DNA from: Salmonella phage vB_SenS-3
Length of the DNA stretch: 64,000 bases
Direction: 5' to 3' (one strand)
Sequence record: OR896822.1
Part shown: piece after piece, positions 1 through 64,000 of the stretch
Layout: every line of letters begins with the position of its first letter
Position numbering within the stretch: position 1 is the stretch's first letter
Program-made: the position numbers and the translations under genes
Notes under the pieces: generated by a model
What the model saw: only the letters and a program-made list of their open reading frames with translations
Told to the model about the DNA's origin: nothing
Databases searched by the model: none

Positions 1-1317
1 ATGAAAGTCTCTAGAGACTATATTAACACCACAGATGTTATTGACTTTGGTATTGACAAACGATTCTTTCGTCTACCAGTCTCTAGCATCCTAGCACAAG
101 AGGGAATTACACCTAATGCCCCTCAAATTGCAATTATTAATGCGTTGGAAGACCCAAGACACCGTTTCGTGACCGCATGTGTATCACGTCGTGTAGGTAA
201 GTCATTCATCGCATATACACTTGGGTTCCTAAAGCTTCTGGAGCCTAATGTGAAAGTGCTAGTAGTTGCACCTAACTACTCACTGGCTAACATCGGTTGG
301 TCTCAGATTCGTGGTCTTATTAAGAAATATGGGCTACAGACTGAACGTGAGAACGCCAAAGATAAGGAGATTGAACTAGCGAATGGTTCTCTCTTTAAGC
401 TGGCTTCTGCGGCACAGGCTGACTCCGCGGTTGGTCGTTCGTATGACTTCATCATCTTTGACGAAGCAGCTATTTCCGATGTTGGTGGTGCAGCTTTCGA
501 TATTCAGTTACGTCCTACCCTAGATAAACCAAACTCTAAAGCTCTATTTATTTCTACACCTCGTGGTGGTAACTGGTTCAAAGAGTTCTACGAGAAAGGA
601 TTTAATGAAACGTTACCTAACTGGGTATCTATTCATGGTACATATCGTGATAACCCACGTGCTGACCTGAACGATATCGAAGAAGCGCGTCGTACTGTTA
701 GTAAAAACTACTTCCGTCAAGAATATGAGGCTGACTTCTCTGTATTCGAAGGTCAGATCTTTGACACCTTCAATGCTATCGAACATGTTAAAGACCTCAA
801 AGGTATGCGTCACTTCTTTAAAGATGATGAGGCTTTCGAAACATTACTTGGTATCGACGTTGGTTATCGTGACCCTACAGCAGTTCTTACTATCAAGTAT
901 CACTATGATACTGATGTTTATTACGTACTAGAAGAGTATCAGCAGGCTGAAAAGACTACAGCCCAACATGCTGCTTATATCCAACACTGCATAGATCGTT
1001 ATAGTGTTGATCGTATATTTGTAGACTCCGCTGCTGCTCAGTTCCGTCAGGACTTAGCATATGAACATGAAATCGCTTCTGCTCCTGCTAAGAAATCTGT
1101 CCTAGATGGTTTGGCATGCCTGCAAGCACTGTTCCAGCAAGGTAAGATCATCGTAGATGCTTCATGTACCTCACTGATCCACGCCCTAGCGAACTACAAG
1201 TGGGACTTCCAGGAAGGCGAAGAGAAATTATCACGTGAAAAACCACGTCATGATGCGAACTCTCACCTTTGTGACGCACTGCGTTATGGAATTTACTCAA
1301 TTTCCCGTGGGAAATAA
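1..1317 (+). CDS. terminase large subunit
   Basis: 438-aa ORF starting at window base 1; P-loop-like RRVGKSF near N-terminus; sits immediately upstream of portal, protease and capsid genes; size matches T5-type TerL from memory. Confidence 0.85.
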   Translation: MKVSRDYINTTDVIDFGIDKRFFRLPVSSILAQEGITPNAPQIAIINALEDPRHRFVTACVSRRVGKSFIAYTLGFLKLLEPNVKVLVVAPNYSLANIGWSQIRGLIKKYGLQTERENAKDKEIELANGSLFKLASAAQADSAVGRSYDFIIFDEAAISDVGGAAFDIQLRPTLDKPNSKALFISTPRGGNWFKEFYEKGFNETLPNWVSIHGTYRDNPRADLNDIEEARRTVSKNYFRQEYEADFSVFEGQIFDTFNAIEHVKDLKGMRHFFKDDEAFETLLGIDVGYRDPTAVLTIKYHYDTDVYYVLEEYQQAEKTTAQHAAYIQHCIDRYSVDRIFVDSAAAQFRQDLAYEHEIASAPAKKSVLDGLACLQALFQQGKIIVDASCTSLIHALANYKWDFQEGEEKLSREKPRHDANSHLCDALRYGIYSISRGK

Positions 1318-1344
1318 ATAAGTATAGGATGGGATACTACTCAG

Positions 1345-1869
1345 TTGGTATCCCATTCCTGCATTTTAAAATCCCCTTTACAAATTCGACATGATTATGT
1401 ATACTATATTCATACAGTTGAGGAGAATACTGTGGCAGGAAATGTAAAATATAAACGTGATGCTATATCACTAATGCGAGACGGTATAAAAAGTCAATAT
1501 AAAAAAGCCAATCGCTGCGAAATCTGTGGTAATGGTGAAGAATTAGAGCTTCATCATTACCATACAGTGTCTCTACTAGTTAAAAAATTTGCTAAAGAAC
1601 TCCAGTTGGATTTCACTGACGAAGAAACAGTCCTCTCAAATAGGACGGCATTCTATGAAAGATATAGGCATGAGCTAGTAGATGACACTGTTACCCTTTG
1701 TGTCCACCATCACCAACTATTACACAAGGTGTACACTAAAGAACCTCCCCTTTTCTCTGCTAATAAGCAGAAGGTATGGGTTCTTAAACAAAAGGAAAAG
1801 CTACAGAATCCTCAAGAAAAGACACAAGTCAAGACTGAAATTAAATCAGGATTCGCAAGGTTCTTATAA
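1345..1869 (+). CDS. HNH endonuclease (free-standing, between terminase and portal)
   Basis: Motifs CEICG...ELHHYH...N...CVHHHQLLH (C-x2-C, HH, CxHHHx3H). Likely true start is GTG at 1432 preceded by GAGGAG RBS; possible own promoter TTTACA-17-TATACT at about 1385-1415. Confidence 0.65.
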   Translation: MVSHSCILKSPLQIRHDYVYYIHTVEENTVAGNVKYKRDAISLMRDGIKSQYKKANRCEICGNGEELELHHYHTVSLLVKKFAKELQLDFTDEETVLSNRTAFYERYRHELVDDTVTLCVHHHQLLHKVYTKEPPLFSANKQKVWVLKQKEKLQNPQEKTQVKTEIKSGFARFL

Positions 1870-3086
1870 TGGGTTTAAAAAGCTGGATTACTGAAAAGCT
1901 AAATCCGGGTCAACGTATTATAAGAGACATGGAACCCGTTAGTCATCGCACTAACCGTAAGCCATTTACCACTGGACAAGCCTACAGTAAGATTGAGATT
2001 CTCAACCGAACTGCTAACATGGTTATCGATAGTGCGGCGGAGTGTTCTTATACTGTCGGAGATAAATATAATATTGTCACGTACGCTAATGGCGTCAAGG
2101 CAAAGACTCTAGACACTCTCTTAAATGTACGACCTAATCCATTCATGGATATAAGCACATTCCGTAGACTTGTAGTCACTGACCTACTTTTTGAGGGTTG
2201 TGCATACATCTATTGGGATGGCACAGCACTTTACCATGTCCCTGCTGCACTAATGCAAGTAGAGGCAGATGCCAATAAGTTTATCAAAAAATTCATATTT
2301 AATAACCAGATAGACTATCGCGTAGATGAGATTATCTTTATAAAGGATAACAGTTACGTGTGTGGCACAAACTCCCAAATTTCTGGACAATCTCGTGTTG
2401 CTACAGTTATTGACTCTCTTGAGAAGCGTTCTAAAATGCTTAACTTTAAAGAGAAGTTCCTCGATAACGGCACAGTGATTGGTCTTATTCTTGAGACGGA
2501 TGAAATCCTGAACAAGAAATTGCGTGAGCGTAAACAAGAAGAATTACAACTCGATTATAATCCTAGTACTGGTCAGTCTACTGTCCTGATTCTAGATGGT
2601 GGTATGAAAGCAAAACCGTACTCCCAAATATCCTCTTTTAAAGATCTAGACTTCAAGGAAGATATCGAAGGATTTAATAAATCCATCTGTCTTGCCTTTG
2701 GTGTTCCGCAAGTGTTACTTGATGGTGGTAATAATGCTAACATTCGACCAAACATCGAATTGTTCTATTACATGACTATCATTCCTATGCTGAACAAGCT
2801 GACTAGTTCTCTTACTTTCTTCTTTGGCTACAAGGTTACTCCTAATACTAAGGAAGTAGCTGCACTGACGCCAGATAAAGAAGCTGAGGCTAAACATTTA
2901 ACCTCTTTGGTTAATAACGGTATCATGACTGGTAACGAAGCTCGTGAAGAGCTTAACCTTGAACCTTTAGATGATGAGCAGATGAATAAGATTCGTATTC
3001 CTGCTAACGTTGCTGGTTCTGCAACAGGTGTATCTGGTCAAGAAGGTGGTAGACCGCAAGGCACTGCCGATGGGGATAAAGAATGA
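1869..3086 (+). CDS. portal protein
   Basis: 405-aa ORF directly after terminase in the head module; start overlaps upstream stop (TAATG); size matches T5 pb7-type portal. Confidence 0.8.
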   Translation: MGLKSWITEKLNPGQRIIRDMEPVSHRTNRKPFTTGQAYSKIEILNRTANMVIDSAAECSYTVGDKYNIVTYANGVKAKTLDTLLNVRPNPFMDISTFRRLVVTDLLFEGCAYIYWDGTALYHVPAALMQVEADANKFIKKFIFNNQIDYRVDEIIFIKDNSYVCGTNSQISGQSRVATVIDSLEKRSKMLNFKEKFLDNGTVIGLILETDEILNKKLRERKQEELQLDYNPSTGQSTVLILDGGMKAKPYSQISSFKDLDFKEDIEGFNKSICLAFGVPQVLLDGGNNANIRPNIELFYYMTIIPMLNKLTSSLTFFFGYKVTPNTKEVAALTPDKEAEAKHLTSLVNNGIMTGNEAREELNLEPLDDEQMNKIRIPANVAGSATGVSGQEGGRPQGTADGDKE

Positions 3087-3565
3087 TTGATTATAATGGT
3101 CTAAAGGCCATTTTTGGTGAAAAGCTGCCAGAATCTCATATCTTCTTTGCTACGGTTGCAGCACACAAGTTCGTTCCAAACTACGCTACTCTACGTAAAG
3201 AGTTTGGAATGACCACTGCACATACCAACCGCAAGGTTTGGAATAAGTTCAAAGAAGCATACGAAGTTACTGCTCCGGTTGTTCCGGCTCTAGCTTTCAC
3301 GAAGAATCTGGCTAAAACTCTAGCTGTTGATACTAGTGCAGCAATTAATCTGGGCGTAACAGTTACTGGTGGTACTGCACCATATACTTATGCTTGGACT
3401 AAAGACGGTTCTCCACTTAGTGGTGTTACTGGCCCTAATTTCAACAAAGCTACAGCTGCTGCAGAAGATGCTGGTACTTACAAAGTTGTTGTAACGGATA
3501 GTAAATCTACTTCTATTACTTCTAACGAGTGCGTAACAACTATCAACCCTGCGCCGGAGGCTTAA
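3083..3565 (+). CDS. head decoration protein with C-terminal Ig-like domain (pb10-like)
   Basis: 160 aa; C-terminal segment GVTVTGGTAPYTYAWTKDGSPLSGVTGPNF...DAGTYKVVVTD looks like an Ig-like domain; located between portal and protease. Confidence 0.6.
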   Translation: MIDYNGLKAIFGEKLPESHIFFATVAAHKFVPNYATLRKEFGMTTAHTNRKVWNKFKEAYEVTAPVVPALAFTKNLAKTLAVDTSAAINLGVTVTGGTAPYTYAWTKDGSPLSGVTGPNFNKATAAAEDAGTYKVVVTDSKSTSITSNECVTTINPAPEA

Positions 3566-3568
3566 TAA

Positions 3569-4201
3569 ATGACAAATGCTGCTATTGACTATAACAAGTT
3601 AAAATCAGCACCGGTTCATTTAGACGCTTACATTAAGTCTATTGATAGCGAATCCAAAGAGGGTGTTATAAAAATCCGTGGATTCGCTAATACAATTAGT
3701 AAAGATCGTGCTGGTGACGTAATTCCTGCTTCGGCATGGAAAACGTCTAATGCACTTGCTAACTACATGAAAAACCCGATTATTCTTTTCGGCCACGACC
3801 ATCGTCGTCCAATCGGCAAGTGTATTGATCTTAACCCTACTGAAATGGGTCTCGAAATTGAATGCGAGATTTATGAAAGTTCTGATCCAGCTATCTTCTC
3901 ACTAATTAAAAACGGTGTACTGAAAACCTTCAGTATCGGATTCCGCTGCCTAGACGCAGAATGGGATGAAGCTACTGACATATTTATTATTAAAGATTTA
4001 GAACTATACGAAGTTTCGGTAGTTTCTGTACCTTGTAATCAGGACTCAACGTTCAACCTCGCTAAGAGTATGAATGGCCACGATTACACTGAATGGCGCA
4101 AATCTTTTACTGCAACAAGTTCTAAGGCTGTCCCAGCTCAAGAACGTAATCTTTCTGAACTAGAAAAACTTGCGATAGCTTTAGGCTACGTTAAAGAATA
4201 A
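3569..4201 (+). CDS. prohead maturation protease (HK97 family)
   Basis: 210 aa immediately upstream of the major capsid gene; His-containing segment LFGHDHRRPIGK; size and position as in T5 pb11. Confidence 0.75.
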   Translation: MTNAAIDYNKLKSAPVHLDAYIKSIDSESKEGVIKIRGFANTISKDRAGDVIPASAWKTSNALANYMKNPIILFGHDHRRPIGKCIDLNPTEMGLEIECEIYESSDPAIFSLIKNGVLKTFSIGFRCLDAEWDEATDIFIIKDLELYEVSVVSVPCNQDSTFNLAKSMNGHDYTEWRKSFTATSSKAVPAQERNLSELEKLAIALGYVKE

Positions 4202-4218
4202 CGGAGAATTATTTAAAA

Positions 4219-5595
4219 ATGACTATTGATATTAATAAGCTGAAGGAAGAACTTGGTCTGGGTGATCTGGCTAAATCTCTGGAAGGTCTGACTGCTGCTC
4301 AGAAAGCTGCGGAAGCTAAGCGTCTGCGTGAAGAGCAGGAAGAAAAAGAACTGGCTCGTATGAACGACCTAGTATCTAAAGCTGTTGGTGAAGACCGTAA
4401 GCGTCTGGAAGAAGCTCTGGATCTGGTTAAGAACCTGGACGAGAAGTCTAAGAAGAGCGCAGAACTGTTTGCACAGACTGTAGAAAAGCAACAGGAAACC
4501 ATCGTTGGTCTTCAGGACGAAATCAAGTCTCTGTTGGCAGCTCGTGAAGGTCGTTCCTTCGTTGGTGATAGCGTAGCTAAAGCTCTTTATGGCACTCAGG
4601 ATGCTTTCGAAGATGAAGTTGAGAAACTGGTTCTTCTGTCTTATATGATGGAGAAGGACGTATTCGAAACTGAACATGGTAAGGCTCACGTTAAAGCTGT
4701 TAACGGTTCTTCTTCCGTTTCCATGTCTAGCGAAGCATACGAAACTATCTTCTCTACCCGTATTATCCGTGACCTGCAGAAGGAACTGGTAGTTGGTGCA
4801 CTGTTCGATGAACTGCCAATGTCCAGCAAAATCCTTACTATGCTCGTTGAACCAGAAGCTGGTCGTGCTACTTGGGTAGATGCTTCCAAATTCGGTACTG
4901 ACGAAACTGTTGGTGACGAAGTTAAAGGTCAACTGACTGAAATCAGCTTCAAAACTTACAAGCTGGCTGCTAAGTCCTTCATCACTGATGAAACTGAAGA
5001 AGATGCAATCTTCTCCCTGCTGCCTCTGCTGCGTAAGCGTCTGATCGAAGCACACGCTGTTTCTATCGAAGAAGCTTTCATGTCCGGTAATGGTACTGGT
5101 CAGCCTAAGGGTCTGCTGAAACTGGCTGCTGATGATGGTGCTAAGGTTGTTACCGAAGCTAAAGCTGACGGTTCTGTTCTGGTAACTGCTAAAACTATCT
5201 CCAAGCTGCGTCGTAAACTGGGCCGTCACGGTCTGAAACTTAGCAAACTGGTACTGATCGTATCTATGGATGCTTACTACGATCTGCTGGAAGATGAAGA
5301 ATGGCAGGATGTTGCCCAGGTTGGTAACGATGCTGTTAAACTGCAGGGTCAGGTTGGTCGTATTTACGGTCTGCCGGTTGTAGTTTCTGAGTACTTCCCA
5401 GCTAAAGCTGCTTCCGCTGAATTCGCAGTTATTGTTTATAAAGATAACTTCGTAATGCCGCGTCAGCGTGCCGTTACTGTTGAACGTGAGCGCCAAGCTG
5501 GCAAACAGCGTGACGCATACTACGTTACCCAGCGTGTTAACCTGCAACGTTACTTCGAAAACGGCGTTGTATCTGGTGCTTACGCTGCATCTTAA
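4219..5595 (+). CDS. major capsid protein with N-terminal coiled-coil scaffolding (delta) domain
   Basis: 458 aa; N-terminal about 160 aa is charged and coiled-coil-like (EELGLGDLAKSLEGLTAAQKAAEAKRLREEQEEKELARM); strongly optimised codon usage; followed by a strong terminator; size equals T5 pb8. Confidence 0.85.
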   Translation: MTIDINKLKEELGLGDLAKSLEGLTAAQKAAEAKRLREEQEEKELARMNDLVSKAVGEDRKRLEEALDLVKNLDEKSKKSAELFAQTVEKQQETIVGLQDEIKSLLAAREGRSFVGDSVAKALYGTQDAFEDEVEKLVLLSYMMEKDVFETEHGKAHVKAVNGSSSVSMSSEAYETIFSTRIIRDLQKELVVGALFDELPMSSKILTMLVEPEAGRATWVDASKFGTDETVGDEVKGQLTEISFKTYKLAAKSFITDETEEDAIFSLLPLLRKRLIEAHAVSIEEAFMSGNGTGQPKGLLKLAADDGAKVVTEAKADGSVLVTAKTISKLRRKLGRHGLKLSKLVLIVSMDAYYDLLEDEEWQDVAQVGNDAVKLQGQVGRIYGLPVVVSEYFPAKAASAEFAVIVYKDNFVMPRQRAVTVERERQAGKQRDAYYVTQRVNLQRYFENGVVSGAYAAS

Positions 5596-5614
5596 TACAG
5601 GCTTTTCAGCCGAT

Positions 5615-5641
5615 AAGGAGAGCTTCGGCTCTCCTTTTTTA
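5615..5641 (+). terminator. rho-independent terminator after major capsid gene
   Basis: Hairpin GGAGAGC-TTCG-GCTCTCC followed by TTTTTT. Confidence 0.75.
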
Positions 5642-5654
5642 TTGGGAAAAATAA

Positions 5655-6167
5655 ATGCAAATCATCACTGTTGAAGATTATAAACTATATGGGAACTTAA
5701 AACGTCCTGATATGGAAACTCAGGTTGAGATGATGATTAAAGCTGCCAATACGCTGATTACAAGCCTTCTAGGTATGGATGATGCAGACGCGGTAGATCA
5801 ATTAATCACCACAAAACCTAGCCGTAGGAAATATTTTCTGAGTTCCCCCTCAGCCACATCTATTACAAAGATTACTATTAACGAGAAAGAAATAGACCCG
5901 GAACAGTTTAAACTGTATCCTGATGGTGTTATTCTTCTTAAGTTTAATCCTCCTGAAGGGTATATGGATGTAGAGTATACTCAAGGTGGTTTCAATCCAA
6001 TGCCTGAAGATCTTAAACTGGCAGCATGTCTGTTAGTAGACCACTGGCATAAGCAAGATTATCGTCAAGCCAAGACTATTGGTGGTGAGACAGTTACGTT
6101 TAACAATACTAAGTCTGGTATTCCAGAGCATATTCGTACAATCATCGAAGTCTACAGGAGAGTATAA
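5655..6167 (+). CDS. head completion / head-tail adaptor protein (p144-like, by synteny)
   Basis: 170-aa ORF directly after capsid terminator; position matches connector genes of T5-like phages; no motif evidence. Confidence 0.45.
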   Translation: MQIITVEDYKLYGNLKRPDMETQVEMMIKAANTLITSLLGMDDADAVDQLITTKPSRRKYFLSSPSATSITKITINEKEIDPEQFKLYPDGVILLKFNPPEGYMDVEYTQGGFNPMPEDLKLAACLLVDHWHKQDYRQAKTIGGETVTFNNTKSGIPEHIRTIIEVYRRV

Positions 6168-6934
6168 TGGCTCTTTCTGATCTAGCCACACAAATTATTA
6201 AAGAGCAGCTAGATACTGCAGGACGATCTGAGAATAATAAGAATACTGTTGTGTATACAGTTGAGACAGGTTTGAAAGATCCTACAAGAGATGGTACAGT
6301 TGCACAGGCATCTTTCAAATTCTCAAAACCAGTATCTCAAGACTTATTAAACGTTAGGACAGCATCTATACTGAAGGCTGTTTCTTCTAATTTAGATTTT
6401 TCTGGTGATTTAGGCGCTCTAGAGAATTTAATTCAAGCAACAGCAGGTAAACGTTCTGCTGTTGGTAAAAAACGTTCTACCGGTAGAGTTCAGGTAAACT
6501 TTGGAGATCCTAGAGATACTGAAGATGGCTATTCTGGTGTAGTAACAGGTGCTTCCGGTCGTTTCGTATCGAACAGTAACATGCGTGCTATTCTTGAGAT
6601 AGTTGCTAAGGAATATTTAATCAAGGATATGAAAAAAGCAGGGGCACCATTGAAGTTCAGAACTGGTCGCTTTGCTAACTCCTTAAAGATTAAAGACGTT
6701 ATGCTACGTGATGTAGAAACTAGTAAAGGTGCTCCAGAGCTGAATGTGACGTATAACTATATGGTTCGTCCTTACTCTGTGTTCAACCCCGCAGTTTCTA
6801 CATATCGAAGACTTTCTCTACGACCTTACCCTGGCGCTCGAAACCCTCAAAAACTTATTGGGGAGGCAATCGCAAAAGCTGCAAGAGACCTGATTCACTC
6901 TAGATATAAAATCAAGGTTAATCAAGGAACCTAA
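6167..6934 (+). CDS. head-tail connector protein (p143-like, by synteny)
   Basis: 255-aa ORF, start overlaps previous stop (TAATG); synteny only. Confidence 0.4.
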   Translation: MALSDLATQIIKEQLDTAGRSENNKNTVVYTVETGLKDPTRDGTVAQASFKFSKPVSQDLLNVRTASILKAVSSNLDFSGDLGALENLIQATAGKRSAVGKKRSTGRVQVNFGDPRDTEDGYSGVVTGASGRFVSNSNMRAILEIVAKEYLIKDMKKAGAPLKFRTGRFANSLKIKDVMLRDVETSKGAPELNVTYNYMVRPYSVFNPAVSTYRRLSLRPYPGARNPQKLIGEAIAKAARDLIHSRYKIKVNQGT

Positions 6935-6937
6935 TAA

Positions 6938-7423
6938 ATGGATCACAGAACAAGTATTGCACAAGCAGTGGTTGACCGAATCGCCACACAAATGGATGGT
7001 TCACAACCTGACGAGTATTTCAATAACCTTTATGGAAACGTTTCTCGTCAAACTTATAAATTCGAGGAAATCCGAGAATTTCCTTTCGTGGCAGTTCATA
7101 TCGGAACTGAAACTGGGCAGTATCTTCCTTCAGGCCAACAGTGGATGTTTTTAGAACTTCCAATCCTCGTGTATGACAAAGAGAAAACAGATATTCAAGA
7201 GCAACTTGAAAAACTCGTAGCTGACATAAAAACCGTCATTGACACAGGTGGAAATTTAGAATATACTGTTAGTAAACCTAATGGATCGACCTTCCCATGT
7301 GAGGCAACTGATATGAGCATCACCTCAGTAGCTACAGATGAGGGTCTACTGGCCCCATATGGTTTAGCGGAAATAAATGTAACAGTGAGGTATCAGCCAC
7401 CTCGTAGGGCGCTTCGCAGATAA
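6938..7423 (+). CDS. tail terminator / tail completion protein (p142-like, by synteny)
   Basis: 161-aa ORF immediately before tail tube gene; synteny only. Confidence 0.4.
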   Translation: MDHRTSIAQAVVDRIATQMDGSQPDEYFNNLYGNVSRQTYKFEEIREFPFVAVHIGTETGQYLPSGQQWMFLELPILVYDKEKTDIQEQLEKLVADIKTVIDTGGNLEYTVSKPNGSTFPCEATDMSITSVATDEGLLAPYGLAEINVTVRYQPPRRALRR

Positions 7424-7449
7424 GTTACAGATTAGGAGAATATAAATAA

Positions 7450-8859
7450 ATGTCTTTACAACTATTACGTAATACTCGAATCTTCGTGTCTACGGTTAAG
7501 ACTGGTCACGATAAGACCAACACGCAAGAGATTCTAGTTCAAGATGATATTTCTTGGGGTCAGGACAGTAACTCAACCGATATTACTGTTAACGAAGCTG
7601 GTCCGCGTCCAACTCGTGGTTCAAAACGTTTCAACGACTCCCTGAATGCAGCTGAGTGGAGTTTCTCTACTTACATCCTGCCTTACTTAGATAAGACTAC
7701 TAGTAAGCAGATCGTTCCGGACTACATGCTGTGGCATGCTCTTTCTAGTGGTAAGCCTATCAACCTAGATGGTGATACAGGTGCTCACACTAACGAAACT
7801 AACTTCATGGTTAACTTTAAGGATAACGCATACCACGAGCTGGCAATGCTACATATTTACATCCTTACTGATAAAGCATGGAGCTACATCGATTCCTGTC
7901 AGATCAACCAGGCTGAAGTAAACGTTGATATCGAAGATATCGGTCGTGTAACTTGGTCAGGTAATGGTAACCAGCTGATTCCTCTGGATGCTGCTCCATT
8001 TGATCCTGATACTGTAGGTATTGATGATGAAACTTACATGACTATCCAGGGTTCTTACATCAAGAACAAACTGACTATCCTCAAAATTAAGGATATGGAT
8101 ACTGGTAAGGCGTATGACATTCCGATCACTGGTGGTAGCTTTACAATCAACAACAACATCACCTATCTGACTCCGAACGTCATGTCCCGCGTTAACATCC
8201 CAATCGGTTCATTTACTGGTGCATTCGAGTTAACTGGTTCTCTAACTGCTTATCTTAACGATAAAGCTCTAGGTTCTATGGATCTGTACAAAGATCTGAT
8301 TAAGACTCTTAAAGTAGTTAACCGTTTCGAAATCGCCCTAGTACTTGGTGGTGAATATGATGATGAGCGCCCAGCTGCTGTTCTAGTTGCTAAGCAAGCT
8401 CATGTAAACATCCCAACTATTGAGACTGATGATGTACTTGGTACTTCTGTAGAATTCAAAGCAATTCCTACTGATCTGGATACTGGTGACGAAGGTTATC
8501 TTGGTTTCTCTAATAAGTACACCAAAGCTACTATTGCAAATCTGATTGCAACTGGTGACGGTGGTAAAGCAGCTCCGGTTAAGGTAACAGGTATTACTGT
8601 TAAATCTGCGGGCGATGCAACTTCCGTTGAGAATAGCGCAACTCTTCAGATGACTGTAGACGTTTTACCTGCTGAAGCTACTAATAAGGAAGTAACTTGG
8701 TCTATTTCCTCTGGTACTGCTGCTACTATTGATGCAACTTCTGGTTTACTGACCGCTGATGCTTCTAAGACTGGTGCAGTTACTGTGAAAGCTGTAGCTA
8801 AAGATGGTTCTGGTGTAGAAGGTACTAAGAGCATTACAGTTACTGCTTCTGGTGGCTAA
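7450..8859 (+). CDS. tail tube protein with C-terminal Ig-like (Big_2-type) domain
   Basis: 469 aa; AGGAG RBS upstream; C-terminal VKVTGITVKSAGDATSVENSATLQMTVDVLPAEATNKEVTWSISSG...VTVKAVAKDGSG resembles a bacterial Ig-like domain; size close to T5 pb6. Confidence 0.75.
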   Translation: MSLQLLRNTRIFVSTVKTGHDKTNTQEILVQDDISWGQDSNSTDITVNEAGPRPTRGSKRFNDSLNAAEWSFSTYILPYLDKTTSKQIVPDYMLWHALSSGKPINLDGDTGAHTNETNFMVNFKDNAYHELAMLHIYILTDKAWSYIDSCQINQAEVNVDIEDIGRVTWSGNGNQLIPLDAAPFDPDTVGIDDETYMTIQGSYIKNKLTILKIKDMDTGKAYDIPITGGSFTINNNITYLTPNVMSRVNIPIGSFTGAFELTGSLTAYLNDKALGSMDLYKDLIKTLKVVNRFEIALVLGGEYDDERPAAVLVAKQAHVNIPTIETDDVLGTSVEFKAIPTDLDTGDEGYLGFSNKYTKATIANLIATGDGGKAAPVKVTGITVKSAGDATSVENSATLQMTVDVLPAEATNKEVTWSISSGTAATIDATSGLLTADASKTGAVTVKAVAKDGSGVEGTKSITVTASGG

Positions 8860-8863
8860 TTAA

Positions 8864-9763
8864 ATGTACTACTCTCTAATGCGAGAGTCAAAAGTTATAG
8901 TTGAGTACGATGGCAGGGCTTATCATTTTGATGCCCTGTCAAATTACGATATCAATACGTCCTATGAGGAATTTAAAACTCTTCGTAGGACTATCCATCG
9001 TAGAACCAACTATGCTGACTCTATTATTAATGCACAAACTCCATCTTCAATATCGCTGGCTATAAATTTTAGTAATACCCTTACTGAGGCTAACTTCTTT
9101 GAATGGATGGGCTTTGATAGAGAGGGTAACACATTCTTACTACCACTTTATAGTACAAATATTGAGCCAACAATGTTTAATATATACATAGTTAATAAAG
9201 ATAATAACTGTGTGTACTTTGAGAATTGCTATGTATCTACTGTAGACTTTTCTCTAGACAAAAGCGTTCCTATCCTAAACGTAGGAATTGAATCTGGTAA
9301 GTTCTCTGAGGTGTCTACTTTTACTCCTGCTGGTTCTATTGTTCAGGGTGAAGTTATGTCATATAGTCCTCCTAGAGTATCTACCAACAGTAATGTTTTA
9401 CCAGCTCTTTTATCCGCTTCTATGTCATTCCAGCAACAATGTTCTTGGAGAGAAGATAAAAGCGTATTTGACATAAACAAAATATATAATAATAAGAGAG
9501 CTTATGTTAATGAAATGAATGCTTCGGCAACAATTGCATTTTACTACACTAAGCGATTTGCTGGTGATATGTTTTATAATATTGAACCCGAAACTGACAT
9601 ACCATTAACCATCCGAAATGAACATATTTCGATTGACTTTCCTTCAGCACGTATAACAAAACGCCTACAATTCTCGGATATATACAGAGTTGAATGGGAT
9701 GTAATCCCTACTGCAGACTCTGATCCGGTAAGAATCGACTTCTTTGGAGAAATAAAGAAATGA
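8864..9763 (+). CDS. tail-associated protein (possibly collar protein p140-like)
   Basis: 299-aa ORF between tail tube and chaperone genes; assignment by synteny only. Confidence 0.35.
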   Translation: MYYSLMRESKVIVEYDGRAYHFDALSNYDINTSYEEFKTLRRTIHRRTNYADSIINAQTPSSISLAINFSNTLTEANFFEWMGFDREGNTFLLPLYSTNIEPTMFNIYIVNKDNNCVYFENCYVSTVDFSLDKSVPILNVGIESGKFSEVSTFTPAGSIVQGEVMSYSPPRVSTNSNVLPALLSASMSFQQQCSWREDKSVFDINKIYNNKRAYVNEMNASATIAFYYTKRFAGDMFYNIEPETDIPLTIRNEHISIDFPSARITKRLQFSDIYRVEWDVIPTADSDPVRIDFFGEIKK

Positions 9764-10164
9764 TCAATTTAAAAGATATTACCCTTGAAACTCGTACTAT
9801 TGAGCTGGCTTACCCAGGTATGCCTAACTTCAAGCTGCAACTGAACTACATGTCTCGTGCTGCATCTAAGCGTGTTATCTCTTCCGCTAAGCGTGATGAG
9901 TGGGTTAACGGTACTATGATTCAGGTTCAGGACGATGATAAGTTTATTGAAGCTTTCGTTGATACTGCAATTGCTGGCTGGACTGGCTTGACGATTGGAG
10001 ATGTTGAGAAGCTGATGCTTATCGAAACTGAAGCTGATCCTACTACTGAAGTTCCGTTTAGTCGCGATAACGCTATCATGCTTATGCAGAACTCTGCTGC
10101 GTTTGATTCTTGGATCAACCAGACAGTGTTCCACTTAGACACTTTTCGTAGCTCAAAAGCGTAA
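9760..10164 (+). CDS. putative tail assembly chaperone (upstream ORF)
   Basis: 134-aa ORF located just before the tape measure gene, the usual chaperone position. Confidence 0.4.
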   Translation: MINLKDITLETRTIELAYPGMPNFKLQLNYMSRAASKRVISSAKRDEWVNGTMIQVQDDDKFIEAFVDTAIAGWTGLTIGDVEKLMLIETEADPTTEVPFSRDNAIMLMQNSAAFDSWINQTVFHLDTFRSSKA

Positions 10165-10225
10165 GCAGTTACTAGATGCTGTTGCCGATTTTGCAGATAA
10201 ATGCATTAAATCCTCAGCATCTAAA

Positions 10226-10594
10226 ATGACAAAACAACAATATTTAATGCTTTGCGAGTCTCTAGGTATTGAACCTGATCCTAAGGCAATGCCTGTTGAA
10301 CTCGAAGATTTTCCACCTATTGTATCTACTAGTATGAATATTTATAATAGTCTTATTGACTGTTTCATACCAGGTGACTTTCCTATCTTTATAGGAAAAG
10401 ACAAAAGTGCATTAGGTGTTTTATTTGATATCTATGGGATTACTGATCCTATAGAGAAAGAGTTTGTTCTACACATCATCAATATATTTGATTCGAAAGC
10501 TGTAGATGCAGCTCGTAAGAGAGCCGAGAAGCATAGTAAACCTAATGGTCGTACCCCGAACATTAAACCACATGCTAGATCTCGAGCTCAGTAA
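10226..10594 (+). CDS. putative tail assembly chaperone (downstream ORF; frame open from 10139)
   Basis: 122-aa ORF in the +1 frame relative to 9760..10164; its frame is open from 10139 and overlaps the end of the upstream ORF; no clear SD before the ATG at 10226. Confidence 0.35.
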   Translation: MTKQQYLMLCESLGIEPDPKAMPVELEDFPPIVSTSMNIYNSLIDCFIPGDFPIFIGKDKSALGVLFDIYGITDPIEKEFVLHIINIFDSKAVDAARKRAEKHSKPNGRTPNIKPHARSRAQ

Positions 10595-10628
10595 AAGTTT
10601 CCTCCAATGGGCGTTCCACGATGAGGCT

Positions 10629-10662
10629 TGGCTCTGGGTGATTTGCCCAGAGCCTTTTTTAT
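10629..10662 (+). terminator. rho-independent terminator immediately upstream of tape measure gene
   Basis: Hairpin GGCTCTGGG-tgatttg-CCCAGAGCC followed by TTTTTT. Confidence 0.7.
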
Positions 10663-10674
10663 TGGGAAAAATAA

Positions 10675-13600
10675 ATGACTGATAAGCTAATACGAGAACT
10701 ACTTATAGATGTAAAGCAGAAAGGGGCAACCCGTACTGCAAAATCTATTGAGAACGTTTCCGATGCGTTAGAAAATGCTGCTGCCGCTTCCGAACTGACT
10801 AATGAGCAGTTAGGAAAAATGCCCAAAACTCTTTACTCCATTGAGAGGGCAGCGGATAGAGCAGCTAAAAGTCTAACTAAAATGCAGGCTAGCAGAGGTA
10901 TGATAGGTATCACCAAATCTATGGATAGTATTGGTGCTAAGTTAGATGACCTTGCTATTGCTATGATTGAGGTATCCGATAAGCTAGAGTCTGGATTTAC
11001 ACATGTTGGTAAATCTGTTAAGGCGATGGGTAACGATGTAGCTGCTGCAACTGAAAAAGTTCAAGATAGATTATACGATACAAACCGTGTTTTGTCGGGT
11101 ACTACTAGAGGCTTCAATGATACTACCACATCCGCAGGTCGTGCTAGTCGTGCTCTAGGTAATACCTCTGGTTCTGCACGGGGTGCAACTCGTGACTTCG
11201 CAGCAATGGCTAAAGTTGGTGGTTCTCTACCTCTTATGTATGCTGCTATCGCATCTAACGTGTTCGTTCTACAATCTGCATTCGAACAACTTAAGATGGG
11301 TGACCAGTTAAACCGTCTGGAGAAGTTCGGTACTATTGTAGGTACTCAAACAGGTACTCCGGTACAAACTCTAGCTAGATCTCTACAAGAGGCTGCTGGT
11401 TATGCAATCTCCTTCGAAGAAGCAATGAGACAGGCATCCTCTGCTTCTGCATATGGATTCGATGCCGAACAACTTAATAAATTTGGTCTAGTAGCCCGTC
11501 GTGCTGCTGCTGTTCTTGGTGTTGATATGACTGATGCACTTAACCGTGTAATCAAAGGTGTATCTAAACAAGAAATCGAACTTCTGGACGAACTTGGTGT
11601 TACTATTCGTCTTAATGATGCTTACGCTGACTACGTTAAACAGTTAAATGCTGCTAACACAGGTATCACATATAACGTCAATAGTCTTTCCACTTTCCAA
11701 AAGCAACAAGCATATGCTAACGCAGTTATTGCTGAATCTACTAAACGTTTCGGCTACTTGGATGACGTACTCCGTGCAACTCCATGGGAACAGTTTGCTG
11801 CTAACGCTGATGCTGCACTAAGAAAGGTTCAACAGGCTGCTGCTAAGTATTTAGGGCCAGTAATTGATTCTATCAACGCAGTGTTCTATACTTCTCAAGC
11901 ATCTATCTCGGCCTCTGCTGCTAGAGCACAGGAAGAAACTAACCGCCAGATTGACCCAGCTAACATTGGTGCTGTAGCTTTAAGTCTTTCCGCTTCTGAG
12001 GAGGGATATAATAAAGCTCTTGATATGTATAAAGAGTCTCTGGATAAGCGTAATAAACTAAAGACTGAGTTTGATAAACGTATGTCCCAAGCAGATGCTA
12101 GTACTGCTGCCGCTATTAGATTAGTGGGTGAGGGAATGCCTGTTGGATTAGCTGCTGGGGGGTTTGAAGTAGGGGGAGTGCGCATAGGTTCTTCCGAAGC
12201 TAACAAAAAGTTTGTAGAAGAAACCGCAGCTATGGGACTACAGGTAGCAAGGTTAGGTAAAGAAGTTGATGATTCTACTGAAAACCTTAATGCTTGGAAA
12301 TCTGCGTATCAAGCTGCTGGTGCTGCGGCTGCTAAGACTAATCCAGAATTTCAGAAGCAGATTAATCTGCAGAAGGATATGAATGACCCTGATGCGGTTT
12401 ATGACTTTAACTCCGCAACTCTGAAAGGACTGACGGAACAGCAGAAAGCATATGATCAGGCTAAGAAAACTGCTAGTGATTTAGCTAACGATATCCAGAA
12501 CATCGCTCAGAATACTAATACTGCGGCTAAAACTAGTGCATCCCTATCAGATACGATTAAAACTATTGAGTCTCTTTCTGCTGGTACTGGTAAAAATGCT
12601 GATGAGTATGTTAAGAGTCTGAACTTAGGATATAATACTCTTAGTGAGATGAAGACTGCTTCACAAGCTCTTGCTGGTTACGTAAAATTAACTGGTAATG
12701 AGACTAAGAATCAGTTAGAAGTTCAGCAGAAGATTGCAGAAGTATACAACCAGACTAAGGACAAAGAGAAAGCACAGGAAGCTGGTAGACGTCTGGAAAT
12801 CCAACAGTTAGAAGAACAGGAAGCAGCTCTTAAACGTGTCCTAGAAACTAACAAGGGTAATAAAGCAATCGAGAATGAAATAGCTAAGATTCAGTTAGAA
12901 CGTATCAAAGTTACTAACCAGGGTATGGAAGCCCAGAAGAAGGTTAAGGACTATACGGATAAGATTCTTGGTGTTGATCGTGAAATTGCTCTCCTGAATA
13001 ACCGTACTATGACAGATACTCAGTATCGTTTAGCTCAGTTGAACCTTGAACTGACTGTCGAGAAAGAGAAATACACATGGTATACTAAGCAAGCAGATAA
13101 GCAGAAAGAAGCAGAACAGTCAAGACGTGCTCAGGCACAGATTGAACGTGAAATCTGGAAATTCCGTCAAGATCAGCAGATGGAAATGGCTTCTGGACGC
13201 GAAAGAGCTCTTAATATTTCACAGACTAGCAGAAACGTTACTGGGGAATCTCAGAGACTAACTGAACAGCAAGCTCTGTACCAAAGTTTACTGGAAATTA
13301 CAAAAGGAAATGCACAAGCTCAGGAAGAGTATAAGCGTAAAATCCAAGAAACTTCGGCAGCTCTAGCACAGCTTAAGATGCAACGCGATGCTCAGATGCA
13401 GCAGCAAGTCACTTCTTCTGTTGGTGGTGTTTACACTCCAACAACTGGACTGGAAGGAGATGATAAAGCAAATATGGATATGCAGAATAGAATGGCATCC
13501 TATGACCAGGCTATCTCTAAACTATCCGAGCTGAACTCTGAAGCAACTGCAGTGGCACAAAGTATGGGTAACCTAACTAATGCTATGATTCAGTTCTCTC

Positions 13601-14382
13601 AGGGATCTCTGGATACTACATCTTTAGTTGCTGCTGGTATGCAAACTGTGTCTTCAATGATTCAGTATAGTGTTGGTCAACAGGTAAGTGCTATTGATGC
13701 AGCTATTGCAGCAGAACAGAAACGTGATGGTAAATCTGAGCAATCCAAAGCTAAGATCAAGAAGTTAGAGGCTGAAAAGCTCAAGATCCAGCAAGATGCA
13801 GCTAAGAAGCAAATCATTATCCAGACGGCAGTAGCGGTGATGCAAGCAGCAACAGCTGTTCCATACCCATTTTCTATTCCTCTGATGGTTGCGGCTGGTT
13901 TAGCAGGTGCTATGGCTCTTGCTCAAGCATCCTCTGCATCTGGTATGTCTTCTATTGGGGACTCTGGTGCTGAGACAGCTGGTTACTTAACTCTTGGAGA
14001 GCGCCAGAAGAACGTAGACGTTTCTATGTCGGCTAACGCAGGAGAACTTTCTTATATTCGAGGGGACCAAGGGATTGGTAATGCTAACTCTTTCGTACCT
14101 CGTGCAGAAGGTGGTAATATGTATCCTGGAGTTAGTTACCAGATGGGTGAGCATGGTACCGAAGTAATCACTCCTATGGTTCCGATGAAGGCTACTCCTA
14201 CTGATGAACTCAAAGGATCTTCAAAGGGTACATCGGGTAGACCTATTGTGCTGAACATCAGTACGATGGATGCGGCTAGCTTCCGAGACTTTGCTTCGAG
14301 CAACAGTGCTGCTTTCAGGGATGCCGTGGAACAGGCTCTTAATGAGAATGGAACCACCCTGAAATCACTTGGTAATTCTTAA
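10675..14382 (+). CDS. tape measure protein (pb2-like)
   Basis: 1235-aa ORF, Ala/Gln/Lys-rich and coiled-coil-like throughout; hydrophobic segment near C-terminus (IIQTAVAVMQAATAVPYPFSIPLMVAAGLAGAMALAQA); located between chaperones and distal tail protein. Confidence 0.85.
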   Translation: MTDKLIRELLIDVKQKGATRTAKSIENVSDALENAAAASELTNEQLGKMPKTLYSIERAADRAAKSLTKMQASRGMIGITKSMDSIGAKLDDLAIAMIEVSDKLESGFTHVGKSVKAMGNDVAAATEKVQDRLYDTNRVLSGTTRGFNDTTTSAGRASRALGNTSGSARGATRDFAAMAKVGGSLPLMYAAIASNVFVLQSAFEQLKMGDQLNRLEKFGTIVGTQTGTPVQTLARSLQEAAGYAISFEEAMRQASSASAYGFDAEQLNKFGLVARRAAAVLGVDMTDALNRVIKGVSKQEIELLDELGVTIRLNDAYADYVKQLNAANTGITYNVNSLSTFQKQQAYANAVIAESTKRFGYLDDVLRATPWEQFAANADAALRKVQQAAAKYLGPVIDSINAVFYTSQASISASAARAQEETNRQIDPANIGAVALSLSASEEGYNKALDMYKESLDKRNKLKTEFDKRMSQADASTAAAIRLVGEGMPVGLAAGGFEVGGVRIGSSEANKKFVEETAAMGLQVARLGKEVDDSTENLNAWKSAYQAAGAAAAKTNPEFQKQINLQKDMNDPDAVYDFNSATLKGLTEQQKAYDQAKKTASDLANDIQNIAQNTNTAAKTSASLSDTIKTIESLSAGTGKNADEYVKSLNLGYNTLSEMKTASQALAGYVKLTGNETKNQLEVQQKIAEVYNQTKDKEKAQEAGRRLEIQQLEEQEAALKRVLETNKGNKAIENEIAKIQLERIKVTNQGMEAQKKVKDYTDKILGVDREIALLNNRTMTDTQYRLAQLNLELTVEKEKYTWYTKQADKQKEAEQSRRAQAQIEREIWKFRQDQQMEMASGRERALNISQTSRNVTGESQRLTEQQALYQSLLEITKGNAQAQEEYKRKIQETSAALAQLKMQRDAQMQQQVTSSVGGVYTPTTGLEGDDKANMDMQNRMASYDQAISKLSELNSEATAVAQSMGNLTNAMIQFSQGSLDTTSLVAAGMQTVSSMIQYSVGQQVSAIDAAIAAEQKRDGKSEQSKAKIKKLEAEKLKIQQDAAKKQIIIQTAVAVMQAATAVPYPFSIPLMVAAGLAGAMALAQASSASGMSSIGDSGAETAGYLTLGERQKNVDVSMSANAGELSYIRGDQGIGNANSFVPRAEGGNMYPGVSYQMGEHGTEVITPMVPMKATPTDELKGSSKGTSGRPIVLNISTMDAASFRDFASSNSAAFRDAVEQALNENGTTLKSLGNS

Positions 14383-14389
14383 TACTGGA

Positions 14390-14417
14390 GGAGGACTTTA
14401 TGTCCTCCTTTTCTTTA
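14390..14417 (+). terminator. rho-independent terminator after tape measure gene
   Basis: Hairpin GGAGGAC-tttat-GTCCTCC followed by TTTTCTTT. Confidence 0.65.
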
Positions 14418-14435
14418 TGGAAAAATAAAAATTTC

Positions 14436-14464
14436 TTGATAAAATTTTCCAATCCTATTATAAT
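14436..14464 (+). promoter_or_regulatory. sigma70-like promoter upstream of distal tail protein gene
   Basis: TTGATA at 14436-14441, 17-nt spacer, TATAAT at 14459-14464, then AAGAGGAG RBS and ATG at 14491. Confidence 0.5.
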
Positions 14465-14490
14465 ATTGTTATTAAGAGGAGAAATTAACT

Positions 14491-15105
14491 ATGAGACTAC
14501 CAGACCCATACACGAACCCAGAGCTATCAGGGTTAGGTTTTGAAAGCGTTAACTTAGTAGACAATGACCCTATGATTCGTGATGAATTACCTAATGGTAA
14601 AGTTAGGGAGGTTAAGGTGTCTGCTCAATATTGGGGTATTAATATCTCTTATCCAGAATTATTCCCAGATGAATTTGCTAAATTAGACTCATTCATTCTA
14701 GATTATAAAAGAACAGGTAGCTATATTGATGTGTTATTACCACAATATGAAGCTTTCCGAGTTCGTGGTGATACTAGTGCTGTAAATATTCCTGCTGGAC
14801 AAAAAGGTTCAACAGTTATTATGGACACTAAAGGTACACTTCGTGGACTGCCTAAACCAGGCGATTTATTTAAATTGTCCAACCATCCAAAAGTGTATAA
14901 AATCACTTCTATCAACACAGCAGGAAATACTTGGAATATAAGTGTTTATCCTGATCTATTCATTACTACTACGGGTAGTGAGAAACCGGTATTTAATGGT
15001 ATTCTGTTTAGAACTAAATTAATGAACGGAGACAGTTTTGGCTCTACGTTAAATAGTAATGGTACATATACTGGTATTTCACTTTCCTTGAGGGAAAGTC
15101 TATGA
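14491..15105 (+). CDS. distal tail protein (pb9-like)
   Basis: 204-aa ORF immediately after tape measure and before the baseplate hub; size equals T5 pb9. Confidence 0.6.
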   Translation: MRLPDPYTNPELSGLGFESVNLVDNDPMIRDELPNGKVREVKVSAQYWGINISYPELFPDEFAKLDSFILDYKRTGSYIDVLLPQYEAFRVRGDTSAVNIPAGQKGSTVIMDTKGTLRGLPKPGDLFKLSNHPKVYKITSINTAGNTWNISVYPDLFITTTGSEKPVFNGILFRTKLMNGDSFGSTLNSNGTYTGISLSLRESL

Positions 15106-17951
15106 AGAAAATTCTTGACAGTGCAAGAGAGTATTTAAGAACCAATAATAAAATAAAAACTGCATGCCTTATTACTCTTGAATTGCCAAGCTCTACCGGA
15201 TCAAGTTCTGCGTACATTTATCTTACAGACTATTTTAGGGATGTAATTTATAATGGTATTCTTTACACATCTGGTAAAGTTAAGTCTATAACAACACATA
15301 AACAAAATAGAAAACTTTCCATTGGTAGCCTTTCTTTTACTATCACAGGTACTGCTGAAGATGAAGTATTAAAACTAGTCCAAAATGGTGTATCCTTCCT
15401 AGATAGATCCATCTCAATCCATCAAGCGGTTATTGATGAAGAAGGTAACATTCTTACTGTAGATCCAGACACTAATGGTCCTTTACTTTACTTCCGTGGT
15501 AAAATCACTGGTGGTGGTATTAAGGATAACATTGGTACTTCTGGAGTTAGTACATCTGTTATTACATGGAACTGTTCAAACCAATTCTATGACTTTGATA
15601 GAGTAAACGGACGTTTCACAGATGATGCTGACCATAGGGGACTTGAGATTGTTGCTGGCCAATTAGTTCCATCTAATGGTGCTAAACGACCTGAATATCA
15701 AGAGGACTACGGATTCTTCCACGCTAACAAGAGTATTTCTATTCTTGCTAAGTATCAGGTTCAGGAAGAACGTTATAAGTTACAATCTAAGAAAAAGTTA
15801 TTTGGTCTTTCTAGAAGCTATAGCCTAAAGAAATACTATGAGACTGTAACTAAGGAAGTCGATCTTGATTTTAACTTAGCAGCTAAATTCCTTCCAGTAG
15901 TATACGGAGTTCAGAAAATTCCTGGAATCCCAGTATTTGCAGATACTGAACTGCATAACCCTAATATCGTATATGTAGTATACGCTTTCTGTGAGGGTGA
16001 GATTGATGGATTTCTAGATTTCTACTTTAGTGATGTACCAATGATCTGTATTGATCCTAATGATAGTAAGTCTCGTACTTGTTTTGGTACTAAGAAAGTA
16101 GCTGGTGATACCATGCAACGTATTGCTTCTGGTCAACCAAGCTCTGAACCTTCTGTTCATGGACAGGAATATAAGTATAATGATGGTAATGGCGATATCC
16201 GTATCTGGACTTATCATGGTAAGGCTGATCAATCTGCTGCTGATGTTCTAGTTAACATTGCAAAAGAGAAAGGTTTCTATCTACAGAACATGAATGAGAA
16301 TGGACCGGAATACTGGGACTCTCGTTATAAACTGTTAGATACTGCTTATGCTATCGTTCGCTTTACTATTAATGAAAACAGAACAGAAATTCCAGAAGTT
16401 AGTGCTGAAGTTCAAGGTAAGAAGATTAAGATCTATCATTCAGATGGTAGAGTAACTGCTGATAAGACCAGCTTAAATGGTATATGGCAAACTCTGGACT
16501 ACCTAACCTCTGATCGCTACGGTGCTAATATCACTATCGATCAGTTCCCACTCCAGCAACTTATTCAAGAAGCAGCTATTTTGGATATCATTGATGAATC
16601 CTACCAGGTTTCTTGGCAACCCTATTGGAGATACGTTGGATGGACTGATGCTGTAGGAGAGAATAGACAAATAGTTCAAATGAACACTATTCTCGATACC
16701 TCTGAGTCCGTATTTAAAAACGTGCAGGGATTAATAGAGTCTTATGGTGGTGCTATCAACAACTTATCTGGTCAATATAGAATAACTGTTGAGAAGTTCT
16801 CAAACACCCCATTAGAGATTGACTTCTTAGATACCTACGGTGATTTGGAGCTATCAGATACCACAGGTAGAAATAAGTTCAACTCAGTACAAGCCTCCAT
16901 ATTAGATCCTGCATTAAGCTGGAAGACTAACTCCATTACATTCTTTAACTCTATATTTAAGGAACAAGATAAAGGATTAGATAAAAAACTTCAGCTTTCT
17001 TTTGCAAATATCACTAACTACTATACTGCACGTAGCTTTGCAGATAGAGAACTGAAAAAGTCTCGTTACTCACGAACTCTCACATTCTCATTACCATATC
17101 ATTTCATAGGCATTGAGCCTAACGATCCGATTGCTTTTACATATGGTCGTTATGGTTGGAATAAGAAATACTTCCTAGTTGATGAGGTTGAAAACTCTAG
17201 AGAAGGTAAGATTAATATTACACTGCAAGAGTATGGTGAGGATGTATTTATTAACTCCGAGCAGGTTGATAATAGTGGTAACGATATCCCTGATGTTAGT
17301 AATAATGTACTGCCTCCTAGAGACTTTATGTATACACCAACACCGGGTGGACAAGTAGGATCTATTGGTAAGAATGGTGAGTTATCTTGGCTTCCTAGCT
17401 TAACTAATAACGTTGTTTACTACTCCATTGTTCATTCTGGACATGCTGATCCTTACATCGTACAGCAATTAGAAACTAATCCAAATCTACGAATGATCCA
17501 AGAAATTATTGGAGAACCTGCTGGTTTAGCAGTCTTTGAGATTAGAGCTGTAGATATTAATGGTAGACGAAGTTCTCCTGTAACACTATCGGTAGAACTT
17601 AACTCTGCTAAAAACTTAAGCGTCGTTAGTAATTTCAGGGTTACTAATACAGCTTCAGGAGATGCATCGGAGTTTGTAGGACCAGACGTTAAGTTGGCCT
17701 GGGATAGAATTCCAGAAGAAAATATCATTGATGGAATCTTCTACACTCTCGAAATCTACGATAACCTAGATCGTTTATTAAGAAGTGTACGAATTGAAGA
17801 TCAGTATGTCTACGATTATCTACTGATATACAATAAGGCAGACTATGCTCTTCATAACGAGGATGCTCTAGGTATTAATAGGAAGTTACGCTTCCGTATA
17901 AGAGCAGAAGGTGATAATGGCGAGCAATCTGTGGATTGGGCATCTATTTAA
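15102..17951 (+). CDS. baseplate hub / tail tip protein (pb3-like)
   Basis: 949-aa ORF following the distal tail protein; size equals T5 pb3; synteny. Confidence 0.65.
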   Translation: MKKILDSAREYLRTNNKIKTACLITLELPSSTGSSSAYIYLTDYFRDVIYNGILYTSGKVKSITTHKQNRKLSIGSLSFTITGTAEDEVLKLVQNGVSFLDRSISIHQAVIDEEGNILTVDPDTNGPLLYFRGKITGGGIKDNIGTSGVSTSVITWNCSNQFYDFDRVNGRFTDDADHRGLEIVAGQLVPSNGAKRPEYQEDYGFFHANKSISILAKYQVQEERYKLQSKKKLFGLSRSYSLKKYYETVTKEVDLDFNLAAKFLPVVYGVQKIPGIPVFADTELHNPNIVYVVYAFCEGEIDGFLDFYFSDVPMICIDPNDSKSRTCFGTKKVAGDTMQRIASGQPSSEPSVHGQEYKYNDGNGDIRIWTYHGKADQSAADVLVNIAKEKGFYLQNMNENGPEYWDSRYKLLDTAYAIVRFTINENRTEIPEVSAEVQGKKIKIYHSDGRVTADKTSLNGIWQTLDYLTSDRYGANITIDQFPLQQLIQEAAILDIIDESYQVSWQPYWRYVGWTDAVGENRQIVQMNTILDTSESVFKNVQGLIESYGGAINNLSGQYRITVEKFSNTPLEIDFLDTYGDLELSDTTGRNKFNSVQASILDPALSWKTNSITFFNSIFKEQDKGLDKKLQLSFANITNYYTARSFADRELKKSRYSRTLTFSLPYHFIGIEPNDPIAFTYGRYGWNKKYFLVDEVENSREGKINITLQEYGEDVFINSEQVDNSGNDIPDVSNNVLPPRDFMYTPTPGGQVGSIGKNGELSWLPSLTNNVVYYSIVHSGHADPYIVQQLETNPNLRMIQEIIGEPAGLAVFEIRAVDINGRRSSPVTLSVELNSAKNLSVVSNFRVTNTASGDASEFVGPDVKLAWDRIPEENIIDGIFYTLEIYDNLDRLLRSVRIEDQYVYDYLLIYNKADYALHNEDALGINRKLRFRIRAEGDNGEQSVDWASI

Positions 17952-20009
17952 ATGATTTCGAATAATGCACCAGCCAAGATGGTCTTAAATAGTATTATGA
18001 CTGGATATACTATGGCGTATATCCAGCATTCTATCTATACCGACTACGATGTTATCGGTAGATCATTCTGGCTTAAACTTGGCGAAGAAGTGGATAGAAG
18101 AGATTTCACTGGAATCGACACTTTCTTTGTTATGATCAATAACTTAACTCCCTCAACTACCTATCAGGTTCAGGGAGCTTTTTATGACTCAATTATTGAC
18201 TCAGAACTTTTAAATGCAAAAATTGGTATTAACCTCTCTAATGAAACTAACTTTAAAACAAAAGAGAAGCCAATAATTGTTACAGCAAGGTCTGAGTCAG
18301 AACCAGTGGATGTTGGGGTGGGCGCACCGATAGTTGTTGTGGAAACTACTGGTGAAGCAAGTTACTGTACTATTGAGTTAAAAAGTACAGCCACGGAAGA
18401 TAGTCCTTGGACTAAGTATTACATTGGGGCTTTAGGTTCTACTATTAAATTTGGTGGAGTTCCTATCGGAGATTATAAGATCAGAATATCTGGTCAAGTA
18501 ACTATGCCTGATGGTGTTACAGTTGATTCTTCTGGTTACTATGAGTTCCCTAGTATTCTAACTGTAGCTTATAATTTTGTTCCTCCTACTGCACCTATCG
18601 ATATTGTTTTTAAAGCTGCACGAATTGCTGATGGTAAAGAACGATATGATGTTAGAATTGAGTGGGATTGGGAACGCGGTGCTGGTGCTAATGTTCGTGA
18701 GTTCTTGGTTACTTATATAAACTCCGAAGAATACGCTAAGACTGGCTGGGCTAAAGCTCAAAAGATAAACGTGGGGGCTGCTAGAGCTGCAACGATTATA
18801 TCATTCCCCTGGAAAGTTGAACATACCTTTAAGGTTTCATCAATTGCCTGGGGACCAAATAAGCAAGATATAACAGAATCAGCTCCTGTAACATTTATTC
18901 TGAATGAGGATACTCCTCTAGATAACAGTTTTGTCAATGAGACGGGTATTGATGTTAACTATGCCTTTATTAAGGGTAGTATGAAAGATGGGGAAATCTG
19001 GAGACAGACATTCTTAATTGATGCAGCTACTGGTGCTATTAACATTGGTCTGCTCGATGAAGAAGGAAAAGCACCTATTTCTTTCGACCCTATAAATCGT
19101 GTTGTTAACGTTGATGGTAAAGTAATTACTAGAGATATTAATGCTGCGAACTTTATCATGACTAACTTGTCTGGTAAAGATAATCCAGCAATTTACACTC
19201 AAGGTAAATCTTGGGGAGATAATAATTCTGGTATTTGGATGGGTATGGATAATACCTCTGCCAAAGCGAAACTAGACATTGGTAATGCTACACAATGGAT
19301 ACGTTATGATGGTACTACTCTGCGCATCTCTAGTGGTGTAGTAATTGGAACGCCAAATGGTGACGTAGATATTGGAACTGGTTTACAAGGTAAGCAAACA
19401 GTATTTGTTTATAAGTTAGCAACATCTTTACCGGCCAAACCGCTAGAACAAGATTATCCGCCTCCTGGTTGGTCAAAAACTCCACCTAATCGTACAGATA
19501 TGACACAAAATATCTATGCTACTACGGGTACACTTGATCCAGTTACTAACAAACTTCTTGAAGGTACTAGCTGGTCTGATGTGGTTCAGTGGAGTGGTAC
19601 TGAAGGTACTATAGGGCATGATGGACAGCGTGGTCCTGGGATGTACTCCATGGGTATTCCTGGATTAGGTGGTTGGGATGATGGACAGGCTAATGCATTC
19701 TTCCAAAATAACTTTGGAAAACCTCCAGTTAAATACGATGTCTTAACACAATTTAACAGTAATGCTCCACAAACAGCATTTACCCGCCAATGGAACGGGG
19801 GTGGATGGATTAACCCTGCAATGGTTCTTCATGGCAATATGATTGTTAATGGAACTGTTACTGCGGATAAGATTGTGGCAGGAAATGCCTTCTTATCACA
19901 AATCGGTGTTAATATAATCTACGATAGAAATGCTGCGTTATCAGGGAACCCTGAAGCATACTACAAGATGAAGATAGACCTAAATAGTGGGTATATCCAT
20001 ATAAGGTAA
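17952..20009 (+). CDS. tail tip central fibre protein (pb4-like)
   Basis: 685-aa ORF after the hub gene; close to T5 pb4 in size; synteny. Confidence 0.55.
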
Positions 20010-20014
20010 TTATA

Positions 20015-20437
20015 ATGAGTACAGAAAACCGAGTTATTGATATTGTTGTTGATGAGAAAGTACCTTATGGTCTTATCATGCAGTTTATGGATGTTGATGA
20101 CAGTGTATATCTACCAACAGAAGTTCCTGTTAACTTAACCGGATATTCACTCCGAGGAACTATTAAATCTAGTCTAGATGAGAACGCCGAGGTTCTAGCT
20201 AATTTTAAAACTCATATTATTGATGCTACTCAAGGTGCTGCTGCAATTAGTCTTTCCATTGCAGACACTACTAATATTAGTGAAAAAGCATCTAAAGAAC
20301 GTGATAAGTATAACCCAAGACAACGTTTTGCTGGTTATTATGATATCATAATGACTCGTGATGTAATTGGCTCTGAAGTCAATTCTTTCCGTATTATGGA
20401 AGGTAAAGTATACATCAGCGATGGAGTAACTCAATAA
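20015..20437 (+). CDS. tail collar protein (p132-like)
   Basis: 140-aa ORF between pb4-like and fibre genes; same size as T5 p132. Confidence 0.45.
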
Positions 20438-22704
20438 TGGCACTTAAAACTAAAATTATTGTACAGCAGATTATGAACATAGATGACACTACAACTACTG
20501 CTAGTAAATATCCTAAGTACACAGTAGTTTTAGGTACTTCTATTAGTTCTATTACTGCTAGCGAACTAACAGCGGCTGTTGAGGTCTCTGCTGCTTCTGC
20601 TGCGGCAGCAAAAGATTCTGAAATTGCAGCAAAAGAATCTGAAATAAATGCTAAGGACTCTGAGAACCTATCTGCAAATTATGCTAACTCTTCAGAAGCT
20701 TCTGCAACTCAATCTGCTACTTCTGCTACTGAAGCGAAGAGACAAGCTGATTTATCTAAAGATAGTGCTGATGCCTCTGCTATTTCTGCTTCTCAATCTG
20801 CTGCGTCCGCTACTAAAGCTGCAGAATCATCAGCTGCAGCAAAAACTAGTGAGACTAACACTCTAGAATCATCAGCTGCAGCAAAAACTAGTGAGACTAA
20901 TGCAAAAACTAGTGAGACTAATGCAAAAACTAGTGAGACTAATGCAGCAGCATATGCAGCAGCAGCAAAAACTAGCGAGACTAATGCTGCTGATTCCGCT
21001 GCCTCTGCTTCTGACTCCAAAGGATTCAGGGATGAAGCAGAAGCATTCGCTGCACAAGCCTCCACATCAGCATTAGCAGCAAAAAACTCAGAAACTAATA
21101 CAAAGACTAGCGAAATTAACTCAAAAGCTAGTGAAGACGCTGCTAAGCTAGCTCAGCAAGGTGCATCAGATAGCGCGAACACAGCTACGCAAGCGATGAC
21201 CACAATACAGGGTCTTAAGTCCGATGTTGAACAGCTTAAAGCTGACACTCAGACCATTAAAGAAGGTGCGGCGACAGAGATTAGAGCAGCTAAGACGGAG
21301 GCAGTAGGAGCAATTGACACAGCTAAGGTAAACGCAATTGCTGAAATCACCCCGTTAAAACAAGCTGCGGAAGACGCTGCCACCTTAGCTGGACAAAAGG
21401 CAGTAACGGCTACAGAACAGGCTACAGCCGCGGCTGGAAGCGCTACAACCGCAGGAGAACAAGCCGTAGCAGCATCCAGTTCCGCAACTCGAGCTGAGAC
21501 CGCAGCAAACAAAGCTGAACAAACTTTGAGCATATCTTTGTTAAAGGATCAGAACCTTGCAGACTTAAGTGACAAGGTACAGGCTCGTATAAACCTAAGT
21601 GTGGATCGTCTTAAACAGAGCGCTGATAGTTCCCGCATTTATGACCCGACAAACCGCTACAACTTAGTTGTAATGGATACAGGGTCTTGGGGTGTCTATG
21701 ACGATACTAGTAATGTATTTAAACCTTTAGGAGTAGGACAGGGCGGCACGGGAGCTTGGGACGCAGAGGGTGCTCGCAACAACATCGGGGCGCTGTCCAA
21801 AGGTGGTGACACTGCGACCGCCATGATTGCTACTAAACATTCTTATCCTGCTGGCTCAACAGGGCAAATTTTGGGTTGGTCGTGGCGATCAATTGTAGAA
21901 GGCTATGGTATCGGAACGGCGACTGCTGATTTTTACGTAAACCACACAGTAGGAAGCGTCACATATGCCTGCATTAAGCCTACTCGAGTGACCGGTGAAA
22001 GCTGGGAGTATCTTTTTAGCGACTTTGGCGAAATGTCTAATATTAGAAGCCTGATTATTAGTCGTAACACAGGTGCGGCAGGAGAGGCGTCCGGTAACAT
22101 GGAGTTGAGTTATGGGGCGGGGCAGGTGACACAGTACGCCGCTCGTGTAGATTTTTACGATGGAACTGCACGATCTGTTTTAGATACCTACGATGCTACT
22201 CGCTTAACAACTCTCTTACCCTCGGCAGGTGTCATTTGCCGTAGAGGTATTGGTGGTAATTACCAAGCAAATAGCTATTCTTTCTCGTGGGAAAATCCTG
22301 GAGTAGATGTATGGATTGATAGTACTCGTATTGGGCGAGTAACGCTGGATCCTACAAGCGACATTGATTATAAAGAACAGGTTGAGCCATGGGACGGTAA
22401 GAGTGCGTTAAACAATATCAATCAGTTAGAGCTCGTGACGTTTATCTTCAAAGATGATATAAAGCGTCGGGTACGTCGTGGAATCATTGCACAGCAAGCG
22501 GCAACCATAGACCCTGAATACACACACTCAAGCGAGGATAAGGAGGGAAATACAATTCTTTCGCTTGATACTAACGTGCTGTTACTGGATGCGCTTGCTG
22601 CTATCCAGGTGCTAAGCGCCCGTGTCAGTAAATTAGAGTCTTTGTTAGAAGATAAACCAACCACTCTACCTGAAGACCCCGCTCCAAATCAAGACCTTCC
22701 TTAA
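20437..22704 (+). CDS. L-shaped tail fibre protein with C-terminal intramolecular chaperone domain
   Basis: 755 aa; Ala/Ser/Thr-rich shaft with perfect tandem repeats (AKTSETN); C-terminal segment GIIAQQAATIDPEYTHSSEDKEGNTILSLDTNVLLLDALAAIQVLSARVSKLESLL resembles the self-cleaving chaperone domain of T5 pb1 and endosialidases. Confidence 0.7.
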   Translation: MALKTKIIVQQIMNIDDTTTTASKYPKYTVVLGTSISSITASELTAAVEVSAASAAAAKDSEIAAKESEINAKDSENLSANYANSSEASATQSATSATEAKRQADLSKDSADASAISASQSAASATKAAESSAAAKTSETNTLESSAAAKTSETNAKTSETNAKTSETNAAAYAAAAKTSETNAADSAASASDSKGFRDEAEAFAAQASTSALAAKNSETNTKTSEINSKASEDAAKLAQQGASDSANTATQAMTTIQGLKSDVEQLKADTQTIKEGAATEIRAAKTEAVGAIDTAKVNAIAEITPLKQAAEDAATLAGQKAVTATEQATAAAGSATTAGEQAVAASSSATRAETAANKAEQTLSISLLKDQNLADLSDKVQARINLSVDRLKQSADSSRIYDPTNRYNLVVMDTGSWGVYDDTSNVFKPLGVGQGGTGAWDAEGARNNIGALSKGGDTATAMIATKHSYPAGSTGQILGWSWRSIVEGYGIGTATADFYVNHTVGSVTYACIKPTRVTGESWEYLFSDFGEMSNIRSLIISRNTGAAGEASGNMELSYGAGQVTQYAARVDFYDGTARSVLDTYDATRLTTLLPSAGVICRRGIGGNYQANSYSFSWENPGVDVWIDSTRIGRVTLDPTSDIDYKEQVEPWDGKSALNNINQLELVTFIFKDDIKRRVRRGIIAQQAATIDPEYTHSSEDKEGNTILSLDTNVLLLDALAAIQVLSARVSKLESLLEDKPTTLPEDPAPNQDLP
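20824..20990 (+). repeat. perfect tandem DNA repeats inside tail fibre gene
   Basis: 35-nt block gaatcatcagctgcagcaaaaactagtgagactaa occurs twice (20824 and 20866), followed by three exact 21-nt units gcaaaaactagtgagactaat and a degenerate copy. Confidence 0.85.
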
Positions 22705-22712
22705 TCCTAAAA

Positions 22713-22738
22713 TACGCGGCTTCGGCTGCGTATTTTTA
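22713..22738 (+). terminator. rho-independent terminator after tail fibre gene
   Basis: Hairpin TACGCGGC-TTCG-GCTGCGTA (one G-U pair) followed by TTTTT. Confidence 0.75.
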
Positions 22739-22860
22739 TCACTTTTAACTTTACAAAACTTTACATCAGATGCCAGGTAAACTTTTTGTTATGCACTATG
22801 CTTAACTCGTAATATGCGTGTTACATGTGTTTAACAATCAACTCTCAGGAGTGTTTACTA

Positions 22861-23189
22861 TGTCTGACAGGACTCTTTTACCGACCAACATGGGCGGGCT
22901 CGGTGGTGACGGTGTTATGCCTGGTATCGCTGCTTTTAGTGGTGCGCTGATTGATTCCTGGTTAGGTAATGGTGCGGGTGGTCGTGGTGTTGGTGCGGGT
23001 GGTGTGGATGGCGCGGTTTCCGTTGCTAGTACTGCTGCAAACATGCTGACTACTTCACTGGTAAGCGATATCGAATCCATTCAGAGCGGACTGAACAATC
23101 TGGGCCTAACTGTTGTACAGGGTCAGGGTACAACCAATCTGGCAATCGCTAACACAGGCGCAATGAACCTGAACGCTATTACCCAATAG
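22861..23189 (+). CDS. glycine-rich hypothetical protein (moron-like); in-frame TAG at 23187-23189 followed by a 65-codon open extension
   Basis: ATG at 22861 with AGGAG RBS 8 nt upstream; GC-rich Gly/Ala-rich ORF (GGLGGDGV...GNGAGGRGVGAGGVDG); frame stays open after the TAG to TGA at 23385-23387. Confidence 0.45.
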
Positions 23190-23334
23190 AATACTCAAAA
23201 CCTGTTGGCGTCTGTCCAGGGTTTTGTAGAGCTGAACACTGCGATCACCTCCAGCACTAGTACCATCGCTGGCGCGATCTCTGCTCAGTCGTTTGATCAA
23301 CAGCGTACAGCATTCCAGGAGCAACTTGCCACTG

Positions 23335-23358
23335 AAAAAAAAAAAAAAAAAAAAAAAA
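23335..23358 (+). repeat. 24-nt poly(A) homopolymer tract
   Basis: Uninterrupted run of 24 A, in frame within the open extension downstream of the TAG (would encode Lys8). Confidence 0.9.
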
Positions 23359-23554
23359 TATTGCTGCGAAACAAGCCTGAGTCTTGATTATCCTAGCAAC
23401 GCAATGCATGTTCTACTGTATTAACAGTTCGCTGATTCTTAGGCTGTTCTTATGTACAATATGAAAACACAAAATGCAAGAGGTTCGTTTTGCACCCTCT
23501 CAGAAAAAAAATTAATAAAATAAAGGAATTAGTAAAACAACTCCTTACTAAATA

Positions 23555-23592
23555 AGAGAAAACCCCAGTGGATTGTTCACTGGGGTTTTTTA
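23555..23592. terminator. bidirectional rho-independent terminator between convergent late (+) and early (-) units
   Basis: Hairpin CCCCAGTG-gattgtt-CACTGGGG flanked by an A-run upstream and T-run downstream. Confidence 0.75.
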
Positions 23593-23769
23593 TTACTCTT
23601 TACCTCCTGCGATAATACCTAAGTTATACACGGCAAGCATATCACTAATGGTAGGATCTTGAGACTCAGAACACAGTTTAATAAACCCTTCTTCATCCCA
23701 TTGCTCTACATTGCCAAACATATCCACTTTTAGTACTACCTTATCAAGGGTAGGGGGTGCTATAATCAT
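23593..23769 (-). CDS. small hypothetical protein (58 aa)
   Basis: ORF MIIAPPTLDKVV...GIIAGGKE lying between the dUTPase stop and the bidirectional terminator; no convincing SD. Confidence 0.2.
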   Translation of the reverse strand: MIIAPPTLDKVVLKVDMFGNVEQWDEEGFIKLCSESQDPTISDMLAVYNLGIIAGGKE

Positions 23770-23831
23770 ATCATAGAAATTCGGGTGTTGATTAGCATCA
23801 ATCTCTATTTGATTAGGATCAACAAAATTAC

Positions 23832-24278
23832 TTACTTACTTCCTGAGCTTCCAAAGCCGCCTTCTCCACGATCAGTCTCCTCTAGTTCGTCAACGATTTC
23901 AAAATGATTAATTGAGTAGTGTGGTAGTACTACTAGCTGACAAAGTCTCTCGAAATTCTCTAGAGTTTGCATTTCAGAACCGTAGTTAAACAGGTTCATC
24001 TTAATAGTACCACGGTAGTCTGAGTCGATCACTCCTGCGGTATTTGCGATCATTAGTTTACGCTTACCTAAAGAGCTGCGAGGAACTACCAAACCAAACC
24101 AACCTCGCGGAATTTCCACCGCGACACCGGTGTCTATCATAAGGGATTTGCCTGGTGCAATAGCACGTAAATCTGCTGCAAGGTTAGTACCGAAGAATGC
24201 ACGCAGATCCATACCTGCAGCATCATCAGAACCAATCTTTGGCATGCAATCTGGATGGGTTAGTTTAATTTTAATCAT
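23832..24278 (-). CDS. dut: dUTP diphosphatase (dUTPase)
   Basis: 148 aa with dUTPase motifs AGMDL, RSSL, GVIDSDYRG and C-terminal GGFGSSG. Confidence 0.85.
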   Translation of the reverse strand: MIKIKLTHPDCMPKIGSDDAAGMDLRAFFGTNLAADLRAIAPGKSLMIDTGVAVEIPRGWFGLVVPRSSLGKRKLMIANTAGVIDSDYRGTIKMNLFNYGSEMQTLENFERLCQLVVLPHYSINHFEIVDELEETDRGEGGFGSSGSK

Positions 24279-25150
24279 TGTCCTGCGATCTCCAAAATAT
24301 CTTTCGTAAACTTATCTAATACGTCTTGACCTACAGCAGCAATAGCATCTATACAATAGGTCGGTAAATCAACCAGAATCAGATTTCGGAAAAGCAACTC
24401 CTCCGATGCGTTCAGATTCTGTATATATTTCTGTTTCCCAGGCAGAGGGAGTTGATCAATAATATCCAGAACATTACCAAATTCACGGATAATATTATAA
24501 CCACGTTTTGCACCGATGCCTTCAACACCACGGATGTTATCACCAAGATCTCCCATAATTGCTTTCAGAGAGATAAACTGATCTACATCATCAACGTTAT
24601 GATGTTCATACATATCACGAAGATGGTACTCACGACGTGTGGTGAAGGAGAAGCGAGAAACTCGATCAGTTAATAGAGTATCCCAGTCACCATCAGTAGA
24701 GATCAGCCAAACGTGATCATATAAATGACCAATGAGCTTAACAATATAAGCTGCCATATCGTCTGCTTCTACACCACGAATAGTGAAAGTTGGGAATGTG
24801 GTTTCACACAACTCGAAAGCATCACGAAGATACTCAAAGAACTGTTCATCTAGTGCTTTCTCTTCTTCTGTACGTTGTGCATACTTTTCGTCACGGTTCC
24901 CTTTGTAATCAGGAAGATGTTCTAAACGGAATACAGACTTTCCTTTATCGCCTAGAACGATTGTAGTTCTAGCTGAATAGGATTTTGCTAAAGATTGAAT
25001 TGTAGAAACATAACTTGAAGCGAATGGTTTCTTACTATTATTATGTTTGAAGCGGAAGCCTAAGTTAGTTCCATCAACAATCATTAGGTTGCGACGAGAA
25101 GCCAGCTCAGCTTCTTCCTCTTCAATAAATTTTCCCCAGGATTTACTCAT
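24275..25150 (-). CDS. 5'-3' exonuclease / flap endonuclease (T5 D15-like)
   Basis: 291 aa, same length as T5 D15; N-terminal MIVDGTNLGFR and acidic clusters typical of FEN/5'-nuclease family. Confidence 0.85.
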   Translation of the reverse strand: MSKSWGKFIEEEEAELASRRNLMIVDGTNLGFRFKHNNSKKPFASSYVSTIQSLAKSYSARTTIVLGDKGKSVFRLEHLPDYKGNRDEKYAQRTEEEKALDEQFFEYLRDAFELCETTFPTFTIRGVEADDMAAYIVKLIGHLYDHVWLISTDGDWDTLLTDRVSRFSFTTRREYHLRDMYEHHNVDDVDQFISLKAIMGDLGDNIRGVEGIGAKRGYNIIREFGNVLDIIDQLPLPGKQKYIQNLNASEELLFRNLILVDLPTYCIDAIAAVGQDVLDKFTKDILEIAGQ

Positions 25151-25632
25151 TATTTAATTAAGTCCTCAACAGATGCGTGATGTAACCACGGTTCGAATAA
25201 CCCGATTACGATTTCCATGTCTTTCTTATTTAACACCATATGGGTACGACTCATTAAGTTGTCAACCATCGGGTCTGAGCTATCCAAAGCAATTAACCAC
25301 TGTCCTCTGTCTTTCTTGAATATTAAAGCTGGTTTGGAGTTCATCTGTTCACCCTCACGGGAACACTGCTGCCACCATTTCTCTAGAGTGGATTCACCAA
25401 CGTTAAATAAATTACTTGATATGTTATCATCTTTATACCACTTAACTTCGAAGCAGTATTTACTAATGTGTCCGCTTTGTGGTGGAAGGTAGATGTCGCC
25501 CTTCAGTCCATGGCTCTGGCCAAAAGCACCAGAACCTGGAACACGTTCCCACTCAAGACCTGTACGTTCACGTAGTATATCTCTTACCTGATATTCACCA
25601 CGTTTACCTTTCTCTCTACTATCTACGGCCAT
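25150..25632 (-). CDS. hypothetical protein (D14-like; possible nuclease)
   Basis: 160-aa ORF between flap endonuclease and Rad50-like gene; N-terminal EKGKRGEYQVRDIL is reminiscent of Hjc-type resolvases (weak). Confidence 0.4.
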   Translation of the reverse strand: MAVDSREKGKRGEYQVRDILRERTGLEWERVPGSGAFGQSHGLKGDIYLPPQSGHISKYCFEVKWYKDDNISSNLFNVGESTLEKWWQQCSREGEQMNSKPALIFKKDRGQWLIALDSSDPMVDNLMSRTHMVLNKKDMEIVIGLFEPWLHHASVEDLIK

Positions 25633-25635
25633 GTT

Positions 25636-27474
25636 TTATTCTAAGTAGGAAAATCCTTCTGCATCTTTTTTGACAGTAATCTTATGAGCTAATGGATGCG
25701 TATGCCCATGAGAAACAATGATAGAATTCAGACTATCTTCTTCATTTAATAATTCAACGAGAGTATCAAGTCCTTTCGTATCAATAAAGCTAATAACTTC
25801 GTCAAGGAACAGAAGATTAATATTAACTTTACTAATAGATGTTAACAGCATTCGAATAGCTAACAGAGTTGCTAGGTTAATTCTACTCTGCTGACCAGTA
25901 GAGCAGTTCTCCATACTGGTGCGGTTTCCATCATTGAAGATTACTACTTGTAATTTAGTTTCATCAAGTTCAAATCCAAGTGCGAACTTACCACCAGTCA
26001 TAATAGAAAGATATTTATTAATCAATTCCTCAAATACTTTCACACTATGCTCTAGTTTATATCCTACCAGATTTTTCAATGCAGCGATCAGAATATCAAG
26101 ATCAGCAACAGCTTCTGATACTCCATCCAGTTTGGACGTTATCTCAGACATTTCTGCCTCAGCTTTTTCAATCTGTTCTAGTTTCGCTTTATATTTTGCA
26201 TTGGCTAATTCGACATTTGCATTATGCTCTTTGGCAATTGCAACTTTAGAACGGCCATCAGCGATTTCCTGTTCTAATTGTCGGATTTGCACCTGTAGGA
26301 TCTGCACATTGAGTTCTTCAAAAGAAGCATCACTCATTGAATTTTTGAACTCGTCTCTAGCTGCTACTGCCTTATCCAAAGCATCCTTAGCTCTAGTATA
26401 TGCAGTGTACTCGACTTGTTCTTTCTTCAACTGCTCTAGTGTAGCTTCAAGGGATTGTTTCTCTTTAAACAGAGGATCATACTCTGTTCTAGCCATATCC
26501 ATTGCTTTTTGAGCAGCAGTTGTATCAAGGTGAGTACCACAAGTAGGACATTCAGTATTTGAAGCCTCTTGCTTGAACTTCTGATAACGTTTCTTGACTT
26601 CTCCCGCACGTGAGGTAACAATCGTTAGGTCACGCGTAACACTTGAGATCTCTTCAGATTGGTCAGTGGGCGCAGGGAAATTTTTGAAAGGCTCGAAAGA
26701 TTGTTCGGCAACTTGTACAGCTTTGTCCAAATTACGAAGTTTAGTAATATTAGCCTCTTGTGACTTGGCTAATGCCGCCTTAATTTTCGATTCAGTAAGT
26801 TCTTGTGCTAACGGTTCTTCATCAAACTCTGGAATTTCGACTGGCTCCTGTAAACTTCCGAGATTACCTTTTCCATTGAGGATCTTCGTAATTACGGCCA
26901 TCTGGCCTTGCAAATTACTTAACGTACTTGCCACTTCTTTACGATCAGCCTTAATAGTTTCTGACATCTCTTTATACTGTTCCTGATTGAACAGGTTAAC
27001 AAGAAAAGCTTTACGTGTTGCATCAGTTGCTTTGAGGAAGTCTAGATTGGAACCGACAGATTGATAGATCAGCTTAGTGAATGTTTGGAAGTCACCACCC
27101 ATAATCTCTTCAATCATCTTGTACGTTTGAGTTGCTGTGTGTCCACTGATATCTTCTCCATTCTTAATCAGTGTAACCTTAGCAGTTGATTTAACTACTT
27201 TATGTAACTCATACTCATCTTCATCTTTCGAGAAGTAAGCGTGCATATCGTACTCTTTCTTCGGAGAACCCCAAGAGAATAAGGCGTCCTTCTTGATACC
27301 ACGTGAGTTCTTGTTATAAAACAATTCCTCAATAACAGTAGCAATAGTGGACTTCCCTAGACCGTTTCCTCCGATTAACTGAGTAACTGGATTTTTATCG
27401 AAATGAATTACGATATCCTTACCATAAGACATAACGTTGCTGAATTTTAGTGTCTTAATTATAATCTTTGACAT
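25636..27474 (-). CDS. SbcC/Rad50-like recombination ATPase (D13-like)
   Basis: Walker A GGNGLGKST; zinc hook CPTCGT; long coiled-coil middle; D-loop/Walker B LLFLDEV near C-terminus. Start moved to ATG at 27474 (MSKIIIKTLKF), which limits overlap with the upstream gene to 20 nt; ORF track gives 27549. Confidence 0.8.
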   Translation of the reverse strand: MSKIIIKTLKFSNVMSYGKDIVIHFDKNPVTQLIGGNGLGKSTIATVIEELFYNKNSRGIKKDALFSWGSPKKEYDMHAYFSKDEDEYELHKVVKSTAKVTLIKNGEDISGHTATQTYKMIEEIMGGDFQTFTKLIYQSVGSNLDFLKATDATRKAFLVNLFNQEQYKEMSETIKADRKEVASTLSNLQGQMAVITKILNGKGNLGSLQEPVEIPEFDEEPLAQELTESKIKAALAKSQEANITKLRNLDKAVQVAEQSFEPFKNFPAPTDQSEEISSVTRDLTIVTSRAGEVKKRYQKFKQEASNTECPTCGTHLDTTAAQKAMDMARTEYDPLFKEKQSLEATLEQLKKEQVEYTAYTRAKDALDKAVAARDEFKNSMSDASFEELNVQILQVQIRQLEQEIADGRSKVAIAKEHNANVELANAKYKAKLEQIEKAEAEMSEITSKLDGVSEAVADLDILIAALKNLVGYKLEHSVKVFEELINKYLSIMTGGKFALGFELDETKLQVVIFNDGNRTSMENCSTGQQSRINLATLLAIRMLLTSISKVNINLLFLDEVISFIDTKGLDTLVELLNEEDSLNSIIVSHGHTHPLAHKITVKKDAEGFSYLE

Positions 27475-28432
27475 ATTTAGCAGCTCTAGCCAAGATTCTA
27501 TCGATGTCGTCTTGAGACAGCTTTTCAACTTCACGGAAGTAAAGTTCAAGTTCGCCTAACATATCAAGATCAACAAGATTTAACTTAGCATCTTTAGTAA
27601 CTCGATGGTTAATCTTTTTATCTAAGAGATCGGAATCTTTAATAGACTTTAACTGAACAACGTCACCAGTGACTTCATAAATTACACGGTCATAGTCACT
27701 AGGCTCCATTTCCTCACCAACTCCGATTGTTTTACGAATCAGTTGAGGTAAGTCACCAAGTTCAATCCATTCTACTTTTAATGTGTCGGTATCAATGATA
27801 AAACAACCATTTGTACCTTTTGTGCGTTCTCTATGGAACGATGTAGTTAATGGAGATCCTGGATATAGAAGTTTAGTAGAGCCAACAGTTTGACTATTAG
27901 TATAAGAATGTAAATCGCCAGCAATTACAGTGTCATAACAGTTATACCTCGTTAGATCAATCTCTGGTTTTACATGTGGAGGGATTTCACCACGAACATG
28001 CGTGAAACATAATTTTGATTCAGATGGTTTCCACTTTGGTTTGTGGATTTCATCATAGGGGATAATATCAAATTCAGGAGAACGATATGGTTTAGTAATG
28101 ACTTCCCAATTTCCGTTTGTTACTTTATTAATAACTCCTGCATAATGATATAGGCATGAAATAGTTTTAGTTAACATTTCATGGTTCCCTGTGAAGATCT
28201 TGCCTGGATGGTCAAGTCTTGACATGAACTGTTCAAGAAGTTCTATTTCTTCCGACGATGGGTCGGCAACATCAAGAATATCACCACCAGCAATATGCAG
28301 ATCACAGTTATGATTATGGAATATGTCATTTAACCGTTCTCCTAGCATCAGGAAGCGACGCTTCTGCCACTCCTTTGGAACTTTATCTTGTCCTAGTTTG
28401 ATATGATGATCAGCACTAAATAGTATTCTCAT
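27455..28432 (-). CDS. SbcD/Mre11-like nuclease (D12-like)
   Basis: N-terminal MRILFSADHH phosphoesterase motif, GDILD, GNHE motifs of calcineurin-like phosphoesterases; paired with Rad50-like gene. Confidence 0.8.
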   Translation of the reverse strand: MRILFSADHHIKLGQDKVPKEWQKRRFLMLGERLNDIFHNHNCDLHIAGGDILDVADPSSEEIELLEQFMSRLDHPGKIFTGNHEMLTKTISCLYHYAGVINKVTNGNWEVITKPYRSPEFDIIPYDEIHKPKWKPSESKLCFTHVRGEIPPHVKPEIDLTRYNCYDTVIAGDLHSYTNSQTVGSTKLLYPGSPLTTSFHRERTKGTNGCFIIDTDTLKVEWIELGDLPQLIRKTIGVGEEMEPSDYDRVIYEVTGDVVQLKSIKDSDLLDKKINHRVTKDAKLNLVDLDMLGELELYFREVEKLSQDDIDRILARAAKYVKDYN

Positions 28433-28471
28433 AAGTTAAAAAGAAAGGGAGCCGTAGCTCCCCTTGGTTTA

Positions 28472-29245
28472 TTAGTCGTCCAGATCGCTAGCAGCTTCAG
28501 CGTCGATGCCTTTCTGAGAACCAGCATCTCCACCAGACTTAGCGTCACCGCCGTCTTGCTTCTCACGACCTTCCATGAAGGCGAGAATAGCTTCTTTCTG
28601 CTCTTCATAGGACGGAACCGGGTAGGTTTCTTCCAGAGAAGGAACTTTTTCGAACTTGATGAACTCACCAGTATCATCACACATAGCTTCACCGAGGATA
28701 TCAACATCAGCGGCGTGCAGTTTAGACTCAGCACTGGTAGGATCTTTCAGTTTCATCTGGAACTGCATTGCTGCGATCTGCTGTACATCGTACTCAGTAT
28801 CGAAGCCTTTACCTTTCTTCTCGATAGAAATATCGATATCGAATGGATCTGCCAGTTCAAGCTGCTTCATGATAGACTGGATGCCTTTCAGGATAGTAGC
28901 TTTAACTTCCATAACTTTCAGTTTGTTATCGGAACGGTCGATAACGAAGGCGATGTAGTTTTTCTTCGGTTTCAGCGGAACACGATTACCATCTTTGTCC
29001 AGCTCTTTCTCGAAGAAGCCCATTTCGTGAATCGGGTCAGCTTTACCGCGAACGAAGCTCTCTTTAGTACGGTTGAAACGCAGACACTCAAACGGAGCTG
29101 CATTACCATCTTTGTTAGTCAGCCAGTAGACATAACGTGGAAGAACACCAGAAACGATACGAACACGAGTTACACCGTTGTTGAATTTCAGGAAGTCGAT
29201 TTTATCGTTAGAACCGCCAGTAGTTTCGCCCCAAGACTTAGCCAT
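28472..29245 (-). CDS. putative ssDNA-binding protein (D11-like; acidic C-terminal tail)
   Basis: 257 aa; AAAGAGGAAA RBS; C-terminus DAEAASDLDD is acidic as in SSB-type proteins; weak inference. Confidence 0.4.
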   Translation of the reverse strand: MAKSWGETTGGSNDKIDFLKFNNGVTRVRIVSGVLPRYVYWLTNKDGNAAPFECLRFNRTKESFVRGKADPIHEMGFFEKELDKDGNRVPLKPKKNYIAFVIDRSDNKLKVMEVKATILKGIQSIMKQLELADPFDIDISIEKKGKGFDTEYDVQQIAAMQFQMKLKDPTSAESKLHAADVDILGEAMCDDTGEFIKFEKVPSLEETYPVPSYEEQKEAILAFMEGREKQDGGDAKSGGDAGSQKGIDAEAASDLDD

Positions 29246-29600
29246 ATTTTATTTCCTCTTTAAAGATTATCTTCGATTTATTGATTGCAATTAGTGGGTT
29301 AGTGTCGATTACAGAACGTGGTATCCATATGGGAACATATTGCATGTCCAAACTCGGATCGTTTGTAACCTTATATTCGGCATAATTTCGTAGACTTAGA
29401 ATTCCTAGATATTCTGCCAGTTGTCTATTAGACAATTTGTAAGGGTTATCAACAATAGTTGATTCATTCAAGATGAATGAAGAACCGACCAGTAGTTGGT
29501 GAGCATCAGGCTCTGCAAGCATTCTATTAAATAGCTTGACAATCAGGTCGGAGTTTCCTCTAGCTAAGAGGTAAATTCTCTCGTAATCAAAGAATTTCAT
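29238..29600 (-). CDS. hypothetical protein
   Basis: 120-aa ORF downstream of two tandem T5-type promoters on the minus strand. Confidence 0.4.
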   Translation of the reverse strand: MKFFDYERIYLLARGNSDLIVKLFNRMLAEPDAHQLLVGSSFILNESTIVDNPYKLSNRQLAEYLGILSLRNYAEYKVTNDPSLDMQYVPIWIPRSVIDTNPLIAINKSKIIFKEEIKYG

Positions 29601-29627
29601 TTTTGTCTCTCATCAATTTATGTATAT

Positions 29628-29657
29628 ATTATACATTAAATCGGGAGGATTTGACAA
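29628..29657 (-). promoter_or_regulatory. T5 early-type sigma70 promoter (proximal of tandem pair)
   Basis: Minus strand TTGTCA-18-TATAAT followed by ATATACATAAATTGATGAGAG element. Confidence 0.6.
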
Positions 29658-29728
29658 GTACAATTTTTATTTTTCTGCCTCGGACTTTCTTATCAATCCG
29701 AAACTTTCTCTCTCAAATTTATGTATAT

Positions 29729-29757
29729 ATTATACAATAATTATGAGTAGTTGCCAA
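29729..29757 (-). promoter_or_regulatory. T5 early-type sigma70 promoter (distal of tandem pair)
   Basis: Minus strand TTGGCA-17-TATAAT followed by ATATACATAAATTTGAGAGAG; shares an exact 21-nt block with the proximal promoter. Confidence 0.6.
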
Positions 29758-29765
29758 ATGCAATT

Positions 29766-30296
29766 TTACTTATCTAAGTCCTCACGTCGGCAAATATATC
29801 CTTTAAATAGTTCTTGCCTGGAATCCATACCTAGATGCTGTACTCTAAGTTCATTAGCTTTATTTATAGCTAATTCTAATTCCTCATAAGGGAATAATCC
29901 ACCATATATTTTAACACCTATACAGTTAGTTATTTCTACCTTCCATTTAGAAGAATTAGTATCCCAATGTACGCCTAAGTATCCAGAAGTACTTCTAGTG
30001 TTTCTATTTCTGCAGTTTTGCTGATGTGTGGTCTCTCGCAAGTTACTCCACCTATTATCCCACCTTATACGATTAATATGGTCTATCTCTTCTGGAAACC
30101 TGCCTTCCATATATAGGAAGGCAAGCCTATGTGCAGGATAAGATATTTTATCTATTTTTATATAGACATAATCATTAGAGTTACGAGATCCAGCAATACT
30201 TCCCTTTGCAGCTCTACCTTTAGCTACTCTACGAGTAAAATCACCTGTATCTGGATTATACTCGAAAAGTTCTTTGAGCTTATCTTGTGTTATCAT
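29766..30296 (-). CDS. HNH homing endonuclease
   Basis: 176 aa; motif YPAHRLAFLYMEGRFPEEIDHINRIRWDNRWSNL; N-terminus MITQ...FEY shared with the HNH at 42416..42874. Confidence 0.7.
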   Translation of the reverse strand: MITQDKLKELFEYNPDTGDFTRRVAKGRAAKGSIAGSRNSNDYVYIKIDKISYPAHRLAFLYMEGRFPEEIDHINRIRWDNRWSNLRETTHQQNCRNRNTRSTSGYLGVHWDTNSSKWKVEITNCIGVKIYGGLFPYEELELAINKANELRVQHLGMDSRQELFKGYICRREDLDK

Positions 30297-30297
30297 T

Positions 30298-31644
30298 TTA
30301 TACCTTAAATACTTCCTGGGCTAATCTAACTGCTTTCTCCGGAGTCATAGTAATAGTTTTCCATGCGTTATTGCGATATACGGCCATACGTCCAGAAGCC
30401 TGTCTTAAACCAGTACCTCCTTTCATAATTAAATCTACAACAATCGGATCTAGTTTTCCGTCAACAATACGTTGAACGCGACCTGCTAGCTGTTCTATGA
30501 GAGATTCATTATTAATGAGACTTCCCATTATTAAACAAGATAGCTCGTTAAGAGAAATACCTTCTGAGAAGATACTCTGAGCTGATGCAAGTACACAAGG
30601 TCCGCCCTCCGCTACATCTTTCTGGATTCTCAATCGATCATCCAAAGGAGTTGCACCTATAATCTCATAGGTTGTAACACCACGTTGTGCGAGAGCTTCT
30701 AGTATTGTTTGAATTAGTTCTGTTCTATCACTTACAAAGAGAACCTTATGCCCCATAGACACATATAAATGAGCTAGATTTATAATAGTCTCTCGATATT
30801 CAGGATGGTTATACACATCGTTAGCACGTAATGCCCACGGTACGTTCTGGTTTCCTGATAACTCAACAGGCACGGAGTACCTATGGATTGTGGGTGGAAT
30901 AGTGTTATTGACAGGTGGACTAAAGATCTTATATCCAAAGAAATCTTTGAACATAACTTGTAGGCCATCTTTACGTTTTAACGTACCCGATAAACCAATC
31001 TTGTAGCGAGCACATGAGATCTCTAGGAAATTAGTGAAAGTTGTAGCTACACAGTGGTGAACTTCATCAACTATAACAGTACCGAACACCTTAGAAAGAT
31101 TATTCGCATGTTTGTTCACTGTTTGTATATTACTGACCACGATTGGTGGATCAGTGTTATACTTTCCAGAACCTATAATACCAGGCTCAAATCCAAACCA
31201 TTTACGAACTTCTGCAGCCCACATTTCACGAATGGATGTGTTGGTACAGATTACCAGAGTTTTCTGGCCAAACTTATATGCAAGAGCTAGCGCTAAGATA
31301 GTTTTACCAAATCCAGGCTTACCATTAATAATACAAGTATCATCACACTCTTCATATATAGGAAGCTGATCTTCTTCACGTAGCTTGAACTGAGGTTCTG
31401 GTATTTCTACAGGAGCTAACGTGCGTTTATCAACTAATTCGTATTTCACTCCCTTAGCATCTAGTAAATCCAGACGCGTAATGGGGATCCACTTAATCTC
31501 TTTAGCAACAACACCACTATTCTTATACATAATAGGGTATTTACTAGTCATTGTCTCAATGTGATAAGTGGTTTGCTTACTACAATAATCCCAGAGTTCA
31601 TCATCGGGCTTGAAATAGGCTTTATTAGATATAACAACCTTCAT
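30298..31644 (-). CDS. SF2 DNA helicase (D10-like)
   Basis: 448 aa; Walker A GKPGFGKT; DEVH box VIVDEVHH; helicase C-terminal domain motifs. Confidence 0.75.
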   Translation of the reverse strand: MKVVISNKAYFKPDDELWDYCSKQTTYHIETMTSKYPIMYKNSGVVAKEIKWIPITRLDLLDAKGVKYELVDKRTLAPVEIPEPQFKLREEDQLPIYEECDDTCIINGKPGFGKTILALALAYKFGQKTLVICTNTSIREMWAAEVRKWFGFEPGIIGSGKYNTDPPIVVSNIQTVNKHANNLSKVFGTVIVDEVHHCVATTFTNFLEISCARYKIGLSGTLKRKDGLQVMFKDFFGYKIFSPPVNNTIPPTIHRYSVPVELSGNQNVPWALRANDVYNHPEYRETIINLAHLYVSMGHKVLFVSDRTELIQTILEALAQRGVTTYEIIGATPLDDRLRIQKDVAEGGPCVLASAQSIFSEGISLNELSCLIMGSLINNESLIEQLAGRVQRIVDGKLDPIVVDLIMKGGTGLRQASGRMAVYRNNAWKTITMTPEKAVRLAQEVFKV

Positions 31645-32138
31645 AATTTTATTCTAAGTCTAGGAATTTCAGGCTCCTCTTGATGGACTTGATAAATAAC
31701 AGGGCTATTATTTACCAGAATATAGCTTATATAAGCTGGAACGTAGGATAGCACGAATGGGTATGGGACTTTAGCCACATAACATTGATACTTTCCATTA
31801 TAAATTCTTGCAGAATGCAGAACTTTAGACGTGATAACATCGTAGAACGTAGTTTTCTTCCAGTTAATGAGATTTCCATCAGAATCTATGAACTGGCTAC
31901 GCTTTGACCCAACTAATTGGGACAACATTGATATTCTACCACGAATAGGGTAGAGCTTATACGGTAATTCTTTCCGCTTCTCAAATAAGGCTAACCTACG
32001 TTGAGAGAATGTGCCAGGCAACTCCCTGTTATCTAGCACATATTTATTATATCTTGTTGTAATTACGGAATAATCACCTTCCTGCTCAATTGATACAAAC
32101 GCCCGTAAAGCATATACGGGCAATTTGAAATCAAGCAC
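31641..32138 (-). CDS. hypothetical protein
   Basis: 165-aa ORF between DNA polymerase and helicase genes, overlapping both by a few nt. Confidence 0.45.
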   Translation of the reverse strand: MLDFKLPVYALRAFVSIEQEGDYSVITTRYNKYVLDNRELPGTFSQRRLALFEKRKELPYKLYPIRGRISMLSQLVGSKRSQFIDSDGNLINWKKTTFYDVITSKVLHSARIYNGKYQCYVAKVPYPFVLSYVPAYISYILVNNSPVIYQVHQEEPEIPRLRIKL

Positions 32139-34698
32139 CTAAAATCCTTTTCACATTATCCAGATCTTTACATACAGCAATAAACTTATCATCCTTGTAC
32201 TTGCTGTGGTCTGGATGCTCTTTATCCATTGCAGCTAACTTCTTATACTCGAAATCTGCATCGAGTAATACACCCTTAACATAACGAGTATATTCATCAT
32301 CATCAATACAAGCGATTGATGGGTGCTGTTTCTTCATCTTACCACAAGAGTAGTCGCGAGAACCACCTTTCTCAGAATCAGAATCAATACCGATTGGGCA
32401 ACCAGGGATACTAATACCACGATCCTTCTGGATGTTACGAATCAGAATCTCGTTATACTGATCGATCAGATCTTCACGTACAATGGCAACCACGGAGTCG
32501 TGAACCAACATGACGATCTTCATCTCTTTTCCTAGACCCAGTGACAGGATTTCTTCATCAGCATCAATAGCACCTAACAACAGGCTATCAGAAGATGCAG
32601 ACTGAATGATTGCGTTAAATCCAGAACGGATTTCTTCACCTTGAACACCACGATCTTCGGAATGGATGTTGTGCAGACGACGCTTACGACCAAAGTGACT
32701 ATAGATGAATCCAAAGTTCTTGATCTGATCGTGGCACTTATCAATCCAACGCTTAAGCTGAGGGAACTGACCGAAGTAAGTTTCGATATAGTCCTTAGCA
32801 TCTGCAACGGTACATTCAACAAACGGTTCGCCTGTCTTAGCAGCCTGTTCCAGAAGAGCTTCGTTAACAGAATGAGCTACTTTCGCTGGGCCAGAACCAT
32901 ACAGAATACCGAAGGTAATTGCCTTAGCAGCCTGACGCAGAGCTGGGAACAGCTTTTTAACATCACGTGGTTCACAGGTCAGTTTAAATACCATGTGTGC
33001 GATGTTTGAGTGGAAGTCAGGGTATTTATCCGGCTCATTCTTCATGTTGATAAATACTTGTTGCATGTTTCTGTCACCAGACAGTACAGCAGCGTAATAA
33101 ACTTCCGCAGTTGTTAAGTCCCATGCGATTACACGATATCCAGGGGGAGCTACTACACAACCCTTGATAATAGATTCATCACGTGGTAACTGTTGCAGGT
33201 TTAGCTTACCAGAAGAACTCAGACGACCAGAAGTAGTCATGTGTTCGTGGAAACCGGTACGAATGCAACCATCTGCATCGATGCTCAGAAGAATCTTCTC
33301 AACATAAGTAGAGATCAGCTTAGTCAGCTTACGAATCTCTAGCAGAGTTTTAGCAATCGGGTGCTGAGTAGCCAGTTCATTCAGAGCTTCTGCATTTGTA
33401 GAATCTGCACCTGTATCCGTCAGTTTACCAGTTGGAGTCAAACCAACATAATCAAACAGAAGAACACGGAGTTGCTTAACAGAGTTCGGGTTAAACGCCT
33501 CGTTCTGATTCTTCTCCAGCTGAACGACTTCTGGATAAGTATACAGCTTCTCACGAGCCATATTTAATCGATGTGTCAACTGATACTGAGCTTCTTTCAA
33601 GCGATCAACGGAAATCGGTACACCACGATCTTCAACACGTTGCAGGAATACACAACCAGGCATCAGAACTTCGTAGTATAGACTGCAAAGCTTTTCGTTC
33701 TTCTCAATTTTTGGTAAGAAGAAGTTATGCAGACGCAGAGTAGCATCGGTATCTTTTGCAGCATATGGCCACATAATATCAAAAGGAATCAGATCATAGC
33801 TGAAATCCTCTTTTTTGATCTTATGTGCCTTGCAATAATCATCCTTGAACTTATCCAGTTCAAAGTCATAATCGCCCATGTCAGTATACTTCATAGCCAG
33901 AGATTTCAAGCCGTGAGTACCACGACGTTCATCAAGAACATAGTGTTGCAACATGGTATCATGAAGTCTACGCTCTTTATGTGCTTTCTCGAAGGAAAGT
34001 CTTAGATGATAGGAGTAAAAGTGCATATCGAACTTCAAGTTATGAAAAACGATCTGATGATTCTTGCTATCCAGAATTTTCTGGAGATAATGTACAGCTA
34101 CTTCGGTAATGCTGTCAGAGTCAATATAGACACCCTGATACTCTTGGTGAGACATAGAAACACCAAGAAGATAACCATCACGAGCATACAGAGCTGAGGT
34201 TTCGGAGTCGAATGCGATAGGTCCGATAACCATGTTATACACCATCTTGATGTATTCTTCAGCTTCGTCTGGATCAGTAATAGGACGATAATCACCAGCT
34301 TTTGCAATCTTCTCACGACCATTAATAATGTCGTGAATACTTTCAACAGTAGCATCGAAAACTGGTTTCATTTCAGGTTTAAAGTGTAGCTGAGCTGGAC
34401 TAATACTTGCAATCCAGTTGGCATAGCCACCATGCTCTACACGTTTACCAGTATAATCACCGATACCTTTCTTACCTGCGAAGTACAGGAAAGGTTCAGC
34501 ACCGACTAGCACAACAAAATCGTAATCGTTCGGATCGAACGGGTTATCTGGAGTTCCGATTGTAATATGCTTTTTCAGCAAACGACCAGATAACTTCTCG
34601 TTACACATATGGAATACATCAACTTCCTCACCATAAAGCTGGAAGTGTTTATCATAACGAGTGTTATTTAGAGCTTTATCAACTACTGCAATTTTCAA
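32131..34698 (-). CDS. DNA polymerase (family A, with 3'-5' exonuclease domain)
   Basis: 855 aa; exo motif IAFDSETSAL; motif B-like KAITFGILYGSG; motif C-like LVHDSV; apparent TTG start with AAAGGAGA RBS; same length as T5 polymerase. Confidence 0.9.
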   Translation of the reverse strand: MKIAVVDKALNNTRYDKHFQLYGEEVDVFHMCNEKLSGRLLKKHITIGTPDNPFDPNDYDFVVLVGAEPFLYFAGKKGIGDYTGKRVEHGGYANWIASISPAQLHFKPEMKPVFDATVESIHDIINGREKIAKAGDYRPITDPDEAEEYIKMVYNMVIGPIAFDSETSALYARDGYLLGVSMSHQEYQGVYIDSDSITEVAVHYLQKILDSKNHQIVFHNLKFDMHFYSYHLRLSFEKAHKERRLHDTMLQHYVLDERRGTHGLKSLAMKYTDMGDYDFELDKFKDDYCKAHKIKKEDFSYDLIPFDIMWPYAAKDTDATLRLHNFFLPKIEKNEKLCSLYYEVLMPGCVFLQRVEDRGVPISVDRLKEAQYQLTHRLNMAREKLYTYPEVVQLEKNQNEAFNPNSVKQLRVLLFDYVGLTPTGKLTDTGADSTNAEALNELATQHPIAKTLLEIRKLTKLISTYVEKILLSIDADGCIRTGFHEHMTTSGRLSSSGKLNLQQLPRDESIIKGCVVAPPGYRVIAWDLTTAEVYYAAVLSGDRNMQQVFINMKNEPDKYPDFHSNIAHMVFKLTCEPRDVKKLFPALRQAAKAITFGILYGSGPAKVAHSVNEALLEQAAKTGEPFVECTVADAKDYIETYFGQFPQLKRWIDKCHDQIKNFGFIYSHFGRKRRLHNIHSEDRGVQGEEIRSGFNAIIQSASSDSLLLGAIDADEEILSLGLGKEMKIVMLVHDSVVAIVREDLIDQYNEILIRNIQKDRGISIPGCPIGIDSDSEKGGSRDYSCGKMKKQHPSIACIDDDEYTRYVKGVLLDADFEYKKLAAMDKEHPDHSKYKDDKFIAVCKDLDNVKRILGA

Positions 34699-34760
34699 AT
34701 TTAGTCTCCTTTTGGTAAGTAAGTATAACTTCAGTGTTTCTTCTCTAACTTACCAATATA

Positions 34761-35651
34761 TTATACCAAATCTTTGAGCGATTCGGCAACTAAAATTTCA
34801 ATACGTTGAGCCAACATATCGATCTCTTCTTTATTTAAATCACCTGGGTCTTTGCCTTCTGGAAGAAGGAAGTTACCAACTATAGGTGTTAAACGTGTTT
34901 TTGTACGAATTAGCTTCGCTAGTGCTTGGGCAGCTTTATTACCAGAGGCATCATTATCTAGCAAGATAACAACTACTCTTACTCCAGCAATAATGTAAGG
35001 ACTAAACTTATCCGCAATGTTATCAGATGTAAACTGATGTGTACCAAAGCAGCAAGAAGCATAATCTACACCATTGTCTTCTAGATTTAACATATCAAAG
35101 ATACCTTCAACTAGAACAAGAACTGGTGTATTATATCGTACAGGGAAAATCGGTGGTGAAACTTGTTTTGGTTTTACTAAGTATTTAGGAGGGGCAGAAC
35201 TGTTTATAGAACGTCCCAGGAATAGGATATTGCGTCCAACAGCATCTGTTATTGGGAATACAATTCTGCCTTCCCAGTCTGCTTGATGTTGGAAAGCAAA
35301 ATATTTCTTCAAGGTCTTAGAACTGATACCTCGGAAATCACCTTCGAAAAGGTAAGCAGATTCAGGAATTGCAAGATTCGTAGATCCATTCCTAATCTCT
35401 GAAATCTTTTTACGTACTTGTGACAATCTTGGGGACTGTCTGTACTGAGTCTCATTAAAATAATGGTAAATGCTCGGTATTCCTCTACCGAAGCCACAGC
35501 TCAAGCAATGCATAATACCTGATTCAGGATCAATACGCAAGCTTGGGTGTTTATCATCATGATCTGGATTGAGACAACAGATGAGGATGTCCCCACCTGT
35601 GTCTTTGTATTCAATGCCTTTCAGATCAAGTAGTTCTGTTATTCTACTCAT
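34761..35651 (-). CDS. DNA primase (DnaG-like, zinc finger + TOPRIM)
   Basis: 296 aa; zinc ribbon CLNPDHDDKHPS...CLSCGFG; TOPRIM-like LVEGIFDMLNL and acidic DNDASG. Confidence 0.75.
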   Translation of the reverse strand: MSRITELLDLKGIEYKDTGGDILICCLNPDHDDKHPSLRIDPESGIMHCLSCGFGRGIPSIYHYFNETQYRQSPRLSQVRKKISEIRNGSTNLAIPESAYLFEGDFRGISSKTLKKYFAFQHQADWEGRIVFPITDAVGRNILFLGRSINSSAPPKYLVKPKQVSPPIFPVRYNTPVLVLVEGIFDMLNLEDNGVDYASCCFGTHQFTSDNIADKFSPYIIAGVRVVVILLDNDASGNKAAQALAKLIRTKTRLTPIVGNFLLPEGKDPGDLNKEEIDMLAQRIEILVAESLKDLV

Positions 35652-37120
35652 ATATCGCTGGCCTGTTCACCTGTTGAATTTTCAGCTTTGTCTTTCTTAG
35701 CACGTTTAGGTTGAGCTGGTTTATCCTTTTCAATAGGAATAACGAACTCAGCTTCCATTTGCGCAATATCTTCCATTGCTAGGTTGGTAGTGTTATCCAT
35801 TCGCAGAGTTTCCCAGTTCATCTTAGGCATAAACTTCACACTATCAGAGGAACGAGTCTTAACGAAGTCAAACATAATAGCACCTTGACCATTATCAGCT
35901 TTTGCAGCATTAAGATTAGCAGCCATATCTGCGGAATCAAGAATCCCTTTAGACATACGCGTTCTACCATCTTGGTCAATCTGATAAGGAGCAACACCAG
36001 CCACGTTATGTTTCTGGCAGATAGATTTGAAAGACGAACTAACAACCATCTGTTCTTTCCAGTCATACATGTCAATGGTCTTTGAATCTGGAAGTCTTGT
36101 TTGGTTAATATAGTCTAGAAGAGCTACAGTAACCTTATCACCATACTTAGCAACTAGTTTATTTAATTCTACGTCAACCGTCGTAATAGACAGTTCAGGA
36201 TCGTAAACGATGATCATAGGAGTGTGAAGTTCATAGCTTTCAAGGAGTTTACTTTCCATATCATAGAAGTCACTCATTTTAGCCATAGTGTACTGCTTAA
36301 CGAAACTATCGAAAAGCTCTTCACCACCATTAAACATTCTAGCCCTAGTTCTGGCTAATCTCAACAGAGCAGCACCTTCAAGAGTGTTATTACGCATTGC
36401 TAATGCAGATACTCCAGCTAACATAGCCAGATTACGTCTAAACACTTCGTGCTCTTTCATCTCAATTGAGAAATATGGAGCAATGTCTCCATTCAAATAT
36501 TGCTGAACCTGTATGTTTGAACAGATAATGGATTTACCAGTACCACGCCAACCACCAAGCAGTAACGTTTCTGTGCGAGCTAAACCAATTTGAGCGTCGA
36601 ACTCATTACAAATACCAAGAGCGATCAAGTTCAGTTTGGTATCTTCTTCTCTCTGGAAAATACGCATTGTGTCCGCGTTGAATACCTTTCCAGTATTCGT
36701 TACTTTCTCTTCTAATTTTAAGTGAAGGGAGGCAACTCGATTGAGAATTTCTCCCTGATCCAGCATTGTTAAATCTTGAAGCACGTCTGTTTCTAGAAGT
36801 TTCAGGAATAGATCCTGTGTATATTCAGCTTCTAGGACTTCAAGTGCCTGTTCCATGCTCACTTCTGGAATTTGAGTGTTAGCTAAGACGACAAGAGCTT
36901 GAGAAAGGCGGGCGTTCCTATTGGCCTCAAGCATCAGTGCGTCAATGGACGGCATTGCGTTATATTTCTTATAATAATTCTGGACGGCTTGGTAAATTGA
37001 GGAGAAAGCGTCATTAAAATGATCTTTATGCAGTTTTGAGAATGTTTCCAATGCTATTTGCTTCTGTTCAGAAGCGAGAAGCATCTTCAACACTACAGCT
37101 TGCACGTTAAACAAGGTCAT
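35648..37120 (-). CDS. replicative DNA helicase (DnaB-like)
   Basis: Walker A GGWRGTGKS; RecA-like core. Start moved to ATG at 37120 with AAAGGAGA RBS; ORF track gives 37171. Confidence 0.75.
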   Translation of the reverse strand: MTLFNVQAVVLKMLLASEQKQIALETFSKLHKDHFNDAFSSIYQAVQNYYKKYNAMPSIDALMLEANRNARLSQALVVLANTQIPEVSMEQALEVLEAEYTQDLFLKLLETDVLQDLTMLDQGEILNRVASLHLKLEEKVTNTGKVFNADTMRIFQREEDTKLNLIALGICNEFDAQIGLARTETLLLGGWRGTGKSIICSNIQVQQYLNGDIAPYFSIEMKEHEVFRRNLAMLAGVSALAMRNNTLEGAALLRLARTRARMFNGGEELFDSFVKQYTMAKMSDFYDMESKLLESYELHTPMIIVYDPELSITTVDVELNKLVAKYGDKVTVALLDYINQTRLPDSKTIDMYDWKEQMVVSSSFKSICQKHNVAGVAPYQIDQDGRTRMSKGILDSADMAANLNAAKADNGQGAIMFDFVKTRSSDSVKFMPKMNWETLRMDNTTNLAMEDIAQMEAEFVIPIEKDKPAQPKRAKKDKAENSTGEQASDI

Positions 37121-37202
37121 TCTCCTTTGCACGCTTTCGTGCCTTCTAAATGCAAAAAGGGGAAGGAGCATAGCCCCCTCCCCTTAGGTTTAATTTACCA
37201 GA

Positions 37203-37970
37203 TTATTCAGCAGCCGCAGCTTTTGCATCCAGTTTAGCACGCTTAGCGGCACCATCATAGTCCTTAGCAACCAGACCACGACGAGACAGCATAGATTTAA
37301 CACCGCGCTCAGACTTACCAGTTTTCTCAGCGATCTCAGCAACAGTCATGTTAGCCAGATCCAGACCTTCTAACAGATCTTCACGAGTTTTAGCACTTGA
37401 AGTTTCCTGTACCGGCATAGCAGCGATACGACCTTCACGAAGCAGGCTCAGAGCTTTACCACGGATCTGCTTAATATTGCGACCGAAGTGAGCAGCGATA
37501 GCTTCAATAGTAGCACCAGCAACAACCTGATTAACGAAATCAGTTTCTTCGTCAGGAGTGAAGGAACGAACAGCAGCAGTTTTTTCAGTTGGCTTAACAG
37601 AAGCAGTCATTTCCAGACTCAGGATCTTACCCTGTACCTGCTTAGCACCGAACTGACCACCAGCTACAGCAGCAGCGATTTCAGCGTAAGTATACTGACC
37701 AGCATGAGCGTTCAGGAAATCAACCAGTTCAGCTTCCTGTTCAGGAGTCCACGGGGATTTCTGTACTTCGTTAGCTTTCTGTACTTCGAAACCTTCTTTA
37801 CGCAGCTTAGAGCCAACAGAGCGAGCGGTAACGTCTTTACCAGTCTCGGTAGCCAGTTCAGCAGCGATAGCAGCTACTTGTTCTTGAGAGATTACAGCAA
37901 CACCCAGAGCAGTGGCTTTTGCTTTCAGAGACTCGGTTACACCTTCTACGTTCCAGTTCAGTTTAGACAT
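37203..37970 (-). CDS. DNA-binding protein with four HTH-like repeats (possibly D5-like)
   Basis: 255 aa; repeated units AEIAAAVAGGQFGAKQVQGKILSL / IEAIAAHFGRNIKQIRGKALSL / VAEIAEKTGKSERGVKSMLSRRGL; optimised codon usage; GGAG RBS. Confidence 0.5.
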   Translation of the reverse strand: MSKLNWNVEGVTESLKAKATALGVAVISQEQVAAIAAELATETGKDVTARSVGSKLRKEGFEVQKANEVQKSPWTPEQEAELVDFLNAHAGQYTYAEIAAAVAGGQFGAKQVQGKILSLEMTASVKPTEKTAAVRSFTPDEETDFVNQVVAGATIEAIAAHFGRNIKQIRGKALSLLREGRIAAMPVQETSSAKTREDLLEGLDLANMTVAEIAEKTGKSERGVKSMLSRRGLVAKDYDGAAKRAKLDAKAAAAE

Positions 37971-38745
37971 TATTATTTTTCTCCAATAGTTCTTTAATCG
38001 ACAGGATTTCTATCCCATTCGTTTCGGCTTTCTTATAAGATGAGGAAGAACGTTTTGATTCATCCTCACAGATTAGGTATTTGACGTCTTTGGTAACGGA
38101 CTTCTTGACCGTATATCCTAGACTTTCTAAATAGTTTGTTGCATCCGTTCGATTTGCAAAATCTTGCAAAGATCCGGTAATACAGATCGTGATTCCATTT
38201 GGCTGGGCAACTAAATCATCCGTAATGATGATATCAGCTTTAGTACCTCGAATACCAGTTGAGAATTTCCATGGTAATTCAATAACATCCTTGCCTTGTG
38301 GGGAATTTAGCCAGGTTTTGTAATTTTCTCCAGCCTTGCCGTCAGCCTTCACATCGTGGAAGCTAGTGCAATTTTGGGACAGTTTCTTTGCTGCAACCTC
38401 TCCAATAAGAGGAATTCCTAAAGAACCGAGAACCGAACCAAAGTCAATGTCTCCGCGAACCTTAGTATTTAACTCGCTAATCAACTTAGCGGCAACCTTG
38501 CTACCAACAGCTCCGACCAAATCTTCTTCGGTCAGGTAAAACAGTTCTGAGATCTTAGTCAGTTCCAGCTTCTCAATAGTTTTCGGGCCAAAGCCCTTTA
38601 ACTTCATTTTTGTGCAGAAGTTCTCGATTAACTTACTTGATTGCGCTGGACAGTTGGACTTATTCCTACAGAATAATTGCCCGTTGACAAGATCTAGCTT
38701 AGAACCACAAGAGGGACATTGTGTTGGAATTTCGATTTTCATCAA
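37963..38745 (-). CDS. NAD-dependent DNA ligase, C-terminal part (zinc finger, HhH, BRCT; subunit B)
   Basis: 260 aa beginning with zinc finger CPSCGSKLDLVNGQLFCRNKSNCPAQ, then HhH-like GFGPKTIEKL; own promoter upstream. Confidence 0.75.
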   Translation of the reverse strand: MMKIEIPTQCPSCGSKLDLVNGQLFCRNKSNCPAQSSKLIENFCTKMKLKGFGPKTIEKLELTKISELFYLTEEDLVGAVGSKVAAKLISELNTKVRGDIDFGSVLGSLGIPLIGEVAAKKLSQNCTSFHDVKADGKAGENYKTWLNSPQGKDVIELPWKFSTGIRGTKADIIITDDLVAQPNGITICITGSLQDFANRTDATNYLESLGYTVKKSVTKDVKYLICEDESKRSSSSYKKAETNGIEILSIKELLEKNNNV

Positions 38746-38772
38746 ATTTCTTCCTTATCAATTTATATAAAT

Positions 38773-38801
38773 ATTATAGCAAGTATTTAAGCATTTAGCA
38801 A
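38773..38801 (-). promoter_or_regulatory. T5 early-type promoter for ligase B part
   Basis: Minus strand TTGCTA-17-TATAAT followed by ATTTATATAAATTGATAAGGAAG and ATG. Confidence 0.6.
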
Positions 38802-38865
38802 CTACAATTTTAACTAACTTTGCTTACCCTCGCCATAACTTTCTATCCCTCAACTGAATGATAAT

Positions 38866-38894
38866 AGTATATACCTAAGCGGCGAAAATGTCAA
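38866..38894 (-). promoter_or_regulatory. second sigma70 promoter between ligase parts
   Basis: Minus strand TTGACA-17-TATACT. Confidence 0.45.
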
Positions 38895-38944
38895 TAACCA
38901 CTTTATAATTCCGACATGGTAAACGGGTAGCAAAGGGTTACGAA

Positions 38945-39919
38945 TTAGTCGTATACTCGCTCTACTATACAAGGGATTACACCACCAGCACGAATCACTC
39001 GAATCTGGCAACCGATCTCTAAATCGAGAGCGTTAATATAATCAACGTTATTAAGAGTTGCTTTAACGATTGTGGCATCATCAATAATCACCGGCTCGAA
39101 ATAACCAACTGGAGTTACTTTACCAGAAGCCCCTACTTGCCATTCAACTTTAACAAGTGTGGTAATTTCGCCTTCTTCATCCTCTTTAATAGCAAATGCA
39201 CCGCGAGGAAATTTATTAGTCCAACCTTCACGGAAGAATTTGTTGTTATCATTAATACGAACAACTTTACCATCCGTCGGAATCCACTTAAAGAAGGAAC
39301 GAACATTAACAACTGTCAAGAAGTTCTCATTCTCTAGCCAAAGCATATCTTTTAAATAGGCTTCTGTAATACCGACTGTTTCCGCTGAACACTGGATACC
39401 ATATGCAACGAAGATTAAACCACCTTCACCAATACGTTGCATGAAATCATCACTATCTTTCAGGTTAATAGCACCAGAAGCATAGTTACGTTTGTTCTCT
39501 ACTTCTTTAGTAATGAGAACTTCACCAGTGATTTGAGTTGGTACTTTTTGGGAAATAGTTTTGGGGATGTTCAGCATTTTAACATTATGCGTTACATCAT
39601 TCCCTAGAATACCGTTACCACGAGTTAACGCTTGAACAAACTCACCATTAATATATAATAGAGAAATCGCACAACCATCTAACTTATCAGTTTCAACCTG
39701 ACCAAGTGGGTTGAATGGAGCTTTATCACCACGATCGTAATAGACTTTCTGCAAAGAATACATACGATACAAATGAGGGATATCACCTTTCGGTCCGATT
39801 TCTTCCTCTAGTGGGAATCTTTTAATCAGACGATCATATTCTTCATCGGAAATAAGACTCATTCCCTGGTAGTACGCTTCTTGACAACGTTTAATAAAGT
39901 CTTTTACATTATTCATCAT
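38945..39919 (-). CDS. NAD-dependent DNA ligase, N-terminal part (adenylation + OB domains; subunit A)
   Basis: 324 aa; adenylation active-site motif KLDG (DKLDGCAISLLYING); ends exactly after the OB-fold region, where the zinc finger would follow. Confidence 0.8.
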   Translation of the reverse strand: MMNNVKDFIKRCQEAYYQGMSLISDEEYDRLIKRFPLEEEIGPKGDIPHLYRMYSLQKVYYDRGDKAPFNPLGQVETDKLDGCAISLLYINGEFVQALTRGNGILGNDVTHNVKMLNIPKTISQKVPTQITGEVLITKEVENKRNYASGAINLKDSDDFMQRIGEGGLIFVAYGIQCSAETVGITEAYLKDMLWLENENFLTVVNVRSFFKWIPTDGKVVRINDNNKFFREGWTNKFPRGAFAIKEDEEGEITTLVKVEWQVGASGKVTPVGYFEPVIIDDATIVKATLNNVDYINALDLEIGCQIRVIRAGGVIPCIVERVYD

Positions 39920-40109
39920 CTGCGATTTCCATTTTGAGTTCTTTATTATACTGAGCAGCCATACCAGCTAAATCAGCAGCTTCTTTTAACCACGCATCTT
40001 TGTACGCTTTCTGGTTTGGAGTGCCAGTATTGTCCTGATAATTGATCTTTGCTATGGAAAGCAAATTAAGTTTTGCTTGAATCTTTGGAAGTGTTATTGT
40101 CATTGCCAT
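39909..40109 (-). CDS. small hypothetical protein
   Basis: Start placed at ATG 40109 (MAMTITLPK) with GAGAGGA RBS directly after a T5-type promoter; ORF track start is 40127. Confidence 0.35.
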   Translation of the reverse strand: MAMTITLPKIQAKLNLLSIAKINYQDNTGTPNQKAYKDAWLKEAADLAGMAAQYNKELKMEIADDE

Positions 40110-40138
40110 AATTGATCCTCTCATCAATTTATATAAAT

Positions 40139-40167
40139 ATTATATATGAAAACTGAGTCGAAAGCAA
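40139..40167 (-). promoter_or_regulatory. T5 early-type promoter
   Basis: Minus strand TTGCTT-17-TATAAT followed by ATTTATATAAATTGATGAGAGG. Confidence 0.6.
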
Positions 40168-40194
40168 GTACATTTATAAAGAAAAAGCCAAGAA

Positions 40195-40503
40195 CTAGGC
40201 ATTCTTGGCTTTGAGTTCTTCAGCTCGTTTCTGTACTTCATGCAAGACCTCGGATTCACTGAGGATTTGCGTAAAAGCGTAGAATAGCTGTGACGTAGTT
40301 TCTAGGGTATAAGGAAAAGAGAAGCCGGATTTCGTTGGAAACCACTCTCCAGTAATATCTTGGAGCCAGTAACGAATTCCCATGTATAGATTCCCACGAA
40401 ATTCAGATACGGTTAGTCTTACTTGTTCTCCCTCCTTCTCCCAAAGCATGATGGACTGGTCGTCAACGTGTCCTTCATAGTTTTGATTTACCTGATCGCT
40501 CAT
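40195..40503 (-). CDS. small protein, possibly PC4-like ssDNA-binding fold
   Basis: 102 aa; segment VRLTVSEFRGNLYMGIRYW resembles the PC4/YdbC-type motif (vs...EFkGk.yidiReyw); from memory, unverified. Confidence 0.4.
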   Translation of the reverse strand: MSDQVNQNYEGHVDDQSIMLWEKEGEQVRLTVSEFRGNLYMGIRYWLQDITGEWFPTKSGFSFPYTLETTSQLFYAFTQILSESEVLHEVQKRAEELKAKNA

Positions 40504-40553
40504 TTACATATCCCAAATACACAAAAAGCCCCATATAGGGGCTAATTGGTTTC

Positions 40554-40850
40554 TTATCGGCCTACTGGAGAAGCACGATCTAACTCTGACTGGAGGCTCG
40601 TCACACGGCGAACTTTCGCAACAGGAATGAAACGGAAGCTATCATTAGTACGAGAGAAAACGAGGATTTCATCTTCTTTCGGCTTACGGATGCGCTCACG
40701 TTTAATACGCTCAGCCAGGTATTTATCCTGAGCTGGATCAAATTCCATCGTACCCTGAAGGTACGTGGTTCCTTTCTGACGAAGTTTTTCGTAATGAAGA
40801 TAAAACTCACCAAATTTTTCGCATTGAGCAATAATTTCAGCTTTATTCAT
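40554..40850 (-). CDS. hypothetical protein
   Basis: 98-aa ORF in early minus-strand operon. Confidence 0.4.
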   Translation of the reverse strand: MNKAEIIAQCEKFGEFYLHYEKLRQKGTTYLQGTMEFDPAQDKYLAERIKRERIRKPKEDEILVFSRTNDSFRFIPVAKVRRVTSLQSELDRASPVGR

Positions 40851-40886
40851 AACTGTATTCCTTGTGTTGGTGGATTTATCTAAGAA

Positions 40887-41297
40887 TTACTTAGTGATAG
40901 CTCGGATAGCTTCTGCCAGATGAGCAGCTGCTTTACCGGTCAGCTTGTCGATGATTGCGTAGTCCAGGAAGTCCGGGGCTAAGCCAGCATCAGAGAATGC
41001 AGAGCGAAGATCGGAGTGAGCCTGAGCTTTGGAAGTACGAGAACCACCAGAAGCTTTTTCTCCAGTAGATGCGCTTGATTTAGAAGTAGAGCCAGCAGCT
41101 TTCTTGATATACAGACCTGCTTTGGTCAGCTTCATACGAAAACCGTTCGGAGTTACACCATTTTCCTGAGCAATTTCGCTAACAATTTCCATGCTAACGC
41201 CCGGACGCTCATCCTCTGGGAATTGCTCCATACGAGCAACGTAGTCGGAAGACATTTTTTCGAACAGTTCATCAGTCCACTGAGTTGGAGTAGTCAT
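40887..41297 (-). CDS. hypothetical protein
   Basis: 136-aa ORF with a low-complexity Ser/Thr/Ala linker in the middle. Confidence 0.4.
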   Translation of the reverse strand: MTTPTQWTDELFEKMSSDYVARMEQFPEDERPGVSMEIVSEIAQENGVTPNGFRMKLTKAGLYIKKAAGSTSKSSASTGEKASGGSRTSKAQAHSDLRSAFSDAGLAPDFLDYAIIDKLTGKAAAHLAEAIRAITK

Positions 41298-41404
41298 ATT
41301 TTTCGATTTCCTTAATTAAGAATTAAACAGAATAGTTCTTTCAAACTATGAGAATATTATATCAATAATTACAGGATTAAGCAACTGAAATTTTTCAGTA
41401 ACTG

Positions 41405-41650
41405 CTACACATCTAGTTCAACGATCTCCCAATCGTCAGCCAGGGCTTCGTCTAGGGAGAGTTCTACCTCTTGCTTATACGCTCGCTTTACATCCTCAGC
41501 CGTATCGTTAGGTAATGGCACAAACCTTTTAACAGTATCGGCATCAACGTTAAACTCGAAAAGCATAGTAAATGTTTTACTATTTTCCCAGCAATCTCGC
41601 TGGAGATATTTTACGTCTCCAGCTTTTAACAGATCAGTTAGTTTACTCAC
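41405..41650 (-). CDS. hypothetical protein
   Basis: 81-aa acidic ORF overlapping upstream gene stop by 8 nt. Confidence 0.35.
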   Translation of the reverse strand: MSKLTDLLKAGDVKYLQRDCWENSKTFTMLFEFNVDADTVKRFVPLPNDTAEDVKRAYKQEVELSLDEALADDWEIVELDV

Positions 41651-42347
41651 GGCGTTTTCCTTTCTCTTTATCGAGTTTTAGGGCAGCTTTAACAGCTTCA
41701 TTAACCAACGTGATAACTTCTTCACGACTCCATTTAAAGCCCAGAGCCTTAACATCAACTCCCAGCTTTTCCAGATGTTTAACAGAGGCTAATTCGTAGT
41801 GCATATAGTGAACGTTCTGTTGTTTACCTTCTGATAACAACCAAACACGATAGCAACCAACTGGATTAGTCATTGCTTTCTTGATTTCACCAATACACTG
41901 ATAGCCAGGAACCCAAACAAGTTCACCAACTTCAAATTCTTCTGCCATCGCATCATCAGGAATCAGCGGTGGATTCAATGGATCAACAATATCGTTTAAA
42001 CGAAGCAAAGCACCATAACGTTCCAGAACAGATTTAATCATCGCTACAGAACGATAATTACGATCTGCGATTTCTTCAAAAGAATCACCAGAAAGATACT
42101 GTTCAATTACGTTTGCAAGCTCAACACCTTCAATCAGTGTTCCACGCTTCTTCTTTTTCATTTCCGCAACCTGAACCTGACGATCTCTCCATTCTTCAAT
42201 CATTCGTTCCATAGTTGGGTTAGAAGAAACACCGAGCATTTCACATGCTGCTTTCTTAGTACCACCATTCTCTAGATGTTCAATAACCTTTTTAAAGGTT
42301 TCATCAGGGATTTCATGGATAAGTTTCTTTCTACGAGAACCAGCCAT
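41643..42347 (-). CDS. putative HTH DNA-binding protein
   Basis: 234 aa; HTH-like segment GTKKAACEMLGVSSNPTMERMIEEW; driven by a promoter near-identical to the classical T5 PN25 promoter; GAGGAG RBS. Confidence 0.45.
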   Translation of the reverse strand: MAGSRRKKLIHEIPDETFKKVIEHLENGGTKKAACEMLGVSSNPTMERMIEEWRDRQVQVAEMKKKKRGTLIEGVELANVIEQYLSGDSFEEIADRNYRSVAMIKSVLERYGALLRLNDIVDPLNPPLIPDDAMAEEFEVGELVWVPGYQCIGEIKKAMTNPVGCYRVWLLSEGKQQNVHYMHYELASVKHLEKLGVDVKALGFKWSREEVITLVNEAVKAALKLDKEKGKRRE

Positions 42348-42378
42348 ATTTAAACTCCTCTCTCAAATTTATGAATCT

Positions 42379-42407
42379 ATTATACAGAAAAATTTTCCTG
42401 AAAGCAA
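42379..42407 (-). promoter_or_regulatory. T5 PN25-like strong early promoter
   Basis: Minus strand TTGCTTTCAGGAAAATTTTTCTGTATAATAGATTCATAAATTTGAGAG, matching the PN25 promoter as I recall it. Confidence 0.7.
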
Positions 42408-42415
42408 ATAAATTT

Positions 42416-42874
42416 TTAAGCTGGATATAGCTCGGCTTTGAAAGCAGCTCTAACTTCTATGGCCTCTTCTAACGAATTGCATTGTTGGTACTTACGAGTA
42501 TTTCCTTTTTGCATAAGTACACAGTATTTTTCACCGCGCATATAGATATTAGATTCTCCTAACTTATTGTCCTTTCTCACATCTATATTATGCATTTGAT
42601 CAGATCTATTGGAATCTTCTAGATTCTCTATGAAATTACAATCCTTAATTCTGTTATTATGGTCTATCTCTTCAGGAATATATCCTTTATGATACAGAAA
42701 GACTAACTGATGTTCTCCCCATTTCTTGCCTTTGAAACCAATCCTGATATACCCTTTGTGCTTCCCACCCGCAAACTGCCCTATTAACCTCTTTTGGTTA
42801 GTTTTCCTCCATTTGAGGTGGCCAGTTTCTGAATCATATTCAAAGGCTTCTCTAACCTCTTCTTGAGTTATCAT
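42416..42874 (-). CDS. HNH homing endonuclease (paralog of 29766..30296)
   Basis: 152 aa; N-terminus MITQEEVREAFEYDSETGHLKW and HQLVFLYHKGYIPEEIDHNNRIKDCN align with the other HNH. Confidence 0.7.
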   Translation of the reverse strand: MITQEEVREAFEYDSETGHLKWRKTNQKRLIGQFAGGKHKGYIRIGFKGKKWGEHQLVFLYHKGYIPEEIDHNNRIKDCNFIENLEDSNRSDQMHNIDVRKDNKLGESNIYMRGEKYCVLMQKGNTRKYQQCNSLEEAIEVRAAFKAELYPA

Positions 42875-43103
42875 CTTCTTTAATTAATTCTCCTAATTCC
42901 TTATAAACACGTTCTAACTCAAAAGGGATACGTAAGGATATTCGTACCTTACGTTGTTTTAACAGCCATATAGATACGTTCGGAATACCAGCCAATCTGG
43001 GAGGGACCACTCGGCATAGTTTCTCCGCAGTATCGTAAACAGAAGTTTTCCGTTCTTTTACTGAAAACTTCCTTGTTTCCCACTTTTTATTCTTCGCTGT
43101 CAT
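42852..43103 (-). CDS. small hypothetical protein
   Basis: ATG at 43103 (MTAKNKKWETRKF...) overlapping the 3' end of the upstream gene; weak RBS. Confidence 0.2.
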   Translation of the reverse strand: MTAKNKKWETRKFSVKERKTSVYDTAEKLCRVVPPRLAGIPNVSIWLLKQRKVRISLRIPFELERVYKELGELIKEDDNSRRG

Positions 43104-45876
43104 TTCTAGCCCCCAATTCAGCAAGAGCTTCCTCATGCATCTGACGTTCTTCATCTGTCATAAACTTAACTGGAATCGGCATACATTCGATCTTACAGTA
43201 AGTTCTGTACCAGTCCACAATCTTTTCCGTATCCAGATCTTTACCGATACCCATCATGCCAAGATACATACGAGCATATTTTGGGTTAGCGCTCTGACCT
43301 GTCTTAAGGAAGAAATCCTTCTTCTTATTCTTAAGAGCTTCGATAAACGGTTTGATTGTTACGTTTGAACACTTTTTAATATCTTCCCAGAACATGTCGT
43401 GCATCTTATGGAAGAATGCAGCTCTATCGTTTGGTTTATCCTTGATATACTGTTCAACGTGTTCCACTGTTACATCTTTAATAGAATCCAGATGATAATA
43501 GCGAACCAGAAGTAACTTGGCTTCATAGGCATCTGCATGACGTGGTGCACAATATTCAGGAGTTGAGTGCAAAATAGCTTTGATTCGCTCTTCTGTATAC
43601 TCTTTGCCTGCACCTTCGATAGTCCCCCAGCTTTCACTGAAGATATCAATAGTTGCACCTTGATCGAGAAGATAATAACGCAAAGTACTGGTATAGTTTC
43701 TAGATTCCAGCTCACGACGGCGTGCGTACAGTTGCTGAGCTAACTCAATCCAACCCTCGTCAATATTATATTGCTCGGAACCAGCAGAGAATCCACTCGT
43801 AGATTTATCAATAAAATAATAAATGTTCTGAGCACCACGGTCGCGCCTGATTGCTTGAAAACGCATGTTTGGCGCTTGGTTTGAGGTTCTAGTGATTACG
43901 AATACGTTATCAAAATAGTTAAAGTCAACACCACTCGTTACAGATGGACTACATAACAAACAATCAATCTGTTGATCAATTAGCTCATTAGTTGTATAAT
44001 CCAGAATACGTCGGATATCTACATCAGACGTAGAGTTTGAGTGAATTTCTTTAACTAACGCACCAGTATTACGACGTAATGCCATTCCCTTCTCATTCAG
44101 TTCATCCGGGCCACAGTCAGATACTAGGATTGATTTCTCCCCCATCTCTAAAGATGTTTGAAGTGCAACCCAAATACTGGATTCATCAGGGAACTCATAT
44201 GCATGAGCTTTTGCCAGCATTTTACGGTGATGATTATAGAACGCGACCGGTTTATCAAAATCAATCAAAGAACCATAGGCTTCAATCGTTTCTGCACTGA
44301 TATCACCATCAGATAAGATAACCGTTTTTGCAGTAATAAGAATATCGCGAAGAACCTGAATACATTCACGACGGTTTTTAACAACCGGGGCGAATAACAG
44401 ATCATTCATTACTGCGTCACATTCATCAATAAAGATCGTATCAATCTGACCCACAAAGCTCTTGAACTTATGGATAGAGTGAATAGTTGAAGACATACGA
44501 TCAATAGCACCACGTTTGAAGTTCAGCATATCAACTGACTTATCATACTGACCAGCACCGAATTTCTTCGCGTTTGAAGATACAAGTGCCCTAGTATTTG
44601 TGATTGCAATAAAGTTTCCTGGAAGAACACCTGCATCTAGCCACTTAGTTACTGCTGTGGTTTTACCTGTACCAAGACTTGCCTTAACAAATGTTAAATG
44701 TCCTTTTGGGGGTACAATGTTAATCTTCAAGTATGGAACTTCTGGCGGTGAATCTGTGTCCAGACGCTTTAGTGGTACACCTTTTAAGTTGGGTGGAATC
44801 TCACGTTTGGAGTTATTCACAAAGGCTTTTAGAGCCTGCTTACGACCGTTATTAAAGTAATCTTGAATATTACGACTATTATCTTTAGTTGCAATATATT
44901 CAGATAAAGCTGGTTTAATCTCACGTTCTAACCACGTAAAGTCAACACCATCTTCTAACGCTCTGTGATAAAGTTTTGGGATAATACGCAGGTACACCCC
45001 ATCCTCAGCTTCTTCTAGTTCGCTGATGGTTTCTTCCACTTTATCAGATGCAGCTTTCTTGCCTTTAATTTGGTCAAGTAAGGAGTAGAATTCTTCTTTA
45101 AACTCACCTCTAGTTGTTTCAAAGTCAACTAGGTTATTGGGTAGATTCACTTTCGAACCCTTAACATACACAAGACGTGGTTTATTCTCCGCTTTAAACG
45201 GATCGACTATACCATCATCAAACAAGGGATCTGCGAAATAGTGAAGCTGAACAGAAGAATAATAAGCTAAGTCAGCAATATCAAAGCCATACTTTTGCTT
45301 ACTACTGTCATTGATAGATGTAAATAAGAACTTTAACTGTCCCTGCGTTACCTTGACATTAGATTCTAGCATTAAGTGCATTCGGATACCTGGTTTTAAT
45401 CCAGCCGAAGACGATGCATGGGCAATAAACCCTGCATCAAGAGGAAACATATCCTCACTAATACTATTCAACATCTTAATAATATGACGTGCCATGCCAA
45501 CAAGATTAAACTTGTCATAGCCACCAGTATCTACAATACCATCCACGTCCATAGCGATAATATGACTAGGATTGGATACGTTAAAGTTTCCTCTGGTACG
45601 ACGCACATTATCTTTTGGAGCTAGACATTTACCACGAATAGCTACAATATGCGGGTCTTTGGTAAGACGACGCATGATAGATAACATTTCAGCAAGGTTT
45701 TGCGGGTCAAGTTCTTCAAGTACATCAAATTTGAAGGGCATGGAAGCTGGTTTACCTTCTGGATGCTCTTTAGAGAATCGCTTTGCAAAGGTATAATCTT
45801 CCACTTTGATCTCTTTCCAGATGCCAGTGGCTTTATCTCTGGAAAATCCTGCGTGACCTTGTAGGATTGAGAACAC
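43087..45876 (-). CDS. putative primase-polymerase (AEP-like) / P-loop helicase fusion protein
   Basis: Start moved to GTG at 45876 with AGGAG RBS 7 nt upstream (ORF track ATG at 45999 has no RBS); N-terminal D-x-D motif HIIAMDVDG resembles AEP primase motif I; central Walker A SLGTGKTT and DExD-like IFIDECD. Confidence 0.6.
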   Translation of the reverse strand: MFSILQGHAGFSRDKATGIWKEIKVEDYTFAKRFSKEHPEGKPASMPFKFDVLEELDPQNLAEMLSIMRRLTKDPHIVAIRGKCLAPKDNVRRTRGNFNVSNPSHIIAMDVDGIVDTGGYDKFNLVGMARHIIKMLNSISEDMFPLDAGFIAHASSSAGLKPGIRMHLMLESNVKVTQGQLKFLFTSINDSSKQKYGFDIADLAYYSSVQLHYFADPLFDDGIVDPFKAENKPRLVYVKGSKVNLPNNLVDFETTRGEFKEEFYSLLDQIKGKKAASDKVEETISELEEAEDGVYLRIIPKLYHRALEDGVDFTWLEREIKPALSEYIATKDNSRNIQDYFNNGRKQALKAFVNNSKREIPPNLKGVPLKRLDTDSPPEVPYLKINIVPPKGHLTFVKASLGTGKTTAVTKWLDAGVLPGNFIAITNTRALVSSNAKKFGAGQYDKSVDMLNFKRGAIDRMSSTIHSIHKFKSFVGQIDTIFIDECDAVMNDLLFAPVVKNRRECIQVLRDILITAKTVILSDGDISAETIEAYGSLIDFDKPVAFYNHHRKMLAKAHAYEFPDESSIWVALQTSLEMGEKSILVSDCGPDELNEKGMALRRNTGALVKEIHSNSTSDVDIRRILDYTTNELIDQQIDCLLCSPSVTSGVDFNYFDNVFVITRTSNQAPNMRFQAIRRDRGAQNIYYFIDKSTSGFSAGSEQYNIDEGWIELAQQLYARRRELESRNYTSTLRYYLLDQGATIDIFSESWGTIEGAGKEYTEERIKAILHSTPEYCAPRHADAYEAKLLLVRYYHLDSIKDVTVEHVEQYIKDKPNDRAAFFHKMHDMFWEDIKKCSNVTIKPFIEALKNKKKDFFLKTGQSANPKYARMYLGMMGIGKDLDTEKIVDWYRTYCKIECMPIPVKFMTDEERQMHEEALAELGARNDSEE

Positions 45877-46372
45877 AACAATACTCCTATGTTGGTTATT
45901 CGAATATCTTTCTTTAGGACTATTCAAAAGAATAGAACAACTATTACTACCATTTACACAAACATTAATCATCATCAAGCAGTATGAATAAGTTATCATA
46001 CCTCAGTGCTGCGCTCTCTTAACTCTTATCCAGATCAGAACCTAGGTCATTGGCCGCTAAGCCGATTCTGATTGCCCTCACTATCCTATTGGTAGGTGGC
46101 TACTGGACGTGTCACCATTCGCTGCTCTTTTCGTTCGCACCCCCATATAAAGCTCTGCCTATATAACGAGCTAAATATGCACGGTTTGGATTTACCTTTC
46201 CGAATTCAGGGTACGCAGATCACTTAATTGATAATTAACTAATGCAGTATAAACACTAGTAATAGTTAAAACAACCCTTAATGGGGCAGCCTAACTGTTC
46301 CGTATTGCGGACTGTAAACAAGAAAAATTAGCAAAATCAATTTTTACTAATGTCTCTCAATTCAATATAAAT

Positions 46373-46401
46373 ATTATATCAAGATTTTGAGCATCCTGCA
46401 A
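46373..46401 (-). promoter_or_regulatory. T5 early-type promoter about 480 nt upstream of primase-helicase start
   Basis: Minus strand TTGCAG-17-TATAAT followed by ATTTATATTGAATTGAGAGACA. Confidence 0.55.
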
Positions 46402-46440
46402 GTAAAATTTTTCCGAAGGTGCTATCAGTGTCCTTGAGCA

Positions 46441-46468
46441 CAGAGAAAACCGAGTCAAAATGACTCGG
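46441..46468 (-). terminator. rho-independent terminator (minus strand)
   Basis: Minus strand hairpin CCGAGTC-atttt-GACTCGG followed by TTTTCTCTG. Confidence 0.6.
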
Positions 46469-46492
46469 TAATCAGGATTGAGCTAATGAAAA

Positions 46493-46816
46493 TCAATCAT
46501 CATTTAGGCCTGGGACATAGATTCCAATGCGATTTAATTGACCTTTAGCTTCTTCGAGAATATCTTCGGTGTACTCCCAAATATCATCTTCTACTTGCAA
46601 AAGATAAGGGGATTCACCAGTTTCGGGCTCACGTGTAATGGCTAAGCCACGTGGATGGAATATAGAGAAGTTGAGGGCAACAATCAAGCCCATGCTGGAC
46701 AATTCATTCCAGTCAGCTTCCCAGCCATCATCTTCATCTTCGTCCACAAATACACCTACACTAGGGTCTGTTACAGAAGTAAACGGAAATGTTACACTAA
46801 CCTTGTCAACCCCCAA
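46493..46816 (-). CDS. hypothetical protein, paralog of 46898..47326; N-terminus interrupted by in-frame TAG (possible pseudogene)
   Basis: C-terminal 70 aa align with the neighbour (DWNELSSMGLIVALN...GIYVPGL vs DWKELDEMGLVFALN...GYMIPGL); an in-frame ATG at 46888 with TAAGGAGG RBS gives MEQVFWRQIDPSLV, then TAG at 46844-46846. Confidence 0.4.
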   Translation of the reverse strand: MGVDKVSVTFPFTSVTDPSVGVFVDEDEDDGWEADWNELSSMGLIVALNFSIFHPRGLAITREPETGESPYLLQVEDDIWEYTEDILEEAKGQLNRIGIYVPGLNDD

Positions 46817-46897
46817 CCAACGTGCAAGGAGCCCCTCAGCACGCTATACCAAACTAGGATCTATCTGACGCCAAAATACTTGTTCCATTCTGCCTCC

Positions 46898-47326
46898 TTA
46901 AGCAGTTAAACCTGGGATCATATACCCGAAACGACGAAGTTTCTGAATCCCCTCATTTACTTCCTCGGGCGAATATGACCAGCCCTCACGTTCATTTACC
47001 TGGAAAGCAGGAGCTTCACCAGTGCGATAGTTTACAATAAGACGGTGATTTGCAGGCATAAACAGCTTATGGTTCAAGGCAAAAACCAGACCCATTTCAT
47101 CGAGTTCTTTCCAGTCTACAATTTCTTCTACTCCCCCACCTAAATCCACGCTAACTCCAATACACGGAGCTTCCTCTAGTGGGCCTTTAAAAGACAGGAA
47201 GATATCGTTATTCTCACACCAAATCTTAAGCAGATTGATGGTTTCATTGTACATACCATTAGGGAGAGAACGCCAGAAGTTGAGGAGCATAGGATTTACC
47301 TCTTTCATGAAAATATTATTGAACAT
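46898..47326 (-). CDS. hypothetical protein (paralog pair member A)
   Basis: 142-aa ORF; start 2 nt after upstream stop; homologous to the downstream ORF. Confidence 0.5.
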   Translation of the reverse strand: MFNNIFMKEVNPMLLNFWRSLPNGMYNETINLLKIWCENNDIFLSFKGPLEEAPCIGVSVDLGGGVEEIVDWKELDEMGLVFALNHKLFMPANHRLIVNYRTGEAPAFQVNEREGWSYSPEEVNEGIQKLRRFGYMIPGLTA

Positions 47327-47328
47327 GC

Positions 47329-47868
47329 TTATACCTTAAGTTTCTGAAGAGCCTTACACATTTCAAGATCTGGACTAAATTCCAGCATATAGCTTATAGC
47401 ATTTAAATCTTGAAGGTTTATTCCAGTCCTGCCATTTACAATAACAGTAGGAAATTGGTACATCATAGCACCAGCATCATCTAGGACGCACCAATGCTTG
47501 AGCTTATGTTTTTCTACGAAACGTAAGACAGAATTACCTCGAGATAAACCACCTCCAGTAAAATCTGTTGTACCAAGAAAACGATCGATCAAACCGAGTC
47601 CGGTCATAATCTGAACGTTCTCCATTTCATTTCGTACAGAAAACCATGAAGATACCCCAACAATCATTATTGGGGATGGCTTAAGAAAGTTCTGAAAAGC
47701 CTGGAGTAATGGCTTGTAAACCCAATCACCACCAAAGAATAGCTTTTCACTATCTGGAGCATGATGGTGAGAGATGCTCGAATTGAGCACCCCATCAATA
47801 TCCGGGAAAATCACAGGAGTATTACTTATTTCCACCAGTAGCATCCCACGTCCAGACTTTAACTTCAT
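47329..47868 (-). CDS. HAD-superfamily phosphatase, 5'(3')-deoxyribonucleotidase-like
   Basis: Motif I FPDIDGVLN (DxDGxL) near N-terminus as in NT5C-type nucleotidases; true start may be the internal Met (MLLVEIS). Confidence 0.5.
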   Translation of the reverse strand: MKLKSGRGMLLVEISNTPVIFPDIDGVLNSSISHHHAPDSEKLFFGGDWVYKPLLQAFQNFLKPSPIMIVGVSSWFSVRNEMENVQIMTGLGLIDRFLGTTDFTGGGLSRGNSVLRFVEKHKLKHWCVLDDAGAMMYQFPTVIVNGRTGINLQDLNAISYMLEFSPDLEMCKALQKLKV

Positions 47869-48007
47869 CAGTAAAAGGAACTGGAACCTTCAATTCACCT
47901 TTACCCCACATAACAGATAGGAACAGAGAATAAATGGTAATCATACCGATTAGGTTGACAAACCATACTAGACCTTTCCAGATACCCTTAAAAATCTTCT
48001 TCACCAT
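47822..48007 (-). CDS. small membrane protein (61 aa)
   Basis: ATG at 48007 with AAGGAGG RBS; single hydrophobic helix GLVWFVNLIGMITIYSLFLSVMW. Confidence 0.35.
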   Translation of the reverse strand: MVKKIFKGIWKGLVWFVNLIGMITIYSLFLSVMWGKGELKVPVPFTDEVKVWTWDATGGNK

Positions 48008-48170
48008 ATTCTCCCTCCTTAATAAGGAACTCTTTCCATTCTGCTGTATCCTCATAGATAACGCAGAAATCATCACTCTTCCATGAGAAGTCATCAGTAG
48101 CAAATTCGAAACGGTAGCACCAACTACCGTCTGGCCATACTAAAAGATCACACATGCTTTTCTGGGACAT
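47988..48170 (-). CDS. small acidic protein (60 aa)
   Basis: ATG at 48170 with GGAGGG RBS; acidic C-terminus EGEYGEEDF. Confidence 0.3.
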   Translation of the reverse strand: MSQKSMCDLLVWPDGSWCYRFEFATDDFSWKSDDFCVIYEDTAEWKEFLIKEGEYGEEDF

Positions 48171-48999
48171 AAATATTTCCCTCCATAAAAGCTTCAACTT
48201 GATCAATAAAGTGTTTATTACCAAAAACTTCGGCAGCTCCAGCACGCCATACAGTAACACCACGTTTCTCATATTCAAGCTGTTCATCATAGCGAACTTG
48301 AGGGTTAACAACCATCATCTTAGTTCCACGACATACAGCAGGGAATAGTTCCCAGTTGAAGTCAATCACTTGGTTGCTACAACCTACTACAATAACCATA
48401 TCATTGCTAGTAAGTGTATCAAACAGGTTAATCTGACCCATATACCACGGAGCCGTCTCACCAAAGAATGTTACGTTTGGTTTTACCCATTCGTAATCTT
48501 CAGGAACAATTGCAGTGTATCCAACATCTTCGATGATTTGATTGCGACCCCGACGATAGATCACCTCTTTCAAGTACCCGTGAGCGTGAATGATTTCATC
48601 ACGAGGGATACCAGCACGTTCCAGAAGGTCATCAACGTTAGTAGTGAAGTTCTTCACGCTATCCGCACCATAACGCTGGAACCATTCTGCAATTCGCAGA
48701 TGGGCAATGTTAGGCTCAACAGTCTGTAATTCCTGACGACGCATGTTGTAGAACTCATGAGTCTTGAGATACAGATCGTTACCCTCTTCATCAATGCCAG
48801 GGAAACGAGCACTGAAGTAGTTAGGATCATCTTCACCACAGAAGCGACGGAAGCCAGCTTCAAAGTTAGGCAAGCTACATACTTCCTCTAGATCGTACTC
48901 ATCCCACAAAGATTTTCCACTAGCAGTATCAGTACGGAAAGCACGAACACCACTATCAACACTTAAACCAGCACCACTAACAATGATTAGTCTACGCAT
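48148..48999 (-). CDS. Sir2-family (sirtuin-like) NAD-dependent protein
   Basis: 283 aa; N-terminal Rossmann motif IIVSGAGLSVDSGVRAFR (cf. GAGIS..SGIP.FR); His-containing IIHAHGYL; C-terminal VVNPQ; no obvious zinc ribbon. Confidence 0.65.
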   Translation of the reverse strand: MRRLIIVSGAGLSVDSGVRAFRTDTASGKSLWDEYDLEEVCSLPNFEAGFRRFCGEDDPNYFSARFPGIDEEGNDLYLKTHEFYNMRRQELQTVEPNIAHLRIAEWFQRYGADSVKNFTTNVDDLLERAGIPRDEIIHAHGYLKEVIYRRGRNQIIEDVGYTAIVPEDYEWVKPNVTFFGETAPWYMGQINLFDTLTSNDMVIVVGCSNQVIDFNWELFPAVCRGTKMMVVNPQVRYDEQLEYEKRGVTVWRAGAAEVFGNKHFIDQVEAFMEGNIYVPEKHV

Positions 49000-49193
49000 T
49001 ATACGATTCCTTGCTTGAATCCTTCGATGATATTTTGGAGCAGAATTGCTTCTTCTGGGCGAACCTTCTCTTGCTTAATAAGCATATCCAAACCAGCAAT
49101 ACAGGTAGCTACTCCAGCATTATACCCAGCATTCCACTGCTCCATAAGCATATTTTCTAAATTACTTTTTAGATTCTGATTCAAGAAGTCCAT
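48999..49193 (-). CDS. small hypothetical protein
   Basis: ATG at 49193 (MDFLNQ...) with GGAGGA RBS; ORF track start 49277 lacks RBS. Confidence 0.35.
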   Translation of the reverse strand: MDFLNQNLKSNLENMLMEQWNAGYNAGVATCIAGLDMLIKQEKVRPEEAILLQNIIEGFKQGIV

Positions 49194-49365
49194 AAAGTTT
49201 TTCCTCCAATTCCATAATACGATTTTCGTAAGAAGCACGCAGCTTCTCGATGGACAAAGCACGAACTGTAACTTCATCTGAATTGATCGCTAGCTGAGCT
49301 AGATCTTCTGTTTCCATACGTCCGTTGTAAATTAAGCGATATTTAAGATGTTTTACGTTTTTCAT
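49162..49365 (-). CDS. small hypothetical protein
   Basis: 67 aa, ATG with TAAGGAAC RBS; overlaps next gene start by 32 nt. Confidence 0.35.
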   Translation of the reverse strand: MKNVKHLKYRLIYNGRMETEDLAQLAINSDEVTVRALSIEKLRASYENRIMELEEKLYGLLESESKK

Positions 49366-49374
49366 TCTTGTTCC

Positions 49375-49656
49375 TTAGTTCTGTACTGTAAATTCATTCT
49401 TATCACAGTGAGCATAATAATACCCATACATACGATAAATTTTCACAGCCTTAGTAGACCCCTTCGATTCTTCATAATCAATCCAGAGCCACTTGTCTTT
49501 ACCTACATAATGTACCCGAAACTTCTTAACTTTCTTATCATTCCATGTTGCAACAACACGACGATAATCAAATCCGCCCAACCAATCTAGAGCCTTACGT
49601 TCTTCACTAGGCTCTCCAAGATGGGAAACATCTACTTTCGGAAGCAATTCGCTCAT
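49375..49656 (-). CDS. hypothetical protein
   Basis: 93 aa; first gene downstream of a T5-type promoter; GAGGAG RBS. Confidence 0.45.
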   Translation of the reverse strand: MSELLPKVDVSHLGEPSEERKALDWLGGFDYRRVVATWNDKKVKKFRVHYVGKDKWLWIDYEESKGSTKAVKIYRMYGYYYAHCDKNEFTVQN

Positions 49657-49684
49657 AGCTTTCTCCTCTCAAATTTATAAATCA

Positions 49685-49713
49685 ATTATACATAAGTTTT
49701 AGCTCGAAAGCAA
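49685..49713 (-). promoter_or_regulatory. T5 early-type promoter
   Basis: Minus strand TTGCTT-17-TATAAT followed by TGATTTATAAATTTGAGAGGAG. Confidence 0.6.
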
Positions 49714-49747
49714 ATAAAATAAAAGCCAGGTCGACTAGCAACCTGGC
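49712..49747 (-). terminator. rho-independent terminator after nrdD (minus strand)
   Basis: Minus strand hairpin GCCAGGT-tgctagtcg-ACCTGGC followed by TTTTATTTTATTT. Confidence 0.65.
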
Positions 49748-49754
49748 TGATTCA

Positions 49755-51629
49755 TTATTTAGCGCGAATGTCTTGATGTTTCACTCGACCCATAACCTCA
49801 TGTTGTTTACCTGGGTTAAACGGACGAGCACCTGGATTTCCAAGATATCCACAAACTCGACGAGTTACCTCAAGAGTCTCAGGATCATGATTGCCACAAA
49901 TTGGGCATTTGAAACCATCCTCAGAAGCTATAGTTTCACCCAAGAACCCACATTCCCCACAAGAGTCTACTGGAGTATTAATACCGAAGTAATGAACTTT
50001 ACTTGCAGCATAGTTAATAACCCATTCCAGTGCATCAGGGAATCGTTTCATATCAGGCAATTCCACATAGGAAATGCACCCACCAGAAGCAATTGGGGTA
50101 AAGTTAGACTCATAATCGAACTTCACGTTCGGAGCAACCTTACGCTCCACATCAAGGTGATGAGAGTTAGTGTAATATCCTTTAACCAGAATATCTTCAT
50201 GCTCTGGGAAATACTCACGATCTAGACGACAGAAGCGATCACATAGAGATTCAGATGGTGTAGCATACAGACTATACCCTAATTGAGTCTCTTCCTTCTT
50301 CTGATCAGCACGATCACGCATGTATTGTAGCACACGTTGAACGAACTTGATACAGGATTCAGACATTGTATCTACATCTTTACCAAACATGAACTGTAAC
50401 ATTTCGTGGCAGCCAATATATCCTAGAGATACAGAAGCACGCTTGTAGAAATGATCAAATACATATTCATCTGGCCCCAGACGTAATCCAAAGGCTCCTG
50501 ACATATAGAGGATGGGCGCAGCTTTAGCTTGAATGTACTTTAAGCGATCAACCCTCCACTCCAATGCTTTTAACGCGGTATCCACACGCAGCTCAAGCAG
50601 ATCGAAGAATAGATCAATATTACCTTCCGCTTCGATAGCAATTCGAGGTAGGTTTACAGAAACAACGCCTAAGTTGTTACGACCAGAAGTTTCACCATCT
50701 TCCGCAGCAGCCAGGAATGAACGACAGCCCATAGAGACTTTGTAGTCTCCCGTAACTTCTACAACCTTATCATAACTGATGTAGTCAGGATACATACGTT
50801 CAGCAGTACATTTCATAGCTAACTTCTTGATATCATAGTTAACATCACCAGGTTTCATGTTTACGCCATCACGCAAAACAAATACCAGTTTAGGGAAGAT
50901 AGCTGTACGTTTATTGATACCCAAACCATCCATACGCACTTCTAGGATTGCTTTCTGTACAAGACGTGCTTCCCAAGAAGTTCCTAGACCAAACCCAAAG
51001 GTAATAAACGGACTTTGACCATTAGAGTTGAACATCGTATTGATTTCATACTCCAGGCCCTGACAGGCATCGTAAACTTCTTTCTCAGTCATTTCCGTAG
51101 CCATTACAGATGCTTTAGCTTCATCCTTAGTCCAACGCTTTGCAAACGCATGATTCTTATCATAAGACTTACGAACATAAGGAGCCAATACTTCATCTAA
51201 TCGGTCTACAGAAGTACCCCCATATTGATGTGAACTAACCTGAGTGATAATCTGAGCTGTGATAGCAGCCGCAGTAGTAATAGAGTTTGGTGTACTGATT
51301 TCAGCATTACCAACCTTCATACCATTCTTCAACATATCTTCCAAAGCAACCAGGCAACAGTTAGTCATACCTAACGCAGCGTAATCAGCATCATGGAAGT
51401 GAATATCACCAATCATGTGAGCATTTCGAATCTGGATTGGCATTTCTTCCAGAATCAGATGTTTACTCAATTCCCCTGCAAGCATGTCCCTTTGTGTAGG
51501 GAAACGTTCGCTTGGTTTGTTCGCATTATTAAAGAGTAGCTCTTCATCTGCTGATCCTTCGATAATTTCTTTGCAGTTTCGAATTAAGGACTGCACTCCT
51601 TTATACTTTAGTTCTTCATTGCGATTCAT
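49755..51629 (-). CDS. nrdD: anaerobic ribonucleoside-triphosphate reductase (class III)
   Basis: 624 aa; C-terminal glycyl-radical motif RVCGYLG; zinc ribbon CGECGF...CPICGN; GAAGGAGGG RBS. Confidence 0.85.
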   Translation of the reverse strand: MNRNEELKYKGVQSLIRNCKEIIEGSADEELLFNNANKPSERFPTQRDMLAGELSKHLILEEMPIQIRNAHMIGDIHFHDADYAALGMTNCCLVALEDMLKNGMKVGNAEISTPNSITTAAAITAQIITQVSSHQYGGTSVDRLDEVLAPYVRKSYDKNHAFAKRWTKDEAKASVMATEMTEKEVYDACQGLEYEINTMFNSNGQSPFITFGFGLGTSWEARLVQKAILEVRMDGLGINKRTAIFPKLVFVLRDGVNMKPGDVNYDIKKLAMKCTAERMYPDYISYDKVVEVTGDYKVSMGCRSFLAAAEDGETSGRNNLGVVSVNLPRIAIEAEGNIDLFFDLLELRVDTALKALEWRVDRLKYIQAKAAPILYMSGAFGLRLGPDEYVFDHFYKRASVSLGYIGCHEMLQFMFGKDVDTMSESCIKFVQRVLQYMRDRADQKKEETQLGYSLYATPSESLCDRFCRLDREYFPEHEDILVKGYYTNSHHLDVERKVAPNVKFDYESNFTPIASGGCISYVELPDMKRFPDALEWVINYAASKVHYFGINTPVDSCGECGFLGETIASEDGFKCPICGNHDPETLEVTRRVCGYLGNPGARPFNPGKQHEVMGRVKHQDIRAK

Positions 51630-51658
51630 TACACCCTCCTTCTCTAATTAAGACTACT

Positions 51659-51687
51659 ATTATAACTCATTCGAAGGCGGATGTCAA
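51659..51687 (-). promoter_or_regulatory. consensus sigma70 promoter for nrdD
   Basis: Minus strand TTGACA-17-TATAAT (perfect consensus hexamers). Confidence 0.7.
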
Positions 51688-51737
51688 CAATATTTTACCA
51701 TAAAGTTCTGTAACATGATCTGAGTCAAAAAATTTTA

Positions 51738-51766
51738 TTTGCCAACCTCTATTAAAAATAGTATAA
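51738..51766 (+). promoter_or_regulatory. sigma70 promoter (plus strand, divergent from nrdD promoter)
   Basis: TTGCCA-17-TATAAT. Confidence 0.5.
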
Positions 51767-51879
51767 TCACACGCCCGTGTACGCGATATAAAATGATTAT
51801 CTAGTACCATACATCTCCCAATAAAAGCAAGTAAATTTTTTATTTAAAAGCAATATCATGGGTTTATTTAAAATTATAC

Positions 51880-51908
51880 TTGCTTTTTGCTGTAAACCTT
51901 GTTATAAT
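51880..51908 (+). promoter_or_regulatory. T5 early-type promoter upstream of phoH
   Basis: TTGCTT-17-TATAAT followed by ATATTTGTAAGTTGAT. Confidence 0.6.
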
Positions 51909-51984
51909 ATATTTGTAAGTTGATAAACAAGATCTCTTTGTTGATCCTCTGTTAGAAGCGAAGTACACTATAGGAGTGTTATTT

Positions 51985-52737
51985 ATGGGAAAAGCACGTC
52001 AAAAAAGAGAGAACCGCAATGGTTCAAGAAAGCGTGGCAACAAGTATGATAGTAACGTAATTCAAGCAGATTTCTCTGGTGATTACGCCAATCCAGTTGC
52101 TAAATCCCTAGTTGGTAAAAACCGTGAGCAAAAATCATATATCAATATGATCAAGAACAACACAGTGACTGTTGGTATTGGTGAACCAGGTACTGGTAAA
52201 ACCTTTATTCCGTCCGTTCTTGCAGCTCAGGAACTCGTAGACATTCACTCAGATATTGAGCAAGTGATCCTCGTGCGTCCGAACGAACCTCTAGGTAAAT
52301 CTCTTGGTATGCTCCCAGGTGATCTGGCAGAAAAGCTAGAGCCTTGGTTGGAACCAATAGCCGATGGCATGAAATGGGCAATCGGTGATCACGCCTACAA
52401 AGGATATGTCGAACGTCAGAAAATTAAATTCCTGGCTATCGAACATGCCCGTGGCCGAACTTTCAACAACTCCTATGTAATTGTCGATGAAGCTCAGAAT
52501 ATCTCCGTTGAAGCAATGATCTGTCTCCTGACTCGTGTAGGACAAGATTGTCGTTTAATTATCTGTGGGGATATAGCGCAGAAAGACATCAAGGGTGATT
52601 CAGGTCTAGCACTTCTTATGGAAGTCTATGAGAAGTATGAAAACTCTCCTTTCTCTATGATCGAACTGATCGACAACGTTCGCTCACCAGAGTCTAAAGC
52701 ATTCTACGATATCTTTAAGGATATGGGGAAGGTGTAA
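51985..52737 (+). CDS. phoH: PhoH-like ATPase
   Basis: Walker A GEPGTGKT; Walker B YVIVDEAQN; ATG at 51985 with TAGGAG RBS (ORF track GTG 51976 sits within the RBS). Confidence 0.8.
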   Translation: MGKARQKRENRNGSRKRGNKYDSNVIQADFSGDYANPVAKSLVGKNREQKSYINMIKNNTVTVGIGEPGTGKTFIPSVLAAQELVDIHSDIEQVILVRPNEPLGKSLGMLPGDLAEKLEPWLEPIADGMKWAIGDHAYKGYVERQKIKFLAIEHARGRTFNNSYVIVDEAQNISVEAMICLLTRVGQDCRLIICGDIAQKDIKGDSGLALLMEVYEKYENSPFSMIELIDNVRSPESKAFYDIFKDMGKV

Positions 52738-52738
52738 T

Positions 52739-52981
52739 ATGGGAAACGTCGTACATCTGCACCGCAAAACTAAGATTCACCGTACTTCACTGAGTGCTGC
52801 TAATATGATTACACGTAAGGAAGGGGAAGAAAGTCCTAAGACTACCCTAGCGTGGAAAATTGTAGCCTCTAATCCAAATCGGCCTTTTAATTATAACGAA
52901 TTGAGTACTTCTATAGACATTCTTATGGCTAAGGAAATACGACAGAAACTAACTGATATGACCGATAAACTTAAATGGTAA
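52739..52981 (+). CDS. hypothetical protein
   Basis: 80-aa ORF between phoH and a terminator. Confidence 0.4.
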   Translation: MGNVVHLHRKTKIHRTSLSAANMITRKEGEESPKTTLAWKIVASNPNRPFNYNELSTSIDILMAKEIRQKLTDMTDKLKW

Positions 52982-52989
52982 GACAGACG

Positions 52990-53023
52990 AGCCTGGGTAT
53001 GAAAATATCCGGGCTCTTTTTAT
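52990..53023 (+). terminator. rho-independent terminator
   Basis: Hairpin GAGCCTGG-12 nt-CCGGGCTC followed by TTTTTAT. Confidence 0.6.
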
Positions 53024-53037
53024 CTGTAAAATTGTAC

Positions 53038-53066
53038 TTGCAAAATGACCCAAAACAAAGTAGAAT
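53038..53066 (+). promoter_or_regulatory. sigma70 promoter for nrdA
   Basis: TTGCAA-17-TAGAAT; overlaps the ORF-track N-terminal extension, supporting the later start. Confidence 0.55.
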
Positions 53067-53104
53067 ATTTCCTAAATCCTGATAACTACAAAAAGGAAAG
53101 CCAA

Positions 53105-55435
53105 ATGAGCCATCGCATCGAAAAAGTAATTAAACGTGACGGTACTGTTCAGGACTTTGCTCCTGAAAAACTCAATGATTGGGCTGCATGGGCATGTAAA
53201 GATACTGACGTAAGTTGGTCTGCCGTAGTTATGGCTGCCCTGAAAAATCTACCCAAAGGTGTTGTAGACTCCGATACACTCCAAGATGTGTTAATTAAAG
53301 CCGCTGAAGGTCTTATCAAAGACAACCCAGCATATGATACTGTAGCAAAGGAATTACGTCTTGCGCAGATGCGTAAACGCCTATATGATTCCTTTGAACC
53401 TCCTTCTCTGCGTTTCTTCCACGATCATATGATTCGTGTTGGCGCCTGGGAAGACATGAGTGCATGGATTAGCGATGATCAGTTTGATGCTCTGAATCAA
53501 GTTATTGATCATGATCGCGATCGTTTATTCACCAGTGGTGGACTGAAACAGTTCTTCGACAAGTATTCCCGTCGTAATATTGCAACTGGTGAAATTTATG
53601 AAACCCCGCAGTTTGCCTACATGGGTATGGCAATGGCGATGTTATCTCAACCTAACTGGACAATTCTCGATGCAATCGACCTCTACAACGCAATGTCACT
53701 CCATAAAATCAACGTGCCGACTCCACCTCTCGTGGGTCTTAGGAGCAGCGACCGCGGTTTTGCTTCTTGTTGTCTTGTTGATAGTACTGATACCCTCGAT
53801 TCAATCGACACAGCCGAGCACATCGTCTTCAAAATGGTCGCAGCCAGAGCGGGAATCGGGTATCATCTTGAAAGCCGATCAATTGCTGATCCGGTGCGAA
53901 ATGGGGCATTCCCGCATTCCGGAAAACTGCCATATTATCGACACATTGACCGATCAGTAAAAGCTAACACTCAGCAAACCCGTGGTGGTTCTGCTACTGT
54001 GTCTTACCCATACTTCGATCCTGAAATCATTCAGTTGATGCAGGTTAAGCAGCAACGTGCTACAGACGAGAATAAAATCGATAAGATGGATTACTCTCTG
54101 AGCTTTAACAACCTTCTGTTAAAACGTTACCTGAAAAATGAAGATATTACGCTAATGTCCTACTTCTACGCACCAGAAGTTCATGAAGCGTTTTATGGCG
54201 AAGATGAGGCTAAGTTTGAAGAAATCTACGTGGCAGCGGAGAAACGTGTGGCATCTCTTACAAAGATCGACCACGAAGGAAAAACAATTCCAGCAGCTCC
54301 TAGAATCTCTGCAAAAGAAATCCTAGATACTTGGTTACGTATCCGTATGGAAACAGGGCGTATGTATGCTCATCACATTGGTGAATCTAACCGTCATGGT
54401 AACTTCCTTGACCCGATTCGTATGACCAACCTTTGTGTTGAAATTACTCAGCCAACCCGTCCATTCCATCACATTACGGAGCTGTATAAGACCCAAGATC
54501 AGTTAGACGATATGCGTCCAGAAGATATTGGTGAAGTATCTCTGTGTAACTTAGGTGGTGTTGTACTAGGTCGTATGGAATCTCTGGCTGAATGGGAGAA
54601 AACTTGCTACATTCTTCTGAAATTCGTTGATACAATCATCGAGATTCAGGATTACCCATTCCCAACTATGGAGTACACGGCTAAGAAACGTCGTAACGTT
54701 GGTATTGGTCTGATGAACGCAGCAGGTGCAATGGCAGCAGAAGGTTTGGCTTACGAAGGTGTTGAAGCCCGTAACTGGATTCACCGTGAAGCTGAAAAGC
54801 TGTCCTACTTCCTACATAAAGCCTCTGTACGTCTGGCTAAAGAACAAGGTGCATGTGACTGGTTTAATCGTACTAAGCCTTCGCAAGGAACTCTGGTAAT
54901 CGACACGTACAAGAAAACTGTTGATGAACTGGTAACTGTAGGTCTAGAAATGGATTGGGAATCTCTGCGTGCAGATATTCTGAAATATGGTATGCGCAAC
55001 TCTGTTCTGACTGCTCAGATGCCAGGTGAAAGTTCCTCTGTACTGCTAGGTGTTACTAACTCTATCGAACCGCCCCGTAAGATCGTATCTATCAAGGGTA
55101 GTGCAGTGAATAAAGTAATTGCAATTGCTCCAGGTGCAACTGATTGGGATACATTAATGAGCTATAAACTGGCTTATGATGTAGATCGTATCGAGTGGAT
55201 CAAATGGGTAGCAACCATGCAGAAATTATTCAGCCAGTCTATCAGTACGAATATGTACTATGACTACACCAAGTTCGAGAATGAAATCATTCCCGGCCCA
55301 GTAGTAGTTCGTGACTTTATGACTGCTGTTAAGTACGGTTGGAAAACTTGGTACTACGCTAACTTCAACACTGAAAATGGTGGTGGAGCTGGTGAAGAAG
55401 CAGCAGGTTGTGCATCAGGTGGTTGTAACCTATAA
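53105..55435 (+). CDS. nrdA: ribonucleoside-diphosphate reductase alpha subunit (class Ia)
   Basis: ATP-cone start MSHRIEKVIKRDG; uninterrupted 776-aa frame; AAGGAAAG RBS; C-terminal Cys/Gly-rich tail. Confidence 0.85.
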   Translation: MSHRIEKVIKRDGTVQDFAPEKLNDWAAWACKDTDVSWSAVVMAALKNLPKGVVDSDTLQDVLIKAAEGLIKDNPAYDTVAKELRLAQMRKRLYDSFEPPSLRFFHDHMIRVGAWEDMSAWISDDQFDALNQVIDHDRDRLFTSGGLKQFFDKYSRRNIATGEIYETPQFAYMGMAMAMLSQPNWTILDAIDLYNAMSLHKINVPTPPLVGLRSSDRGFASCCLVDSTDTLDSIDTAEHIVFKMVAARAGIGYHLESRSIADPVRNGAFPHSGKLPYYRHIDRSVKANTQQTRGGSATVSYPYFDPEIIQLMQVKQQRATDENKIDKMDYSLSFNNLLLKRYLKNEDITLMSYFYAPEVHEAFYGEDEAKFEEIYVAAEKRVASLTKIDHEGKTIPAAPRISAKEILDTWLRIRMETGRMYAHHIGESNRHGNFLDPIRMTNLCVEITQPTRPFHHITELYKTQDQLDDMRPEDIGEVSLCNLGGVVLGRMESLAEWEKTCYILLKFVDTIIEIQDYPFPTMEYTAKKRRNVGIGLMNAAGAMAAEGLAYEGVEARNWIHREAEKLSYFLHKASVRLAKEQGACDWFNRTKPSQGTLVIDTYKKTVDELVTVGLEMDWESLRADILKYGMRNSVLTAQMPGESSSVLLGVTNSIEPPRKIVSIKGSAVNKVIAIAPGATDWDTLMSYKLAYDVDRIEWIKWVATMQKLFSQSISTNMYYDYTKFENEIIPGPVVVRDFMTAVKYGWKTWYYANFNTENGGGAGEEAAGCASGGCNL

Positions 55436-55444
55436 TAAAAACAA

Positions 55445-55470
55445 GGAGATCTTCGGGTCTCCTTTTTTCT
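55445..55470 (+). terminator. rho-independent terminator after nrdA
   Basis: Hairpin AGGAGATC-TTCG-GGTCTCCT followed by TTTTTT. Confidence 0.7.
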
Positions 55471-55482
55471 TTGAAATTTTAC

Positions 55483-55511
55483 TTGCTAATCTCTACCAGA
55501 TTTGCTATAAT
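55483..55511 (+). promoter_or_regulatory. T5 early-type promoter for nrdB
   Basis: TTGCTA-17-TATAAT with TG extension (TGCTATAAT). Confidence 0.65.
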
Positions 55512-55542
55512 ATTCCTGAAATAGTGAGAAAGAGGAAAATCA

Positions 55543-56688
55543 ATGACTACTTTACTAAACCTGAATTGGGATCATACTAACGCTGACCTTTTCCTGGGCG
55601 ATTCTCTTGGTATCGCAGATTACGTTCGTGTAGCACATCCTGAACTTGAGCGTCTAGCACTTCTGCAACGTTCTCAATTTTGGACTGAAACTGAAATCAG
55701 TCTGGAAGCTGATAAGAAACAATGGCCAAACCTCCCGCGTGATATCCAGGAAATTACTCTCCTGAACTTAGCATGGCAAACTCAAACAGATTCTTTCATT
55801 AGTCGTGCTCCTGAGGCAGCTATTATGCCACTTGTAAGCCGTCCTGAATTGGAAGGTATGCTCAAGCAGTGGAGCTACTTCGAAGATCTACATAGCCGTG
55901 CGTATAGTAACATTATTCGTAACGTTCTGACTGACCCAGCAGAATTTATTGATTCTGTAACTAAAAACCAAGAAGCATTTGCACGTATCGCAGATTCTGT
56001 TGAACTGTTTGATGAATTGTATCTGTTAGGTCAGTATTTCCTTGCAGTACGTGATCATCGTGGTGATAATACTTATCCAGAAACTGAGTTCCCTGAAGTT
56101 AAACGTGAAACTCAGGCTAAACTGTTAGACGCTTACTTTGCAATCTACGGTCTGGAAGCAATGCAGTTCTACGCATCCTTTGCATGTACCTTTGCTCTAG
56201 CAGAGAACGATATTCTGCAAGGTATTGCTAAGAACCTGCAATTAATCGCTAAAGATGAAGCTCTACATACTCAAATGTCTAAAGCTATCATCCAGATTAT
56301 GTTCCAGCAGTTTGATAAAGATCTGGTAGATGAAGCATTAGCTAAAGCACCAGCACAACTCCTAAAAACTCTGAAAACTGAGATTGAATGGGGCCACTTT
56401 ATCTTTAAAGGCCGCAGTCTGATTGGTTTGAACGCAGAATTGCTTGAAGAATACCTTTACTTTGTAGGACGTAACGCATTTATGCACATTGGTGTAGAAT
56501 GGCCAAGCCACTTACCTGTAATTACTAAGAACCCTATTCCGTGGATTATGAACTGGTTGGATACTACATCTTTACAACCTGCTCCACAAGAGATTCAGAT
56601 TGGTGCAGCGTACCGTGTAGGTCAAGTAACTGAAACCTCTGCTGATACTCTGAAAGATCTTGGCAACGAATTTGAGGATATGTTCTAA
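55543..56688 (+). CDS. nrdB: ribonucleoside-diphosphate reductase beta subunit
   Basis: 381 aa; di-iron ligand motifs (E..H pairs, e.g. DEALH) and size typical of NrdB; AGAGGAAA RBS. Confidence 0.85.
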   Translation: MTTLLNLNWDHTNADLFLGDSLGIADYVRVAHPELERLALLQRSQFWTETEISLEADKKQWPNLPRDIQEITLLNLAWQTQTDSFISRAPEAAIMPLVSRPELEGMLKQWSYFEDLHSRAYSNIIRNVLTDPAEFIDSVTKNQEAFARIADSVELFDELYLLGQYFLAVRDHRGDNTYPETEFPEVKRETQAKLLDAYFAIYGLEAMQFYASFACTFALAENDILQGIAKNLQLIAKDEALHTQMSKAIIQIMFQQFDKDLVDEALAKAPAQLLKTLKTEIEWGHFIFKGRSLIGLNAELLEEYLYFVGRNAFMHIGVEWPSHLPVITKNPIPWIMNWLDTTSLQPAPQEIQIGAAYRVGQVTETSADTLKDLGNEFEDMF

Positions 56689-57218
56689 TGATAGCAGCAA
56701 TCTATGCAACTGGGCCGAATGGGGAGTTCGGCCTCAATGGTAAGCTCCCCTGGGGTTCTTTCAAAGAAGAACTAGATATCTTCTATGCTACATTGGATTC
56801 TCTGGCACCTGACAATATTATTGTAGGAGCAGGAACTTGGTTAGCATTCCCTGAGACTCTGCAAAAAAGAATACTAGGAGATTCTGACCTATTTATTTAT
56901 GCAAATAGACCACTACCGAACTCTATAAGATCAGCTACACGCATAAGCAACATTGGATACCGTCTGCCTGATTTTCTCAAGGAAGAGGTAACTGTAGTAT
57001 TAGGGGGAGCAACTCTGCTTCTTGAAATGTATGTCAAAAATCATCTAGATATGGCGTATATCTCTACTGTTACTTCAGCCACACCATTATCTGCTGATGT
57101 ACATCTGCATCATCATATTACTTTAACTAATTCAATGGCAACTAGAATGGACTATGTGGCAGGACAGAATGCAGATAAAACGCTTTCATTCTTACAAGAA
57201 TTGGTGATATTTAAATGA
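56688..57218 (+). CDS. dihydrofolate reductase
   Basis: 176 aa; N-terminal [22 protein letters not shown] resembles DHFR N-terminus (MISLIAA...IGMENAMPW); start overlaps nrdB stop (TAATG); precedes thymidylate synthase. Confidence 0.7.
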
Positions 57219-58069
57219 AGCAATATATTGAAACTGGAAAACGTATTCTTGAAGAGGGTGTATGGGTAACGAATCCTAGAACAGGGGTTCGTTGCCTAAC
57301 CATTATTGATGCAGACTTTACCTTTAACGTAGGAGCAGGAGAACTGCCGCTAGTAACTACTCGTAAAGCATTTGCTAAACAAGCAATAATGGAAATGATC
57401 GGATATCTACGTGGGTACGACTCAGCAGCACAATTCCGCGCTATTGGTGTTAATACATGGAATGCTAATGCAAATGAAAATATTGCCTGGCTAGGTAATC
57501 CATTCCGTAAAGGCGAGGATGATATGGGACGAGTCTATGGTGTTCAAGGACGTCATTGGACTAATTCTGATGGTATGGTATTTGATCAGTTAGCCAAAGT
57601 CTACCATAATTTGAAAAGAGGGATTGACGATCGTGGAGAAATTTTAACTTTTTGGAACCCTGGGGAATTTCGTAAAGGATGCCTACGTCCGTGTATGCAT
57701 ACCCATCAATTCTCTATTTTAGGTGATACACTATACCTAAACTCTTTCCAGAGGTCTAATGATTTCTTGCTGGGCCAAGTATTTAATATGGTGCAATGCT
57801 ATGCACTTCTAGCTATTATGGCACAGATTACAGGTCTTAAGCCAGGTATTGCTCGTCAAAAGATTATTAATCTTCATATCTATGAAGATCAGTATAATGT
57901 TCTGATGGAGCACAAGCAATTCGATCGTGAACCTTTTGCACCTCCTACTTTAGAAATCAATCCAAATATTAGAACTTTGGATGATGTATTAACGTGGGTA
58001 AGTAAGGATGATTTTACTGTTCGTGGCTATGAACACCATCCTGCTATTGCATATCCATTTACGGTGTAA
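57215..58069 (+). CDS. thyA: thymidylate synthase
   Basis: Motifs RPCMHTHQF (catalytic Cys) and [21 protein letters not shown] (RSxD...LG.PFN..SYALL). Confidence 0.8.
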
Positions 58070-58072
58070 CAT

Positions 58073-58426
58073 ATGTTAATTATACTATTATTTGTCATAT
58101 TCTTTCTAAAACATTTTATGGCCGATTATCCACTCCAAACACCATATATGCTAAGAAAGACGCATAAAATAGGGTGGAAACTTCCATTATTAACCCATTC
58201 GCTAGTACATGCTGGATTAACATTTGCAATTCTAATCCTATTCACATCACCAGGAATGTCTATAGCTTTAGCTATTATGGAATTAATTCTACACTTTATT
58301 ATAGATTATTGGAAAGCACAACGCTGTAAATACGCTATAAGCGATGCTAAGTTTTGGATAGCTTTAGGATTTGATCAGTTACTGCATTATCTGACATACG
58401 CCCTAATAATCTTGATTATAATCTAA
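58073..58426 (+). CDS. hydrophobic membrane protein
   Basis: 117 aa with at least three hydrophobic helices. Confidence 0.45.
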   Translation: MLIILLFVIFFLKHFMADYPLQTPYMLRKTHKIGWKLPLLTHSLVHAGLTFAILILFTSPGMSIALAIMELILHFIIDYWKAQRCKYAISDAKFWIALGFDQLLHYLTYALIILIII

Positions 58427-58431
58427 TTCAA

Positions 58432-58456
58432 ATAGCCCTTCGGGGCTATTATATTT
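58432..58456 (+). terminator. rho-independent terminator
   Basis: Hairpin ATAGCCC-TTCG-GGGCTAT followed by TATATTT. Confidence 0.6.
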
Positions 58457-58465
58457 AAATTTCAT

Positions 58466-58494
58466 TTGCTTACTGAGTGAAATTCAAATATAAT
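58466..58494 (+). promoter_or_regulatory. T5 early-type promoter
   Basis: TTGCTT-17-TATAAT. Confidence 0.6.
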
Positions 58495-58524
58495 ATACTT
58501 CTAATTTGACAGAAGGATTTAATA

Positions 58525-59103
58525 ATGACAGCCATAGTAGCATTTAAATATAAAGATAAAGTATACTTAGCTGGTGATCGTATGGGTTCTAATGGCTATA
58601 CGAAACTGCTGGTTAAAAATCCGAAAGTATTCAAAATCTCTGATGATTTGTACTTCGGATACACTAGTTCCTTCTACATGGGACAATTACTAGAGCATAG
58701 CTTTACTGTACCACCACGTTTAGCAGATATTTCCGATGATAAATATTTATATACGGAAATAGTACCTAAATTACGTGATATGTTTAACCAGAAAGATTTT
58801 GGCGAAAAGAAAAATGAAAAATATGCTGAACCTAATCTGGGACAATTTATTATGCTCTACAAAGGAAGAATCTTTATTTTCCAATCTAATGCTTCTATTC
58901 TAGAAGTTGAATATGCCGGTGTAGGCTGTGGAGGAGAAGATGTACTTTCCAGTATTCGTACAGGTTTAGCTATTGCGGATTGTCGAGCCACAGATTTAGA
59001 TGTAGATGATATATTTGAAATCATTGATCTGGCTTTTACGCATTGTGCAGATTATATGTGTGGTGTATCTTCCCAACATGATGTTTTAGTAATTGGAGAA
59101 TAA
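58525..59103 (+). CDS. HslV/proteasome-beta-like Ntn-hydrolase family protein
   Basis: 192 aa; N-terminus MTAIVAFKYKDKVYLAGD (Thr at position 2, cf. HslV MTTIVSV...AGD); GVGCGGEDV resembles HslV GSGG motif; from memory. Confidence 0.5.
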   Translation: MTAIVAFKYKDKVYLAGDRMGSNGYTKLLVKNPKVFKISDDLYFGYTSSFYMGQLLEHSFTVPPRLADISDDKYLYTEIVPKLRDMFNQKDFGEKKNEKYAEPNLGQFIMLYKGRIFIFQSNASILEVEYAGVGCGGEDVLSSIRTGLAIADCRATDLDVDDIFEIIDLAFTHCADYMCGVSSQHDVLVIGE

Positions 59104-59105
59104 AT

Positions 59106-59375
59106 ATGTCTATTCTTTTATCTGCTTTAGAAGCAAAACAAAATACTATTGCTAGCATTAAAAAGGAAGTAATTGACCTAGAATCACTTATTGCCGTAGA
59201 GATTGACAAAGCTATTAAAGATAAAGAATTTAACTGTCACATCCAGGGATTAACTGAATACTCAGAAAACGCTAGAAATAGCGTCATGCAAAAACTTAGC
59301 AAACTAGGTTATGTTGTAGAAGCTAAGTATGAACAGCGTGAAGGTTTTTGGCTTGAAATTGATTGGAGCAAATAA
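59106..59375 (+). CDS. hypothetical protein
   Basis: 89-aa ORF, stop overlaps RNase H start (TAATG). Confidence 0.4.
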   Translation: MSILLSALEAKQNTIASIKKEVIDLESLIAVEIDKAIKDKEFNCHIQGLTEYSENARNSVMQKLSKLGYVVEAKYEQREGFWLEIDWSK

Positions 59376-59851
59376 TGTCGGTTTTCCACATATATACAGA
59401 TGGTGCATGTAAGGGCAATCCTGGTTTAGGTGCGTGGGGATTCGTTGTCTATAATGATAATGATGATCGTATTGGCTCTAAATCTGGCTTCAGCCATAAA
59501 ACTACTAATAACGAAATGGAACTTACTGCAATTGTTGAAGTTCTTCGTTGGTCTACTAAGAAAGATAATCGTCCAGTAATTATCTACACTGATTCTGCTT
59601 ACTGCAAAAATGGTATGGAAAGCTGGATGTGGTCTTGGCAGAAGAAAGGATGGAAGAAAGGAGATGGTGAAACTCCTCTTAATCTAGAACTCTGGCAAGA
59701 AGCGTTTAAACTAACTCAACAGTATATTAATTTCCATGATACTAACCCAACCTTTGTTAAGGTTAAAGGTCACTCAGGTATTCGTGGTAATGAAGAAGTT
59801 GATGCTCTATGCAATACTGTAATTACTGAGCAAGAACTTGCTGAGATGTAA
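59375..59851 (+). CDS. rnhA: ribonuclease H (RNase HI)
   Basis: N-terminal IYTDGACKGNPG; TDS, and GHSG..GNEEVD motifs of RNase HI; ATG at 59375 with GGAG RBS (ORF track TTG 59363). Confidence 0.8.
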   Translation: MSVFHIYTDGACKGNPGLGAWGFVVYNDNDDRIGSKSGFSHKTTNNEMELTAIVEVLRWSTKKDNRPVIIYTDSAYCKNGMESWMWSWQKKGWKKGDGETPLNLELWQEAFKLTQQYINFHDTNPTFVKVKGHSGIRGNEEVDALCNTVITEQELAEM

Positions 59852-59871
59852 TAAATAAATTAAAAATTCAC

Positions 59872-59900
59872 TTGCTTAAAGCCCTCGAATTTATTATAAT
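59872..59900 (+). promoter_or_regulatory. T5 early-type promoter
   Basis: TTGCTT-17-TATAAT; a 9-bp inverted repeat (AAAGCCCTC at 59878-59886 / GAGGGCTTT at 59917-59925) spans the promoter and the downstream RBS. Confidence 0.6.
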
Positions 59901-59927
59901 ATTCGTATTGAAAGTGAGGAGGGCTTT

Positions 59928-60206
59928 ATGCGAATTTACAACTCAAATTCATTAGGATTTAAACCTTTGAGAAAACGCGCACAATCTCCGCGTCAGATCA
60001 GAAAGGCAAATATTGGTGAGCCAGAAACTAGGCTTCCACCACCTCCGGAGCAACGTCTAGTTTACTTAGACGAAGAATTAGCCGAAAGGGAACGTAAAGC
60101 TCAAGAAGAAATTGAGCGTAAGAAACTGTGTACTGCTCCTGCATATAATAAGGGTGGTTATCAGTACGTTTCCAGTGAGGAACAAGCTAAGATGATCGGC
60201 AGATAA
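59928..60206 (+). CDS. hypothetical protein
   Basis: 92-aa ORF with GAGGAG RBS. Confidence 0.4.
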   Translation: MRIYNSNSLGFKPLRKRAQSPRQIRKANIGEPETRLPPPPEQRLVYLDEELAERERKAQEEIERKKLCTAPAYNKGGYQYVSSEEQAKMIGR

Positions 60207-60222
60207 TTTTTAAAAAATTCAT

Positions 60223-60251
60223 TTGCTAAACGCTTCAAAATTTCGTATAAT
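60223..60251 (+). promoter_or_regulatory. T5 early-type promoter
   Basis: TTGCTA-17-TATAAT followed by ATATCTCATAAATTGATCAAC. Confidence 0.65.
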
Positions 60252-60289
60252 ATATCTCATAAATTGATCAACAAAAAGGAAAACAAATA

Positions 60290-60805
60290 ATGGCTAAGCA
60301 GAAAAACGCAAAAACTCAGGCAGCTCCGGCAGTTAAAACTTTCGCTCAGACCGAAGCCAATCGTAAGGCTCGTCTGGAACGTCATCTGCGTAAGCATCCT
60401 ACTGATGCTCAGGCTCAGACTGCCCTGAAGTCTGCGGCTCCGGTTCGCCAGAAGCCGAAGGCCAAGAACTCTACTCGCGCAACTGCTAAGCAGGTTGTGT
60501 TCATCAAGGGTGAAGGTCATAAGTCTGTACCGGTAACTCTGAGCTTTAACGGTGGTGCTGAGATGTTCGCCCGCAACGGTATGGCTCTGAAAGACTACGA
60601 AAAAGCAGTCAATCAGAAGCGTAAGCCAATGGCTGACGTAATGCGTGAATCGCGTGGACAGTTTGGCTCCGTTAAACCGAATATCTTCGGTGTAGAGTAC
60701 AGCCGTGACAACGTTCGCGCTCTGTGCTACGGTATCGGTATTAAGTTTACTGGTGCTTCTGATCGTAAATCCGCTAAACCTACTCGTAAGCGTAAAGCGA
60801 AGTAA
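60290..60805 (+). CDS. basic Lys/Arg/Ala-rich protein, possibly abundant nucleic-acid-binding protein
   Basis: 171 aa; strongly optimised codon usage; own promoter and downstream hairpin; function inferred only from composition. Confidence 0.5.
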   Translation: MAKQKNAKTQAAPAVKTFAQTEANRKARLERHLRKHPTDAQAQTALKSAAPVRQKPKAKNSTRATAKQVVFIKGEGHKSVPVTLSFNGGAEMFARNGMALKDYEKAVNQKRKPMADVMRESRGQFGSVKPNIFGVEYSRDNVRALCYGIGIKFTGASDRKSAKPTRKRKAK

Positions 60806-60813
60806 TGATTGAT

Positions 60814-60827
60814 GGGGCGAAAGCCCC
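60814..60827 (+). terminator. GNRA-tetraloop hairpin (GGGGC-GAAA-GCCCC), weak terminator or RNA-stability element
   Basis: Perfect 5-bp GC stem with GAAA loop; downstream U-tract is poor. Confidence 0.4.
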
Positions 60828-60866
60828 ATATACTAACTCTTTCTCTGACTAATCAAGGATATTTTT

Positions 60867-61082
60867 ATGTTCTCTAAGAAACCACGTTCCGTTACTGAAA
60901 TCGTTGCTTCCTTTACCACTATTACTGATGAACTTCAAGCTCGTATTGAAGCTGACCAGAAAACTGCTGCTGATATTCAGAAACAGCAGGAAGAACTCGC
61001 TCTGAAACTGGCTGAAACCAATAAGAGTGAAAAATCTGCTCAAACTATTAAGGAAAATATCCTTAAACTGCTGGGCAAGTAA
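60867..61082 (+). CDS. hypothetical protein
   Basis: 71-aa ORF, coiled-coil-like. Confidence 0.4.
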   Translation: MFSKKPRSVTEIVASFTTITDELQARIEADQKTAADIQKQQEELALKLAETNKSEKSAQTIKENILKLLGK

Positions 61083-61091
61083 TTTAAATCA

Positions 61092-61112
61092 GGGGGCGAA
61101 AGCCCCTCTTAT
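61092..61112 (+). terminator. hairpin GGGGGC-GAAA-GCCCCT plus U-rich tail
   Basis: Same GGGGCGAAAGCCCC core as at 60814; followed by CTTATTT. Confidence 0.45.
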
Positions 61113-61123
61113 TTGGAGAAACT

Positions 61124-61336
61124 ATGCGTAACTTCGTTGCAAAGAATGATTTTAACCGTGCTAGCACTCACAAGTCTGCTAGAGACTACACTCGTCTTTC
61201 TAAACATGAGCTTCTAGAAGAAATCATGGAAGAAAACTGGGATGTTAGTGAAAATGGAACAGACCTGTTTGAAGAAGAGGAACTTCCTCTGAAAGACCCC
61301 AAACAGTGGGAGTCTATTAAAGAGACAGCTCTTTAA
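61124..61336 (+). CDS. hypothetical protein
   Basis: 70-aa ORF. Confidence 0.4.
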   Translation: MRNFVAKNDFNRASTHKSARDYTRLSKHELLEEIMEENWDVSENGTDLFEEEELPLKDPKQWESIKETAL

Positions 61337-61366
61337 TAGTTTTCTACAACAATAAAGGACATAATT

Positions 61367-62068
61367 ATGAAATTCAAGCCCTTTGGTATGCTGGACATTG
61401 AATCTCTAGGTACTCCAGGAAATTGCGGTACTACTCATATTGCAATGCCTTCTTTCGCTTTTGTAGCGATGCACGGAATTGATAAAGATCCTGATCTGGT
61501 ATTCGTTACTCTAGACGTTCAAGATCAGCTTAATGCGGGTGCTAAGGTAACTGCCTCTACTATTGCATTCTGGATGGATCAAGCTAAAAACAGTCCATCT
61601 GCGCTCCATATTATGGAGGCTCTAAATGGTCGTAATCCTAAACTGATTGCCTTCCGTGATGGTAAGCATCACTGCACTAATGACGTAGGCTCTAATTATG
61701 CTGCCTTCTCTATGGCTCAGAACATTATGGAATTGTCTCTAGGAGATAATGCTCTGTATTATGGCAATGGCCCAGAGTTTGATATGACAATCTACTCTGC
61801 AAATACGTTCCATGCCGGAACCCATGAAGAAATAGTTCCGTGGAAATTCTGGAACTTAGGTAACGTTCGATCTTTCCGTAATCAGTGGATGCAAGCTGGT
61901 TATAGCTATAAAGATCTAGAAGCCGAAGGTGCTAGCTGGGCAAAAGCTAAAATGGAAAAGATGGACACCATTCGTTATGGAATCTATCCTGTGAAGCATG
62001 ATCCAGCATTCGATGCTTTAGTTGAAAGTTATTGTGTAGCCGTCATGATCGAAAAAATCAAAATTTGA
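61367..62068 (+). CDS. putative DEDDh-type 3'-5' exonuclease-like protein
   Basis: N-terminal MLDIESLGT (Exo I DxE motif) and C-terminal KHDPAFDALVESY (Exo III H-x4-D motif); middle motif less clear. Confidence 0.45.
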   Translation: MKFKPFGMLDIESLGTPGNCGTTHIAMPSFAFVAMHGIDKDPDLVFVTLDVQDQLNAGAKVTASTIAFWMDQAKNSPSALHIMEALNGRNPKLIAFRDGKHHCTNDVGSNYAAFSMAQNIMELSLGDNALYYGNGPEFDMTIYSANTFHAGTHEEIVPWKFWNLGNVRSFRNQWMQAGYSYKDLEAEGASWAKAKMEKMDTIRYGIYPVKHDPAFDALVESYCVAVMIEKIKI

Positions 62069-62069
62069 T

Positions 62070-62098
62070 TTGCTTTCAGCTCCAAAATTCTGTATAAT
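62070..62098 (+). promoter_or_regulatory. T5 PN25-like early promoter
   Basis: TTGCTTTCAGCTCCAAAATTCTGTATAAT followed by ATATTCATAAATTTGAGAGAAC. Confidence 0.65.
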
Positions 62099-62138
62099 AT
62101 ATTCATAAATTTGAGAGAACAACAAAAGGAAAATAATT

Positions 62139-62321
62139 ATGCCAGTATCTAAAAACGTCCGTAAAAATGGTAAAGTAGCAAAACGTAACCTGGGTCTGCG
62201 TCGTATGGCTGAGCGTCAGTCCGGCATCCAGAAAATCTTTAATGTGCTGAATCGCGCCAACCCGAATATTGATAACAGTTCTGATACTGTTCTGCGCACT
62301 CTGCTGGCAATCGGTCTGTAA
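62139..62321 (+). CDS. hypothetical protein
   Basis: 60-aa basic ORF with optimised codons, first gene after promoter. Confidence 0.35.
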   Translation: MPVSKNVRKNGKVAKRNLGLRRMAERQSGIQKIFNVLNRANPNIDNSSDTVLRTLLAIGL

Positions 62322-62374
62322 TAGACCATTTTTAAAACAAATTCAAATCTCAAACTTCATATAAGGAAGAAATA

Positions 62375-63013
62375 ATGACTACTCGTATCTCTAAAACTCG
62401 TGCTCTGGCAACTATCAAGTCTCTAGAAGCTAAAATCCGTAAAGCTACTGAACAACAGCTTTTGATTGCTGTTGGTGAAGGTAAGGATAAGAACCAAGTT
62501 GTAGTTGGCGCTGCAATCGAAGTAGATGCTCTGTCTACTCGTATTAAGACTGATTTCCAGTCTCTGTTGGATATGATGTCCCAGCGTGATCATCTGAAAG
62601 CAGCGCTGATCAAGAGCAATGCTGAAACTGTTGTAGAGATCGGTTCCCGATCTATGACTGTTGCGGAAGCAATCGAAGCTAAGCGTTCTATGGAACTCAA
62701 AGCTCAGTTGCTGGCTAACATGCGTAAGCAGTTCCATGCTGCTACTGTTAAGTTTAACACTCAGAAGGCTCAGTTTGATAACAAGTATGAGCGTTTGCAG
62801 GATACCATGGCTACCCGCGACAAGAAGACTTCTGAGGATGAAGTTAAGATGCAGCTTAACCTGCTGGAACTCAAGAACACTCCGTTCCTGATCGATCCGC
62901 TGGAGCTGGAAAAGCTGATCAAGCAACACGACGAAGAATACCAGGATTTTGCAACCAACGTTGACTTTGTTATGTCTGAGTCCAACGCCTCTACTTTTAT
63001 CGAAGTAGAGTAA
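62375..63013 (+). CDS. hypothetical protein
   Basis: 212-aa ORF, optimised codon usage, AAGGAAGA RBS. Confidence 0.45.
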   Translation: MTTRISKTRALATIKSLEAKIRKATEQQLLIAVGEGKDKNQVVVGAAIEVDALSTRIKTDFQSLLDMMSQRDHLKAALIKSNAETVVEIGSRSMTVAEAIEAKRSMELKAQLLANMRKQFHAATVKFNTQKAQFDNKYERLQDTMATRDKKTSEDEVKMQLNLLELKNTPFLIDPLELEKLIKQHDEEYQDFATNVDFVMSESNASTFIEVE

Positions 63014-63403
63014 TGATTTAAAAGACTAGTAAATCGGTAGACGAAAGCCCAAGCATCTTACCTCGCAGCAGCGGTTGAAATACGAGGTTAAATAAGACCG
63101 CTGACCATACTATAAAGTATAATCTATTGGAGATTATCTTAATTTATTTTTCGGCAGATGTTGCATCTGTCAAAATAAAACAAGACGTCGTTGGTAGTAC
63201 CAACACAACTTCAAAGATCAACGCTCAAGTATGAAAGCTGAAAAGTTAAAAGCACTCAAACTTCTAACCTTCTAAAGCTAAAAGATGCAAAGTATTCGTT
63301 GATGATTCAAACCCTAGATCAAAGGTACATGGCTCATAAGATATGGCCTGTGGCGCCTCTAGGCTATTTATCGGTTTACTAGTTTCACAATTTAAAAATG
63401 TAT

Positions 63404-63432
63404 TTGCTAATTAGTTTAGTTTTCTGTATAAT
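63404..63432 (+). promoter_or_regulatory. T5 early-type promoter
   Basis: TTGCTA-17-TATAAT followed by ATATTTTTAAATTGATGAGACGAGG. Confidence 0.65.
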
Positions 63433-63462
63433 ATATTTTTAAATTGATGAGACGAGGCTATT

Positions 63463-63780
63463 ATGATTTTTCATATTCTTATTGATGATGTGCGTAACCT
63501 TCATGGAATGGACATTATAATTCGAACCCCCGAAGCCGCTGTTGAGTTTCTGAATAAAACCGATACCACAGGTCATTTCGTTTATATGGATAACGATCTG
63601 GCTGTAGATGATATGGAAGGTTATCAAATTCTTCGTTTACTCCTAGAATTTGGTCAGAGACCCAAGAAAGTGGTACTAGTAACCTCGAACCCAGTAGCTA
63701 AAGAGACCATGCGTAATGATCTCTTAGACGAAGGGTATCAAGAAAGCCCTAATCGTATTGAGTACGATTGGCCGGAGTAA
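63463..63780 (+). CDS. hypothetical protein
   Basis: 105-aa ORF with GAGG RBS; spacing of acidic and Ser/Thr residues is faintly receiver-domain-like, not supported. Confidence 0.4.
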   Translation: MIFHILIDDVRNLHGMDIIIRTPEAAVEFLNKTDTTGHFVYMDNDLAVDDMEGYQILRLLLEFGQRPKKVVLVTSNPVAKETMRNDLLDEGYQESPNRIEYDWPE

Positions 63781-63785
63781 ATAAA

Positions 63786-64000
63786 ATGAAGGCAGCTTTG
63801 CTTTTAATAGCTGCCCTAACCTATAGCTTCAATAGTCATGCTACCTACGACGCTAAACAGATTGATTGCATTGCAAAAAATGTCTATTTTGAGAGCCGAG
63901 GTGAGGGCACGAAGGGAATGGTTGCAGTTGCACAGGTCACCAAAAACCGTGTTAACTCTGGTACATTCCCGGATTCTTACTGTAAAGTAGTATATCAGTC
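63786..64000 (+). CDS. secreted cell-wall hydrolase, SleB/CwlJ-like (3' partial at window edge)
   Basis: ATG at 63786; signal-peptide-like MKAALLLIAALTYSFNSHA; motif AKNVYFESRGE...GMVAVAQVTKNRV...FPDSYCKVVYQ resembles the Hydrolase_2 (SleB) family; truncated by window end. Confidence 0.5.
   Translation, partial: MKAALLLIAALTYSFNSHATYDAKQIDCIAKNVYFESRGEGTKGMVAVAQVTKNRVNSGTFPDSYCKVVYQ

Follow-up and report, generated by a model that had tools for sequence, protein, structure and literature searches.

Phage-encoded sirtuins, the gene analyzed here among them, already carry annotations and have been treated in the literature, and both the loss of the zinc site (2016) and the genomic contexts (2022) are published. 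Skliros et al. (2016; PMC5107563) modelled the Sir2/CobB protein of the Vibrio schizoT4 phages KVP40, phiSt2 and phiGrn1 on CobB with the zinc ligand missing, named T5 as the carrier of a homolog, and proposed deacetylation of acetyl-CoA synthetase as a putative role. Iyer, Burroughs, Anantharaman and Aravind (2022; PMC9503650, section 3.7.3) described the contexts in which phage sirtuins occur, including a type 3 context of sirtuin plus Swiss-army-knife HAD exemplified by Escherichia phage SP15, and predicted KptA-like RNA repair. Host CobB restricts phages T4 and lambda-vir (PMC4271551), so a generic copy of CobB would bring a phage no obvious advantage. Our search of the literature on T5.102/T5.105, viral or phage-encoded sirtuins, and Sir2 in T5 or the Demerecviridae found no experimental study, in agreement with a preliminary description of this DNA, according to which Sir2-like ORFs are annotated in T5-like genomes without known functional characterization.

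NAD+ is a central battleground between phages and bacteria, with host NADase defences on one side and NAD+ rebuilding by phage NARP1-3 on the other, so an enzyme that spends NAD+ must repay the phage with something of value. Some sirtuin carriers serve, or have been suggested, as agents of therapy and biocontrol.

The sirtuin gene and its operon

The window, by which we mean the whole 64,000-nucleotide stretch analyzed, is DNA of a polluks/S147-type Epseptimavirus; 3 kb of it is 100% identical to Salmonella phage polluks (MT074456), in which the sirtuin is labelled 'putative Sir2-like protein'. The 283-residue Sir2-like product named in the preliminary description is encoded by a real ORF, which lies on the minus strand, a point left unstated there. 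It exceeds the threshold of Pfam SIR2 (PF02146; E=2e-21, 77.2 bits, gathering score 24), the sole family that Pfam reports, and matches PHROG 2162 'Sir2' with E=2.5e-107. E. coli CobB (1s5p) is matched with E=5e-16 by sequence and 1.6e-24 by family profile. The sirtuin assignment is far beyond chance. The operon and its flanking signals comprise the following features, in the direction of transcription.

49724..49748, minus strand: terminator-like hairpin after nrdD, 10-bp stem and T run, also annotated in T5
49685..49713, minus strand: promoter-like TTGCTT-17 nt-TATAAT ahead of the operon, read from the sequence; an annotated T5 promoter lies at the same place
49162..49656, minus strand: two small leading ORFs, 67 aa and 93 aa (polluks_75, polluks_76)
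48999..49193, minus strand: 64-aa ORF (polluks_74), its stop overlapping the sirtuin ATG
48148..48999, minus strand: sirtuin CDS, 283 aa, ATG to stop, ortholog of T5 gene T5.102 (polluks_73)
47988..48170, minus strand: 60-aa ORF (polluks_72, phrog_5116), overlapping the sirtuin stop by 23 nt
47822..48007, minus strand: 61-aa hydrophobic ORF (polluks_71, phrog_11166), linking to the HAD gene
47329..47868 (annotated start 47844), minus strand: HAD_SAK_2 phosphatase (Pfam PF18143), 179-aa ORF, ortholog of T5.105
46493..47326, minus strand: two tandem DUF7415 paralogs at the operon end, orthologs of T5.106 and T5.107
46449..46469, minus strand: terminator-like hairpin ending the sirtuin operon, also annotated in T5

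The sirtuin and the HAD_SAK_2 phosphatase share a compact operon that is probably expressed early. This timing, suggested in the preliminary description, is supported by the replication and nucleotide-metabolism genes that surround the operon and by the promoter and terminator annotated in T5 around T5.100-T5.107. The operon promoter escaped an automatic scan because its -35 element matches at only 3/6 positions. The closing DUF7415 pair matches Pfam PF24187 (E 3.2e-36 and 1.5e-16) and is 73% and 65% identical to its T5 counterparts. Rfam returned nothing on positions 46000-52200 and ARAGORN no tRNA in the whole window, so neither search places an RNA gene beside the sirtuin.

The characterization of the gene as accessory also holds: among genomes deposited as complete, an in-frame Sir2-HAD fusion remnant is all that DT57C retains, and SelmaRatti has another truncation. 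These natural deletions show the gene to be dispensable.

Sequence motifs and predicted structure

The profile search and structure prediction that had been proposed as checks both found a Sir2 fold, with the catalytic His, Asn and Asp aligned. The AlphaFold model (pLDDT 87) consists of a Rossmann domain and a small domain superposable on solved sirtuins; all of its structural neighbours are sirtuins, and its best matches are the deacylase sirtuins CobB, Sir2Af1 and SIRT5. CobB, Sir2Af1, PfSir2A and SIRT5, which we take to be class III sirtuins, top all searches. The motifs of the protein are located as follows.

48934..48975, minus strand: NAD-binding loop GAGLSVDSGVRAFR, residues 9-22, aligned to CobB GAGISAESGIRTFR
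48772..48858, minus strand: variable insertion in the helical small domain, residues 48-76 (clade alignment columns 50-77)
48736..48753, minus strand: FYNMRR, residues 83-88, with the class III Tyr-x-x-Arg pair Y84/R87 (CobB Y92/R95, 'AFYNARRR')
48628..48645, minus strand: TTNVDD, residues 119-124, nicotinamide/ribose pocket, aligned to CobB TQNIDN
48580..48582, minus strand: codon of the catalytic His140, the second His of CobB VIHMHG
48484..48579, minus strand: beta module of the small domain, residues 141-172, replacing the zinc ribbon, 0 Cys (CobB counterpart C..C....C.CC)
48457..48483, minus strand: KPNVTFFGE, residues 173-181, the sirtuin VxFGE substrate-tunnel loop (CobB RPHVVWFGE)
48352..48384, minus strand: GCSNQVIDFNW, residues 206-216, the GxS NAD-ribose motif followed by the clade-specific NQVINFNWELFP, from alignments
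48298..48312, minus strand: VVNPQ, residues 230-234, with Asn232 (adenine-ribose contact in sirtuins) invariant in the clade alignment

The Rossmann signature, the His in IIHAHGYL (residues 136-143, nt 48571-48594) and the C-terminal VVNPQ had all been pointed out previously and are present as described. G9-S13, F21, R22, N121, D123, H140, G206, S208 and N232 are invariant across 23 diverse members of the phage clade, and all of them align with CobB. Motif by motif, the clade alignment also fixes G9, A10, G11, S13, S16, G17, F21 and R22 in the NAD-binding loop; F83, Y84, R87 and R88; H138, H140 and G141; and K173, P174, F178, F179 and E181 in the tunnel loop. Within TTNVDD, T119, T120, N121, V122 and D123 are invariant, so that Asn121 and Asp123 are retained and the canonical Gln is replaced by Thr120.

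The residues around the predicted acyl pocket resemble those of CobB. The acidic-acyl pair of CobB (Y92/R95) and SIRT5 (Y102/R105), a mark of class III, is matched by the invariant Y84/R87, and the Tyr/Arg pair is kept in most of the best 150 sirtuin representatives. PDB titles of engineered CobB variants identify A76, Y92, I131 and V187 as selectivity residues; these sites, recognized by their substitutions in the alignments, correspond to C41, Y84, V122 and V176 in the phage protein, and R95 to R87. Together with F179 of FGE and V211 of GxSxxV, lysine-tunnel residues that are both invariant, C41, Y84, R87, V122 and V176 are all invariant or nearly so in the clade.

Other elements set the protein apart. 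No Cys4 zinc ribbon is present, as the preliminary description had noted: the four Cys (41, 54, 207 and 223) all fall outside residues 141-172, the counterpart of the CobB ribbon, a module modelled instead as strands 141-150 and 153-158 (pLDDT ~93). The protein has no TQN(I/V)D with Gln either. The 29-residue variable insertion, modelled at pLDDT 75-78 and missing from about half of the clade, breaks the CobB alignment into two pieces, and the NQVINFNWELFP segment stands where canonical sirtuins have GTSxxVYP. Because the zinc ribbon is lost, Gln is changed to Thr and NQVINFNWELFP replaces GTSxxVYP, substrate handling may differ from that of CobB.

Among the NCBIfam CobB models (NF001753, NF040867, NF001755 and others), the highest score was 86.7 bits where 243 are required, and the remaining models gave 34-70 bits where 221-395 are required. 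All matches lie below cut-off, so the phage sirtuin is not classed as CobB, and we rejected CobB itself as its identity. To judge from its sequence, it represents a zinc-less branch of the class III (CobB/SIRT5-like) sirtuins. The ORF is almost certainly a genuine single-domain sirtuin with all residues for NAD+ chemistry, the ortholog of T5.102 and a member of a zinc-less TTN phage branch, and the enzyme is apparently active and NAD-consuming.

A phage-restricted clade

Relatives of the phage sirtuin occur in 978 of 50,697 deposited phage records, and carriers include T5-like, rV5-like, phAPEC8-like, KVP40-like and jumbo phages. The zinc-ribbon module is free of Cys in all 23 clade members. 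Among the best 150 sirtuin representatives, 35 of the 45 with Thr at the TTN position have 0-1 Cys, and 75 combine Gln at the TQN position with at least four. By these alignments, loss of the zinc cysteines and the TTN motif travel together across a phage-restricted clade. Named clade homologs belong to phage genomes, contigs of at least 100 kb are sized like phage genomes, and a pattern-based, non-exhaustive search of 185,579 species genomes with clade signature peptides returned a single contig, which is T4-like phage DNA in a MAG. The clade thus appears confined to proteobacterial phages and essentially absent from cellular genomes. Its members are acidic throughout (pI 4.65-6.05, net charge -6 to -19), values that serve as a crude stand-in for surface electrostatics.

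The HAD_SAK_2 phosphatase and other neighbours

The HAD_SAK_2 gene lies 280 nt downstream of the sirtuin in the same operon. Its product matches Pfam PF18143 (E 4.1e-17, 63 bits against 27.5), carries the catalytic DxD motif in DIDGVLN (nt 47782-47802), and has D23, D25, S73/S74, R110, D130 and D131 invariant. A sequence search of the PDB gave no match; the AF2 model (pLDDT 87.8) gave weak fold matches to capless HADs, the best being MDP-1 (E 1.9e-3), with the PNKP phosphatases (polynucleotide 3'-phosphatases) at rank 36 and lower. RefSeq and PHROG 18062 wrongly label this HAD gene 'Sir2'. The 'putative Sir2-like protein' beside the sirtuin of phage nimi has no Pfam match.

Of 66 viral-contig loci, 28 have HAD_SAK_2 at a distance of 0.2-1 kb from the sirtuin, each of them in a genome of T5-like size; the partner is also present in T5, Erwinia phage KEY and contigs L014 and L072, and the linkage persists in KEY and L072 despite altered gene order. 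HAD_SAK_2 occurs without a sirtuin too. In Vequintavirus-like phages, the sirtuin, an Rnl1-type RNA ligase and an AAA_33 P-loop kinase form a single block of genes in one orientation, and phosphoesterases and MazG lie close by; this confirms, among relatives, the type 2 context of Iyer et al. (RNA ligase, kinase, MazG, phosphoesterase). Elsewhere, NAMPT adjoins the sirtuin of T4-like and jumbo phages. For the neighbours of the phAPEC8-like sirtuin, Pfam identified nothing and PHROGs a DNA methyltransferase and a DprA-like protein, and neither showed a link to RNA repair; the 161-aa ORF upstream of that sirtuin is unrelated to HAD.

A candidate lysine deacylase

Our tentative first choice of activity, at a little less than an even chance, is that of a lysine deacylase. 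NAD+ would be bound in the Rossmann cleft through GAGxS, F21/R22, N121/D123, GxS and N232; the substrate oxygen would attack C1' of the nicotinamide ribose and expel nicotinamide, and the adduct would be resolved by the 2'-OH of the ribose once His140 has activated it. Because the substrate pocket is CobB-like, we chose acyl-lysine as the substrate: acetyl-lysine, and probably also acidic acyls (succinyl, malonyl) gripped by Tyr84/Arg87. Made by the phage, the enzyme would act early in infection on host or phage proteins, yielding nicotinamide and O-acyl-ADP-ribose, and the HAD phosphatase (elsewhere Nudix or NAMPT) would take up the nucleotide products for processing or recycling, or share the target pathway. 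Given the acidity of the clade, basic protein substrates fit better than RNA. Phages of the window's type carry a NadR/PnuC NAD+ supply (PMC13464706), which, like the adjacency of NAMPT, fits an enzyme that uses up NAD+ stoichiometrically and gives off nicotinamide. Against the deacylase assignment, every NCBIfam CobB cut-off is missed by a wide margin, and the neighbourhoods (HAD_SAK_2; Rnl1 ligase, kinase, phosphoesterases, MazG) point to RNA-end chemistry more than to protein modification. The departures from CobB in the zinc ribbon, TTN and NQVINFNWELFP, and the doubtful benefit to a phage of generic CobB activity, weigh on the same side. If the protein is a deacylase, it would provide a viral reset of the host acylation state.

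Possible repair of RNA ends

Less probable, and in our judgement rather unlikely, is a KptA/Tpt1-type repair activity in which the sirtuin removes an RNA 2'-phosphate using NAD+. The mechanism of KptA/Tpt1 is formally parallel to the two-step chemistry of sirtuins. The 2'-phosphate of a cleaved or re-ligated (t)RNA would attack C1'' of NAD+, and the 2''-OH of the ADP-ribose, activated by His140, would then release ADP-ribose 1''-2'' cyclic phosphate and leave a 2'-OH on the RNA; HAD_SAK_2 would heal the RNA end or dephosphorylate the ADP-ribose product, and the pair would act against anticodon nucleases of the host or other RNases that need no metal. Besides a carboxylate, the invariant Tyr/Arg pair could also grip a phosphate, the Gln-to-Thr change affects a ribose-handling residue, and the phage has about 28 tRNA genes. 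Such repair is also the published prediction for the sirtuin-HAD pair (Iyer et al., 2022; PMC9503650), and the genomic evidence in its favour comprises the HAD_SAK_2 linkage, which survives changes of gene order, and the pairing of the sirtuin with an Rnl1-type ligase and P-loop kinase in an unrelated phage group. The synteny among T5-like phages is inherited, however, and so counts as little more than one observation.

Several features argue against action on RNA, an activity not known from any sirtuin. The CobB-type lysine tunnel and acyl pocket are kept, and would offer a nucleotide-borne phosphate a narrow hydrophobic entry. Tpt1/KptA proteins are basic, whereas the phage clade is acidic. 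Homology to the ART-type fold of Tpt1 was not detected, Pfam reporting SIR2 alone and the structural neighbours being sirtuins. Annotation of the T5-like regions inspected, among them 96 kb of S147 (genome 111 kb), lists neither an RNA ligase nor a polynucleotide kinase; the phAPEC8-like and Sugarlandvirus sirtuins have no recognisable RNA-repair neighbour, and HAD_SAK_2 also occurs free of sirtuins. The HAD model itself resembles MDP-1/KdsC-type capless HADs at best E 2e-3, with polynucleotide 3'-phosphatases ranking 36th or lower.

The broader proposal, that TTN sirtuins are not deacylases but the first RNA-acting sirtuins, which with HAD_SAK_2 (or an Rnl1 ligase and kinase) strip 2'-phosphates from tRNAs severed by host anticodon nucleases or ADP-ribosylate their ends, strikes us as similarly doubtful. 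If true, it would constitute an NAD+-dependent counter-defence in about 2% of sequenced phages, and the divergent-allele cassettes of T5-like phages would mirror an arms race; sirtuin chemistry would reach nucleic acids and form a new arm of phage RNA repair. The small soluble protein and the natural deletion phages make this idea and that of a deacylase directly testable.

Other conceivable NAD+-consuming activities

SirTM, SIRT4 and SIRT6 can ADP-ribosylate, and the phage enzyme could in principle, with NAD+ or NAD-capped RNA as donor, modify a small molecule, a host protein or the end of a nucleic acid in this way, with the HAD, Nudix and NADAR neighbours processing ADP-ribose derivatives. 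We consider this improbable: neither Pfam nor PHROGs detected a macrodomain partner among the eight neighbouring ORFs, so the operon or fusion arrangement of SirTM is not seen here; the deacylase sirtuins are clearly nearer than SirTM, the catalytic His and acyl pocket are retained, and no data suggest a target.

Plain NAD+ hydrolysis, a possibility raised in the preliminary description, might serve host shut-off or exclusion of rival phages, with the SIR2 effectors of Thoeris, DSR and SIR2-HerA as models, and would suit a sirtuin domain free of a zinc ribbon, as many defence SIR2 domains are. It is very improbable and was rejected as a leading idea, since none of 5027 PADLOC defence models matched the protein at E up to 1. 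No sensor or partner module (SLOG, HerA, pAgo, STAND and others) is fused or adjacent to it, its neighbours being small ORFs, HAD and DUF7415.

Comparison with known systems

The locus has the same layout as that of T5.102, with nrdD, small ORFs, the sirtuin, two small ORFs, the HAD and two DUF7415 genes, and T5.102 shares the motifs and the absence of zinc cysteines. The two sirtuins are only 52% identical, whereas the flanking genes are about 90% identical; the window sirtuin is a different allele, closer to the versions of Sugarlandvirus, phage KEY and phAPEC8-like myoviruses.

Defence SIR2 NADases (ThsA, DSR1/2, SIR2-HerA, SIR2-Avs5) share a sirtuin-type NAD+-using Rossmann domain but score far lower in structure comparison. 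KptA/Tpt1 is of unrelated fold (the ART superfamily) and opposite charge; it is a possible functional analogue through its NAD+-dependent two-step transfer with ribose 2'-OH attack and its position beside RNA-repair genes (PMC9503650). The schizoT4 sirtuin (ValKK3) is about 32% identical to the window protein, and its gene context differs. The window gene is a member of the phage sirtuin clade of Iyer et al. (PMC9503650), being phage-encoded, without a macrodomain and with a HAD_SAK neighbour. To that clade the present analysis adds its acidity, the retention of the CobB acyl pocket and the existence of several lineages without RNA-repair neighbours. CobB of E. coli and Salmonella and SIRT5 resemble the phage sirtuin in the NAD motifs, catalytic His, Tyr-x-x-Arg, VxFGE and GxSxxV; at about 27% identity, the phage protein differs in having no zinc Cys, TTN for TQN, a 29-residue insertion and NQVINFNWELFP.

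A complete sirtuin active site in the phage protein

The sirtuin ORF spans 283 codons from ATG to stop (window 48148..48999, minus strand), and the 3 kb surrounding it share 100% identity with Salmonella phage polluks (MT074456, Epseptimavirus, Demerecviridae), where the counterpart, polluks_73, is annotated as a 'putative Sir2-like protein'. Coordinates of Salmonella phage S147 run parallel to those of the window with an offset of 19 bases; phages of the S147 type carry about 28 tRNA genes.

The product scores 77 bits on the Pfam SIR2 model, whose threshold is 24, PHROG 2162 ('Sir2') aligns to it end to end, and every NCBIfam CobB model misses it by a wide margin. By sequence, the solved structure nearest to it is E. 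coli CobB, followed by Sir2Af2 and Sir2Af1, SIRT5 and Sir2Tm. Foldseek with an AlphaFold2 model computed from 23 diverse relatives (mean pLDDT 86.8, pTM 0.85) ranks CobB first (E 1e-15, TM 0.82 normalised on CobB), and canonical sirtuins make up the best 50 matches (50/50). In the alignment His140 pairs with the catalytic His of CobB, and Asn121 and Asp123 pair with the N and D of the CobB TQNID motif. The phage protein is a deacylase-type sirtuin.

The preliminary description had noted a Sir2-like identity from sequence, and this observation is confirmed: we checked for the Sir2 fold and the catalytic His/Asn, and the fold, His140, Asn121 and Asp123 are all present. Its three peptide signatures map to residues 9-22, 136-143 and 230-234, and it was right to see no Cys4 zinc ribbon, the protein's only four cysteines, at 41, 54, 207 and 223, all lying outside the segment aligned with the CobB zinc ribbon. 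Its cautious interpretation is likewise supported.

Across 23 relatives with 55-79% identity to the query, the invariant residues are G9 A10 G11 S13, F21 R22, F83 Y84 R87 R88, T119 T120 N121 V122 D123, H138 H140 G141, K173 P174 F178 F179 E181, G206 S208 V211 and N232. The acyl-selectivity positions of CobB, namely A76, Y92, I131 and V187, are named in PDB titles of engineered CobB, and the engineered substitutions can be read in the alignments, which makes the positions transferable to the phage sirtuin. They correspond to C41, Y84, V122 and V176, and CobB R95 corresponds to R87. Because these residues are invariant or nearly so among the relatives, the acyl-lysine pocket looks CobB-like, and this extends to the Tyr/Arg pair, by which SIRT5 and CobB bind succinyl or malonyl groups. 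The active site is complete and its pocket CobB-like.

An operon shared with a HAD phosphatase

The sirtuin gene lies in a compact minus-strand operon downstream of nrdD, with the following elements around the two.

51659-51687, minus strand, promoter of perfect consensus (sigma-70 12/12) ahead of nrdD
49748-49724, minus strand, strong hairpin terminator after nrdD
49713-49685, minus strand, TTGCTT-17-TATAAT directly after the nrdD terminator
46469-46449, minus strand, terminator closing the sirtuin operon

The TTGCTT-17-TATAAT element and a Shine-Dalgarno sequence stand ahead of a 93-aa ORF (minus strand). The gene order is three small ORFs, the sirtuin, ORFs of 60 and 61 aa, a 179-aa HAD protein and two DUF7415 paralogs, tightly packed with overlapping stops and starts; the T5 counterpart, T5.100-T5.107, is annotated with its own promoter and terminator. 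The HAD protein (window 47329-47868) matches Pfam HAD_SAK_2, 'HAD domain in Swiss Army Knife RNA repair proteins' (E 4e-17), with DxD, S/T and DD motifs all intact. Sirtuin and HAD phosphatase are co-expressed.

The promoters between nrdD and phoH stand back to back, the second at 51739-51767 (plus strand, sigma-70 consensus 11/12). The tandem DUF7415 paralogs at the operon end (window 46493-47326) share about 30% identity; according to the T5 record, DUF7415 relatives occur in Aeromonas phage Aeh1, a phage that has a HAD homolog as well. The second paralog (ortholog of T5.107, polluks_68) is interrupted in the window genome: TAG at 46844-46846, codon 15 on the minus strand of the ORF starting at 46888, stands where polluks has GAG, so the window is not base-identical to polluks. 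The ORF restarts at TTG 46816.

Joint loss and cassette-like divergence

The sirtuin is an accessory gene, as the preliminary description proposed: sirtuin and HAD are deleted in Escherichia phage DT57C and in SelmaRatti, both deposited as complete genomes. The 90-aa 'defective sir2' of DT57C (contig L070:3968-4240) joins sirtuin residues ~197-250 in frame to HAD residues 139-179, and SelmaRatti (MZ501103.1 49629-49784) retains the HAD only from residue 128 on. The differing breakpoints indicate two different deletions that removed both genes, hence at least two joint losses. Such Sir2-HAD fusion remnants are the likely cause of a widespread mislabel, namely that the HAD_SAK_2 gene is called 'Sir2 (NAD-dependent deacetylase)' in RefSeq records (T5 NC_005859 57588-58094; S147 47348-47890) and that PHROG 18062, named Sir2, aligns to the C-terminal half of the HAD protein. 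The 80-aa ORF that follows phoH (window 52739-52981, plus strand) goes by the name 'tail length tape measure protein' in several RefSeq records, a name that almost certainly arose as an annotation artefact; in two relatives, phage KEY and contig L072, the ORF in its position matches DUF7430.

Protein identity between the window phage and T5 is 89% for nrdD, 91% for a 67-aa ORF, 90% for the HAD and 94% for the origin-binding protein, against 52% for the sirtuin and 34%, 53% and no match for the small ORFs adjoining it. In the identity matrix, sirtuins of T5-like phages are not one another's closest relatives, nor are they monophyletic by identity. The sirtuin, together with the small ORFs on its flanks (window 47822-49193), behaves as an exchangeable cassette.

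A phage-borne clade and its gene neighbourhoods

Searching 1.84 billion representative proteins with a profile yielded 4783 matches, 97 with E <1e-30. Among the best 150 of the 4783 (representative proteins P0121-P0269), Thr at position 120 accompanies 0-1 zinc-module cysteines in 35 cases and Gln accompanies four or more in 75; Thr120 and zinc loss mark one sub-family. The whole clade is acidic (pI 4.65-6.05).

Relatives occur by tblastn in 978 of 50,697 phage records, among them T5-like phages, Sugarlandvirus, Erwinia phage KEY, phAPEC8-like and Vequintavirus myoviruses, Klebsiella phages of ~136-146 kb and Vibrio schizoT4 phages. Named homologs in the protein database are encoded by phage genomes, and contigs of at least 100 kb are sized like phage genomes. 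A pattern scan covering 185,579 prokaryotic species, each represented by one genome, matched a single locus, whose neighbours (endonuclease VII, NrdD, NrdG and a gp30.3-like NADAR) mark it as T4-like phage DNA. Within the reach of these searches, the clade is phage-restricted. Contig L081 was assigned to a Bacilli MAG, yet looks like phage DNA.

Sirtuins of 66 viral contigs and reference loci, grouped into 27 lineages at 85% identity with their neighbours clustered too, yielded four contexts. In T5-like genomes HAD_SAK_2 lies within ~1 kb of the sirtuin (28/66 loci); phage KEY and contig L072 show another order (HAD, one ORF, sirtuin), a rearrangement that the linkage has outlived, and Sugarlandvirus has the sirtuin without the HAD. 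In Vequintavirus-like genomes the genes directly upstream encode an Rnl1-type RNA ligase and an AAA_33 kinase; phosphoesterases and a MazG-like protein are close by. NAMPT is the immediate upstream neighbour in T4-like contigs and jumbo phage BF, where NADAR or NMNAT/Nudix also lies nearby; two T4-like contigs (L059:8057-13125, L081:2664-9669) read (NADAR)-NAMPT-sirtuin-endonuclease VII-NrdD(-NrdG) with a zinc-less TTN sirtuin. Neighbours in phAPEC8-like genomes are uninformative. The sirtuin recurs near RNA-end or NAD-salvage enzymes.

What the enzyme may act on

All statements on the substrate of the sirtuin are inferred. Lysine deacylation is a reasonable if tentative assignment, suggested by the structural ranking, the conserved lysine tunnel and acyl pocket, the acidic charge of the clade and the lack of any annotated RNA ligase or kinase in the inspected 96 kb of the S147 genome. 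Removal of RNA 2'-phosphates is possible, if on the unlikely side. It is favoured by two independent RNA-repair neighbourhoods, by Tpt1 chemistry that formally parallels sirtuin chemistry, by the clade-specific Gln-to-Thr change, and by the oddity of acquiring a plain CobB copy when host CobB hampers phages (PMC4271551). Other ADP-ribosyl transfer is improbable. A free NADase is more improbable still, given no PADLOC match for the sirtuin, structural similarity lowest to defence SIR2s, a phage-encoded NAD-dependent DNA ligase, which makes replication dependent on NAD+, and phage NadR/PnuC genes constituting the NARP3 pathway. The ligase (window ~38426-40382, minus strand) is annotated as a pair of distinct ORFs, for subunits A and B, with ~200 nt between them; the NadR-family NMN adenylyltransferase and PnuC-like transporter genes lie outside the window (S147 NC_048012.1 68257-69991). 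The NARP3 pair, characterised in 2026, rebuilds NAD+ in a T5-like BASEL phage (PMC13464706).

Relation to known sirtuins

The gene, already annotated in hundreds of genomes, is not novel, since its zinc loss and neighbourhood have been published. Skliros et al. (2016; PMC5107563) reported that Vibrio phage homologs lack the zinc site and named T5 among the carriers; Iyer et al. (2022; PMC9503650) described type 3 and type 2 neighbourhoods, equivalent to our T5-like and Vequintavirus-like contexts, and predicted from them that these sirtuins replace KptA, removing RNA 2'-phosphates. We found no experimental work on any clade member in the literature. The Thr120/zinc-less correlation, the CobB acyl pocket mapped onto the phage sirtuin, the uniform acidity, the cassette-like divergence within T5-like phages and fusion remnants as the likely source of the HAD mislabel may or may not be new.

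Compared with CobB, every phage clade member lacks the zinc cysteines and the clade has Thr where TQN usually has Gln; the sirtuin also has a 29-residue insertion (residues 48-76) that is missing from many relatives. Finally, where canonical sirtuins carry GTSxxVYP, the phage sirtuin carries NQVINFNWELFP.

What the first reader, a model, noticed from the sequence alone, without database searches (positions are those of the whole stretch)
49755..51629. Anaerobic class III RNR (NrdD) without an adjacent NrdG activase, alongside aerobic NrdAB
The phage carries both aerobic (nrdA/nrdB at 53105-56688) and anaerobic (nrdD) ribonucleotide reductases, suggesting adaptation to infection in the anaerobic gut. 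No radical-SAM activase (CxxxCxxC) ORF is visible next to nrdD in this window, so activation may rely on host NrdG or an activase encoded elsewhere.
Basis: partly seen in the sequence, partly recalled or inferred. Interest (0 to 1): 0.35.

Follow-up and report, generated by a model that had tools for sequence, protein, structure and literature searches.

The report
Phage NrdD lacking its own activase
This T5-like Salmonella phage carries an intact anaerobic ribonucleotide reductase gene but no activating enzyme, so it almost certainly borrows the host's; this is a known, family-wide trait of T5-like phages and not a new find.

Summary
Window 49755-51629 (- strand) encodes an intact 624-aa class III ribonucleotide reductase, NrdD. 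It passes NCBIfam equivalog cut-offs and keeps every catalytic, Zn-site and glycyl-radical residue. nrdA and nrdB lie at 53105-56688. No radical-SAM activase exists in the window.

The window is an Epseptimavirus (T5-like, Demerecviridae). The nrdD region is 100% identical to Salmonella phage polluks. The complete polluks genome has no NrdG by annotation, Cys-motif scan, tblastn/phmmer or a 7-sequence NrdG HMM. The HMM's positive control scored 5.6e-72. nrdG is also missing beside nrdD in T5 and in three diverged T5-like lineages.

nrdD is monocistronic: a perfect sigma-70 promoter, an RBS, and a terminator directly after the stop. It is under strong purifying selection (dN/dS 0.02 against T5).

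Best explanation: pre-existing host NrdG installs the glycyl radical. This is inferred, not shown. The glycyl loop VTRRVCGYLG is identical to E. coli NrdD in all four T5-like lineages. It differs in all five enterobacterial phages that carry their own nrdG.

Phages with nrdD plus nrdAB but no nrdG were already described by Dwivedi et al. 2013, whose RNR analysis includes T5, EPS7 and SPC35. Verdict: real, ordinary, already known.

The parts
49755..51629 (-). nrdD, class III (anaerobic) ribonucleoside-triphosphate reductase, 624 aa, no ATP-cone
   Evidence: Pfam NRDD 1.4e-172 plus Gly_radical. NCBIfam NF006732 and TIGR02487 above cut-off. PDB T4 NrdD 4.4e-176. 97.4% aa identity to T5 NrdD, dN/dS 0.020.
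49758..49985 (-). C-terminal Zn-ribbon plus glycyl-radical domain (residues 549-624): Cys557/560/575/578 and loop VTRRVCG594YLG; the presumed docking site for the activase
   Evidence: Residues mapped from T4 C543/C546/C561/C564/G580. 65% identical to E. coli NrdD here, with the Gly loop identical. The Zn domain is conjectured to contact NrdG (PMC4493059).
50724..50726 (-). codon of Cys302, equivalent to T4 Cys290 (thiyl-radical cysteine on the finger loop); Cys91 and Asn319 are also conserved
   Evidence: Alignment mapping.
51659..51687 (-). nrdD promoter, TTGACA-17 nt-TATAAT (12 of 12 consensus matches)
   Evidence: Promoter scan and sequence read. T5 carries an annotated putative promoter at the same relative place.
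51634..51643 (-). ribosome-binding site AGAAGGAGGG, 4 nt upstream of the nrdD ATG
   Evidence: Read directly from the sequence.
49724..49748 (-). intrinsic terminator-like hairpin (10-bp stem, 6 GC pairs, T tract) starting 7 nt after the nrdD stop; it makes nrdD monocistronic
   Evidence: Terminator scan.
49375..49656 (-). 93-aa ORF (PHROG 7953, unknown function) at the position where nrdG sits in E. coli and T4; not an activase
   Evidence: One Cys only. No Pfam or NCBIfam hit. NrdG HMM E about 0.9-1.6. Not conserved at this position in other T5-like phages.
51976..52737 (+). [quoted passage not shown]
   Evidence: Pfam PhoH 1.9e-61. The same arrangement is described for T5/EPS7/SPC35.
53105..55435 (+). 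nrdA, class Ia RNR large subunit with ATP-cone
   Evidence: Pfam Ribonuc_red_lgC 2e-118, lgN, ATP-cone. polluks annotation.
55543..56688 (+). nrdB, class Ia RNR small subunit
   Evidence: Pfam Ribonuc_red_sm 1.8e-35.

Best explanation
The gene is a functional, stand-alone phage nrdD that depends on the host's activase. Shown: it is expressed as its own unit, with a consensus sigma-70 promoter, a strong RBS and its own terminator. It keeps every residue needed for class III chemistry: Gly594 radical site, Cys302 thiyl site, Cys91, Asn319 and the four-Cys Zn site. It lacks the ATP-cone. It is under strong purifying selection. No activase is encoded in the window or in the complete genome of its nearest relative. 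Inferred: in an anaerobically growing Salmonella or E. coli cell the host nrdDG operon is already on. Host NrdG ([4Fe-4S], S-adenosylmethionine, reduced by host flavodoxin) survives the phage's shut-off of host expression. Because it acts catalytically, it abstracts the hydrogen from Gly594 of the phage NrdD. The activated enzyme then reduces NTPs, presumably with formate as reductant as in the T4 and E. coli enzymes. Without an ATP-cone it would escape dATP feedback. In air the phage NrdAB pair does the same job. T5-type phages encode a 5'-deoxynucleotidase (dmp) annotated as degrading 5'-deoxyribonucleotides. From general T5 biology they are thought not to recycle host DNA, so they would need de novo dNTP synthesis under both conditions.
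For: NrdD identity and intactness. Purifying selection: window versus T5 gives dS 0.70, dN 0.014, dN/dS 0.020; four T5-like lineages at 60-72% aa identity keep all key residues. Monocistronic unit. No activase: the window has a single CxxxCxxC, in a short unannotated stop-to-stop frame. polluks has six CxxxCxxC hits; by position five lie in frames that are not annotated genes, and the sixth is polluks_126. tblastn/phmmer with E. coli NrdG give noise only. The NrdG HMM gives a best of 9 bits against 234 bits for the control Vibrio phage GRLPWR. No nrdG is annotated in polluks. The sampled parts of T5, Proteus, Klebsiella and Salmonella 2-3 T5-like phages have none. Compatibility with the host enzyme: the loop VTRRVCGYLG is identical to E. 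coli NrdD in all four orphan lineages and altered in T4, JES2013, AV125, UE-S1 and tootiki, which carry their own nrdG. Precedent: phage T4's small glycyl-radical protein Y06I receives its radical from the PFL activase PFL-AE, and I found no PflA-type activase annotated in T4 (PMC8683613). T5-like genomes also carry a second orphan glycyl-radical protein, GrcA-like, 74% identical to E. coli GrcA over 74 aa with an identical loop, again without an activase.
Against: Nothing here shows activation directly. From memory, not checked in the library, early work on T4 (Young, Ohman and Sjoberg 1994) found that T4 NrdD expressed in E. coli needed T4 gene 55.9 (nrdG). Cross-activation by host NrdG therefore cannot be taken for granted. 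The C-terminal domain being more host-like than the core is not specific to orphan NrdDs. The C-terminal/core identity ratio is 1.18-1.22 in T5-likes but also 1.23-1.35 in four phages with their own nrdG. The four T5-like lineages share ancestry, so the loop pattern is not four independent observations. Vibrio-infecting Demerecviridae do carry nrdG, so dependence on the host is not a rule for the family. The remainder of this phage's own genome was not available.
Confidence: 0.75

Rival explanations
1. The phage NrdD is activated by a different host glycyl-radical activase, such as PflA (abundant in anaerobic enterobacteria), rather than by NrdG.
For: The same genomes carry a GrcA-like protein whose loop TIRVSGYAVRFN is identical to the PflA substrate GrcA. 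PflA would therefore already be exploited by these phages. NrdG and PflA are related activases; the control NrdG hits the PFLA model at 2.4e-11.
Against: The NrdD loop is RVCGYLG, the NrdG-type substrate, identical to host NrdD and not to PFL/GrcA (RVSGYAV). From established E. coli genetics (recalled, not checked here), nrdG mutants cannot grow strictly anaerobically. This implies that PflA does not substitute for NrdG.
Confidence: 0.07
2. A phage-encoded, non-canonical activase or accessory factor does the job. The candidate is the small Cys-rich T5.055/polluks_126 family, encoded directly downstream of the GrcA-like gene and outside the window.
For: polluks_126 contains C41-x3-C45-x2-C48-G-N, which resembles the activase cluster motif. 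It is the only annotated ORF in the genome with CxxxCxxC. The family is conserved in T5-like phages and sits next to a glycyl-radical protein gene.
Against: The proteins are only about 55-104 aa. The apparent SAM-motif look-alike GITFTGG lies in a variable region absent from most members. hhalign against NrdG gives probability 0.05%. There is no Pfam, NCBIfam or PHROG function. The AlphaFold model is low-confidence (pLDDT 52) and helical, not a radical-SAM alpha/beta fold.
Confidence: 0.04
3. This particular phage does carry nrdG, in the part of its genome outside the 64-kb window.
For: The window is a mosaic not exactly present in the phage collection; indels shift its offset relative to polluks. 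Its accessory gene content could therefore differ.
Against: polluks (100% identical at nrdD) has none over 111.6 kb. At most 126 Salmonella-phage records in the whole collection hit NrdG, against 278 or more Salmonella T5-like records. Published surveys report phages with nrdD and nrdAB but no nrdG.
Confidence: 0.03
4. The orphan nrdD is a decaying relic, or serves a role that does not need the glycyl radical.
For: There is no cognate activase.
Against: dN/dS is 0.020 against T5. The full-length ORF and all radical, thiyl and Zn residues are kept across lineages 60-72% identical. The gene has a perfect promoter, an RBS and a terminator.
Confidence: 0.03

Closest known systems
nrdD of phage T5, EPS7 and SPC35 ('Enterobacteria phage cluster 4' of Dwivedi et al. 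2013, PMC3653736)
   Same: Same gene: 97.4% aa identity to T5 NrdD. Same layout: nrdD divergent from phoH-nrdA-nrdB. No nrdG was found next to nrdD or in the first 50 kb of T5. [quoted passage not shown]
   Different: Nothing of substance. Small downstream ORFs vary between lineages: the 93-aa ORF here, a 126-aa ORF in T5, and Sir2 directly downstream in the Klebsiella phage.
Phage T4 NrdD/NrdG (solved structures 1H78, 1HK8)
   Same: Class III RNR of about 600 aa without an ATP-cone. 50% identity with all catalytic residues aligned. It coexists with NrdAB.
   Different: T4 encodes its own activase nrdG downstream of nrdD, separated by mobC. Its Gly loop is TIRRTCGYLG and its C-terminal domain is only 48% identical to E. 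coli's.
Host E. coli/Salmonella NrdD-NrdG operon
   Same: 53% identity overall and 65% in the C-terminal domain. The Gly loop VTRRVCGYLG is identical.
   Different: The host enzyme is 712 aa; the phage protein is 88 aa shorter and aligns to the NCBIfam NrdD model only from position 88, which corresponds to the host's N-terminal ATP-cone region (general knowledge). The host is co-transcribed with nrdG, whereas the phage gene is monocistronic with a constitutive-looking consensus promoter.
Phage T4 Y06I / E. coli GrcA (YfiD) spare-part glycyl-radical proteins
   Same: A phage-encoded glycyl-radical protein that receives its radical from the PFL activase (PMC8683613). T5-like phages encode a GrcA-like protein too.
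   Different: It is a different substrate family (PFL-type loop) with a different activase (PflA). It lies outside the window.
Aeromonas T4-like phages of the Aeh1 group (nrdBAD arrangement)
   Same: Another phage group reported with nrdD plus nrdAB and no nrdG.
   Different: Unrelated phage family and host. Not examined here.

Membership tests
Class III ribonucleotide reductase catalytic subunit (NrdD) | Full-length match to curated NrdD models above their cut-offs | tested here: met
   NF006732 840.7 bits (cut-off 657); TIGR02487 587.4 bits (cut-off 326.35); Pfam NRDD 575.7 bits.
Class III ribonucleotide reductase catalytic subunit (NrdD) | C-terminal glycyl-radical motif RVxGY with the radical glycine | tested here: met
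   RRVCG594YLG aligns with T4 G580. Pfam Gly_radical 9.6e-23.
Class III ribonucleotide reductase catalytic subunit (NrdD) | Active-site cysteines and asparagine (T4 C79, C290, N311) | tested here: met
   Window C91, C302 and N319 are conserved in all 11 aligned sequences.
Class III ribonucleotide reductase catalytic subunit (NrdD) | Four-cysteine Zn site in the C-terminal domain (T4 C543, C546, C561, C564) | tested here: met
   Window C557, C560, C575 and C578.
Class III ribonucleotide reductase catalytic subunit (NrdD) | Oxygen-sensitive NTP reduction after activation | not testable with these tools
   Needs enzyme assay and EPR.
Complete class III system (NrdD plus cognate NrdG encoded together) | A radical-SAM activase gene (CxxxCxxC cluster, NrdG HMM match) in the same genome, usually adjacent to nrdD | tested here: not met
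   None in the window. None in the complete polluks genome. None next to nrdD in four other T5-like phages. The control NrdG in Vibrio phage GRLPWR was found at 5.6e-72.
NrdG-type glycyl-radical activase (candidate: 93-aa ORF 49375-49656) | CxxxCxxC cluster and similarity to the NrdG profile | tested here: not met
   One Cys only. phmmer E 0.042 falls to HMM E 0.9-1.6. No family hits.
NrdG-type glycyl-radical activase (candidate: T5.055/polluks_126 family, outside the window) | Conserved Cys cluster plus SAM-binding GGE/GGD motif, about 150 aa alpha/beta core, profile similarity to NrdG | tested here: not met
   The Cys cluster is conserved but the GG motif is not. hhalign probability 0.05%. 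The proteins are about 55-104 aa. The model has pLDDT 52 and is helical.
Phages with orphan nrdD plus nrdAB (Dwivedi et al. 2013) | nrdD present, nrdA and nrdB present, nrdG absent; in the T5 group phoH lies between class III and class I genes | tested here: met
   for the genes. for the absence. for the published description.

The most novel reading that the evidence does not exclude
T5-like phages are not simply passive users of host NrdG. On this reading they encode a non-homologous helper for glycyl-radical activation. The candidate is the conserved Cys-rich T5.055/polluks_126 protein that sits directly downstream of the phage GrcA-like gene. It would steer or supply a host activase for the two orphan phage glycyl-radical proteins, NrdD and GrcA-like. 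My tests exclude homology to NrdG but cannot exclude an unrelated accessory role.
Probability: 0.04. Interest if true: 0.55.

Novelty: already known. Interest (0 to 1): 0.15.

Why it matters
It matters modestly. If the inference holds, host nrdG is a conditionally essential host factor for T5-like phages under anoxia, the condition that prevails in the gut where Salmonella and E. coli phage therapy is meant to work. The activase is then a possible point of failure or of host resistance. It is also a clean example of a virus keeping the catalytic part of a two-component radical enzyme and outsourcing the maturation step. The gene content itself has been in the literature since at least 2013. 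What is missing is the experiment, not the observation.

Tried and rejected
1. The 93-aa ORF directly downstream of nrdD as a decayed nrdG. This was prompted by a 22-aa tblastn match (E 0.2) and phmmer E 0.042. It was rejected: with a 7-sequence NrdG HMM the hit drops to E about 1. The ORF has one Cys and no family hit. It is replaced by unrelated ORFs or by Sir2 in other T5-likes.

2. polluks_126/T5.055 as a mini radical-SAM activase, prompted by CICSCWMCGN plus GITFTGG. It was rejected by family alignment, hhalign and structure prediction. I did not run a fold search because the model is too poor.

3. Testing whether orphan NrdDs have a specially host-like C-terminal domain. The C-terminal/core identity ratio is above 1 in most phages whether or not they own nrdG, so it does not discriminate. 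Ranking phage NrdD C-termini against E. coli's puts T5-likes (64-66%) above T4-likes (47-49%) but only just above Vequintaviruses (60%), which have nrdG. Only the exact Gly-loop identity separates the two groups.

4. An FNR box at the nrdD promoter, which would imply anaerobic control. There is only a 2-mismatch site at 51715-51728, at a chance-level density (80 found against about 59 expected in the window), and the promoter is already a perfect consensus.

5. An FNR box upstream of nrdD in Vibrio phage GRLPWR. The palindrome coincides with the -35 element of a TTGATC-17-TATAAT promoter, so it is not convincing.

6. GRLPWR gp79 first taken for NrdD. It is only about 22% identical and is not NrdD; gp76 is the NrdD.

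7. Literature on who activates T5-type NrdD, or on cross-activation between host NrdG and phage NrdD. Nothing was found in the searchable library. Torrents et al. 2001 is not held.

8. The remaining 72 kb of T5 was not fetched, so the T5-wide absence of nrdG rests on the published survey plus the first 50 kb and the nrdD neighbourhood.

Full report
**What is there**

The ORF at 49755..51629 on the - strand encodes a 624-aa protein. It is an unambiguous class III ribonucleotide reductase.
- Pfam: NRDD 1.4e-172 and Gly_radical 9.6e-23.
- NCBIfam equivalogs: NF006732 at 840.7 bits (cut-off 657) and TIGR02487 at 587 bits (cut-off 326).
- PHROG 487, NrdD-like.
- Solved structures: T4 NrdD at 4.4e-176 and a 734-aa bacterial NrdD at 2.3e-188.

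Every residue that defines the chemistry in T4 NrdD is present when mapped through an 11-sequence alignment.

| T4 NrdD residue | Window NrdD residue |
|---|---|
| C79 | C91 |
| C290 | C302 |
| N311 | N319 |
| C543, C546, C561, C564 (Zn site) | C557, C560, C575, C578 |
| G580 (radical site) | G594 |

The protein aligns to the NCBIfam NrdD model only from position 88 and is 88 aa shorter than E. coli NrdD. It therefore lacks the N-terminal ATP-cone, as T4 NrdD does. nrdA (53105..55435, with ATP-cone) and nrdB (55543..56688) are confirmed. So are phoH, a Sir2-like gene, DHFR (only a weak sub-threshold Pfam DHFR_1 match, 19.6 bits against a cut-off of 25, plus the polluks annotation) and thymidylate synthase.

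**Where the window comes from**

Window 49000-57000 is 100.0% identical to Salmonella phage polluks (MT074456.1). This is an Epseptimavirus in Markadamsvirinae, Demerecviridae, that is, a T5-like phage. More than 500 related records exist. The whole window is a mosaic relative of several Epseptimaviruses and is not itself in the collection; its offset to polluks shifts through indels. Questions about the rest of the genome could therefore only be asked of near-identical complete genomes.

**Is there an activase?**

In the window:
- There is a single CxxxCxxC, in a 64-codon stop-to-stop frame.
- tblastn with E. coli NrdG gives nothing better than E 0.2.
- An HMM built from seven diverse NrdG proteins gives a best of E 0.6. 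The seven are from E. coli, T4, and Enterococcus, Fusobacterium, Lactococcus, Vibrio and Felix-O1-like phages.

In the complete 111,599-bp polluks genome:
- No nrdG is annotated.
- The HMM gives a best of 9 bits at E 0.07, in a frame opposite a real gene.
- The same HMM scores 234 bits (5.6e-72) on its control, the NrdG of Vibrio phage GRLPWR.
- The only annotated ORF with CxxxCxxC is polluks_126, discussed below.

In relatives, nrdG is also absent beside nrdD in T5 itself. The same is true of a Proteus Novosibvirus, a Klebsiella T5-like phage and Salmonella phage 2-3, whose NrdDs are 60-72% identical to this one.

At collection level, E. coli NrdG finds homologues down to 31% identity in 2,273 phage records. 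Only 126 of these are Salmonella phages, whereas at least 278 Salmonella phage records are T5-like.

**Anatomy of the gene**

nrdD is its own transcription unit.
- Promoter: a perfect TTGACA-17-TATAAT at 51687..51659.
- RBS: AGAAGGAGGG 4 nt before the ATG.
- Terminator: a 10-bp GC-rich hairpin with a T tract at 49748..49724, beginning 7 nt after the stop codon.

There is no operon partner. I found no credible FNR box at the promoter.

**Is the gene in use?**

Against T5 nrdD the synonymous divergence is 0.70 and the non-synonymous divergence 0.014. That gives dN/dS 0.020 at 97.4% amino-acid identity. The deeper T5-like lineages retain full length and all key residues. This is not a relic.

**How it most likely works**

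A class III reductase is inert until a radical-SAM activase removes a hydrogen from the C-terminal glycine (PMC4493059, PMC3267527). With no phage activase, the simplest source is the host's NrdG. NrdG is encoded with nrdD in E. coli and, from general knowledge, is induced under anoxia.

Three things support compatibility.
- The decapeptide around the radical glycine, VTRRVCGYLG, is identical to E. coli NrdD in all four T5-like lineages. It is altered in every enterobacterial phage examined that owns an nrdG, as tabulated below.
- The C-terminal Zn/glycyl domain, conjectured to dock NrdG, is 63-65% identical to the host's, against 48% for T4.
- There is a documented precedent for a phage glycyl-radical protein being matured by a bacterial activase: T4 Y06I by PFL-AE (PMC8683613).

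| Phage with its own nrdG | Gly loop |
|---|---|
| T4 | TIRRTCGYLG |
| JES2013 | VIRRVSGYLS |
| AV125 | VVRRVSGYLS |
| UE-S1 | VIRRVSGYLS |
| tootiki | VINRVCGYLG |

T5-like genomes themselves carry a GrcA-like gene, T5.056/polluks_125. It is 74% identical to E. coli GrcA over 74 aa with an identical loop, again with no activase.

All of this is inference. No experiment on T5-type NrdD activation turned up in the library.

**Cautions**

- The 'C-terminus more host-like than the core' signal is not specific. The ratio is 1.18-1.22 in T5-likes but 1.23-1.35 in four phages with their own nrdG, so I do not lean on it.
- The four orphan lineages are related, so the loop pattern is suggestive rather than statistical.
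- From memory only, T4 NrdD was reported to need T4's own nrdG when expressed in E. coli. That warns that cross-activation is not automatic.
- Vibrio-infecting Demerecviridae (Thalassavirus GRLPWR) carry an nrdG 58% identical to E. coli's, and an ATP-cone-bearing NrdD of 724 aa that is no closer to the T5-type protein (53%) than E. coli's is. The family therefore shows both solutions.

**Leads followed and dropped**

- The 93-aa ORF just downstream of nrdD gave a weak match to the middle of NrdG, but this dissolves with a profile.
- polluks_126/T5.055 looked like the N-terminal half of an activase in one sequence. In the family alignment only the Cys cluster (TPCxCSCWMCGNPRKYY) and a basic N-terminus are conserved. 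hhalign against NrdG gives 0.05% probability, and the predicted structure is poor and helical.

**Comparison with what is known, and verdict**

Dwivedi et al. [quoted passage not shown] RNRdb in 2009 listed 30 phage NrdD against 21 NrdG.

The window's gene is that same T5-cluster gene. The finding is real and correctly read, but it is a textbook-level feature of a well-sampled phage family. What remains open is only the experimental proof of which host enzyme activates it.

Noticed in passing
window 23788-23801 and 23809-23822: Two perfect matches to the FNR consensus TTGAT-N4-ATCAA (TTGATTAGCATCAA, TTGATTAGGATCAA) with centres 21 bp apart. They lie in the 62-bp gap between the dUTPase gene (23832..24278 -) and a 58-aa ORF (23593..23769 -). 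They are the only zero-mismatch sites in the window and in the whole polluks genome. This may be a tandem operator for host FNR or another regulator. The tandem pattern occurs in only 13 IMG/VR contigs (one of them T5-like), and the full intergenic stretch is shared by about 95 phage records.
   Followed up: partly
L002 43294-44043 (MT074456.1 93294-94043; outside the window); T5 L020 27263-28024: T5-like phages carry a GrcA/YfiD-like autonomous glycyl-radical protein. GenBank annotates it as 'pyruvate formate lyase' or 'acetyltransferase-related'. It is followed directly by a conserved Cys-rich protein of about 55-104 aa, of unknown function and restricted to T5-like phages (RALRRHHRxR...TPCxCSCWMCGNPRKYY).
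   Followed up: yes
L007 4521-7197 (Salmonella phage 2-3): Within the same genus, phage 2-3 has an nrdD allele only 60% identical in protein to this one and 71% identical to the Klebsiella T5-like allele. An 'endonuclease' gene abuts its 5' end. This looks like allele replacement, possibly driven by a homing endonuclease.
   Followed up: no
L014 3880-9480 (Vibrio phage GRLPWR, Demerecviridae, Ermolyevavirinae): Vibrio-infecting relatives of T5 do encode an NrdG (gp80, NCBIfam NF008335 240.8 bits) and a 724-aa NrdD (gp76). All genes in this cluster are annotated only as hypothetical proteins.
   Followed up: partly
L017 951-4124 (Escherichia jumbo phage UE-S1, Asteriusvirus): nrdD, a GrcA-like gene, a hypothetical gene and nrdG sit in one cluster. 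In that phage the spare-part glycyl-radical protein is physically linked to the class III RNR system.
   Followed up: no
window 52739-52981 (+): The 80-aa protein between phoH and nrdA matches Pfam DUF7430 (9.7e-40). PHROGs and several GenBank records call it 'tail length tape measure protein', which is implausible for an 80-aa early-region protein.
   Followed up: no
window 1-64000 versus MT074456.1: The window is collinear with polluks, but the offset changes along it (13296, 13499, 14029, 13566, 13233). Different segments are closest to different phages (vaffelhjerte 99.9% for 1-25000; atrejo/Sw2 96-97% for 39001-64000). The source is therefore a mosaic not present in the collection.
   Followed up: partly
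window 48148-48999 (-): A Sir2-family gene lies close downstream of nrdD in this phage, in T5 and in the Klebsiella T5-like phage, where it is directly adjacent. polluks also encodes NMN adenylyltransferase and PnuC elsewhere.
   Followed up: no

What the first reader, a model, noticed from the sequence alone, without database searches (positions are those of the whole stretch)
51630..51984. Divergent promoter hub between nrdD (-) and phoH/nrdAB (+)
Within about 350 nt there is a perfect-consensus TTGACA-17-TATAAT promoter on the minus strand for nrdD, and two plus-strand promoters (TTGCCA-17-TATAAT at 51738 and TTGCTT-17-TATAAT at 51880) for the phoH-nrdAB unit. This very AT-rich region marks the switch between the minus-strand and plus-strand early modules and may also contain origin-like or regulatory elements.
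Basis: seen in the sequence. Interest (0 to 1): 0.35.

Follow-up and report, generated by a model that had tools for sequence, protein, structure and literature searches.

The report
Divergent nrdD / phoH promoter region
This is an ordinary, well-conserved control region of a T5-like Salmonella phage: three host-type promoters fire in opposite directions into the anaerobic ribonucleotide reductase gene and the phoH gene. The T5 reference genome already marks the same three promoters, and the only new lead is a possible binding site for the host oxygen sensor FNR.

Summary
The window is a T5-like Epseptimavirus, 100% identical here to phages vaffelhjerte and polluks.

**Observation:** confirmed. 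All three promoter-like sites exist.
- **P1 (-):** TTGACA-17-TATAAT at 51687..51659, the only 12/12 site in the 64 kb.
- **P2 (+):** TTGCCA-17-TATAAT at 51739..51767.
- **P3 (+):** TTGCTT-17-TGtTATAAT at 51880..51908, followed by the ATATT signature of T5 early promoters.

The region is the most AT-rich 200 nt of the window and is the strand-switch point. Across about 33 relatives the hexamers and spacing are kept while the spacers diverge. The T5 RefSeq record already annotates three promoters at the homologous places, so this is known.

- phoH plus a DUF7430 ORF end at a conserved terminator (52989-53016).
- nrdA and nrdB each have their own promoter.
- nrdD is monocistronic.
- P2 is missing in about a quarter of relatives, whereas P3 is invariant.
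- I found no iterons, DnaA boxes, tandem repeats, NrdR boxes or Rfam hits. An origin is unsupported but not excluded.

**New lead:** a palindrome matching the FNR consensus (window ATGATctgaGTCAA, 51715-51728; perfect in two relatives). Its centre is always 34 nt upstream of P1's -35, about -70 from the start site.

The parts
49755..51629 (-). nrdD, the anaerobic class III ribonucleotide reductase gene, transcribed from P1
   Evidence: ORF. Pfam NRDD E 1.4e-172 and Gly_radical. Annotated as nrdD in the identical phage records.
49724..49748 (-). Terminator-like hairpin directly after the nrdD stop codon, which makes nrdD a monocistronic unit
   Evidence: 10-bp stem with 6 GC pairs and a T-rich tail. 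T5 annotates a terminator at the homologous place.
51634..51641 (-). Shine-Dalgarno AAGGAGGG of nrdD
   Evidence: Read from the sequence.
51659..51687 (-). P1, the nrdD promoter: TTGACA-17-TATAAT (12/12). The start site is inferred at about 51650-51654.
   Evidence: the only perfect match in the window. The hexamers are 12/12 in most of the 33 relatives compared (11/12 in three), with at least 10 different spacers and always 17 nt. Variable columns: 2/12 in the hexamers against 16/17 in the spacer, Fisher p = 3e-5. T5 annotates the 'nrdD promoter' at the homologous place.
51715..51728 (.). FNR-type palindrome ATGATctgaGTCAA (8/10 to TTGAT-N4-ATCAA). Its centre is 34 nt from the upstream edge of P1's -35, about -70 from the P1 start site.
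   Evidence: The offset is the same in 9 distinct haplotypes, including Klebsiella Sugarlandvirus. Two relatives carry the perfect consensus. In an unbiased scan it is the best-conserved palindrome of any kind in the 62 nt upstream of P1.
51739..51767 (+). P2, the upstream phoH promoter: TTGCCA-17-TATAAT (11/12), preceded by AAAAAATTTTAT. The start site is inferred at about 51774.
   Evidence: Present in 22 of about 34 relatives. The -35 varies (TTGCCA, TTGCTA, TTGACA, TTGCTT), the -10 is invariant, and two lineages have unrelated spacers. Fisher p = 3e-4. T5 annotates a promoter here.
51768..51785 (+). GC-rich discriminator and initial transcribed block of P2 (cacacgcccgtgtacgcg)
   Evidence: a GC-rich, CGCG-type block is kept in this position, though not in sequence, in T5, My1, Sugarlandvirus, PM135 and a Vibrio relative.
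51791..51806 (.). Conserved block AAATGATTATCTAGTA. It is the left edge of the segment shared by all T5-like relatives, so it marks a mosaic junction. Function unknown.
   Evidence: It is kept even in Pectobacterium phage My1, whose PhoH is only 66% identical. It occurs once in the window.
51823..51887 (+). AT-rich inverted repeat and hairpin ending in TTTTT, overlapping P3's -35. It is strong only in this haplotype.
   Evidence: -15.6 kcal/mol, z = -2.3 in the window; -9.3 kcal/mol, z = 0.1 in T5.
51880..51913 (+). P3, the proximal phoH promoter of the T5 early class: TTGCTT-17-TGtTATAAT plus an ATATT discriminator. The start site is inferred at about 51915.
   Evidence: Hexamers and ATATTT are invariant in all 30 Markadamsvirinae sequences while 9/17 spacer columns vary (p = 0.003). 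My1, Sugarlandvirus and PM135 keep a promoter at this place. ATATT is the early-promoter signature described in PMC7472727. Annotated in T5, AKFV33 and BF23.
51985..52737 (+). phoH (PhoH-like ATPase); Shine-Dalgarno AGGAG at 51972-51976
   Evidence: PF02562, E 1.8e-61.
52739..52981 (+). 80-aa DUF7430 ORF, co-transcribed with phoH
   Evidence: PF24207, E 1e-39.
52989..53016 (+). Intrinsic terminator closing the phoH unit
   Evidence: 12-bp stem, 6 GC pairs, tail TTTTTATC. Conserved in T5, phiR201 and Sugarlandvirus, with both arms of the stem differing between them. AKFV33 annotates a terminator here.
53038..53066 (+). nrdA's own promoter, TTGCAA-17-TAGAAT, preceded by AAAATTGTAC. The nrdA ATG is at 53105.
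   Evidence: conserved in phiR201, Sugarlandvirus and, for the -35 part, in T5.

Best explanation
The 355-nt nrdD-phoH spacer is a back-to-back sigma-70 promoter region of a T5-like phage, read by unmodified host RNA polymerase.

- P1 is a perfect consensus promoter. It drives a short-leadered, monocistronic nrdD message leftward, which ends at the hairpin at 49748-49724.
- Two tandem promoters drive phoH plus a DUF7430 ORF rightward, up to the terminator at 52989-53016.
- P3 is the constant, main promoter. It belongs to the T5 early class: AAAATT upstream tract, TTGCTT, extended -10, ATATT discriminator.
- P2 lies about 140 nt further upstream. It is an accessory promoter with a different, GC-rich discriminator, and some lineages have lost it.
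- nrdA and nrdB are separate units with their own promoters.

Shown: sequence matches, their rarity, placement, conservation pattern, terminators, and the prior annotation in T5.

Inferred: that each site actually initiates, the exact start sites, and any difference in timing or regulation between P2 and P3.
For: - Matches and rarity.
- All three share the T5 promoter architecture seen at about 17 other intergenic sites in the window.
- Hexamers and spacer length are conserved while spacers diverge: Fisher tests.
- P1 stays 11-12/12 in other genera (Sugarlandvirus, Novosibvirus, Hongcheonvirus, My1), even where a homing-endonuclease gene sits between it and nrdD.
- T5 RefSeq annotates three promoters at the homologous positions. 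AKFV33 and BF23 annotate P3 and/or P1.
- The ATATT early-promoter signature is described in PMC7472727.
- Terminators and downstream promoters.
- Gene identities.
Against: - I found no transcription-start data for this phage or for these T5 sites in the literature searched. The T5 annotations are themselves predictions.
- P3's -35 is only 3/6.
- At a lenient threshold the count of promoter-like sites here is not above chance.
- P2 is absent in 9 of about 34 relatives, and its -10 is degenerate in My1 and Sugarlandvirus. P2 may therefore be weak or dispensable.
Confidence: 0.85

Rival explanations
1. The region is, or contains, a replication origin. This could be a transcription-primed origin of the T7 or T4 kind, in which a strong promoter (P2) is followed by a GC-rich block and then an easily melted AT-rich stretch.
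For: - Most AT-rich 200 nt of the window, with the cumulative GC-skew minimum at 51819.
- Strong promoters with a GC-rich then AT-rich downstream arrangement, kept in position across genera.
- The homologous T5 site lies at about 44% of the genome. From memory, Bourguignon et al. 1976 placed the first-round origin near the centre of T5 DNA; that paper could not be read here.
Against: - No iterons, tandem repeats or DnaA boxes.
- The skew minimum coincides with the switch of gene orientation, which explains it on its own.
- P2 and the GC block are missing in 9 of about 34 relatives, which is odd for an essential origin.
- No exceptional curvature in a crude model.
- A larger non-coding region next to the origin-binding helicase gene (about 45880-46490) is at least as good a candidate.
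Confidence: 0.08
2. P2 does not serve phoH. It makes a short non-coding RNA of about 115 nt, or an attenuated leader, that ends at the hairpin and U-run at 51823-51892.
For: In this haplotype the hairpin is stable (-15.6 kcal/mol, z = -2.3) and is followed by UUUUU.
Against: - The hairpin is not conserved: -9.3 kcal/mol and z = 0.1 in T5, and a different fold in phiR201.
- The two arm substitutions between haplotypes are not compensatory.
- No Rfam match.
- The 51791-51880 segment is conserved even in lineages without P2.
Confidence: 0.1
3. The intergenic region encodes small proteins, as some GenBank records annotate: a 47-aa ORF at 51667..51810 (-) and a 34-aa ORF at about 51865..51969 (-).
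For: Annotated as hypothetical proteins in vB_SenS-3, RA40, PMBT36 and others.
Against: The 47-aa ORF is absent from T5, phiR201, My1, PM135 and the L005 and L020 types. The same-sized Sugarlandvirus ORF is unrelated in sequence. Both ORFs overlap the promoters on the opposite strand.
Confidence: 0.03
4. The consensus matches are chance products of an AT-rich spacer and do not initiate transcription.
For: AT-rich DNA is full of -10-like words, and the lenient scan shows no excess of sites.
Against: - A 12/12 and an 11/12 site lie within 110 nt, against 0.9 expected in the whole window.
- Each is correctly oriented and placed before its gene.
- The hexamers are kept while spacers are replaced.
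Confidence: 0.04

Closest known systems
The three promoters annotated in the nrdD-phoH spacer of phage T5 (NC_005859: 53638-53712 and 53776-53850 on the minus strand, 53884-53958 on the plus strand)
   Same: Homologous DNA, 89% mean column identity over the spacer. Same genes, order and orientation, same hexamers, and the same number of promoters.
   Different: - T5 has an 18-nt insertion upstream of P2, and TTGCTA instead of TTGCCA.
- T5's FNR-type box is weaker (7/10).
- T5 lacks the stable hairpin.
- The T5 features are predictions without names. The classical named promoters (P-N25, P-N26, P-K28a/b) lie elsewhere.
T5 early promoter class (Wang et al. 2005 consensus TTGCTT-N17-18-TATAATA, as quoted in the AKFV33 record; ATATT discriminator, Klimuk et al. 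2020, PMC7472727)
   Same: P3 has every feature: an upstream AAAATT tract, TTGCTT, a 17-nt spacer, TATAAT and ATATT. About 17 other sites in the window share this architecture.
   Different: P1 has a full TTGACA -35 and an AGTAGT discriminator. P2 has a GC-rich discriminator (CACACGC). Neither fits the early signature downstream of the -10.
E. coli / Salmonella nrdDG promoter, activated anaerobically by FNR (Roca et al. 2008 and Boston & Atlung 2003, as cited in PMC2892513 and PMC4009431)
   Same: Same gene function. A TTGAT-N4-ATCAA-type palindrome lies upstream of the promoter. The host copy, read in MG1655, is TTGAGctacATCAA plus TTGATgcaaAGCAC.
   Different: - The host has two boxes 31 bp apart. 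From memory they sit at about -64.5 and -33.5, the latter overlapping a weak -35. The host also has NrdR boxes.
- The phage has one box at about -70, a perfect core promoter and no NrdR boxes.
- FNR binding to the phage site is untested.
Transcription-primed phage origins: the T7 primary origin (promoters 1.1A/B plus an AT-rich region) and T4 oriF / oriG (promoter plus downstream unwinding element). Recalled from established knowledge.
   Same: A strong promoter followed by an AT-rich, easily melted stretch.
   Different: There is no evidence of initiation here. The element is dispensable in relatives, and no mapped T5 origin sequence exists to compare with.

Membership tests
Sigma-70 promoter | -35 and -10 hexamers close to TTGACA / TATAAT, separated by 16-18 nt | tested here: met
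   P1 is 12/12, P2 is 11/12, and P3 is 9/12 plus a TGn extended -10. All have 17-nt spacers.
Sigma-70 promoter | Placed upstream of, and oriented toward, a gene, with conservation of the elements rather than of the surrounding DNA | tested here: met
   Fisher tests of hexamer against spacer variability give p = 3e-5, 3e-4 and 3e-3.
Sigma-70 promoter | Transcription initiates there in vivo or in vitro | not testable with these tools
   I found no TSS data for T5-like phages at this locus.
T5 early promoter class | TTGCTw -35, TATAAT(A), ATATT discriminator, upstream AAAATT tract | tested here: met
   Met by P3 only. P1 and P2 fail the discriminator criterion.
FNR-dependent promoter | Palindrome matching TTGAT-N4-ATCAA | tested here: inconclusive
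   The window copy is 8/10. Relatives score 7-10/10, with a perfect match in two. It is the best-conserved palindrome upstream of P1. Sites with 8/10 are common by chance: about 59 are expected per window.
FNR-dependent promoter | Site centred at an activating position (about -41.5, -61.5, -71.5 and so on) | tested here: inconclusive
   The centre is a fixed 34 nt from the edge of the -35, which gives -69.5 to -71.5 depending on the unknown start site. The list of activating positions is recalled from memory (Wing et al. 1995).
FNR-dependent promoter | FNR binds, and expression depends on fnr and anaerobiosis | not testable with these tools
   Requires EMSA or footprinting and reporter assays.
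NrdR regulon | Two 16-bp NrdR boxes (acaCwAtATaTwGtgt) near the promoter | tested here: not met
   The best matches have 5-6 mismatches out of 16 at the nrdD, phoH, nrdA and nrdB promoters.
Replication origin | Iterons, initiator boxes or DnaA boxes | tested here: not met
   Only two-copy repeats of 9-14 nt, no tandem repeats, and no DnaA box with at most 1 mismatch in 51600-52000.
Replication origin | AT-rich unwinding element | tested here: met
   25.5% GC, the lowest in the window. This is not specific to origins.
Replication origin | Replication initiates there | not testable with these tools
   No mapped T5 origin sequence was available.
Known RNA families (Rfam) | Covariance-model match at or above the gathering score | tested here: not met
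   Best hit 19.6 bits against a gathering score of 35. All E-values are above 0.2.
T5 major nick site | Consensus R/GCGCRGG (PMC3517423) | tested here: not met
   There is no GCGC in 51630-51984.

The most novel reading that the evidence does not exclude
T5-like phages of enterobacteria wire their anaerobic ribonucleotide reductase gene to the host oxygen sensor. Under this reading, FNR bound to a palindrome fixed at about -70 upstream of the otherwise constitutive-looking P1 modulates nrdD transcription under anoxia. Because the site overlaps P2's upstream element, FNR might also damp P2. That would be a phage promoter borrowing the same host regulator that controls the host's own nrdDG. I found no paper linking T5-like phages and FNR.
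Probability: 0.35. Interest if true: 0.45.

Novelty: already known. Interest (0 to 1): 0.2.

Why it matters
As a promoter region it matters little. It is the homologue of an already annotated T5 feature and behaves like the other T5-type promoters in the window.

Three modest points are useful:
- **Transcription units.** The units around the nucleotide-metabolism genes are smaller than assumed: nrdD alone, phoH plus DUF7430, nrdA and nrdB. Each has its own promoter and terminator.
- **Mis-annotated ORFs.** Small 'hypothetical proteins' annotated in this spacer in several GenBank records are very probably errors.
- **Possible FNR link.** If the FNR-type box is real, it would show a strictly lytic phage reading the host's oxygen status to time an oxygen-sensitive enzyme. 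That is cheaply testable.

Tried and rejected
- **Rfam scan of 50800-52800:** nothing near threshold.
- **NrdR boxes at all four nrd/phoH promoters:** none.
- **DnaA boxes, iterons, tandem repeats:** none in the region.
- **Small ORFs in the spacer:** not conserved.
- **Hairpin 51823-51887 as a conserved terminator or attenuator:** rejected. It is weak in T5 and the arm changes are not compensatory. The P3 leader fold is not better than shuffles.
- **T5 nick site (R/GCGCRGG):** absent.
- **Exact search for the conserved 15-mer in IMG/VR:** swamped by chance hits and uninformative.
- **IMG/VR search for the P1 + FNR-box architecture:** returned only T5-like contigs plus unrelated metagenomic hits without nrdD or phoH.
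- **A fourth, minus-strand promoter using the conserved block as its -10:** rejected. The key A at position 2 of the would-be -10 varies between lineages (reading).
- **A Pho box near P2, and a class II FNR geometry for a plus-strand promoter:** neither is convincing or conserved (own reading).
- **Papers:** Bourguignon 1976 and Boston & Atlung 2003 are not held.

Full report
**What the window is.** Region 51400-52200 is 100% identical to Salmonella phages vaffelhjerte, polluks and RA40 (Demerecviridae, Markadamsvirinae, Epseptimavirus). It matches 441 T5-like phage records. The window runs in reverse orientation relative to the T5 reference map.

The finding sits between two genes:
- nrdD, 49755-51629 on the minus strand (Pfam NRDD, E 1e-172).
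- phoH, ATG at 51985 on the plus strand (Pfam PhoH, E 2e-61).

**Check of the observation.** All three sites are present.
- P1 (-): TTGACA 51687-51682, 17 nt, TATAAT 51664-51659.
- P2 (+): TTGCCA 51739-51744, 17 nt, TATAAT 51762-51767.
- P3 (+): TTGCTT 51880-51885, 17 nt, TATAAT 51903-51908. It has TG at 51900-51901 (an extended -10) and ATATT at 51909-51913.

P1 is the only 12/12 site in the 64 kb. With at most one mismatch there are 6 sites against 0.9 expected, and no shuffle out of 100 reached 6. Two of those six are in this 355-nt spacer. At a lenient 9/12 threshold the number of sites is not above chance. The argument therefore rests on quality, placement and conservation.

The 200-nt window starting at 51728 is the most AT-rich of the whole 64 kb (25.5% GC). 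The cumulative GC skew reaches its minimum at 51819.

**Conservation.** I compared the window with 29 IMG/VR loci found through PhoH and with phiR201, BF23, Klebsiella Sugarlandvirus, Proteus PM135, Pectobacterium My1 and DU_PP_V, and a Vibrio relative.

- P1 keeps TTGACA-17-TATAAT, at 12/12 in most relatives and 11/12 in three, with at least ten unrelated spacers. This includes other genera, and lineages in which a homing-endonuclease gene sits between P1 and nrdD.
- P3's hexamers and ATATTT are invariant in all Markadamsvirinae while 9 of 17 spacer columns vary. My1, Sugarlandvirus and PM135 keep a promoter at the same place.
- P2 is present in 22 of about 34 sequences. Its -10 is invariant, its -35 varies (TTGCCA, TTGCTA, TTGACA, TTGCTT), and two lineages have completely different spacers. 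It is missing in nine sequences and degenerate in My1 and Sugarlandvirus.
- Fisher tests of hexamer against spacer variability give p = 3e-5 for P1, 3e-4 for P2 and 3e-3 for P3.

**Prior knowledge.** The T5 RefSeq record annotates three promoters in the homologous spacer. Two face phoH and one is labelled for nrdD, and the alignment places them on P3, P2 and P1. AKFV33 annotates P3 by 'similarity to T5 promoter consensus TTGCTT (N17-18) TATAATA (Wang et al. 2005)'. BF23 annotates P1 and P3. Klimuk et al. 2020 state that all known T5 early promoters carry ATATT in the discriminator (PMC7472727). P3 does; P1 (AGTAGT) and P2 (CACACG) do not. About 17 other intergenic sites in the window share P3's architecture. 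I found no start-site data for this locus.

**Transcription units.**
- After phoH and an 80-aa DUF7430 ORF there is a 12-bp-stem terminator at 52989-53016 with a T-run.
- It is followed by AAAATTGTAC-TTGCAA-17-TAGAAT (53038-53066) and then an RBS and ATG at 53105 for nrdA.
- The terminator and promoter are conserved in T5, phiR201 and Sugarlandvirus, and both arms of the terminator stem differ between them.
- nrdB has its own promoter at 55483, after a terminator at 55443-55464.
- nrdD is followed at once by a terminator (49748-49724) and another promoter (49713), as annotated in T5.

**Origin hypothesis.** Apart from AT-richness and the skew minimum, which coincides with the change in gene orientation, nothing origin-like was found. 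There are no iterons, tandem repeats or DnaA boxes, and a crude model showed no unusual curvature. The left half of the spacer is replaceable in relatives. The T5 literature available here says only that multiple internal origins were seen by electron microscopy (PMC3632103). The original paper is not held. I rate the origin idea at under 10%. The non-coding region next to the origin-binding helicase gene (about 45880-46490) is an equal or better candidate.

**What else is in the spacer.**

(a) An FNR-type palindrome.
- The window carries ATGATctgaGTCAA at 51715-51728, which is 8/10 to TTGAT-N4-ATCAA.
- In nine distinct haplotypes, including Klebsiella Sugarlandvirus, a TTGAY-N4-RTCAA box has its centre exactly 34 nt from the upstream edge of P1's -35. 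Its distance to P2 ranges from 15 to 35 nt.
- Two relatives carry the perfect consensus. T5 itself has only 7/10.
- In an unbiased scan of every 5-N(0-8)-5 palindrome at every offset upstream of P1, the best-conserved one was TTGAT-N4-ATCAA at that offset. Its mean was 8.78/10, and no other offset exceeded 4.8.
- The position corresponds to about -69.5 to -71.5.
- The host nrdDG operon is FNR-activated (PMC2892513, PMC4009431). Its two boxes are visible in MG1655.
- The box is absent from My1, DU_PP_V, PM135 and the L005-type lineage.
- This is a lead, not a demonstration. Sites with 8/10 are common by chance, and P1 hardly needs an activator.

(b) A GC-rich, CGCG-type block follows P2's -10. 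It is kept in position but not in sequence across genera. It makes P2's discriminator GC-rich, unlike the early class. It is not a T5 nick site.

(c) A block AAATGATTATCTAGTA at 51791-51806 marks the left edge of the segment shared by all relatives. A 27-nt version is identical between My1 and some Markadamsvirinae, although their PhoH proteins are only 66% identical. Its function is unknown.

(d) A hairpin at 51823-51887 is stable only in this haplotype.

(e) The small ORFs annotated in some records are not conserved.

**Verdict.** It reproduces what is already annotated for T5. The unit structure needs correcting, and the origin suggestion has no support from sequence. The FNR-type box is the only element that might be new.

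Noticed in passing
window 51768-51785; L029, L154, L155, L157, L167: A GC-rich, CGCG-type block, largely alternating purine-pyrimidine, follows the P2 -10 position and is itself followed by TATAAA- or TATAAT-like text. It is kept in position, not in sequence, from T5-likes to Pectobacterium, Klebsiella, Proteus and Vibrio relatives. In My1 and Sugarlandvirus the hexamer at P2's -10 place is the poor TTATTC. Function unknown; possibilities are a stringent-type discriminator, a Z-DNA-prone sink between divergent promoters, or a protein binding site.
   Followed up: partly
window 51791-51806: AAATGATTATCTAGTA is the left boundary of the DNA shared by all T5-like relatives. A 27-nt version is identical in My1 and the L005-type phages despite only 66% PhoH identity. 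In SSP1 an HNH gene is inserted immediately to its left. It occurs once in the window.
   Followed up: partly
relatives L005, L008, L011, L014, L015, L019, L020, L030, L032; L013 (SSP1); L153 (phiR201): Homing-endonuclease-type genes occupy the nrdD 5' side or the spacer in many relatives: T5orf172 / MUG113 plus treble-clef zinc finger, or HNH. They are transcribed from P1, and the nrdD alleles downstream of them differ (59-86% identity). The spacer is a recombination and mosaic junction.
   Followed up: partly
window 52989-53066: A conserved strong terminator is followed by a T5-type promoter in front of nrdA. This supports the ATG at 53105 as the nrdA start rather than the longer ORF from 53045.
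   Followed up: yes
window about 45880-46492: A non-coding stretch of about 500-600 nt lies upstream of the UL9-like 'replication origin binding' helicase gene. It has a promoter at 46401 (-) that would give a very long leader, and a 21-nt inverted repeat (45939-45959 / 46247-46267). Two of the three most curved 120-bp windows in a crude model are here. No Rfam hit. It is a candidate origin or regulatory region.
   Followed up: partly
window 23788-23801 and 23809-23822: Two perfect TTGAT-N4-ATCAA palindromes (TTGATTAGCATCAA and TTGATTAGGATCAA) lie 21 bp apart between dut and a 58-aa ORF, where about 0.16 perfect sites are expected per window by my own base-composition estimate. They are not present at the homologous place in T5.
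   Followed up: partly
L155 (PM135), L029 (My1), L167 (DU_PP_V), about 34 nt upstream of P1's -35: Where the enterobacterial phages have the FNR-type box, the Proteus and Pectobacterium phages carry TGTTAATATTTTGTTA or TGTTAAATTT(A/G)TGTAA on the P1 strand. This resembles the ArcA direct-repeat box, whose consensus I recalled from memory. It could be chance in AT-rich DNA.
   Followed up: no
window 51667-51810 (-) and about 51865-51969 (-): Several GenBank records annotate hypothetical proteins here, for example vB_SenS-3, RA40 and PMBT36. The ORFs are not conserved and overlap the promoters, so they are probably mis-annotations.
   Followed up: yes
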